A stretch of 25,144 bases of DNA from an uncultured Eubacteriales bacterium. Lineage in GTDB: Bacteria > Bacillota > Clostridia > Lachnospirales > Bianqueaceae. This document shows, in pieces, positions 1-25,144 of this stretch (positions within the stretch are counted from its first letter, which is position 1; every line of letters begins with the position of its first letter). The stretch lies in the NCBI GenBank assembly GCA_900322165.1, contig ONYR01000005.1, positions 1 through 25,144 on the forward strand. The letters run 5' to 3'. Below the pieces are notes generated by a model. The model worked only from the letters and a program-made list of their open reading frames with translations, searched no databases and had not been told where the DNA came from. The translations under genes were made by a program, and so were the position numbers.

Positions 1-2
1 TG

Positions 3-869
3 GAGGATCTCAAACGCGTTAATTCCTCCAAAATCGAAGAATTTCTCGATTATGTGACTTACTACAACAACCGCGAAGACAAGGAATTCTCGAACGGAGA
101 AAACGGAAAAGCGAGGAAGCTGGCAGCGGTTCGCAGTCTGTTTAAATATCTGTACCGTCATGAGCAGCTTCCGTCCAACCCGGCTTCCCTTGTCGGAACA
201 CCGAAGATCCATGAAAAAACGATCGTTCGCATGGATGTCGATGAGATCGCTCGGTTCCTGGACGGAGTTGAATCCGGTGAAAAGCTGACTAAAAAACAGC
301 AGGCATTCCACAAGGCCAGCAAGGTCCGTGATCTCGCAATCATGACCTTGCTTCTCGGCACCGGTCTTCGTGTTTCCGAGTGCGTCGGACTGGATATCCG
401 CGACGTAGATTTTAACCATAACGGCGTTCATATCGTCCGTAAGGGCGGAAATGAAGCGATCGTCTATTTTGGCAGCGAGGTTCGTGAAGCCCTGAAGGAT
501 TATCTTGTCGAGCGTCAGGAGATCCAGGCGCTTCCCGGCCATGAAAACGCCCTCTTTCTGTCGCTTCAGAAACGCCGGATCACTGTCCGCTCGGTCGAGA
601 ATCTTGTCAAAAAGTATTCCGAGAACGTCATTACGATGAAACACATTTCGCCTCACAAGCTCCGCTCTTCCTACGGTACTGAGCTGTACAATGAGACTGG
701 TGATATCTATCTTGTGGCGGACGTGCTCGGTCATAAGGATGTCAATACGACAAGACGGCACTATGCCCAGCTTGAAGATGCTCGCCGCCGCGAGGCTGCT
801 AAATATGTCAAGCTTCGCAGCGAAGATGATAAACCCGAGGGGAACGATGAACCCCCTAAGAGCGAATAA
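3..869 (+). CDS. xerC: Tyrosine recombinase, XerC-like (5' truncated by window edge)
   Basis: Frame is open from position 3 (EDLKRVNSSKIEEFLDYVTYY), so the GTG at 54 is internal. Catalytic set present: GLRVSE (Arg), VRKGG (Lys), HKLR (His-x-x-Arg), LGH, HY (Tyr). No mobile-element cargo beside it. Confidence 0.85.
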   Translation, partial: EDLKRVNSSKIEEFLDYVTYYNNREDKEFSNGENGKARKLAAVRSLFKYLYRHEQLPSNPASLVGTPKIHEKTIVRMDVDEIARFLDGVESGEKLTKKQQAFHKASKVRDLAIMTLLLGTGLRVSECVGLDIRDVDFNHNGVHIVRKGGNEAIVYFGSEVREALKDYLVERQEIQALPGHENALFLSLQKRRITVRSVENLVKKYSENVITMKHISPHKLRSSYGTELYNETGDIYLVADVLGHKDVNTTRRHYAQLEDARRREAAKYVKLRSEDDKPEGNDEPPKSE

Positions 870-877
870 ACGCAAAC

Positions 878-903
878 AAAAACCCGGATCACTCCGGGTT
901 TTT
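878..903. terminator. Bidirectional rho-independent terminator between xerC and the RNase E/G gene
   Basis: Perfect inverted repeat AAAAACCCGGA-TCAC-TCCGGGTTTTT between convergent stop codons. Confidence 0.9.
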
Positions 904-920
904 CATTTGTCTGTATTCAG

Positions 921-2120
921 TTATTGGGCTGATCCAAGACGGTCTTTCAGCGGTTTGTCCTTGCGTTCCCTCGCCATCTCGCAAAGCTGGAGCTTCGTAA
1001 ATCCGTAGACGGTCGTCTTTCTCAGGTCCGCGTCCAAAGCACTCTGAAGCGCTGCGAGCACTTTCCCCCTTGCCTCTTCCTTCTCCATATCGACAAAATC
1101 GATCAGGATGATCCCGGATAGGTCTCTCAGGCGGATCTGGCGCACGATCTCAGGGATAGCCGCTATATTGGCGGCTTCGATGGCCGTTTGTTTCTCTTCC
1201 CGGCTTCCCGAAAGCTTTCCCGTATTAACATCGATCGCGCAAAGCGCTTCGGTCTGTTCGATGAAGACGTAACCTCCGCCGTCGATCCAGACCTTCTTTT
1301 CAAGCGCTTCAGCCAGCTGGCTCGGGAGGCGGTAGATCTCCTGCAGATGCTGAGAAGCCTTGGCATCCCCGCTCTCATAAACACGGACTTTCTCAAGCCG
1401 TCCCGGATCGTGTACCTCAAGCTCGCCTTTCATTTCATCGATCGCAAGATCCCCGGCAAGAAGGATCTCCTCGGTTCGATGAAGCGGGACCGACTGCATA
1501 AACGAGAGCCAGACCGATCCGTTTTCGTGCAGCACCGTTCCCGTCTTGGCATATTTTGCCTTTTTCAAGATCTGATCGTAGACCCTGACAAGGCGAGATG
1601 CCTCTGTTTGCAGTTTAAAGGCCTCTATTCCTTCGCTTTCGGTGCGGATGACATAACCGGCCGTCTCACGCTTTTCAAAGCCTTCTGCGGCCGTTTTGAG
1701 CCGTTTTCGCTCTGCGGGGTCGGTGATCTTTTTGGAAACGCCGGTCGGCAGTTTTCCGTGAGACAGAACGACAAGATCGCCTCGCAGGCTGAAGCAGTCT
1801 GTCACCGCACATCCCTTAGATCCGACCGCGGCCTTTTTCACCTCGACGACCAGCTCCTGCCCGTTTTTGTAGGAAGACAGCGCGTCCTCCTCGAGCGGCA
1901 GGAAGGCCGGCTTTTCATCCCCGATCTCAACGAAAACGCCCGACAGGGAACGATTGACTTCACGGATCTGTCCCAGACGGATCTGTCCGGGAAGCGGCCG
2001 TTTCGCCTCATCGATCAGACGGAAATCAACCAGCTTCTCATTCTCGACAAGTGCACCGGCCAGATGATCCAGATAGCGAAAGACAAGGACTTTCAAATGC
2101 GGCACCGTTCGATCACTCAT
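921..2120 (-). CDS. rng: Ribonuclease E/G family (Rne/Rng) protein
   Basis: S1-like N-terminus (GVFVEIGDEKPAFLP), AIDVNTG and GIILIDFVDM with catalytic Asp residues, LCEMARER. Overlaps the upstream gene's stop. Confidence 0.92.
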   Translation of the reverse strand: MSDRTVPHLKVLVFRYLDHLAGALVENEKLVDFRLIDEAKRPLPGQIRLGQIREVNRSLSGVFVEIGDEKPAFLPLEEDALSSYKNGQELVVEVKKAAVGSKGCAVTDCFSLRGDLVVLSHGKLPTGVSKKITDPAERKRLKTAAEGFEKRETAGYVIRTESEGIEAFKLQTEASRLVRVYDQILKKAKYAKTGTVLHENGSVWLSFMQSVPLHRTEEILLAGDLAIDEMKGELEVHDPGRLEKVRVYESGDAKASQHLQEIYRLPSQLAEALEKKVWIDGGGYVFIEQTEALCAIDVNTGKLSGSREEKQTAIEAANIAAIPEIVRQIRLRDLSGIILIDFVDMEKEEARGKVLAALQSALDADLRKTTVYGFTKLQLCEMARERKDKPLKDRLGSAQ

Positions 2121-2814
2121 GGCATTCCCACAGGCGGTAGTCGGAATAATCTACCAGACCTTCCTCACTGCGGCCGAACATCCTTGTCCGGCAGATGGTT
2201 TCCTCATGCTGTCTTTCTTCGCAGCCGGCTTCCTGATACATCTTGGTAAGCAGCAGCTCCGGCTTCAGATTGGTCTCGCTGCCTCCCTCGCACTGCAGCA
2301 AAAGCGTATGATCGTCTTCCCAGACAACCTGGTGGATCAGAGGCTTCACGTCCACGTCGATGAGCTGTTTGCGGCCCTTGACCTTGCCGAGCTTTTTCAG
2401 CATGATCGCATCCTGGGAAAGCAGCTGATCCAGGATCGCCTTCATCGGCAGGTCTTCCGGGAACACGATGCGGTATTCATTTACCTTTACGAGCGACATG
2501 ATCGCGCTTTGCGTATCAGGGATCGTGCGTACGGCCTTCACGTGCAGGCCGTTAGGCAGTTCACGGGAAAGGTTTTCAAAGATCTCCCGATCCGACATTT
2601 CGTTTTCAATGCGGATCTCCATGATCTCGTTTTCACCGGACGCGCCGAGCGCCAGCGGACTGGCAAACGACATGTGCGGATGCGGATTAAAGCCCTGTGA
2701 GTAGCTGAGCTTGATGCCGGCACGCGTCATCGCGCGCTGCATGGTCCGCATCATATCGAGATGGCCGACAAAGCGAAGGCGGCCGTCTTTGGAAAAAATG
2801 ATCTGTTTTTTCAT
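2113..2814 (-). CDS. Radical SAM-linked protein (TIGR03936/DUF2344 type)
   Basis: FSKDGRLRFVGHLD and YSQGFNPHPHMSFASPLALG signature; directly downstream of the radical SAM gene; AAGGAGG RBS. Confidence 0.9.
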   Translation of the reverse strand: MKKQIIFSKDGRLRFVGHLDMMRTMQRAMTRAGIKLSYSQGFNPHPHMSFASPLALGASGENEIMEIRIENEMSDREIFENLSRELPNGLHVKAVRTIPDTQSAIMSLVKVNEYRIVFPEDLPMKAILDQLLSQDAIMLKKLGKVKGRKQLIDVDVKPLIHQVVWEDDHTLLLQCEGGSETNLKPELLLTKMYQEAGCEERQHEETICRTRMFGRSEEGLVDYSDYRLWECHE

Positions 2815-2827
2815 TTTTCAGCCCTCC

Positions 2828-4702
2828 TTACGCTCTCTCTTCGATGCAAACGCCGGTGTTGCAGATCTTCCGAATGCCGCAGGCGCTGCATTTTTCACGG
2901 CAGTTCGGCGTAACGATGCCCTGCTGGGCCAGTTCATATTCGCGGCGAAGGAAACGTTTGGAAACACCGATATCGATGTGCTCCCACGGGAACACCTCGT
3001 CCTCCTTACGCTCGCGGTAGCAATAGTATTCCAGCTCTGTCCCGGTCTCTTCGATCGCCTTTTTCCATGCGTTCTCATCAAACAGATCGGACCAGCTGTC
3101 AAAGCGGCAGCCGTTTTTCCAGGCTGCATACAGAAGATTGCCGGTACGTCTGTCTCCACGCGCCAGAAGGCCTTCCAGCGTGCTTAAGAAAGCATCATGG
3201 CACATGTAGCGCACCTTTCGGTTTTTGATCGCCTGATTCAGATACGATTGCTTCTCCATGTATTCCTCGTAGCCCGTCTGTGCGCACCACTGGAACGGCG
3301 TGAACGGCTTCGGAACAAAGAAGGATGTGGAAACCGTCACCGTGACGTCACGGGAGCGCTCTTCCTTCGGAATCTGATACCATTCATGGACGATCTTCGA
3401 TGCAAGATCCGAAATTCCCTGAACGTCTTCCATGGTCTCGGTCGGCAGTCCCAGCATGAAGTAAAGCTTCACGCGGTCCCATTTGCCGGAGAACGCCAGG
3501 CGGACACCGGTCAGGATCTCTTCTTCGGTAATTCCCTTGTTGATTACGTCGCGAAGGCGCTGCGTACCGCCTTCTGCGGCAAAGGTCAGTCCGCTCTTCT
3601 TGCCCTGTGCGAGCTCCTCCATCAGCTGAAGCGAGAACGCATCGACACGCAGCGACGGCAGTGAAACATTGACATGCGGATAGCGCTGGTGAATCTCTCT
3701 CAAAAGATCATAGAGCCCCGGATAGTCATTCGAGCTCAGTGACGTCAGCGACAGCTCATCATAACCGGTCGCCGCAAGCACGCGGTCGACCCAGGCAAGG
3801 ATGTTCTCCTTGCTGCGCATGCGCACCGGGCGGTAGATCATGCCGGCGTTGCAGAAACGGCAACCGCGGATACAGCCTCGGAAAATTTCCATCACCGCGC
3901 GGTCATGCACGATCTGCAGATAAGGAATGATCGGATGATCCGGGTAATCCAGCTCATCCATGTCCGTCGCGAGCACCTTGGTGATCTTCTCGGGATAAGC
4001 CGGATCGATCGGACGGATCGATTTGATTCTCGGCATATGGTCACATCCTTCGGCCGGATGATCCTCATATTCCACGTTGTAAAGGCTCGGAACGTACATT
4101 CCGGGCACCGTGGCCGCGATCTTCAGGAACTCACGGCGCGGTTTGCCGGCTTTTTTGTGAGCCGCATAGAGCTTAAACAGGTGCTCATACTCGACCTCAC
4201 CCTCGCCCATGTAATAGATATCGACAAAGTCCGCGAGCGGCTCAGGGTTGTAGGCATCCGGGCCGCCGGCAATGACAAGCGGATCCTTGTCGGTCCGGTC
4301 TTTCGAATACAGCGGGATCCGCCCCAGATCCAGCATGTTCAGAATGTTCGTGTAGGACATTTCATACTGGAGCGTGAATCCGACAAAATCAAATTCATAG
4401 AGCGGCGTAAAGGTTTCAAGTGAATACAGCGGGATATCATTCTCCCGCATCACCTGCTCCATATCCGTCCACGGCGCAAAGGTGCGTTCGCAGAAGACTC
4501 GGTCGTAGGAATTGATGCCGGAATACAGGATCTGAAGCCCGAGATGACACATTCCGACATCGTAGACGTCCGGAAAGCAAAAACAGAAATGCGTATCGAC
4601 CTCACTCAGGTCCTTGTAAACGGTATTAACTTCTCCTCCGATATAACGCGCCGGCTTCTGCACCGACAGAAGCAGTTTATCCGGTACATGAACAGTACTC
4701 AC
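2828..4702 (-). CDS. B12-binding/radical SAM protein (TIGR03960 type)
   Basis: CxxxCxxC (GCIRGCRFC), VQKPARYIGGE, FPDVYDVGMCHLG, FVPKPFTPFQW and a C-terminal Cys cluster. Start revised to GTG 4702, which follows AAGGAGG; the ORF track's extension to 4828 overlaps mgsA. Confidence 0.92.
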   Translation of the reverse strand: MSTVHVPDKLLLSVQKPARYIGGEVNTVYKDLSEVDTHFCFCFPDVYDVGMCHLGLQILYSGINSYDRVFCERTFAPWTDMEQVMRENDIPLYSLETFTPLYEFDFVGFTLQYEMSYTNILNMLDLGRIPLYSKDRTDKDPLVIAGGPDAYNPEPLADFVDIYYMGEGEVEYEHLFKLYAAHKKAGKPRREFLKIAATVPGMYVPSLYNVEYEDHPAEGCDHMPRIKSIRPIDPAYPEKITKVLATDMDELDYPDHPIIPYLQIVHDRAVMEIFRGCIRGCRFCNAGMIYRPVRMRSKENILAWVDRVLAATGYDELSLTSLSSNDYPGLYDLLREIHQRYPHVNVSLPSLRVDAFSLQLMEELAQGKKSGLTFAAEGGTQRLRDVINKGITEEEILTGVRLAFSGKWDRVKLYFMLGLPTETMEDVQGISDLASKIVHEWYQIPKEERSRDVTVTVSTSFFVPKPFTPFQWCAQTGYEEYMEKQSYLNQAIKNRKVRYMCHDAFLSTLEGLLARGDRRTGNLLYAAWKNGCRFDSWSDLFDENAWKKAIEETGTELEYYCYRERKEDEVFPWEHIDIGVSKRFLRREYELAQQGIVTPNCREKCSACGIRKICNTGVCIEERA

Positions 4703-4751
4703 GAAATCCTCCTTACCATGAAGCTTTTTCAGGCCTGAATCGTATTTGAGC

Positions 4752-4784
4752 AAAAAATCAGCGGCCTGCATCCCTGAAGGCCGC
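4752..4784 (-). terminator. Probable terminator after mgsA
   Basis: Minus strand GCGGCCT...AGGCCGC stem followed by TGATTTTTT, 10 nt past the mgsA stop. Confidence 0.55.
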
Positions 4785-4793
4785 CCCTTTCGA

Positions 4794-5195
4794 TCAATCT
4801 TTACTGTGAAACATTTCCCGCCAGTCAAGATCCCCTCGGTCCAGTCCGAGGATCAGCATTTCGGCGGTCGCTAAGTTTGTGGCAACCGGAATATTATGCG
4901 CATCGCAGTGCCTGAGAATATTGACCAGGCTCGGCTCGTTCGTTGCCGGATTATCCGGATCTCTCAGATAGATCACCATGTCAATATGATTGCTGTCGAT
5001 CTGCGCACAGAGCTGCTGCTCGCCAAAGGAACCCGTCAGCATTTTCTGAATCGGAAGGTTGGTCACCTCTTCGATTCGTCTGCCGGTGGTGCCGGTAGCC
5101 AGAAGTGTATGTTTTTTAAGAATATTCGAATAAGCAACACAGAAATTCTGCATCAGTGTTTTTTTATTGTCATGAGCGATCAATCCGATGATCAT
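4794..5195 (-). CDS. mgsA: Methylglyoxal synthase family protein with a degenerate active site
   Basis: IAHDNKK, ATGTTG, YLRDP and NIPVATNLATAE match MgsA; the usual SGPxGGD and HEPD motifs read TGSFGE and NEPS. Confidence 0.88.
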   Translation of the reverse strand: MIIGLIAHDNKKTLMQNFCVAYSNILKKHTLLATGTTGRRIEEVTNLPIQKMLTGSFGEQQLCAQIDSNHIDMVIYLRDPDNPATNEPSLVNILRHCDAHNIPVATNLATAEMLILGLDRGDLDWREMFHSKD

Positions 5196-5199
5196 CCGT

Positions 5200-6342
5200 T
5201 TACCTCCTTTTCCTATACCGTCGGTTTTCGCCTTCCATACGAAGCACGAGACCGATCGCAGCTATATTTGCTGTAAGGGAGCTGAGACCGTAGCTGACAA
5301 ACGGAAGCGGAAGCCCCGTGTTCGGCAGTACGGCAATCGTAACACCGATGTGAACCAACGCCTGAAAGGCGATCATCACGGCAGAGCCAACACAAATCAC
5401 ACGTCCGAAGACATTTTCTGTGTGGAATCCGAACCGCAGCATGCGGATCGACAAGAGAAAATACCACACAATGACAAGCGCTCCGCCAACAAAACCCAGT
5501 TCCTCTCCGATGACGCCGAAAATGAAATCGGTCGTCGCAATCGGAACCATTCCCGAATTGTGAAACAGTCCCTTACCGATCAGTCCGCCAGCACCGATGG
5601 CTGTTCTGGACTGAATCGACTGGTAAGCCGCTGTCAGGGCATAGTCCTCAGGATGAAGCCATGCAAGGATACGCTCCGCCTGATAAGGCGAAAGGATCCG
5701 CGGCGCCTCGCTGAGAGCATCGTGGAGAATCAGGTAAAGCCCGCCGGCAAACAGCAAAACCGCTGCCAGAATATAGGCCCAATGTACCTTTGCCGCGAAA
5801 AAGCAGGCAAAGACGACAGCCAGAATGACCAGCGACGTTGAGAGATCCGGTTCCCTGTAAACCAGATACAGCGGAAGCAGCGAAACGAGCGCCGCTCCGA
5901 GGATCACCAACGGGTGATACAGCTTTCCGCTGAACCGCTCAAAATACCACGCAAGGCACAGAATCAGCGCAATTTTGGCAAACTCCGAGGGTTGAATCGT
6001 GATATCCGTAAACAGCGGCAGCCACCGCCGGACATTATCCCCCGCTTCCGCTCCTTCTCCGAAGCGAAGCACCAGCAGAAGAAGCACGAGAACGGCAAGG
6101 TAAAACGGAATCGCAAGCGCTTTGAAAAAGCGGTACGGACAGATCCAGATGAGGTAAACGATCCCGCATCCGAGAACGAATCCTATGAGCTGTCTTACCA
6201 TCAGTCGGCTCAGTGAAATATGACGGCTGTCGTAAACCCACCCGCCGGCACTGCCGATCATGATGATGCCAAACAACACCAGAGCCGTCACCATGATCGA
6301 TACAGGGATGTCAAACAATCGACGGCTTTTCTGCGTATTCAT
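5200..6342 (-). CDS. rodA: SEDS family peptidoglycan glycosyltransferase RodA
   Basis: Polytopic membrane protein with RRW, IQPSEFAK, EPDLST, TDFIFGVIGEELG and GLPLPFVSYG; downstream of pbp2/mreBCD. Confidence 0.92.
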   Translation of the reverse strand: MNTQKSRRLFDIPVSIMVTALVLFGIIMIGSAGGWVYDSRHISLSRLMVRQLIGFVLGCGIVYLIWICPYRFFKALAIPFYLAVLVLLLLVLRFGEGAEAGDNVRRWLPLFTDITIQPSEFAKIALILCLAWYFERFSGKLYHPLVILGAALVSLLPLYLVYREPDLSTSLVILAVVFACFFAAKVHWAYILAAVLLFAGGLYLILHDALSEAPRILSPYQAERILAWLHPEDYALTAAYQSIQSRTAIGAGGLIGKGLFHNSGMVPIATTDFIFGVIGEELGFVGGALVIVWYFLLSIRMLRFGFHTENVFGRVICVGSAVMIAFQALVHIGVTIAVLPNTGLPLPFVSYGLSSLTANIAAIGLVLRMEGENRRYRKRR

Positions 6343-6418
6343 GGGGTCCTTCCGTTAGTTCCGTATTCGTGTGAAAATTTCGACAATGTCAGCCGCAAAA
6401 ATACGAATAATTATAGTT

Positions 6419-6447
6419 AAAATATCATCAAAGTGCCTATCTGTCAA
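6419..6447 (-). promoter_or_regulatory. Sigma-A-like promoter for rodA-mgsA, with -35 inside the pbp2 3' end
   Basis: Minus strand TTGACA (6447-6442), 17 bp, then TATTTT preceded by TGn; a second TATAAT at 6415-6410. Confidence 0.5.
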
Positions 6448-9223
6448 GAGAAATCCCATCATAGTTTAGTAGAATATTGATAAAAACAGGAATTGCGTTT
6501 CTCGATCCTCCACCAAACGGGATCATGACAGAGATCGTCACCTCCGGATTCTGATCGCTGGCATATCCGGTAAAGAGCGAATGATCCGGACGGCTCTCCA
6601 TTTCCTGTGCGGTACCGGTCTTTCCGCCGCAGTGGATCCCCATCGCTTCAAGGACCGCAAACTCTTCTCCATGGTCATCCGTGACCACTAAACGCATGCC
6701 GTCCCGAACGATCCGAAGGTTCGTTTCACTGATGACGTGCGTGGCTTTGGCTACAGGCTCAGCCCGGTACAGCACCGCGCCATCCGGCGAGTGGATCTCA
6801 TTGACTAAAAACAGATCATAGACGTTTCCGCCGTTGACAAGCGTCATCGTATACCGGTTCAGATTGGCGCACGAATACGCGCCGTCACCCTGACCGATCG
6901 CGGAGCGAACCGCGTCGAGCTCCGAAGGATGAGGCTCGGTCTCACTCAGCTCAATGCCCGTCTTCCCGGCAAGACCGAGAAGCTCCGCATAATGCCTGAG
7001 CTTCGCAAGTCCAACCGCATCGTTAAAGTCTCCTTTTTCATCCGGCTCAGACAGCCAGTAACCCACCTGATAGAAGAAATAGTTGCACGAATAATCGATC
7101 GCCTGGACAACGTTGATCTCGCCATGGCTGACACTGCTCCAGCAGACCGGCTGGCTTTCGGTATTGACATGCGGGAAGCGGTAATCATCGTAGACCGTCG
7201 TATCCTTCGTAATGACGCCAAGGTCAAGCGCGCACGCTGAGGTCAGCAGCTTGAACGTGGATCCGATCGCACGCATCTCGGAAAGGGCGCGGAAACTCAG
7301 CGGACCGGAATTATCCTGAATGATCTCCTCATAGTATTCATAGCTGTTCATAAACCGGTTCGGATCATAGGAGGGATAGCTTACCATTGCAAGCACTTCT
7401 CCGCTCATCGGATCCGTGATCACCACGGAACCGCTGCAGGGATCCAGATTGACGTCAGCCGGCGTGATCTCGTCCGCCATGATCTTCATCTGCAGCAGCT
7501 CAACGGTCGTGATCTCATCGTTCACGAGCATTTCCCTGCTCCCATCCTCATCGGAGAGCAGCCCCTGTTCGTACAAAAGCTCAAAGAAAAACGGCTCGGT
7601 GACCAGTCCCGTCTGAAGCAGGTAACGGTACAGGTACTCATGGAACTCCGGATCCTCACCGAGATTCTGAAGCTCCAGATCGAGAATATAGGTGATTGCC
7701 TGAGAGTCTTTCATCAGATGATTGCCGACCGCCAACATGCCGTTCGGTGCCGTATAGATCTCGTACGCCTCCAGATTCAGCACACCGTTTTCAAGGCAGT
7801 AGACAAAGAAATCGTACGGGCTGATCTTGCCCGCGAGATAATCCGGATAGAACGCTTCATCATCCTGATAGGCATAGGAAAGATATCCGCGGTCGCGCAT
7901 CGCTTCGATCAGCAGATCATAGAGATTCTTTTCCTCTTCGGACAATTCAGAAACAGGCTGTTTTGTCTCCAGAATCGACGTGCGAAGATCCAGCAGCGCG
8001 CTCTCTGAAGCATCATCATAGATCTCCCGGAAAATATCCATGTAATAGCCGGACCCGTTATCCAGGACCGAATCCGGGATAAAATGGTTCGCCAAAAGCG
8101 CACAAAGGATATCCTGCACACTGTAGGATTCCCCGTGCTCTCCGCTTTTTCCGGTAATTTTTTTAACCAAGAGGGTTTTGATCTGCTGATAAAGGGATTC
8201 ATAGGCCGCTTCCTGAAGATCCCGATCGATCGTCAGAAAGATACTGTTGCCTTCTTCCGCCGGCACCATGGTGACCTGATCGACGATCCGATCCCCGAGC
8301 GTATCGATCTCCAGACGAACCGTTCCCTGCTTACCGCGCAGGGTGGATTCATATTCAGCCTCGATCCCGGTTTTCCCGACGATCGCGTCCTCATCATACG
8401 ACCTTCCGGCACGCTCGGCCTCAGCCATCTCTTCTTCATCGATGCGCCCGACGTAGCCGATGATATGCGCGAAAAGCTCGCCCTCCGGATACACTCTGGT
8501 GTAAACAAGCTCCACCGAGAATCCGCTGAACTCCGCCGCACGTTCGACCATCTCCGCTTCCGTCTTTTCGGAAACGCTCCTCCCGATCCGAATCGGAGCC
8601 GACGGATCGAAGCGTCCTGAGAAGATCGCATAGCGAAGCTCTGTCAGCTCCCGATAGGTTTCAGCCGGAAGCTTTGGATCGATGCCGAACTGTTCCTCCG
8701 CCAGAATGCGCATCGCTTCCTGTGCACTTGTATTCTTTTGTTCATCCGTAAGACGATCCCGGCTGGTATTGTATACCTCAGCGAGAAAGTTGCCGTGCGC
8801 GACTTCGTTTTCACTTGTAAACGCCGGCTTATAATAACAGGTCCCATTTTCCGTAAATCCGATCGGGAAAACGACCGACGCGCCGATCTCGTCTCCGTTT
8901 TTCTCCGCCATATCCATCAGATCCAGCAAGGCCCGGTTCAGATCACGGTTTCCGGCCGAAGGCGTATAGATCAGGATCCGGCTTTCTTCATTGATGGCGA
9001 GCGGACGTCCGTACCGGTCATAGACCGCGCCTCGCTCTCCTTCGATCGAAACGGTTTCATAGCGGTTCTCCGCCTGGATCTCCACATAGTGTTCATAGTC
9101 CCGGATCTGCACCTGATACAGGCTCACAAGCAGCACGCCAAAAGCCGCTGCGATCACAGCGGTCAGCACCACGATGCGGTTGGAGACGATCTCCCACAGG
9201 CGAATCAGAATCTCTTTGATCAT
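6437..9223 (-). CDS. mrdA: Class B penicillin-binding protein 2 (elongation transpeptidase) with a large acidic insertion
   Basis: N-terminal TM anchor, ERGAVYDRYG, RVYPEG, GKTGIEAEYE; catalytic motifs STFK, SCN and KTG intact; ATGA overlap with mreD. Confidence 0.93.
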   Translation of the reverse strand: MIKEILIRLWEIVSNRIVVLTAVIAAAFGVLLVSLYQVQIRDYEHYVEIQAENRYETVSIEGERGAVYDRYGRPLAINEESRILIYTPSAGNRDLNRALLDLMDMAEKNGDEIGASVVFPIGFTENGTCYYKPAFTSENEVAHGNFLAEVYNTSRDRLTDEQKNTSAQEAMRILAEEQFGIDPKLPAETYRELTELRYAIFSGRFDPSAPIRIGRSVSEKTEAEMVERAAEFSGFSVELVYTRVYPEGELFAHIIGYVGRIDEEEMAEAERAGRSYDEDAIVGKTGIEAEYESTLRGKQGTVRLEIDTLGDRIVDQVTMVPAEEGNSIFLTIDRDLQEAAYESLYQQIKTLLVKKITGKSGEHGESYSVQDILCALLANHFIPDSVLDNGSGYYMDIFREIYDDASESALLDLRTSILETKQPVSELSEEEKNLYDLLIEAMRDRGYLSYAYQDDEAFYPDYLAGKISPYDFFVYCLENGVLNLEAYEIYTAPNGMLAVGNHLMKDSQAITYILDLELQNLGEDPEFHEYLYRYLLQTGLVTEPFFFELLYEQGLLSDEDGSREMLVNDEITTVELLQMKIMADEITPADVNLDPCSGSVVITDPMSGEVLAMVSYPSYDPNRFMNSYEYYEEIIQDNSGPLSFRALSEMRAIGSTFKLLTSACALDLGVITKDTTVYDDYRFPHVNTESQPVCWSSVSHGEINVVQAIDYSCNYFFYQVGYWLSEPDEKGDFNDAVGLAKLRHYAELLGLAGKTGIELSETEPHPSELDAVRSAIGQGDGAYSCANLNRYTMTLVNGGNVYDLFLVNEIHSPDGAVLYRAEPVAKATHVISETNLRIVRDGMRLVVTDDHGEEFAVLEAMGIHCGGKTGTAQEMESRPDHSLFTGYASDQNPEVTISVMIPFGGGSRNAIPVFINILLNYDGISLDR

Positions 9224-9759
9224 GATCTGATCCTCCTTGACATGCGCCGCTTCTGCGCATTCACCTCATCGACATGATCCGTAAACTCATTCAGCTTGAT
9301 CAAAAGAGGCAGCAGCAATACGCCAAGCAGCAAGGTATAGATCACCTCGGGAAGGATCAGATGGAACAGGTAATAAGCAAAACGTGTGTCTCCCTTGAGA
9401 AAACGCAGAAAGATAAACTGAACCAGCCCTGCGGCAAAGGAAGACGCGGCTGTAAACGAAACCGGAAGCAGCAGCAAGCTCCGGCTCAGATTTCTTGAAA
9501 GATAACCGACCGAAAAACCGATCAGCATGTAGATCAGGGCATAAAAACCAAGTACACGGAAAAACAGCAGGTCTTCCAACAACCCAAGCACAAATCCGAT
9601 CAGGCTGCCCCGTCTCTCCCCCTGCACCATCGCAGCTGAGACCGTCAGCAGCAAAAGAAGATCCGGCAAAATGCCGCCGATCGCAATGCCCCTCAGGCTT
9701 GAGGACTGGAGAATCAACACGATAAACCCGATCAATGCATTCAAAACAAGGGAGATCAT
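9220..9759 (-). CDS. mreD: Rod shape-determining protein MreD
   Basis: Hydrophobic; LPDLLLL and GFVLGLLEDL motifs; lies between mreC and pbp2 with overlapping start/stop codons. Confidence 0.9.
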   Translation of the reverse strand: MISLVLNALIGFIVLILQSSSLRGIAIGGILPDLLLLLTVSAAMVQGERRGSLIGFVLGLLEDLLFFRVLGFYALIYMLIGFSVGYLSRNLSRSLLLLPVSFTAASSFAAGLVQFIFLRFLKGDTRFAYYLFHLILPEVIYTLLLGVLLLPLLIKLNEFTDHVDEVNAQKRRMSRRIRS

Positions 9760-10667
9760 GGCTGAACCTCCCCGTTTTCATTCTCACTCAGATTTCGCAC
9801 TTCCGTAATGATAAGCACCATGTCGGTCTGTTCCAGATCGACACTCGGTTTAATAATGGCAACACTTTCATATCCGGTTCCGACCGGAATGATCTCAGTA
9901 ACGATACCGATCGAAAGCCCCGGAGGATAGATGTCTCCCAGCGATGAGGTAACGATCTCATCCCCCACAGTAATATCGACCTCTCCGGTCACAAACTTGA
10001 TCATGCAGAGGCTGTCATCGATCTCACCAAGCTCATTGGAATGGTAGCCGAACGCACCCTCCACCACGACAAGATCGCCGCCGGGACGGTTGATCTGGCC
10101 GTAGATCACACTGCCCTGATCCACGATCGAGGTAACGATCGCATACTGTCCGAACACCTCGCTGACGTGTCCCGCGAGTCCGCCTGTCGTGATGACCGGC
10201 ATGTATATCTCGATCCCGTCGGCGCTGCCTTTATCCAGGATAAAGGTATCATACCAGTTATTCGGGGACAGACCGATGATCTGAGCGCCGGTTTTCGGAT
10301 AATCCCGGTAATAGGTATCCAGTGCGTAAAGCTCCTCGAGCTCCTCCGCGCGTCTCGCTTCGGCCAACAGGGCGCGGTTCTCCTCTTCGAGGGCTTCGAC
10401 CTGTTCCCTGAGTCTGGCGTTTTCCTCCATCACCGACTGCATCGTGCCCCAGCCTTCGTTATGGTCATGGATCCAAACCTGCACACTTTTCATCCCTTGC
10501 TCGATCGGGTCCGAAACCAAGTGCAGGGCTTCTCTTAAAAAGTCAAGCCTCAGCCCCAGCATGCCGGTGATGATGAGTAAAAGGACGCAGACAGCCAGGC
10601 CAAGCGGCAGCCGCCACTTCGCCCTCTCTTCCCTGATCGCCCTTTTTTCGGCATCTTCCCGTTTCAC
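9756..10667 (-). CDS. mreC: Rod shape-determining protein MreC
   Basis: N-terminal TM helix, coiled coil (ENARLREQVEALEEEN), ILDKGSADGI and VTSSLGDIYPPGL. Confidence 0.93.
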   Translation of the reverse strand: MKREDAEKRAIREERAKWRLPLGLAVCVLLLIITGMLGLRLDFLREALHLVSDPIEQGMKSVQVWIHDHNEGWGTMQSVMEENARLREQVEALEEENRALLAEARRAEELEELYALDTYYRDYPKTGAQIIGLSPNNWYDTFILDKGSADGIEIYMPVITTGGLAGHVSEVFGQYAIVTSIVDQGSVIYGQINRPGGDLVVVEGAFGYHSNELGEIDDSLCMIKFVTGEVDITVGDEIVTSSLGDIYPPGLSIGIVTEIIPVGTGYESVAIIKPSVDLEQTDMVLIITEVRNLSENENGEVQP

Positions 10668-10685
10668 GCCTGAGCCTCCTTACGA

Positions 10686-11711
10686 TTAATGATACAGCGA
10701 CGCTGTCTCCAAAACTCCCTTGTATGCCTGGATATTATCCAGTACGATCCCGCAGCCGTTCACGACGCAGTGAAGCGGATTCTCCGCAATCACCGTCTTG
10801 ACACCGCAGACCTTCTCGATCATGGTATCCATGCCCTTCAAAAGCGCACCGCCGCCGGTCAGATAGATCCCGTTGTCATAGACATCGGAAGCGATCTCCG
10901 GAGGCAGCTTCTCAAGCACATCCGTAATCGCATTGATGATCTGCATGATCGTCGGATAGATCGCCTCGGCAACGTGGAAATTCGTGAGCTCCATGGAAAG
11001 CGGAAGGCCCGTCATCACGTCGCGCCCCTTAATGATCAGTTTATCCTCATAGGTATTGTCATCCACGTATGCGGTTCCGATCGTGGTCTTAATATGCTCG
11101 GCCGAAATATCGCCGATATTCATGTTATTGATCTTCTTCAGGTAGACCATGATCGCTTCATCGATGGCATCACCGCCGACACGAAGCGATTTGGACTCAA
11201 CGATCCCGCCAAGCGAGATCACGGCGACTTCCGTCGTTCCGCCGCCGATATCCACCACCATGCTGCCGACCGGATCCATCACCGGCAGGCCTGCCCCGAT
11301 CGCAGCCGCCATCGGCTCCTCCATCAGGTAGGTTCCGCGCTCATTGACGCCGGACTGCAGGGCCACTTCGATCAAGGCACGCTTTTCAACGTCCGTGATC
11401 CCGTAAGGCGCACAGATCACCAGATCCGGCCGCATGAAAAAGTTCGGTTTGGCTACCTTGCGGATATAGTACTGAAGCATCGCTTTGGTCGACGTATAGT
11501 CCGCGATGACGCCTTCCTTGATCGGGCGCTCCGCGCGGATATGATCCGGCGTTCTTCCCAGCATCTGCTTGGCTTCCTCGCCGACCGCCACAACCTCCTC
11601 GGTCTCGGTATCGATCGCAACGACCGAAGGCTCCTCCACAACGATACCGGCATCCTTCATGTAAACCAGAATATTCGCCGTGCCAAGGTCAATTCCCAGT
11701 GCCTTTTTCAT
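10686..11711 (-). CDS. mreB: Actin-like rod shape-determining protein MreB
   Basis: GIDLGTAN, EPSVVA, EEPMAAAIGAG, DIGGGTTE, LTGGGALL. ATG 11711 chosen because GGAGG lies 7 nt upstream. Confidence 0.96.
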   Translation of the reverse strand: MKKALGIDLGTANILVYMKDAGIVVEEPSVVAIDTETEEVVAVGEEAKQMLGRTPDHIRAERPIKEGVIADYTSTKAMLQYYIRKVAKPNFFMRPDLVICAPYGITDVEKRALIEVALQSGVNERGTYLMEEPMAAAIGAGLPVMDPVGSMVVDIGGGTTEVAVISLGGIVESKSLRVGGDAIDEAIMVYLKKINNMNIGDISAEHIKTTIGTAYVDDNTYEDKLIIKGRDVMTGLPLSMELTNFHVAEAIYPTIMQIINAITDVLEKLPPEIASDVYDNGIYLTGGGALLKGMDTMIEKVCGVKTVIAENPLHCVVNGCGIVLDNIQAYKGVLETASLYH

Positions 11712-11739
11712 GCTCACGCCTCCTCTTATTCAGGCGGCC

Positions 11740-11761
11740 CTGCCGGAGGTGGCTCCGGCAG
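11740..11761. other. GC-rich intercistronic hairpin between radC and mreB
   Basis: CTGCCGGAG-GTGG-CTCCGGCAG, a perfect 9-bp stem with no U-tract on the coding (minus) strand. Confidence 0.6.
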
Positions 11762-11777
11762 AGCTTCTCTTTCTCTC

Positions 11778-12500
11778 TCAGTCTGTTTCGAAATCAAACC
11801 CGTTTTCCCGGTAGGAATAGTATTCTTTGTCACCGAGAATGATATGGTCGATCATCGGAAGTTTCATGATCTTACTTTCTGCATAAAGCAGCTTTGTCAT
11901 CTCGCCGTCTGCCAGCGATGGCAAAGGATCACCGCTCGGATGCGAATGCAGCAGCACAAACCCGTAAGCGCCCCGCTCAAATCCCTGGAGGAAGATCTCC
12001 CTCCCATCGATGAGCGACTGGTTGATCGTTCCCGGGGGCAGCTGCATCTCTGAAAGCATTTCGAGCTTGGAGTTCAGATAGAGGATCCACGCCGTTTCCC
12101 GTTTTAAATAGCGTGTACTCTCCATGTACATGTGGGCGATCGATGCCGGATCCGACAGTCTCACCCTCGTAGCCGCTTCCTTTTGCGCCAGCCGTTTGGC
12201 AAGCTCCGAGATCGCCTGAATCTCGATGGATTTGACCCGTCCGATGCCCTTGAGCGCTCTCAGCTCACTCAGTGAGAGCTGGCAGAAGGCACAGAGCGGA
12301 TCCCACCCGGCCGTATCGACCAGGGACAGAAGCCGGCAAGCCATTTCAAACGCCCTCTCACCCTCTGATCCGTTCCGCAGAACGATCGAGAGCAATTGAG
12401 CATCCGTCAGGGCCGAAGCCCCCTTGAGTTCCACGATCCGATATGGCTGTTCGGATTCGGGCAGGTCCTTCATCGTGACCTTGTTTTCTTTTTGAGACAT
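11778..12500 (-). CDS. radC: RadC/UPF0758 JAB-domain protein
   Basis: LTDAQLLSIVLRNG, HhH-like KGIGRVK, and JAB motif HSHPSG...SLAD...DHIILG. Confidence 0.93.
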   Translation of the reverse strand: MSQKENKVTMKDLPESEQPYRIVELKGASALTDAQLLSIVLRNGSEGERAFEMACRLLSLVDTAGWDPLCAFCQLSLSELRALKGIGRVKSIEIQAISELAKRLAQKEAATRVRLSDPASIAHMYMESTRYLKRETAWILYLNSKLEMLSEMQLPPGTINQSLIDGREIFLQGFERGAYGFVLLHSHPSGDPLPSLADGEMTKLLYAESKIMKLPMIDHIILGDKEYYSYRENGFDFETD

Positions 12501-12505
12501 AGCTT

Positions 12506-12528
12506 CCTTTCTGTCAGAAGCAGAAAGG
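12506..12528 (-). promoter_or_regulatory. Hairpin sequestering the radC ribosome-binding site
   Basis: Minus strand CCTTTCTG-N7-CAGAAAGG-AAGCT-ATG: the 3' arm carries most of the AGAAAGGA SD. Confidence 0.5.
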
Positions 12529-12565
12529 CAAGCCGCGCAGGGTTCTCTTTATGTACGTTCCGTTA

Positions 12566-12820
12566 TCACACCTTGCGGTGAACAAAGATCGCAAGGCACA
12601 TGCCGATAATGGACGCAATGTTGATCGAGATCTGAAATCCGAACGTCAGCTGGATCACACTCAGATTCAGCGTGACCGTCGGGATCCCGAACGTTTTTCC
12701 GTAAGCCAGCCAGTAAAAGAAATCATACTGACCCAGCCAATCACCGATAAAACCGCCGACCACAATTCCGGCAAGCAGGAATAAAATCAGCGTCCAGAAA
12801 TTCTTGCCACGTAAAGCCAT
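12566..12820 (-). CDS. Small membrane protein, DUF4321-like
   Basis: Two hydrophobic segments with WLAYGKTFG and LTFGFQISINIASIIG; usual position upstream of radC. Start set to ATG 12820 behind GGAGGAGG. Confidence 0.8.
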   Translation of the reverse strand: MALRGKNFWTLILFLLAGIVVGGFIGDWLGQYDFFYWLAYGKTFGIPTVTLNLSVIQLTFGFQISINIASIIGMCLAIFVHRKV

Positions 12821-12838
12821 AGGATAAGCCTCCTCCAA

Positions 12839-13795
12839 TCAATCACCTGATATTGTACCATGCAAACGATTATTTGTATAGATTTTTCCAAACGCCTTCG
12901 GCACGATGAATCGGTCGATCAAGGGGGTCAGAAGGTTCATTAACAGAATCGAAGCACAGATCGCGATCTCATAGTTTCCGTATACGCGAAGCAGCGTTGT
13001 CAGAACGCCGCAGCCAACGCCGAACACGAGCCGTCCGACTCCGGTCATCGGCGTCGTTACGTAATCCGTTGCCATGAAGAAGGCCGCAAATATCAGCCCT
13101 CCGGTCAGGATCTCGTACATGCCGTTTCCCTTCAGCAGATAAGACAGCACAAAGACGACCGCAATATAGCTCAGCGGAATGCGCAGATCGATGACGCGCC
13201 TAGCCGCAAGGTAAATGCCGCCAAGCAGGATCAGCAGGACCGAAGTCTCTCCGAGATCTCCCGGAACTACGCCCAAAAAACAGCTCATCATGCTCGGAAG
13301 CATTTCAAACTGGCCCTCGGAGAGGTAATACAGCGGGGTGTACACAGGAATTCCGTTGATGCGGAACTCGGTCATGAGTGCCGGGAACACCAGGATCAGC
13401 ATCAGTTTGGCGCTGAGCGCAGGATTCAGCAGATTGCGCCCGATCCCGCCGAACAGCTGTTTCACGATAATGATCGCAAAGAAAGCCCCTACGGCCGGGA
13501 CCCAAAGCGGCACACTGATGGGAAGGTTAAACGCCACCAGAAGGCCGGTCAAAAGCGCGCTGCAGTCCAAAATCGAGACTCTCTTGCGGGAAAGCTTCTG
13601 CCAGGCATATTCGCTCAGAACCGCGGTCGCGCACGAGATCAGTACAATGATGAGAGCGCGGTAACCGAAATAGACTGTTGCAAAGATCAGGATCGGCGTC
13701 AACGCGAACAGCACGTCCCGCATGATCGAAGAGGTCGTATCCGCCCCTCTCGAGTGCGGCGGCTGATAGTAATTCGAAGGAGATCTGTCTTTCAT
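12839..13795 (-). CDS. rnfD: RnfD-like membrane subunit (divergent)
   Basis: IMRDVLFALTP, KQLFGGIGRNLLNPA, GDLGETS and FFMATDYVTTP match RnfD/NqrB; the flavinylation region reads IPVYTPL. Confidence 0.88.
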   Translation of the reverse strand: MKDRSPSNYYQPPHSRGADTTSSIMRDVLFALTPILIFATVYFGYRALIIVLISCATAVLSEYAWQKLSRKRVSILDCSALLTGLLVAFNLPISVPLWVPAVGAFFAIIIVKQLFGGIGRNLLNPALSAKLMLILVFPALMTEFRINGIPVYTPLYYLSEGQFEMLPSMMSCFLGVVPGDLGETSVLLILLGGIYLAARRVIDLRIPLSYIAVVFVLSYLLKGNGMYEILTGGLIFAAFFMATDYVTTPMTGVGRLVFGVGCGVLTTLLRVYGNYEIAICASILLMNLLTPLIDRFIVPKAFGKIYTNNRLHGTISGD

Positions 13796-15252
13796 CGCTC
13801 GTCCTCCTCCGGGGTGGAATCAAACCGTGCTTCTGCGTATCGCTCAGCTTCTGCCCTCAGTTTCAGGTCTCTGCGCTCATTGATCATCGTCTTGCCTTTC
13901 ATGACACTGATGCCCACTTTCCGTCTTGCCGGGCAGACAAAGCTGCAAGCTCCGCATTCGATGCACGTCATACCGCCTGAGGACTCAAAGCGCTTCCAAT
14001 CGCGTTTCGTTACCAGTTTTTCAAGAAAGTACGGCGCAAGCCCCATCGGGCAGGCAGCCACGCAGCGGCCGCACCGAATACAGTGGCTCTCCTCCATCTG
14101 GTGTGCACTTTCTTCGGACATGAGCAAAATACAGGCTGTGGATTTCGTGATCGGAACATCCAGATCTTGCAGCACCGTGCCGGTAATCGGGCCGCCGAGG
14201 ATCACTTTGGCCGCTTCCCTGACCGGAACTCCGCCGTTTTCCACGAGCTCTTTCACGGAGGTACCGATACGGACCCTGTAGTTCCGCGGGCTTTCCAGAC
14301 AGTCACCGCTCAGCGTCACAATGCAGCGCTGCAGCGGTCTTCCCTGCGTTACGGCGCGCGAGATGGCAATCGCCGTATCCACGGAGATGATAAGGATCCC
14401 ATGGCTTAACAGATCCGAGACATCGGAAACTTCTTCATGAAGCACGGTTTCCGCCAGCATCAGCGGATGGTGCTGCGGATACTTGCAGCGAACGATCTCA
14501 ACGCGGATGTGATCGGCTTCATGGTCAATGTAATCGCCCATCACCTCGATCGCTTTCGGCTTGTCATCCGCGATACAAAGGACCGCTTCCGCCTTCGGAA
14601 AAAGCTTTGTCAAGACTCGGATGCCGTTCACGATGCGCCAGGAATCCTCCAGCATTAGACGATAGGCAGCGCTCATCTCCGGCTCCGTCTCTGCGCCGTC
14701 GATCAAAACGGTATGAATCTGCGAAGCCTCAGCTCCCTGCAGCATTTGATCCAAAAACATCTTAGAGGTCGGTTCAATGATTCCCGCCGCGCGGATCCTC
14801 AGACGGATCTCTTCCTCCGGCAGTTCTTTATAGCTTTCCGGGGTGAACGGACGGTCGGCGGTCGTATAGGCATGGTCATTTTCGACGATGATCGAACGGA
14901 CTTTGTCCGCATAGGCCGTGAGCTTCATTGCAATATCTTTGACGGTGCCGGAAACACTGCTGTAAAGCGGCAGTCCCTCTTCCGTCTCCGCAATGATCTG
15001 ATCGCGCTGGACCTTGTCACCGACGGCCACCAGAGCAGTAAATGTGTTGCCATAGGCATCGGTCAGCGGATAGACAAGGTCCTCCTTCGGATCCATGTAA
15101 TCCGCGATCGTCATCTCCTGCGTTTTTTCTTTATCCGGCCGCACCTGAACGCCGCCTCGAAACGTCGGGACGCGAACCGTCACGGACGAAGCCAGATCCC
15201 GGACATTCGAGATCAACGCTTGATAGTTGAAACGTTTATGGATAGGATTCAT
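13792..15252 (-). CDS. rnfC: RnfC-like Fe-S subunit (divergent, NADH/FMN motifs lost)
   Basis: TFRGGV, SSVSGTV, KYPQ, LGGPITG and two CxxCxxCxxxCP motifs (CIRCGRCVAACP, CIECGACSFVCP). ATG 15252 chosen for SD spacing; ATGA overlap with rnfD. Confidence 0.88.
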   Translation of the reverse strand: MNPIHKRFNYQALISNVRDLASSVTVRVPTFRGGVQVRPDKEKTQEMTIADYMDPKEDLVYPLTDAYGNTFTALVAVGDKVQRDQIIAETEEGLPLYSSVSGTVKDIAMKLTAYADKVRSIIVENDHAYTTADRPFTPESYKELPEEEIRLRIRAAGIIEPTSKMFLDQMLQGAEASQIHTVLIDGAETEPEMSAAYRLMLEDSWRIVNGIRVLTKLFPKAEAVLCIADDKPKAIEVMGDYIDHEADHIRVEIVRCKYPQHHPLMLAETVLHEEVSDVSDLLSHGILIISVDTAIAISRAVTQGRPLQRCIVTLSGDCLESPRNYRVRIGTSVKELVENGGVPVREAAKVILGGPITGTVLQDLDVPITKSTACILLMSEESAHQMEESHCIRCGRCVAACPMGLAPYFLEKLVTKRDWKRFESSGGMTCIECGACSFVCPARRKVGISVMKGKTMINERRDLKLRAEAERYAEARFDSTPEEDER

Positions 15253-15286
15253 GTGCATTATCCTTTTTTATGTAGTCGTTCTATTC

Positions 15287-15314
15287 ATTCTACATGATTT
15301 CAGGTAAAAGTCAA
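15287..15314 (-). promoter_or_regulatory. Sigma-A-like promoter for rnfC-rnfD and downstream genes
   Basis: Minus strand TTGACT, 16 bp, TAGAAT in an AT-rich intergenic region. Confidence 0.6.
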
Positions 15315-15316
15315 TA

Positions 15317-15345
15317 TTGCAGGCCTCTTGGAAAATGAGTAGAAT
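15317..15345 (+). promoter_or_regulatory. Sigma-A-like promoter for the C39-like peptidase
   Basis: TTGCAG, 17 bp, TAGAAT; back-to-back with the rnfC promoter. Confidence 0.5.
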
Positions 15346-15387
15346 AAAGGCTGTTCTCATCTTTATTATTGTTTCGGAGGCACGTTT

Positions 15388-15987
15388 ATGCTTTATCTGA
15401 ACCAACAGGATTATCCTGACATTCCCTACCCGAACAATCTCTCCGATCCCGCGTCCAAGGGCGCGACAAACGGCAGCATCGCCTCCTCCGGCTGCGGACT
15501 TTGCGCGATGGCGATGGCCGTGGATCATTTAACCATGCAGTCTTTGTCACTCGAGGAAGCGGTCGAGCTATCCTGCAGCGTCAAAGCCAACCTGAAGCCC
15601 GGCACCGATATGAAGCTGTTCGGAAAGGCGGCGGCCGATGCCTTCGGGCTTCAGATGACGGTCTCGGATGACCCTGAGGAGATGGCTCAGTGTCTGATGA
15701 CTTCCGGACGCGCGATCATCAACGTCGGAGGCGATCATGACGATCATATCGGCATTTTCTCCGACGTTGGCCATTATGTCCTTGCCATCGGTTATCGGGA
15801 TGGGGAATTCTGCATTCTTGATCCGGCTTACCGCCCCACCAAATACAACACGGAAGTGCCGATCCGCGCCGAAAAAGTCCGCGAGGAAGGCATCTTCCTT
15901 TACACGAGGGCCGAGGTCATCATGTCCGATACCGAAAACCGCTCGCCCCGCTTCTATCTGTTCCATCGGAAAACGGATCTGAAGTAA
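15388..15987 (+). CDS. Papain-fold cysteine peptidase, C39-like, no signal peptide
   Basis: Ordered Gln (LNQQD), Cys (SSGCGLCAMAM), His (GHYVLAIG) and Asp (ILDPA); GGAGG RBS. Confidence 0.82.
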   Translation: MLYLNQQDYPDIPYPNNLSDPASKGATNGSIASSGCGLCAMAMAVDHLTMQSLSLEEAVELSCSVKANLKPGTDMKLFGKAAADAFGLQMTVSDDPEEMAQCLMTSGRAIINVGGDHDDHIGIFSDVGHYVLAIGYRDGEFCILDPAYRPTKYNTEVPIRAEKVREEGIFLYTRAEVIMSDTENRSPRFYLFHRKTDLK

Positions 15988-16067
15988 GCCCCGGCTTTCG
16001 CCATGCATGTTGTGCCCTTGCTCGCACAATGCTTTCAAAGAAACGTGCGCCGCTGGGCGCACCATAA

Positions 16068-16101
16068 AAAACAGCTCTGACTTTGAAGTCAGAGCTGTTT
16101 T
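16068..16101. terminator. Bidirectional terminator between the peptidase and the P-loop gene
   Basis: Perfect 15-bp stem AAAACAGCTCTGACT-TTGA-AGTCAGAGCTGTTTT. Confidence 0.9.
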
Positions 16102-16122
16102 GTGTTTCAACCAATTTCCCGA

Positions 16123-16536
16123 TCAGTCGATCAGGCACTCCTTGTACTCTTCAGGAATGTCCGCTTCATCGCAGCAAAGGCTGATGATGAAGTGAATGTT
16201 GTAGCGGTCAGCTACTTCCTTAACACGGTCAAGCAGTGTGCCGATCTCATCGACTTCGATCTTAGCGTTCTTTAAAAGACCATCGATAAATACGGTGTTG
16301 ATGTCATAGTCCTGAGAAAGAATTCCGCAAACAAAACCGAAAAACTCGCCGCTGGTCTTCAGCGGATATTCCGCGATCTGAACCAGACGGATTGAATAGT
16401 CGAGACGGAAGATCTGACTTTCGTCAGCGTCGACGTAAACGATATGACCATTGTTGGTTTTGACAAGAGTATTCGCCATGTCAATTAAGGCTTTGGTCTT
16501 TCCGGCTCCCTGACGTCCGGCAATTAATTGAATCAT
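16123..16536 (-). CDS. Small P-loop NTP-binding protein of unknown function
   Basis: Walker A GRQGAGKT, Walker B-like VFIDG, AAGGAGG RBS, own promoter and terminator. Confidence 0.85.
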   Translation of the reverse strand: MIQLIAGRQGAGKTKALIDMANTLVKTNNGHIVYVDADESQIFRLDYSIRLVQIAEYPLKTSGEFFGFVCGILSQDYDINTVFIDGLLKNAKIEVDEIGTLLDRVKEVADRYNIHFIISLCCDEADIPEEYKECLID

Positions 16537-16561
16537 AGGATAGTACCTCCTTCATCTTCTA

Positions 16562-16614
16562 TCACAGATTTTCTGTGTTTCACAGAGAATCTGTAGGAAC
16601 GCGACAATCTGTGA
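16562..16614. repeat. Tandem imperfect palindromes CACAGA-N3-TCTGTG with 18-bp period
   Basis: Units at 16563 (CACAGATTTTCTGTG), 16581 (CACAGAGAATCTGTA) and 16599 (ACGCGACAATCTGTG). Confidence 0.7.
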
Positions 16615-16630
16615 ATCGAATTGTTGATTT

Positions 16631-16659
16631 ATTATAACAAACGAATTCACGCTTTTCAA
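16631..16659 (-). promoter_or_regulatory. Sigma-A promoter for the P-loop gene
   Basis: Minus strand TTGAAA, 17 bp, TATAAT with an extended -10 TGn. Confidence 0.72.
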
Positions 16660-16686
16660 ACCCTTTTATAAAAGTTTGATGATTCT

Positions 16687-17673
16687 TTACAATTGGATCG
16701 GATTTTCGAAAATCCGTCGGAAGCTTTCGGGAATGTCGGCCGTGATGCTTTTCCCTTTCAGATAGGCAAGAGCCTCCGGACATTCCCGAAAAACGATCTG
16801 AGCGGCAAGGAGCATCTGCGAATAGGTTTTTCCGTCCTTTTCCCTTCCGCCGTATTTGCCGTCCGCCAGGATCGGATAGCCGTGATGGGAAAGCTGCGCA
16901 CGGATCTGGTGGCTTTTTCCCGTCAGCAGCTCCACCCGCAGTAGGCTCGCGTCCTTCTCCTGCGCGATCATCCGAACCTTCAGCCGGCAGATCTCCCAGC
17001 CGTTTTCCAGCCTCGTTTTCTCTTCCTTTTCGCGATACTCTTCAACGCTGGCCATGTTTTGCTTCCGGTCTTTCCGGTAAAAATCCTTCAGCTCCGTTTC
17101 CTGCTTCCAAATGGTGGCTTGACCGGATACTGCCGCAAGATAGATCTTATCGATCTGTCTTTCCTTGATCATCTCCGAAAGAGCGCGCGCCGCCTGCAGC
17201 GTTTTGGCCATCAGCATGACCCCTTCGGTATTGCGGTCAAGCCGGTGCACGAACGCCGGCTCATACGTTCCCTCCGGCCATTCTCCCTTATCCTTAAGGT
17301 ATTGCCGCATGCACTCGGTCAACGACACATCCTTCGCTGTACTTTTCTGCGAAAGCATGCCGACCGGCTTACAGACCGCAAGGATGTTTTCATCCTCGTA
17401 AAGGATCGGAATATGATGGTAAGGCGCTTCCGGCTCTTTCTTTGTCTGATGATAACCGAACTCAGCAAGCTGTTCATCGGTCAGATACAGACTCACCTTC
17501 ATGCCTGCATGAAGCATCAGTTCCGCTTCCTTGGCATGCTTCCCGTCAACTCTCACCTTATTCTGCCGCAGAGCTTTAAACACAAAGCTGCGCGGGGCTT
17601 TGGGAAGCAGTTTTTCCAGATAACGGCCGAGCTTTCTGCCTTCATCGCCGCTTCCGAGAATCAGCTCGATCAT
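16687..17673 (-). CDS. RluA-family pseudouridine synthase with S4 domain (RluC/RluD-like)
   Basis: S4-like N-terminus, ILYEDENILAVCKPVG, catalytic HRLD, LLTGKSHQIR, GYPILADGKYG. Confidence 0.93.
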   Translation of the reverse strand: MIELILGSGDEGRKLGRYLEKLLPKAPRSFVFKALRQNKVRVDGKHAKEAELMLHAGMKVSLYLTDEQLAEFGYHQTKKEPEAPYHHIPILYEDENILAVCKPVGMLSQKSTAKDVSLTECMRQYLKDKGEWPEGTYEPAFVHRLDRNTEGVMLMAKTLQAARALSEMIKERQIDKIYLAAVSGQATIWKQETELKDFYRKDRKQNMASVEEYREKEEKTRLENGWEICRLKVRMIAQEKDASLLRVELLTGKSHQIRAQLSHHGYPILADGKYGGREKDGKTYSQMLLAAQIVFRECPEALAYLKGKSITADIPESFRRIFENPIQL

Positions 17674-18323
17674 GTCTCTTCCTCGCCTTCCAGGGTCTGT
17701 TCCCTGACTTTCCGGCGGATCCGCTGAATCGCATTGTCAACAGCCTTCGGACTCATTCCGAGTTTCTTCGCGATCGCCTGGTAGTCCGGATCCTTCAGAT
17801 ACAGCAACAGTACCTTGCGCTCCATTTTCGAGAGCCTGCCCTCGATCATATTCAGCAGTTCCTTCTCCGCAGACTGGCTCACAGCCCTTTCTTCCGGAGA
17901 AAGCGACGTTTCATCCGGCAGCAGATCGATCATGGACCGCTCCACGCCGTCTTCGTCAGGAATGACCTGATCCAAAGAGACAGCCTGATTCAGCGGTTTC
18001 TGCTTATCCCTCAGCGATGCCCTCACCGCATCGGTGATCTGCCTCACCATGCACAGATGAGCAAAGGAACGGAACCGCGCGCCCATGTCCGAACGGTAAT
18101 CCACGACCGCCTTGTACAGCCCGATCATGCCCTCCTGCACCAGATCCTCACGGTCAGCTCCCACAATATAGTAAGCCTTCGCCAGCCGCTTCACGATCGG
18201 CTTGTAGCGCTCAATGAGCACCTCGGTCTCCACCATCGACGAACTGCTCTCGCGGCTCTCGTGGATCCGGCGGATCAGCTCCTCATCGGTCAAAATCAGA
18301 AGTCCGGGATCATATGAATTCAT
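17670..18323 (-). CDS. sigH: RNA polymerase sigma factor SigH
   Basis: DREDLVQEGMIGLYKAV, FRSFAHLC, RDKQKPLN and KAVDNAIQRIRRK; downstream of rlmB. Confidence 0.9.
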   Translation of the reverse strand: MNSYDPGLLILTDEELIRRIHESRESSSSMVETEVLIERYKPIVKRLAKAYYIVGADREDLVQEGMIGLYKAVVDYRSDMGARFRSFAHLCMVRQITDAVRASLRDKQKPLNQAVSLDQVIPDEDGVERSMIDLLPDETSLSPEERAVSQSAEKELLNMIEGRLSKMERKVLLLYLKDPDYQAIAKKLGMSPKAVDNAIQRIRRKVREQTLEGEEET

Positions 18324-18332
18324 CTTGTATCC

Positions 18333-19082
18333 TCAATTAAACCCGCGCTGATGCGCCGCTTCGTACATGAGAATGCCGGCTGCGACCGATGCATTCAGTG
18401 ACGTAACCTTTCCCTTCATCGGAAGACTCACGACAAAATCACAGCGCTCCTTCACAAGACGCGTGATGCCTTCATGCTCCCCGCCGATCACAAGCGCCAG
18501 CGGGCCTTTAAGATTCGTCTCATAGATATTCTGCCCGTCCATGTCCGCACAGGCGGTCCAGATGCCACGCTTTTTCAGATCATCCACCAGCTTGGCTATG
18601 CTCGAGACCTTTGCGACGGGAACATACTCCAGCGCTCCGGCTGCGGTTTTTGCGACCGCTTCCGTCAGCCCGACCGCATTGTGCTTTGACACCACGACAC
18701 CGTGCACGCCGACGCACTCGGCCGTGCGCAGGATCGCTCCGAGATTGTGCGGATCCTGAATGCTCTCGCAGATCAAAAGGAACGGGGCCTCCCCCTTTTC
18801 CTCTGCCTTCTTGAGAATGTCTTCTACGTCGACGTATTCCGTTGCGGCGCACTGGACAACGACTCCCTGATGGTGACCGCCCTGTGCAAGCTCATTGAGC
18901 TTCTCGCGGTCACAGACCTGGATCGGGATGCGCATCTCCTTGGCCTTAGCCACGATCATCTGGAGCGAGCCTTGATACGGCGGCTTATCCACGAACATCT
19001 TCTCGATGCTCCGGCCGGACTTCAGCGTCTCTGAGACGGCATTCCGCCCGTAAATATACAGTGATTTCTCTGAATTACTCAT
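18333..19082 (-). CDS. rlmB: 23S rRNA G2251 2'-O-methyltransferase RlmB (SPOUT family)
   Basis: IYGRNAV, HHQGVV, IQDPHNLGAILRTA, LVIGGEHEG, SLNASVAAG. Start revised to ATG 19082, overlapping the mrnC stop. Confidence 0.94.
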   Translation of the reverse strand: MSNSEKSLYIYGRNAVSETLKSGRSIEKMFVDKPPYQGSLQMIVAKAKEMRIPIQVCDREKLNELAQGGHHQGVVVQCAATEYVDVEDILKKAEEKGEAPFLLICESIQDPHNLGAILRTAECVGVHGVVVSKHNAVGLTEAVAKTAAGALEYVPVAKVSSIAKLVDDLKKRGIWTACADMDGQNIYETNLKGPLALVIGGEHEGITRLVKERCDFVVSLPMKGKVTSLNASVAAGILMYEAAHQRGFN

Positions 19083-19533
19083 TTGATTTATCCTTTTCCT
19101 GAGCCGTTTCAAACCCGATATACCCAAGGCCCTTGCCGATCAGCTCCGCCAGTCTCTCCGTTTCCCCTTTCAGATACAGATAGCCAAGCAGCGCTTCAAG
19201 CCCCGTCGCCCATTTGTAATCGATTGGGGACTGGTTCTTCGGGATCGTTCCCGAATGCTGATTGCGGGCTTTTCGGAAAACTTCCTTTTCTTCCTCCGTC
19301 AGATCCTCCATCAGGAGCTTGACCATGCGCGCTTGCGCGGCCGCATTAACGACCGCAGAAGCTTTCTGATGAAGCTCTTTCGGATGAAGCGTCGTTTCCG
19401 ATACGAGCCTGGTGCGCACGTAGAGATCGAGGATCGTGTCCCCGACATAAGCCAGAGACAGCGGCCGGATATTCTCCGGTGCGATCTCACGTCCGCCAAG
19501 TCCGCTCTCGATTTTTAATTCCAGCTGTTTCAA
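19075..19533 (-). CDS. mrnC: Mini-ribonuclease III
   Basis: LAYVGD, VNAAAQA, FRKARN, YKWATGLEALLGYLYL. Probable TTG start 19533 overlaps the GNAT stop (TTGA). Confidence 0.92.
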   Translation of the reverse strand: MKQLELKIESGLGGREIAPENIRPLSLAYVGDTILDLYVRTRLVSETTLHPKELHQKASAVVNAAAQARMVKLLMEDLTEEEKEVFRKARNQHSGTIPKNQSPIDYKWATGLEALLGYLYLKGETERLAELIGKGLGYIGFETAQEKDKSNE

Positions 19534-20531
19534 GATCTCACCACCAACCGGCGTGCATTCGCCCATGAGACATGAATGCGGAAGCCGGCACCTTCATAGA
19601 TGTTGCGGGCAAAATTGCCTTCCGCTGTAAAAAATGTCATATACTCCGCTCCCGCCAGGCGAAATTCCTCGCACATGCGGTTAAACAGTACCGAAGCACA
19701 GCCGCATCCGCGGCATCTGGAGTGGACCGCCAGCCCAAGCAGCCAGGCTCGCCCGGACGGCTCTACGACGATCGGGCCGGCAAAGCCACCGACTCTGCCG
19801 TGATCATTCACGATCAGCATCGGCCTTGGGCCGCCCTTTCTGGCAAGTTCTGCCGGGATCTGCCAGTTCCACAGATCATTGTTCAGATCCTTGACCAGAT
19901 CATCAAAATCCGTGTGCCGTGCAGGATCGTAAAACTCGATCGTAAGGCCTCGATCCGCCATCCGCTTCTCATAGACAGCCATGGCCTCTTCCGGCCACTT
20001 GTAATCCGCGAAGCACTGATGGTAGCTGTTCTGGCAGTCAAAGTCTCTGAACCCGTTGTTTTTCAGGAACAGATGAGCCGGTGACCCGAGAAGCACGCCC
20101 TGCGCGTTATTGTGGAAATGATGATCCGTCTCGGGAAGATCCCAGCTCAGCATAACGGGGTTAAAGTATGAGACTTCCATCTCCAGCTTCAGCCCGCGCT
20201 CAAAGGCATCGATTTCCATCTGCTCCTGAAGACAGTTCAGCAGTCCGCGCCCGATTCCCTTTCGCCTCATCGAAGGCTCGACTTCGATCATGGTCAGAAA
20301 ATACCGCTTGATCCCACTGTCGAAGTGGCCGATGATGAAGCCGTTCATGACCTCATTTTCGATTTCGCAGAACGCAAACACCTCATCGCCTTGTTTGACC
20401 GGCGTCAGGAGCAGCGAAACAAAACCGCTTTCATCAAGCGGCCTGTAATACTGTTCCCCTCTCAGCGTTGCTTCATTAAACAAACGGAGCGCTTCCCCTG
20501 CTTTTCGCTCATCGAGTCGTTGATAGCTCAC
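19530..20531 (-). CDS. Tandem (two-domain) GNAT N-acetyltransferase
   Basis: Two acetyl-CoA motif A copies (MRRKGIGRGLL and CRGCGCASVLF) and YEGAGF. GTG 20531 follows GAAAGGA at 7 nt; ATG 20552 is an alternative. Confidence 0.85.
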   Translation of the reverse strand: MSYQRLDERKAGEALRLFNEATLRGEQYYRPLDESGFVSLLLTPVKQGDEVFAFCEIENEVMNGFIIGHFDSGIKRYFLTMIEVEPSMRRKGIGRGLLNCLQEQMEIDAFERGLKLEMEVSYFNPVMLSWDLPETDHHFHNNAQGVLLGSPAHLFLKNNGFRDFDCQNSYHQCFADYKWPEEAMAVYEKRMADRGLTIEFYDPARHTDFDDLVKDLNNDLWNWQIPAELARKGGPRPMLIVNDHGRVGGFAGPIVVEPSGRAWLLGLAVHSRCRGCGCASVLFNRMCEEFRLAGAEYMTFFTAEGNFARNIYEGAGFRIHVSWANARRLVVRS

Positions 20532-20545
20532 TTGCGCTTCCTTTC

Positions 20546-20579
20546 TTGACATTTATAGTGGATTGTTATTAAATAGCAA
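20546..20579. promoter_or_regulatory. Overlapping divergent promoters with a palindromic candidate operator
   Basis: Plus strand TTGACA 20546 with TTAAAT at 17 bp; minus strand TTGCTA, 16 bp, TATAAA; palindrome TTGTTATTAAATAGCAA at 20563-20579. Confidence 0.5.
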
Positions 20580-20612
20580 CAGTATATCCCAAATCTTTTC
20601 GGAGGTCAACGC

Positions 20613-21791
20613 ATGCTTTCAGACATCATGAAGAAAGAAAAAAAGCTCGTCATCGGACTGATGAGCGGCACCTCCGCTGACGGTGTCGACGCGGTGCTGG
20701 TGGAGATCACCGGCCATGGAATCAACACCCGTGTCCGTCAGCTGGCCTTTGTCTCGCCCCCGTATACGGAAGAAGTCCGCGAGCGCATTCTGCGCATTGC
20801 TGCGGGTGATTTCGGCGGTTCCAAAGAACTGTGTCTCATGAATGTGCTGCTCGGCGAGCTTTTCGCCGATGCCTGCGAAATGCTCTGCAAGGAAGCGGGC
20901 GTTGCGCTTTCAGATATCGATCTTATCGGAACCCACGGTCAGACACTGTACCATGTTCCGATCGCTGAGGAATACCTCGGACGACCCATCCGCGCCACCT
21001 ACCAGATCGGCGAGCCTTCCGTTCTTGTGGAGCGGATCGGCGCGATCACGGTTTCCGATTTCCGTGTCCGTGATATGGCCGCCGGAGGCCTTGGCGCTCC
21101 GCTTGTTCCCTACACCGAATACATTCTCTACAGTGATCCATCCTGCAACGTCGGTCTGCAGAACATCGGCGGCATCGGCAATATCACGGTGCTTCCCGCG
21201 GGCGGTAAGCTTGAGGACCTGACCGCCTTCGATACCGGCCCGGGCAATATGATGATCGATAATGTCATCGCGCGTATCACCAACGGCCGTCTTCGTTACG
21301 ATGACGGCGGAAAGATGGCCGCTTCCGGTCATGTTTCCGAAGCGCTTCTTTCTGAGCTGATGAAAGATCCTTACCTCTCCGTTAAGCCTCCGAAGACCAC
21401 CGGGCGCGAGTATTACGGCAATGACTACGTAGACCGCATCATGGCGATTGGCGCTTCCCTCGGGCTTTCCGGCGAAGACATTCTTGCGACCGTCACGATG
21501 TTTACGGCTTCGTGCATTGCACACTCGGCCAACCATCTCTGCCCGATCCGCCCTGACCGCCTCATCATCGGGGGCGGCGGCTCGCTCAATCAGACGCTGA
21601 TGCAGGATATTCGCTTCTGCCTGCCGGACGTTGAGGTCATGACCAATGAGGATCTCGGCTTTGATTCCGCCGCGAAGGAAGCGGTTGCTTTCGCCCTTCT
21701 CGCGAACGAATGCATCCACAGCGTCTGCAACAACGCTCCGGCTGCGACCGGTGCCCAACATCCGGTCATCATGGGAAAGATTTCCCAGTGA
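20613..21791 (+). CDS. anmK: Anhydro-N-acetylmuramic acid kinase
   Basis: IGLMSGTSADGVD, HGQT, DFRVRDMAAGGLGAPLVP, NIGGIGN, FDTGPGN, KTTGRE, KEAVAFA. Confidence 0.95.
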   Translation: MLSDIMKKEKKLVIGLMSGTSADGVDAVLVEITGHGINTRVRQLAFVSPPYTEEVRERILRIAAGDFGGSKELCLMNVLLGELFADACEMLCKEAGVALSDIDLIGTHGQTLYHVPIAEEYLGRPIRATYQIGEPSVLVERIGAITVSDFRVRDMAAGGLGAPLVPYTEYILYSDPSCNVGLQNIGGIGNITVLPAGGKLEDLTAFDTGPGNMMIDNVIARITNGRLRYDDGGKMAASGHVSEALLSELMKDPYLSVKPPKTTGREYYGNDYVDRIMAIGASLGLSGEDILATVTMFTASCIAHSANHLCPIRPDRLIIGGGGSLNQTLMQDIRFCLPDVEVMTNEDLGFDSAAKEAVAFALLANECIHSVCNNAPAATGAQHPVIMGKISQ

Positions 21792-21805
21792 GAAAGGAGT
21801 TTTCC

Positions 21806-22876
21806 ATGTCTTCCGTTAATACCGGTATTTCCAACGTTGAACGTTTATTTGATCTCGGCCTTGAGCAGAAGATCTATTCGGCCGGGGCAATCGCCATCGG
21901 CAAAGGCGATCGGGTGCTCTTTGAAAAAGCGGCCGGTCATGTCTCCTATGAGCCGGATGCTGCAGCCGTAACCGTAAATACCAAATTCGATATGGCCAGC
22001 TGCTCCAAGATCCTCGGCCCAACCTTCGCGGCGTTCCACATGATCGAAAATGGAGATCTCTGCCTGGAGGATACCCTCGGCGAGCTGCTCGATCATTGTC
22101 CTGAGGATAAAAAGCGCATCACCATCAAAAACCTGATGACGCATACCAGCGGCCTGCCCGCGGAGATCCTGCTCTGGAAAGAGCTGACGGATCCGTCCGA
22201 GGTGCTGAACTGCATTTTAAACACTCCGCTCGTATATCCCACCGGAACCAATGTCACTTACAGCTGCATGGGCTACATCACGCTTGCCAAGATCTTGGAA
22301 AAGCTCTCCGGCATGCCGCTGGATGAGATGGCTCGAAAATGGACCTTCGATCCGCTCGGCATGAAGGATACTCAGTACCGCGGAAATGATAAGGCGAGTG
22401 AGGATAAAACCATCGCCTATACCGAAGTCAAAAGCCTGTTCTATGAAGGCATCCCGGGCGTCGTCCATGATGAAAACGCTCGTTTTATCGGCGGTGTTTC
22501 CGGCAACGCCGGTGTTTTCTCGACTTTGCATGATCTCGAGCTCTTTGCAGCGATGCTCTCCAAAGACGGAGAGCCCCTTGTCACCAAGCGCCTGATGGAT
22601 ATCGCTCGCGTCAACTATACGCCCGGACTTGATGAAAACCGCGGACTCGGCTTCCAGCTCAGCGGCCCCTCCGCTACCTTCTTCGGCGATCTGTTCGGCA
22701 ACGACGGCTTCGGCCACACCGGCTACACCGGCACCTCGATCGCCGTTGATGCCAAAACCGGTCTCTACGTCGTTTACCTTACCAACCGCGTTTATCCCTC
22801 CCGCTCGGAAGGAAGACTCACACGGCTGCGCCACCAGATCCACAACGCCGCGGTCAAGGAATTCATCGGATGCTGA
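21806..22876 (+). CDS. Beta-lactamase-family serine hydrolase (AmiE-like), no signal peptide
   Basis: SxxK (ASCSK), LMTHTSGL, YSC at motif 2, GHTGYTG. Start revised to ATG 21806 behind AAAGGAG. Confidence 0.88.
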   Translation: MSSVNTGISNVERLFDLGLEQKIYSAGAIAIGKGDRVLFEKAAGHVSYEPDAAAVTVNTKFDMASCSKILGPTFAAFHMIENGDLCLEDTLGELLDHCPEDKKRITIKNLMTHTSGLPAEILLWKELTDPSEVLNCILNTPLVYPTGTNVTYSCMGYITLAKILEKLSGMPLDEMARKWTFDPLGMKDTQYRGNDKASEDKTIAYTEVKSLFYEGIPGVVHDENARFIGGVSGNAGVFSTLHDLELFAAMLSKDGEPLVTKRLMDIARVNYTPGLDENRGLGFQLSGPSATFFGDLFGNDGFGHTGYTGTSIAVDAKTGLYVVYLTNRVYPSRSEGRLTRLRHQIHNAAVKEFIGC

Positions 22877-22879
22877 GCA

Positions 22880-22972
22880 CTGCGCGCCGGCGGTGACACA
22901 AAGGATCTTCAGGTTCGGATAGCGCTCCCTAAGGATCGCTGCGCCTTTGTCGAAGTCCGTTTCACCCGTGTA
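22880..22972 (-). pseudogene. Short internal fragment resembling a PfkB-family carbohydrate kinase
   Basis: Translates YTGETDFDKGAAILRERYPNLKILCVTAGAQ, recalling the segment leading into the PfkB T-x-G-x-x-G motif; no credible RBS or remainder of the gene. Confidence 0.55.
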
Positions 22973-22992
22973 GTACTCCTTTTCCTCCAAGC

Positions 22993-23028
22993 AAAAAGGC
23001 GCTCAGCATTCAGCTGGGCGCCTCTTTT
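22993..23028. terminator. Bidirectional terminator between the anmK operon and pfp
   Basis: AAAA-AGGCGCTCAGC-ATTCA-GCTGGGCGCCT-CTTTT, an 11-bp stem with one G-U pair. Confidence 0.85.
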
Positions 23029-23060
23029 GATATCTGTTCTGTTTTGTGCTGCAGGATCTT

Positions 23061-24296
23061 TTACGCTTTGTGATTCGGATCCTTTCGGTACAGAAAGACC
23101 GGAAGTCCGTCCTTCATCGGAGGTCTCGATTCCCCTTGGATCAGGGGCAGCGCGTAAGCGGCAAACGCTTCTTTGACATCGGCAAGGTCCTCCGTGATCC
23201 ACTCCGTGGGAACTCCCCTCACTTCGTTACTGATCTCTCCGACCGGCTTGGCCGTGTAGACGATTCGGTACTCCTCGCCTTCTTCGCGCTCCATCGAGAT
23301 CATGCAGCCGGTTTTCCCTTCCAAAGCCGCGAAAACACCTTGACGTCCGCACTCAAATGCCTCCTCGACATCGGTAAGCGAGGCTTCCACGGCATTGCAG
23401 CGCTGCGTCACGTTCAGCTCGACCGAGCGCACTTTAACGCCCAGACGTACGCGTACCATCTGCTCGATTACTTTTCCGCACCCGGACAGCTGCTTATTGC
23501 CAAAGACGTCTTTTGTCACACCCTGGGTCAGTTCACAGATCAAAATACCGTCTTTGTCATGGATGCCTTCGGAAACGCAGACGACCACCGCGTGACGCTC
23601 CTTCAGCGCCTCTCGTATTCTTCGAAGCATATCTTCCGGATCAAAATCCACTTCCGGAAGGTAGATCAGCACCGGATTGTCCCCTTCATACTTTCTTGCC
23701 AAGGAAGCGGCCGCGGTCAGCCATCCGGCATTACGGCCCATGATCTCGACGATCGTTACCGCATCCTGACGGTAGACCTCTGCGTCAAGTACGATCTGCC
23801 TCACCTGCGCAGCCACAAACTTCGCGGCACTGCCATAGCCGGGGGTATGATCGGTCCCGGTCAGATCATTGTCGATCGTCTTTGGTACACCGATGATACG
23901 GATATCCGATCCGACCGATGCCGCGTACTGCGACAGTTTGTCCGCCGTATCCATCGAATCGTTGCCGCCAATATAGAGTACATAACCTATGTTATCCTCT
24001 TCCAGCCTTCTGAAGATCTCCGCGTACAGCGGATCCGACAGCTCTTTCGGCAGCTTAAAGCGGCAGGATCCGAGATAAGCGGCCGGCGTGGTTTTCAGCA
24101 ACCGAAGCTCCTCCTCGGTGAGATCAAGAAGATCTGTCTTCCTGCCCTCGAGATACCCTTTGATTCCGTTCAGCATGCCGTACACATGACCGATCTTGCC
24201 CGACTCCTTTGCCGCAGCTACAGCTCCGGCAAGCGTGCTGTTGATGACGGCGGTCGGGCCACCGGACTGACCGATGAGGATATTTGTAAGCTCCAT
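23061..24296 (-). CDS. pfp: Phosphofructokinase, PPi-dependent type
   Basis: GQSGGPTAVIN, LGSCR, GGNDSMDT, PKTIDNDL, EIMGRNAGW. Asp in GGND and Lys in PKTIDND are the established PPi-specificity residues. Confidence 0.88.
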   Translation of the reverse strand: MELTNILIGQSGGPTAVINSTLAGAVAAAKESGKIGHVYGMLNGIKGYLEGRKTDLLDLTEEELRLLKTTPAAYLGSCRFKLPKELSDPLYAEIFRRLEEDNIGYVLYIGGNDSMDTADKLSQYAASVGSDIRIIGVPKTIDNDLTGTDHTPGYGSAAKFVAAQVRQIVLDAEVYRQDAVTIVEIMGRNAGWLTAAASLARKYEGDNPVLIYLPEVDFDPEDMLRRIREALKERHAVVVCVSEGIHDKDGILICELTQGVTKDVFGNKQLSGCGKVIEQMVRVRLGVKVRSVELNVTQRCNAVEASLTDVEEAFECGRQGVFAALEGKTGCMISMEREEGEEYRIVYTAKPVGEISNEVRGVPTEWITEDLADVKEAFAAYALPLIQGESRPPMKDGLPVFLYRKDPNHKA

Positions 24297-24340
24297 TACT
24301 GAACGCCTCCTGTTCCAAGTGAAACGATATAAGCTTAGCC

Positions 24341-24369
24341 ATTATAAGGGCTAAAGGGTTACAAGTCAA
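24341..24369 (-). promoter_or_regulatory. Sigma-A promoter of pfp
   Basis: Minus strand TTGACT, 17 bp, TATAAT. Confidence 0.8.
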
Positions 24370-24392
24370 ACTGACAATCTGCCAAAAAGGAC

Positions 24393-24421
24393 TTGACATA
24401 AACGGCAGAATACGGTAGAAT
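24393..24421 (+). promoter_or_regulatory. Sigma-A promoter of tRNA-Thr
   Basis: TTGACA, 17 bp, TAGAAT, ending 15 nt before the tRNA. Confidence 0.85.
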
Positions 24422-24436
24422 AATCAGGCTGTAAGT

Positions 24437-24509
24437 GCTTCTGTGGCTCAGTCGGCAGAGCGACGCACTCGTAATGCGTAGGTCATCGGTTCGAATCCGA
24501 TCAGAAGCT
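24437..24509 (+). tRNA. tRNA-Thr (anticodon CGT), CCA not encoded
   Basis: Full 73-nt cloverleaf: acceptor GCTTCTG/CAGAAGC, D-stem GCTC/GAGC, anticodon arm ACGCA-CTCGTAA-TGCGT, T-arm ATCGG-TTCGAAT-CCGAT. Confidence 0.97.
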
Positions 24510-24511
24510 CG

Positions 24512-24552
24512 ATCCCTTCAAATCCGTTTCAAGCGGACTTGAAGGGATTTTT
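24512..24552 (+). terminator. Long hairpin/terminator directly after tRNA-Thr
   Basis: ATCCCTTCAA-A-TCCG...CGGA-C-TTGAAGGGAT followed by TTTT. Confidence 0.75.
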
Positions 24553-24590
24553 ATTTGCGCTTGCAAGTGCAGGCGGTAAGAAAACACACA

Positions 24591-24653
24591 AAGAGCCACT
24601 GATCCTGGTGTCCTCCTTGGGGGTAGCATATCACCATAGGGTCAGTGGCTCTT
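24591..24653 (-). terminator. Large hairpin just downstream of malQ
   Basis: Perfect 12-bp arms AAGAGCCACTGA/TCAGTGGCTCTT with further inner pairing, 5 nt from the malQ stop, followed by a U-rich tail on the minus strand. Confidence 0.65.
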
Positions 24654-24658
24654 ATCTT

Positions 24659-25144
24659 TTATTCTTCTGTGTCCGCGGACTCCGCCGTTTCGTTTTCCGC
24701 TTCGGCTTTTTCCTTAGCCTTGGCTGCTTCTTCCGCTTTCTTTTCAGCTTCAAGCTTGGCCTTGGGGATTCGTCCGTACATCTTGGTGTTGTCGCGAATG
24801 ATCTCGGCGAGCCAGTCGTTGATGCAGCCGCCGTCGATCCTCCACTGCCAGTTGCTTCCGACCGTGGCCGGCTCGTTGATGCGGGCATCGCTGGAAAGGC
24901 CCATGAAGTCCTGCATCATCAGCACACAGGTATCCGCTACGGACATCATGGCCGCGCGCATCATGGTCCAGTTGAAGCCTTCGTCATGGTTCGCGTGGAG
25001 ATATTTCTTGGCAAATTCAACGTCTGCCTTGGCAGCGGTCTGCGTCCAGCCGATGATCGTATCGTTATCGTGCGTGCCGGTATAGGCGACACAGTTCCTG
25101 GTAAAGTTGTGCGGGAGATAATCGCTCTCCTCGCGGCTGTCAAA
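24659..25144 (-). CDS. malQ: 4-alpha-glucanotransferase (GH77 amylomaltase), 3' part, truncated by window edge
   Basis: Frame is open to the window end: FDSREESDYLPHN, VAYTGTHDNDT, MQDFMGL, ARINEPAT, NWQWR. Confidence 0.93.
   Translation of the reverse strand, partial: FDSREESDYLPHNFTRNCVAYTGTHDNDTIIGWTQTAAKADVEFAKKYLHANHDEGFNWTMMRAAMMSVADTCVLMMQDFMGLSSDARINEPATVGSNWQWRIDGGCINDWLAEIIRDNTKMYGRIPKAKLEAEKKAEEAAKAKEKAEAENETAESADTEE

Follow-up and report, generated by a model that had tools for sequence, protein, structure and literature searches.

The protein considered here finds its closest described relatives among the methylglyoxal synthases (MGS or MgsA; EC 4.2.3.3), which act as homohexamers and convert DHAP to methylglyoxal and phosphate. 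Work by Saadat and Harrison from 1998 is said to have found that mutations of Asp71 and Asp101 (E. coli numbering) have a kinetic effect of 10^3- to 10^4-fold. The MGS-like fold is not confined to MgsA; it is also that of the allosteric domain of carbamoyl phosphate synthetase (CarB), which binds IMP, UMP or ornithine, and, as Foldseek matches to 7mgq and 1zcz indicate, of the IMP cyclohydrolase domain of PurH. For MgsA itself, Asp71 is assigned as the catalytic base and Lys23, Ser65 and Thr45-Gly49 as phosphate binders, with His98 assisting, although His98 is suggested to be non-critical for catalysis itself (PMC7843640).

The MGS fold can serve purely as an effector binder, since the carbamoyl phosphate synthetase domain binds phosphorylated effectors without catalysis (as with the IMP ligand in 1ce8). 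That domain shares only 14-20% identity with the protein described here and is part of a large enzyme, whereas the latter is a stand-alone protein of 133 residues, and thus not a CarB allosteric domain. A search of the literature found no papers on MGS pseudoenzymes, nor any that considers mgsA in connection with rodA or with the min or mre genes.

Here we describe an MGS homologue encoded in a 25,144-nucleotide stretch of DNA (the window) from an uncultured Eubacteriales bacterium of the rumen. The protein derives from the short Firmicute type of MGS, is folded and is maintained by selection, and the best reading of its residues, towards which we lean, is that of a catalytically crippled protein that would bind a phosphorylated ligand.

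The MGS-like protein and its gene neighbourhood

The window protein, encoded by an intact reading frame (Table 1), matches Pfam PF02142 (37.6 bits) and, at 123.6 bits, clears the 84-bit cut-off of NCBIfam NF003559; at 124.1 bits it stays below the 146.9 bits demanded by the stricter equivalog model TIGR00160. Its best solved relative by HMMER is the B. subtilis enzyme, 6f2c (E 1e-32), followed by the Thermus structures 2x8w, 2xw6 and 1wo8. The AF2 model has a mean pLDDT of 93; within its folded part the lowest value (81) is that of residues 81-90, which carry the NEPS loop, and the C-terminal tail is lower still. Foldseek superposes the model on Thermus MGS 2xw6 with a TM score of 0.87 and an rmsd of 0.9 Å; over the solved MgsA enzymes (6f2c, 2xw6/1wo8 and E. 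coli 1b93) the values are 0.81-0.87 and 0.9-1.5 Å, with 39-49% identity over the structural alignment. The next-best matches, to the carbamoyl phosphate synthetase allosteric domain, have E values of ~1e-4 to 1e-3 and TM scores of 0.6-0.68. Since a confident model superposes on both the Thermus and the B. subtilis enzymes (TM 0.84-0.87, rmsd 0.9-1.4 Å), the MGS fold is predicted to be preserved, and the window protein shares its length and N-terminal register with the short Firmicute MgsA.

Table 1. Features on and around the MGS-like gene, in positions of the window.
Feature	Position	Strand	Remarks
RNase E/G (RNase G)	921-2120		after the DUF2344 gene
DUF2344 protein	2113-2814	(-)	
B12-binding radical SAM protein, TIGR03960	2828-4771	(-)	probable ATG at 4771, 22 nt after the mgsA-like stop
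MGS-like CDS, 133 aa	4794-5195	(-)	of the usually rodA-linked clade; C-terminal RGDLDWR; without Asp71
C-terminal motif R120-G-D-L-D-W-R126	4818-4838	(-)	marks rodA/min-linked MGS homologues
N86-E-P-S89	4929-4940	(-)	replaces H98-E/D-P-D101; alignments to solved MGS and family alignment
Active-site loop T54-G-S-F-G-E59-Q-Q	5013-5036	(-)	one residue shorter than SGPxGGDQQ
Phosphate-binding loop A33-T-G-T-T-G38	5082-5099	(-)	retained; E. coli Thr45-Gly49
A7-H-D-N-K-K12	5160-5177	(-)	retained; E. coli His19, Asp20, Lys23
rodA (FtsW/RodA/SpoVE family)	5200-6342	(-)	directly upstream of the MGS-like gene; profile matches
RBS, AGGAGG	5203-5208	(-)	last two sense codons of rodA; 7 nt before the ATG
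Two overlapping promoter-like sites	6410-6447	(-)	consensus scan only; 94-nt gap between PBP gene and rodA
Class B PBP (PBP2-like; dimerisation and transpeptidase domains)	6437-9223	(-)	profile match
mreD	9220-9759	(-)	
mreC	9756-10667	(-)	
mreB	10686-11717	(-)	

Although the fold and the family-level match are those of an MGS, Asp71, His98 and Asp101 are all replaced. HMMER alignments to MGS structures place a single gap, corresponding to a deleted Gly, in the change from SGPLGGDQQ to TGSF-GEQQ, with Glu59 at the position of Asp71, and in the change from PHEPD to TNEPS they place Asn86 at His98 and Ser89 at Asp101; the codons concerned read GAG (5019-5021, Glu59), AAC (4938-4940, Asn86) and AGC (4929-4931, Ser89). 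These alignments and codons bear out the two motif changes that the earlier note had described (SGPxGGDQQ to TGSFGEQQ, HEPD to NEPS), and the AHDxKK and ATGTTG motifs that it took to be intact are likewise present, as AHDNKK (residues 7-12) and ATGTTG (33-38). The window protein further differs from MgsA in having Thr for Ser65 and Ser for Pro67, with Gly66 retained. The residues assigned to phosphate binding (Lys23, Thr45-Gly49 and Ser65-Gly66), together with His19 and Asp20, are thus all represented, with Thr in place of Ser65; the His19/Asp20/Lys23 and TGTTG phosphate site is common to the window protein and to MgsA, including the C. difficile enzyme (PMC7843640).

The genes of the neighbourhood lie on one strand in the order radC, mreB, mreC, mreD, class B PBP gene, 94-nt gap, rodA, MGS-like gene, TIGR03960 gene, DUF2344 gene and RNase G gene; the window contains no min genes, and no terminator-like site was found between rodA and the MGS-like gene. 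The rodA stop codon, TAA (5200-5202), is followed by a 4-nt spacer and then by the ATG of the MGS-like gene at 5195. The RBS was said in the earlier note to overlap the rodA stop; it does lie within the last rodA codons, but AGGAGG abuts the TAA and does not overlap it. Translational coupling of the MGS-like gene to rodA is plausible, because the final codons of rodA serve as the RBS, with the TAA and 4 nt between it and the ATG. The window protein is probably translated together with RodA from the mreBCD-PBP2-rodA operon. The better of the two promoter-like sites, TTGACA-17-TATTTT with an upstream TG, suggests that rodA and the MGS-like gene may also be transcribed apart from mreBCD-PBP2. An HPr-family protein is encoded in the genome of the window.

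Substitution of catalytic residues in the family and beyond

In the assembly from which the window comes (75% complete) the MGS-like ORF is the sole MGS homologue. Its GTDB family comprises 33 genomes in 8 genera, and exactly one MGS homologue was found in 29 genomes, with an intact frame in every case (29/29). All eight genera deviate from MgsA at one or more catalytic positions in the family alignment. The loop TGSF-GEQQ is found in the window's genus, together with [N/T]EP[S/N], and in its sister genus, together with HEPN; in these two genera the GSFGEQQLC loop, including Glu59, is invariant. One genus combines GGEQQ with HEPD and another, represented by a single genome, combines GGEQQ with NEQS, while in the other four GG[A/I/L]QQ, GGLEQ, GGLCQ, GGVRQ, GGDRQ or GGEKQ is accompanied by a degenerate His98-Asp101 stretch and, in some, by AHN, ASD or ATDTTG. 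The motifs LMQNFC[IV]AY, TGRxIEEVTNL, NIPxATN and RGDLDWR are conserved throughout the family.

The position of the gene directly downstream of rodA is shared by 26 of the 29 family loci. In three loci of a single genus (L025-L027) there is no rodA within 1.5 kb upstream, and the radical SAM gene still follows; the MGS-like copies at these loci have Ser at His19 and STDTTG. The TIGR03960 gene is found downstream, at varying distance, in 28 of the 29 loci, the remaining locus ending earlier; in the window the DUF2344 and RNase G genes come next in this conserved module.

Purifying selection on the MGS-like gene is strong, and its product is more conserved than RodA. Pairwise dN/dS values (Nei-Gojobori) are 0.055-0.089 for the pairs with unsaturated dS, most within-genus pairs being saturated, such that the values are rough; the GY maximum-likelihood codon model gives an omega of ~0.01 on a saturated tree, which means only that omega lies far below 1. 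Within the genus the MGS-like proteins are 75-82% identical, compared with 55-61% for RodA from the same genome pairs. A metagenome scan revealed one identical relative and one that is 79% identical, and the relative P0002 is 89% identical to the window protein.

The replacement of Asp71 extends well beyond the family. Among the 80 species genomes nearest to the query (Lachnospiraceae by NCBI naming), which were chosen by similarity to it, Asp does not occur at position 71; Glu was found in 66, Gln in 7, Ala in 3, Val in 3, Thr in 1 and Leu in 1, and rodA is directly upstream in 79/80 genomes. The statement in the earlier note that the Asp-to-Glu change is common in Lachnospiraceae is thus confirmed (Glu in 66/80 genomes). 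Because of this choice, the order was also sampled evenly, with 151 genomes, of which 134 have an MGS match and 48 have two. The scores are bimodal, with 44 matches at 197-216 bits and, apart from two inspected canonical copies of a B. subtilis-like kind, every other match at or below 174 bits. The 30 inspected of the 44 high scorers are E. coli-like (CGTGTTA, PHDPD and a long C terminus), all with Asp-His-Asp and none next to rodA, and the two B. subtilis-like copies likewise do not adjoin rodA; all 32 inspected second copies are thus Asp-His-Asp, and 0/32 lie next to rodA. Such a second, high-scoring copy is present in 46 of the 151 genomes (~30%).

The rodA-linked copies differ. In the 38 that were inspected, the highest-scoring of the matches at or below 174 bits, position 71 is Glu in 25, Ala in 7, Gln in 4, Ser in 1, Val in 1 and Asp in none, and rodA is directly upstream of 38 of 40 order-level copies. 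Virtually all rodA-linked copies sampled in the order thus lack the catalytic Asp, a far wider replacement than the earlier note had supposed. About 30% of the order's genomes have a canonical enzyme besides the rodA-linked protein; the rest, including those of the window's family, have the non-canonical protein only. The NF003559 cut-off of 84 bits admits every non-canonical protein that we saw (92-174 bits), and all are consequently named methylglyoxal synthase.

The window protein belongs to this informally defined rodA/min-linked clade, a large, old and conserved lineage for which no published name was found, by its RGDLDWR motif, by the position of its gene immediately after rodA and by a residue other than Asp at position 71. 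When 130 distinct clade sequences from the order, most of them rodA-linked, were pooled, Lys23, Thr45, Thr48, Gly66 and Gln73 proved invariant (130/130) and Thr47 (128), Gly49 (127), His19 (126) and Asp91 (127) nearly so. By contrast with this conservation, position 71 holds Asp in 2 sequences, Glu in 91 and a non-acidic residue in 37, and 94 sequences retain His98, the same number as retain Asp101; in the loop, Ser65 is replaced by Ala in 112 and Pro67 by His in 101. These residue counts show a clade that keeps what is, by homology, the phosphoryl-binding site, while the catalytic base, Asp71, is replaced, with Glu as the usual substitute and Gln, Ala, Val, Ile or Leu as recurrent ones; the window's genus has gone further, at His98 and Asp101.

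Outside the order, a class-level sample contains nine copies from other Clostridia families that have the full Asp-His-Asp triad together with RGDLDWR and an upstream rodA (9/9). Their close relatives are the homologues of Mahella (M. australiensis), Caldicoprobacter and Xylanivirga, which, with their canonical catalytic state as read from the residues, occupy the same slot after rodA and share RGDLDWR and conserved cysteines with the window protein. The bacteria that carry them are thermophiles of the Mahella and Caldicoprobacter type. The Mahella-type homologues keep SGPLGGDQQ and PHEPD, which are replaced in the window's clade, and the latter, unlike them, has conserved helices of its own (KKxLMQN and GRLIEEVTNL). 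The rodA linkage and the C-terminal RGDLDWR, being present in copies with full Asp-His-Asp, are ancestral and older than the loss of catalytic residues. The coupling to rodA, to which the earlier note had pointed, is not special to this variant; it is equally present with complete triads and so by itself is no sign of a new role.

Ten genomes from four other Clostridia families have two copies, one canonical and located elsewhere, the other non-canonical with RGD[LF][DA]WR; the upstream ORFs of five of these non-canonical copies place three right after minD-minE and two after a MinD-like ATPase. Non-canonical copies of two-copy genomes (L143, L144 and L150-L154) have a one-residue loop deletion, as GxLGE[EQ]Q or GSLG[AS]QQ, which resembles the FGEQQ of the window protein; those among them with inspected upstream ORFs follow minD-minE. 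In a maximum-likelihood tree, which has few columns and many unresolved forks, a branch inside the RGDLDWR kind (SH-aLRT 93) has every sequence that lacks the full triad on the same side, and the window protein groups with its own genus inside this non-canonical clan. The non-canonical state is the derived one, since every other kind of MGS has Asp-His-Asp.

Function of the window protein and competing explanations

The most economical reading of these residues is a non-catalytic, ligand-binding role, because the catalytic residues are substituted while the gene is under selection and the phosphate site is retained. The window protein has probably lost the ability to turn DHAP into methylglyoxal at any useful rate, and it is, on balance, likely that it instead binds phosphate or a phosphorylated metabolite. 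Binding without conversion would fit with the manner in which position 71 toggles within an invariant loop, even in genomes without a second copy, and with the many genomes that keep a canonical paralogue. The pseudo-enzyme reading of the earlier note is consistent with our results insofar as they confirm the substitutions and show an intact gene under selection and a retained phosphate site; its weaker side is that Glu59 is invariant in the window's genus, such that residual or altered catalysis is possible. It may be, though we consider it unlikely, that the protein is still a working methylglyoxal synthase, in which Glu59 acts as the base, the deletion compensates for its longer side chain, and His98 and Asp101 either are not needed or have substitutes in other groups. 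Shortening of the loop by one residue could shift the position of the longer Glu side chain, and the invariance of Glu59 and its loop in the window's genus and the sister genus is what a continued importance of the carboxylate would predict; moreover, most of the clade sequences from the order have Glu (91/130), no second MGS homologue occurs in the window's family, and His98 is reported to be non-critical for catalysis itself (PMC7843640). A non-acidic residue at position 71 is commoner where a canonical paralogue is present (12/21 compared with 12/46 where it is not, as raw counts, of which phylogenetic correction leaves only 3 independent pairs on supported branches, too few to give the comparison power), which hints that the Glu forms may retain activity. 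These points have to be set against the change of three catalytic positions at once, the strong impairment of Asp101 mutants, the close family relatives that have Ala, Ile, Leu or Val at position 71 and no second copy yet are equally conserved, the separate canonical enzyme kept by ~30% of the order's genomes, and the Asp-His-Asp of every solved or characterised MGS that we saw, engineered mutants excepted. A decaying relic without function, to which the loss of three catalytic residues might otherwise point, is extremely improbable; a decaying pseudogene was rejected given an omega far below 1, intact frames in 29/29 loci and conservation above that of RodA, and new clade-specific invariant motifs have arisen.

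Neofunctionalisation, whereby the remodelled loop (Ser65 to Ala or Thr, Pro67 to His or Ser, Asp71 to Glu) and the retained His19, Asp20 and Asp91 would catalyse another reaction on another phosphorylated substrate, is very unlikely in our estimation. The loop changes are coordinated and conserved in the clade (Ala65 in 112/130, His67 in 101/130 and Gly66 in 130/130), the three polar residues are kept, and the MGS-like fold does occur in another enzyme, as the PurH domain; but position 71 toggles freely between acidic, amide and aliphatic residues while the rest of the loop is invariant, as a catalytic residue would not usually do. At position 67 the window's genus carries Ser where the clade mostly has His, and the neighbouring genes suggest no candidate substrate. 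The proposal in the earlier note of a DHAP or phosphate sensor, through which glycolytic state would be physically linked to elongation by RodA, is speculative and quite unlikely, though the retained phosphate site, the likely co-translation from an RBS inside the last rodA codons, the HPr-family protein in the genome and the persistent linkage of the clade to rodA or minD-minE, even with a canonical copy elsewhere, all accord with it. The linkage is equal for full-triad copies and hence predates the loss, and three loci of one family genus lack an upstream rodA. The gene order is inherited from canonical ancestors and, as evidence of a link to elongation, carries little weight by itself; its persistence with rodA or minDE despite a canonical copy elsewhere is the better argument for a tie to envelope growth. 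We regard regulatory contact of the window protein with the elongation or division machinery as possible but unlikely. It would also be unlikely that non-catalytic MGS-fold sensors, co-translated with RodA or MinE, tune elongation and division to glycolytic state across the order and probably more widely in Clostridia; the ligand of such sensors might be, for example, DHAP, and methylglyoxal would come only from the canonical paralogue that about a third of the genomes encode separately.

Implications for methylglyoxal metabolism and cell-wall growth

The order-level census, the pattern of canonical paralogues and the ancestral rodA-linked canonical forms are new here. The genes annotated as "mgsA" in this order may not make methylglyoxal, and the window protein, scoring above the NF003559 cut-off, will be named methylglyoxal synthase by annotation pipelines. 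Where mgsA is present, metabolic reconstructions of gut and rumen bacteria infer methylglyoxal production. Glyoxalase or detoxification genes would tell little in this regard, as Clostridia, to our knowledge, lack a glutathione system. If the rodA-linked copies are not synthases, such inferences would fail for about two-thirds of the sampled Lachnospirales genomes, including those of the window's family.

Enolase (TIGR01060) was found neither in the window's assembly, at 75% completeness, nor in 17 of the 33 family genomes, i.e. half of the family is also without a detected enolase. It was found in 0/11 genomes of four family genera, some of which are 95-97% complete, and in 2/8 genomes of the window's own genus; the genera without enolase include those with the most degenerate MGS-like proteins. 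The methylglyoxal shunt has been invoked as a bypass in enolase-less butyrivibrios (PMC7523725; reviewed in PMC12291648). As a bypass for the enolase-less genera of this family the shunt (PMC7523725) looks doubtful, because they include the genera whose MGS-like proteins are most degenerate.

The clade provides a clean and abundant case of an apparent bacterial pseudoenzyme in which the ligand site is kept and the gene is tied to those for cell shape and division. It opens the idea of a metabolic input to clostridial cell-wall growth to direct testing.

Follow-up and report, generated by a model that had tools for sequence, protein, structure and literature searches.

Proteins with an RnfC-type fold also occur outside complete Rnf complexes; PrdC of proline reductase and PduS-type proteins keep the flavin site and act as soluble partners of other enzymes. 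Within Rnf, RnfC uses its Fe-S domain to dock on RnfD (Vitt 2022, PMC9588780), and residues N90, N124, E185, and D248 of the Clostridium tetanomorphum RnfD have been proposed as Na+ passage/riboflavin residues (PMC9588780). In the NqrA-NqrB pair (e.g., 7XK3 and 8A1Y), a flavin-less, RnfC-derived cap sits on an RnfD-type subunit and is held by an N-terminal arm. NqrA has lost both Fe-S clusters and works within a six-subunit pump, where a stabilizing role has been proposed for it (PMC12174285). Our full-text literature search returned no description of stand-alone RnfCD remnants. Here, we analyze such a pair, designated RnfC* and RnfD*, in a 25,144-nucleotide stretch of DNA (the window) from a MAG that is 75% complete (2.13 Mb) and belongs to a genus of eight species from the rumen. 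Our best reading of the pair is a selected membrane module that resembles NqrA-NqrB and is unable to oxidize NADH.

The genes and their immediate surroundings are as follows.

12566..12820, minus strand: DUF4321 gene, 84 aa, the first gene past the remnant (context, outside Rnf)
12821..12838, minus strand: rnfD-DUF4321 junction, 18 nt, containing the ribosome-binding site GGAGGAGG
12839..13795, minus strand: rnfD*, 318 aa (P0002), membrane subunit
13792..15252, minus strand: rnfC*, 486 aa from the ATG at 15252
15287..15314, minus strand: promoter-like site TTGACT-16-TAGAAT upstream of rnfC, agreeing at 10/12 positions, a consensus match only

Profile searches against Pfam/NCBIfam identified the first open reading frame (ORF) as RnfC (TIGR01945, 346.6 bits; cutoff, 246) and the second as RnfD (TIGR01946, 267.6 bits; cutoff, 207; PF03116, 338.6 bits). 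The pair scored below the cutoffs of both equivalog models, RsxC and RsxD. The nqrA models gave 32 to 64 bits against cutoffs of 321 to 819 (45.6 against 321 for one of them), the nqrB models gave 99 to 150 bits against 350 to 792, and the PrdC model TIGR04481 gave 104 bits against 490. No nqr genes were found near the pair, whose neighbors are cell-shape genes rather than a prd neighborhood. RnfD* matched the C. tetanomorphum subunit 7ZC6_D with an E value of 1e-92 and deviated at only 8 of 84 columns with a conservation of 90% or more. The 486-aa start of rnfC* is the choice of the gene callers on L030 to L032; an in-frame ATG further upstream, at 15258, would give 488 aa (P0001).

The original prediction described an intact, ATGA-coupled rnfC-rnfD pair with a promoter, ending directly before DUF4321 with no room for rnfGEAB. 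The coordinates agree: the rnfC stop and the rnfD start share 4 nt, and rnfD ends (TGA, 12839-12841) 18 nt short of the DUF4321 start (ATG at 12820); the promoter stands as the consensus match listed above. This 18-nt junction is the site that holds rnfG, rnfE, rnfA, and rnfB in relatives (G004, G005, and G009). An assembly artifact, which the original prediction had named as a possible cause of the missing genes, is ruled out by the recurrence of the junction in independent assemblies: L032, an independent ENA assembly that is 99% identical to the window, has the same 18-nt junction, and L031, a 78% relative, likewise has the order rnfC-rnfD-DUF4321. In addition, 60 to 92% of the window's words were present in DNA runs from several studies, and the species is abundant in samples of bovine and sheep rumen.

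The surrounding gene order, RlmB-SigH-RluA-orf137-[rnf]-DUF4321-RadC-MreBCD-PBP2, is shared by nine genomes. Three carry the full rnfCDGEAB at this locus (G004, G005, and G009), five carry only rnfCD (G000, i.e., the window lineage, and G001, G002, G006, and G007), and one carries only rnfD (G003). Six of the eight species of the genus therefore have rnfCD or rnfD alone here, and RnfD is the only piece that none of the six truncated genomes has lost. The original prediction had placed clostridial rnfCDGEAB upstream of maf-radC-mreB; the full operon does stand at this position in relatives. The locus has no maf gene, and every other observation of the prediction holds. The orf137 gene, between RluA and rnf, is highly expressed, and an Rfam scan of the window, run to see whether it is an RNA gene, returned only a tRNA.

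We compared trees of the flanking and rnf genes. The flank tree, built from 11 proteins, had support of at least 96/98 at every node, and a single clade of all truncated genomes was rejected on it (P = 7e-6 by an AU test). The RnfC-plus-RnfD gene tree is congruent with it, giving (G000 lineage,(G005 full, G001 orphan)), and it also rejects all orphans as one clade (P = 0.0145), so a single ancestral truncation is rejected on both data sets. A common origin for just the window lineage and the G002/G006 clade was not rejected (P = 0.098), which makes three events the best, though unproven, count. These trees point to two or more separate deletions of rnfGEAB, with three the most likely number. 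The C39-like orf199 is common to the window lineage and the G002 clade and is absent from G001 and G005, a pattern that raises the possibility that G005 regained its full operon through recombination. Because the gene tree, like the flanks, puts G005 and G001 as sister to the window lineage, vertical descent is favored over such a regain; a paralogous or horizontal origin of the pair is rejected. The pair is thus not the regulatory paralogue once suggested; it represents the ancestral copy after truncation in place.

By architecture, RnfC* consists of an RnfC_N barrel, a remodeled NuoF-like ex-flavin domain, an SLBB domain, a 2x[4Fe-4S] ferredoxin domain, and a charged, lineage-specific C-terminal tail. 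Structures of Rnf include 7ZC6 (C. tetanomorphum), 9ERI (A. woodii), and 8AHX (A. vinelandii). The AF2 model of RnfC* (pLDDT, 86.5) matched the RnfC of 9ERI and 7ZC6 with a Foldseek TM-score of 0.92 (normalized by target length), and the RnfC fold matches to Rnf structures spanned 0.88 to 0.92 (by target length). Motifs were compared with those of the solved 7ZC6_C as the reference plus 45 other RnfC homologues, and their coordinates in the window were checked by translation.

14746..14784, minus strand: remnant of the glycine-rich FMN/NADH loop, reading GIIEPTSKMFLDQ; canonical, GIVGMGGAGFPTH
14677..14700, minus strand: DGAETEPE; canonical, NGAECEPY (alignment, translation)
14458..14481, minus strand: YPQHHPLM; canonical, YPQGxExx (alignment, translation)
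14179..14196, minus strand: GGPITG; canonical, GGPMMG (alignment, translation)
14047..14082, minus strand: first CxxCxxCxxxCP (CIRCGRCVAACP), intact (alignment, translation)
13930..13965, minus strand: second CxxCxxCxxxCP (CIECGACSFVCP), intact (alignment, translation)
13337..13357, minus strand: RnfD flavinylation site NGIPVYT; canonical, D-G-V-[ST]-x-A-T (alignment, translation)

Ten RnfC positions that are conserved in 43 to 45 of the 45 homologues are all replaced in the window. In the glycine-rich loop, G162, G164, and P169 (45/45 each) and G165 (44/45) read E, T, L, and S, respectively; N187 (45/45) and C191 (43/45) read D and T, G263 and E265 (both 45/45) read H and P, and M358 (45/45) and M359 (44/45) read I and T. 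All eight Fe-S cysteines (C393, C396, C399, C403, C432, C435, C438, and C442) are invariant in 49 of 49 sequences. The alignment bears out the earlier claim that all four flavin/NADH motifs of RnfC are replaced and the eight cysteines are kept, and it indicates that RnfC* keeps the ligands for two [4Fe-4S] clusters. In RnfD*, Thr153 of the flavinylation site is kept, and the D, S/T, and A of the ApbE consensus are replaced; the same site reads NGIQIYT in the 78% relative. The counterparts of the proposed Na+/riboflavin residues (N90, N124, E183, and D244) are retained in the alignment to 7ZC6_D.

These features set the pair against each of the described systems. It resembles Rnf by direct descent, as a remnant at the locus of the relatives' full operon, and shares the RnfC fold, both [4Fe-4S] motifs, the RnfD fold, and the proposed Na+/riboflavin residues; unlike Rnf, it has all four RnfC FMN/NADH motifs replaced and a degenerate ApbE consensus in RnfD. 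PrdC and PduS-type proteins share the RnfC-type fold outside a complete complex, but RnfC* is teamed with RnfD and is without flavin motifs. The other remnants of the genus (G001, G002, G003, G006, and G007) occupy the same locus, derive from the same ancestral operon as intact ORFs, keep 8/8 RnfC cysteines, and are under purifying selection (G006/G007). They differ from the window and from each other in how far they have changed: G001 has near-canonical flavin motifs and a distinct junction, at which RnfD forms an in-frame fusion with the polyferredoxin portion of the ancestral RnfB (RnfD::RnfB'); G006 and G007 have slightly altered motifs; the flavin motifs of G002 have been rewritten independently; and G003 has lost rnfC.

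We searched the genome for the missing parts. No RnfA/E, RnfG (FMN_bind), RnfB, or ApbE was found in the 75% complete assembly, which had no match to PF02508, PF04205, or RnfB, and no second rnf operon was detected in it with family HMMs and tblastn using every subunit of three operon types. Four of the six Rnf subunits are absent from the locus, and the genome search did not find them. As the MAG is only 75% complete, a second operon and ApbE could sit in the missing quarter. This bears on the idea that RnfC*-RnfD* plugs into the RnfG/E/A/B of an unassembled second operon, forming a hybrid complex with another cytoplasmic output. All five other truncated genomes do have a second complete rnf operon elsewhere, a difference from the window's genome as assembled, and G004 and G005, whose operon at the locus is full, have none. 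We nevertheless regard the hybrid as unlikely: not one RnfA/E/G/B fragment was present in 2.13 Mb, ApbE was found in 7/7 other genomes of the genus and not here, and the second operons supply their own RnfC and RnfD, which are 29 to 44% identical to the remnant. Moreover, RnfD* is without the flavinylation consensus needed to receive electrons from RnfG, and RnfC*, without an NADH site, would have no known output.

Together, the losses of subunits, motifs, and ApbE mean that the pair would be no ferredoxin:NAD+ oxidoreductase or pump of a known kind. With the RnfA/E iron center, the RnfG shuttle, and the RnfB input module all missing, an Rnf pump cycle would not run. From the motif and subunit losses, we predict that ferredoxin:NAD+ oxidoreductase activity coupled to ion translocation is absent.

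To evaluate whether the pair is decaying, we estimated dN/dS (mainly NG86 values). Between the window and L031 and L030, dN/dS was 0.088 to 0.092 for RnfC, 0.09 to 0.13 for RnfD, and 0.12 to 0.19 for flanking genes, with dS in the window lineage near saturation (1.2 to 1.7). The unsaturated comparison of G006 with G007 (dS, 0.35 to 0.46) gave 0.10 for RnfC and 0.13 for RnfD, so that two independent lineages fall at 0.09 to 0.13. Canonical RnfC/D pairs span omega values from 0.02 to 0.31, and omega alone is thus no proof of a changed regime. In the window lineage, 70% of residues overall are invariant, compared with 26% of 4-fold degenerate sites; the proportions are 66% among the 38 switched sites and 74% within the ex-flavin domain. 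By this measure, the ex-flavin domain is constrained like the remainder of RnfC*. The rewritten motif residues are identical across four sequences that are 76 to 99% identical overall. Pseudogene decay is rejected by the dN/dS values and the conservation of the replaced residues, and, with the Fe-S cysteines invariant, the results uphold the original prediction of selective retention rather than random decay.

Both proteins evolved roughly 3 to 5 times faster after truncation than their canonical sisters: G005 (full) has a branch length of 0.17 and its sister G001 (orphan) one of 0.74, and the G000 lineage has a stem of 0.79 and tips of 0.14 to 0.17. This acceleration, the deletion of rnfC in G003, and the promoter-like site upstream of rnfC, with no terminator-like site seen between rnfD and DUF4321, would suit a functionless relic caught between a needed promoter and DUF4321-radC-mreB, with selection acting only against polar stops or toxic misfolding. 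Such a relic seems to us quite improbable, as polarity alone would give a dN/dS of ∼1, whereas the observed ∼0.1 is as low as in neighboring housekeeping genes, and the replaced pocket residues are conserved. Furthermore, rnfGEAB was erased down to 18 nt and rnfCD stayed whole in three lineages, which argues that deletion of C and D was selected against.

The pair is apparently transcribed. RNA-library contigs from four studies cover rnfC, rnfD, DUF4321, radC, and mreB, although they are short and strand or DNA carry-over is indistinguishable in them. The original prediction proposed a repurposed module (redox sensor, electron relay, or regulatory paralogue) cotranscribed with the elongasome. 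An Fe-S sensor of redox state, or a regulator, that is anchored in the membrane and functionally linked to the cell elongation machinery would accord with the kept Fe-S cysteines and lost flavin sites, with the contiguity of the remnant with DUF4321-radC-mreBCD-PBP2, and with the similar depth of RNA-library contigs on rnf and mreB. Full-operon genomes (G004, G005, and G009) already share the rnf-DUF4321-radC-mreB layout, however, so the adjacency was inherited and does not signal a new function, and G003, G006, and G007 have lost DUF4321 and kept rnfD. No regulatory domain and no sign of contact with Mre proteins were found, and the kept cysteines have a simpler reason in the docking of the Fe-S domain on RnfD. 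We therefore consider a sensor or regulator highly unlikely; judged from gene order, the mreB link reflects synteny passed down from the ancestor and does not argue for a role in cell elongation.

RnfC* and RnfD* are still predicted to dock. The predicted RnfC*-RnfD* complex had an ipSAE of 0.71, compared with 0.00 for the best control (of 80 solved complexes, 58 attained the mark, as did 2 of 110 mismatched pairs), contacts agreed by at least 88% between runs, and partner pLDDT was at least 81. The score may stem from the model's memory of solved Rnf structures. The predicted interface joins RnfC residues 387 to 447 with RnfD residues 8 to 24, 245 to 252, and 298 to 304 and reproduces the published docking mode, with the N-terminal arm of RnfD lying buried within RnfC (PMC9588780).

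We consider it probable that the pair, an in-place remnant of rnfCDGEAB, has been selected as a membrane heterodimer without NADH oxidation or an Rnf pump cycle. The ancestral six-gene operon lost rnfG, rnfE, rnfA, and rnfB in place, with rnfC and rnfD staying. After truncation, the FMN/NADH pocket of RnfC was rewritten in the window lineage and separately in G002, and the ApbE flavinylation consensus of RnfD was lost, with its Thr staying. The pair then came under purifying selection (dN/dS, ∼0.1), with the new pocket residues fixed (relatives, 76 to 99% identical). In the putative heterodimer, RnfC* would dock via its Fe-S domain and enclose the N-terminal arm of RnfD*, in parallel with RnfC on RnfD and NqrA on NqrB, and would be unable to oxidize NADH. 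RnfC* would then be an Fe-S-bearing cytoplasmic cap, halfway from RnfC to the cofactor-free NqrA; unlike NqrA, it keeps Fe-S ligands, and no partner subunits were found.

The selected function most probably sits in RnfD*, since RnfD is kept in 6/6 truncated genomes and its proposed Na+/riboflavin residues are kept here. RnfC, lost altogether in G003, is dispensable in at least one lineage. Candidate roles are ion conduction, a ferredoxin-fed membrane electron acceptor, and a structural role. A bolder reading, which we hold to be possible but doubtful, is that a self-sufficient two-subunit membrane device arises repeatedly as Rnf is dismantled. Here, a flavin-less RnfC would, through its two [4Fe-4S] clusters, gate or feed an RnfD-type cation pathway with bound riboflavin, the device acting as a redox-gated ion channel or a ferredoxin-linked electron sink. 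The rewritten pocket (EPTSK, DGAETEP, and YPQHHP) would bind a new ligand, and the pair would be a living intermediate between RnfC and NqrA.

Annotation pipelines label the pair "RnfABCDGE type electron transport complex subunit C/D." Such labels would lead to Rnf being scored as present in metabolic reconstructions of rumen and gut Clostridia, a call that would be wrong here, as the genome shows no pump, NADH site, or flavin transferase. The locus also provides a natural series within one genus, from the full operon (G004 and G005) through a fresh truncation with RnfD::RnfB' (G001), mild motif change (G006 and G007), and a rewritten pocket (G002 and, independently, the window lineage) to RnfD alone (G003). 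This series shows what is worth retaining of Rnf once the pump is gone, and it parallels the route by which the cofactor-free NqrA is proposed to have descended from RnfC. Should the remnant have an activity of its own, it would represent an undescribed membrane Fe-S module.

Within the window, rnfC and rnfD lie on the minus strand in the following arrangement, given in the order of transcription of this part.

18333-19127, minus strand, RlmB (first in transcription order)
17670-18323, minus strand, SigH-like sigma factor
16687-17673, minus strand, RluA-family pseudouridine synthase
16123-16536, minus strand, orf137, small P-loop protein
15388-15987, plus strand, C39-peptidase-like gene, between orf137 and rnfC
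13792-15252, minus strand, rnfC
12839-13795, minus strand, rnfD
12566-12820, minus strand, DUF4321
11778-12500, minus strand, RadC
downstream of RadC, minus strand, MreB, MreC, MreD, and a PBP2-like protein

The rnfC stop and rnfD start overlap by 4 nt, and the 18 nt between the end of rnfD and the start of DUF4321 contain a strong ribosome-binding site. A promoter-like site lies directly upstream of rnfC, which has two in-frame ATGs, at 15258 and 15252. Spacing to an AGGA ribosome-binding site favors 15252 as the putative start (486 aa), and gene callers made the same choice on three related contigs. No contig of the metagenome-assembled genome (MAG; 2.13 Mb, 393 contigs, estimated 75% complete) is larger than the window, and the organism lives in the bovine and sheep rumen or gut.

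RNA-library contigs from four separate studies (about 97 to 100% identical to the window) cover rnfC, rnfD, DUF4321, radC, and mreB at comparably low depth, consistent with transcription; none of the four studies yielded contigs at 15164-16015. As these contigs are short and assembled, they do not reveal the strand or whether there is a single transcript. The highest depth by far in the four libraries belongs to orf137 (4 to 37 versus 2 to 5 for its neighbors), with transcript-like contigs at 16102-16611 and a strong promoter-like site of its own at 16659-16631 (11 of 12 positions). This gene encodes a 137-aa mini P-loop NTPase (Walker A, GRQGAGKT) that had no Pfam or NCBIfam family above cutoff and no Rfam match; similar clusters bear the Atlas name "PilT family." Its identity across the genus is 78 to 83% (neighbors, 45 to 65%), and the gene is flipped with respect to its flanks in G002, G004, G006, G007, and G009.

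We compared the locus in the eight species of the genus in the genome collection (G000, the genome of the window, and G001 to G007) and in one neighboring genus (G009), and found synteny throughout. G004, G005, and G009 carry a full rnfCDGEAB operon exactly between orf137 and DUF4321; at the same locus, G000, G001, G002, G006, and G007 have only rnfC-rnfD and G003 has only rnfD. The window pair descends from a full operon, and truncation has recurred within the genus. A tree of 11 flanking proteins (all nodes at least 96/98) had the topology (G009,(G004,((G000,(G001,G005)),(G003,(G002,(G006,G007)))))). On the flanks, a single clade of truncated genomes was ruled out (AU p = 7e-6), as was a sister relationship of G000 and G001 (p = 1e-5). 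The concatenated RnfC+RnfD tree was congruent, with the G001 orphan sister to the full copy of G005 and the window lineage sister to both. On RnfC+RnfD, a single clade of all orphans was rejected (p = 0.0145), and placement of the window lineage with the G002/G006 orphans was not (p = 0.098). By these tests, at least two truncations are robust, and three is the best-supported count.

The truncation junctions differ between lineages. In G001, RnfD forms an in-frame fusion with the polyferredoxin portion of ancestral RnfB (574 aa; contig L020:6708-8432, minus strand); the RnfB membrane helix and first cluster domain are missing, and the FdII+III part is kept with every remaining cysteine motif intact. 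Such a fusion is structurally sensible, since in the solved Rnf complex RnfB has its globular part tightly bound to RnfC and fastened to RnfD (PMC9588780). The adjoining RnfC has near-canonical flavin motifs, and the arrangement could be a non-pumping ferredoxin:NAD+ short circuit. DUF4321 is absent between rnfD and radC in G006, G007, and G003 (contigs L021, L023, and L025) and present in G002, a patchiness that indicates additional or separate deletions. The C39-like gene, divergent to rnfC, encodes 199 aa with a weak Peptidase_C39_2 match (23.3 bits; cutoff, 24). It occurs only in the window lineage, G002, G003, G006, and G007 (absent in G001, G004, G005, and G009); its dN/dS of 0.05 to 0.14 marks it as a real gene, and its patchy spread is the only sign that the locus may have a mosaic history.

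RnfC and RnfD of the window scored above the NCBIfam subfamily cutoffs and below the RsxC/RsxD equivalog cutoffs. When RnfC was compared with that of Clostridium tetanomorphum (7ZC6_C) and 45 other homologues, the loss of flavin and NADH motifs claimed in the original prediction was confirmed: ten positions conserved in 43 to 45 of 45 sequences are all replaced in the window lineage. The replacements are G162E, G164T, G165S, and P169L in the glycine loop, followed by N187D and C191T, G263H and E265P, and M358I and M359T. The eight cluster cysteines, which had been said to survive, are invariant in 49 of 49 sequences, and the departures, found in 38 of 114 highly conserved columns, spare the two cysteine motifs entirely. 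RnfD departs in only 8 of 84 such columns. Its flavinylation consensus D-G-V-[ST]-x-A-T reads NGIPVYT in the window and NGIQIYT in a 78% relative, with the threonine invariant. RnfD also retains N90, N124, E183, and D244, which align with C. tetanomorphum RnfD N90, N124, E185, and D248, residues that Vitt et al. 2022 (PMC9588780) propose to serve Na+ passage and to bind riboflavin.

Three close relatives of the window pair came from metagenome assemblies. L032 is 99% identical and shares the 18-nt junction; L031 has an RnfC of 78% identity and the order rnfC-rnfD-DUF4321; L030 is 76% identical, and its contig ends within rnfD. The rewritten RnfC motif residues do not differ among the window and these three relatives. 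In the window lineage, dN/dS (NG86) was 0.088 to 0.092 for RnfC and 0.09 to 0.13 for RnfD, at a dS of 1.1 to 1.7, which is near saturation; the neighbors RluA and SigH gave 0.19 and 0.12. In an independent truncated lineage at unsaturated dS (G006 versus G007; 0.35 to 0.46), RnfC and RnfD gave 0.10 and 0.13, next to 0.11 for RadC, 0.17 for MreD, and 0.04 for MreB; canonical RnfC/D pairs ranged from 0.02 to 0.31. When three diverged sequences of the window lineage were compared, 70% of residues were invariant overall (38 switched sites, 66%; former flavin domain, 74%; Fe-S domain, 68%), as against only 26% of 4-fold degenerate sites. Constraint on the former flavin domain is thus as strong as on other parts of RnfC. 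The pair is under purifying selection, and the low dN/dS and conserved rewritten residues exclude random decay, as had been argued. Set beside these constraints, an expressed relic without function is improbable. RnfC/flank distance ratios were 0.67 to 0.73 between full loci, 0.86 to 1.49 between orphan and full loci, and 1.2 to 1.9 between orphans; the full G005 has a branch of 0.17 versus 0.74 for its orphan sister G001, and the window lineage has a stem of 0.79 and tips of 0.14 to 0.17. These rates point to rapid initial change and a later slowdown.

The AF2 model of the window's RnfC (pLDDT, 86.5; about 58 around the former glycine loop) matched RnfC of Acetobacterium woodii (9ERI), C. tetanomorphum (7ZC6), and Azotobacter vinelandii (8AHX) with TM-scores of 0.88 to 0.92 (normalized by target length) and NqrA with 0.67 to 0.76. 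The predicted RnfC-RnfD complex reached an ipSAE of 0.71 (best control, 0.00), passing a mark attained by 58 of 80 solved complexes, compared with 2 of 110 mismatched pairs, with contact agreement between runs of at least 88% and partner pLDDT of at least 81; as a similar complex is already solved, this pass speaks for likeness and not for binding by this copy. The interface comprises the Fe-S domain (387-447) and residues 356-362 and 34-42 of RnfC and the N-terminal arm (8-24), a loop (245-252), and the C terminus (298-304) of RnfD. This docking corresponds to the published one, where RnfC encloses the N-terminal arm of RnfD (PMC9588780). That the Fe-S domain is the docking surface offers a plain reason for the kept cysteines.

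Each of the other truncated genomes encodes elsewhere a second rnf operon that is complete and divergent; neither G004 nor G005 has one. In G000, family models and tblastn with three operon types found no RnfA/E, RnfG, RnfB, or second RnfC/D in the 75% complete MAG. ApbE, present in 7 of 7 other species, was likewise not found there. These absences fit the degenerate flavin sites, and the incomplete MAG makes them no proof of absence. That the pair works in a hybrid with an unassembled second operon, as the other truncated genomes might suggest, is unlikely, if somewhat less so than a functionless relic. In one second-operon type, RnfD and RnfG are fused (about 529 aa; PF03116 plus FMN_bind; L029:6731-8320, plus strand, in G006), also seen in G002, G003, G007, and genus g4. 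In G027, from another family of the order, a partial cluster (L026:5331-9475, minus strand) encodes a canonical-motif RnfC and RnfD, then a 340-aa FMN_bind protein, and also a 260-aa protein of no known family; contig L026 has no RnfA/E, and a full operon lies elsewhere in the genome.

The pair is probably a remnant kept by selection for a function that differs from that of Rnf. It would form a membrane heterodimer that can neither oxidize NADH nor run the Rnf cycle. The selected function is probably centered on RnfD, the sole piece kept in 6 of 6 truncated genomes; we give this version about half of the selected-remnant reading. RnfC may then be an Fe-S-bearing cap, midway between RnfC and NqrA, which is cofactor free and whose proposed role is NqrB stabilization (PMC12174285). 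A redox sensor linked to the elongasome, suggested by the adjacency to mreB, is the least probable of the readings considered: this adjacency is ancestral and common to full operons and so carries no functional weight, contrary to what had been proposed. We found no description of stand-alone RnfCD remnants in the literature. The present case adds knowledge of the ancestral state at this very locus, repeated independent truncation in a single genus, and a graded series of decay and remodeling together with estimates of selection.
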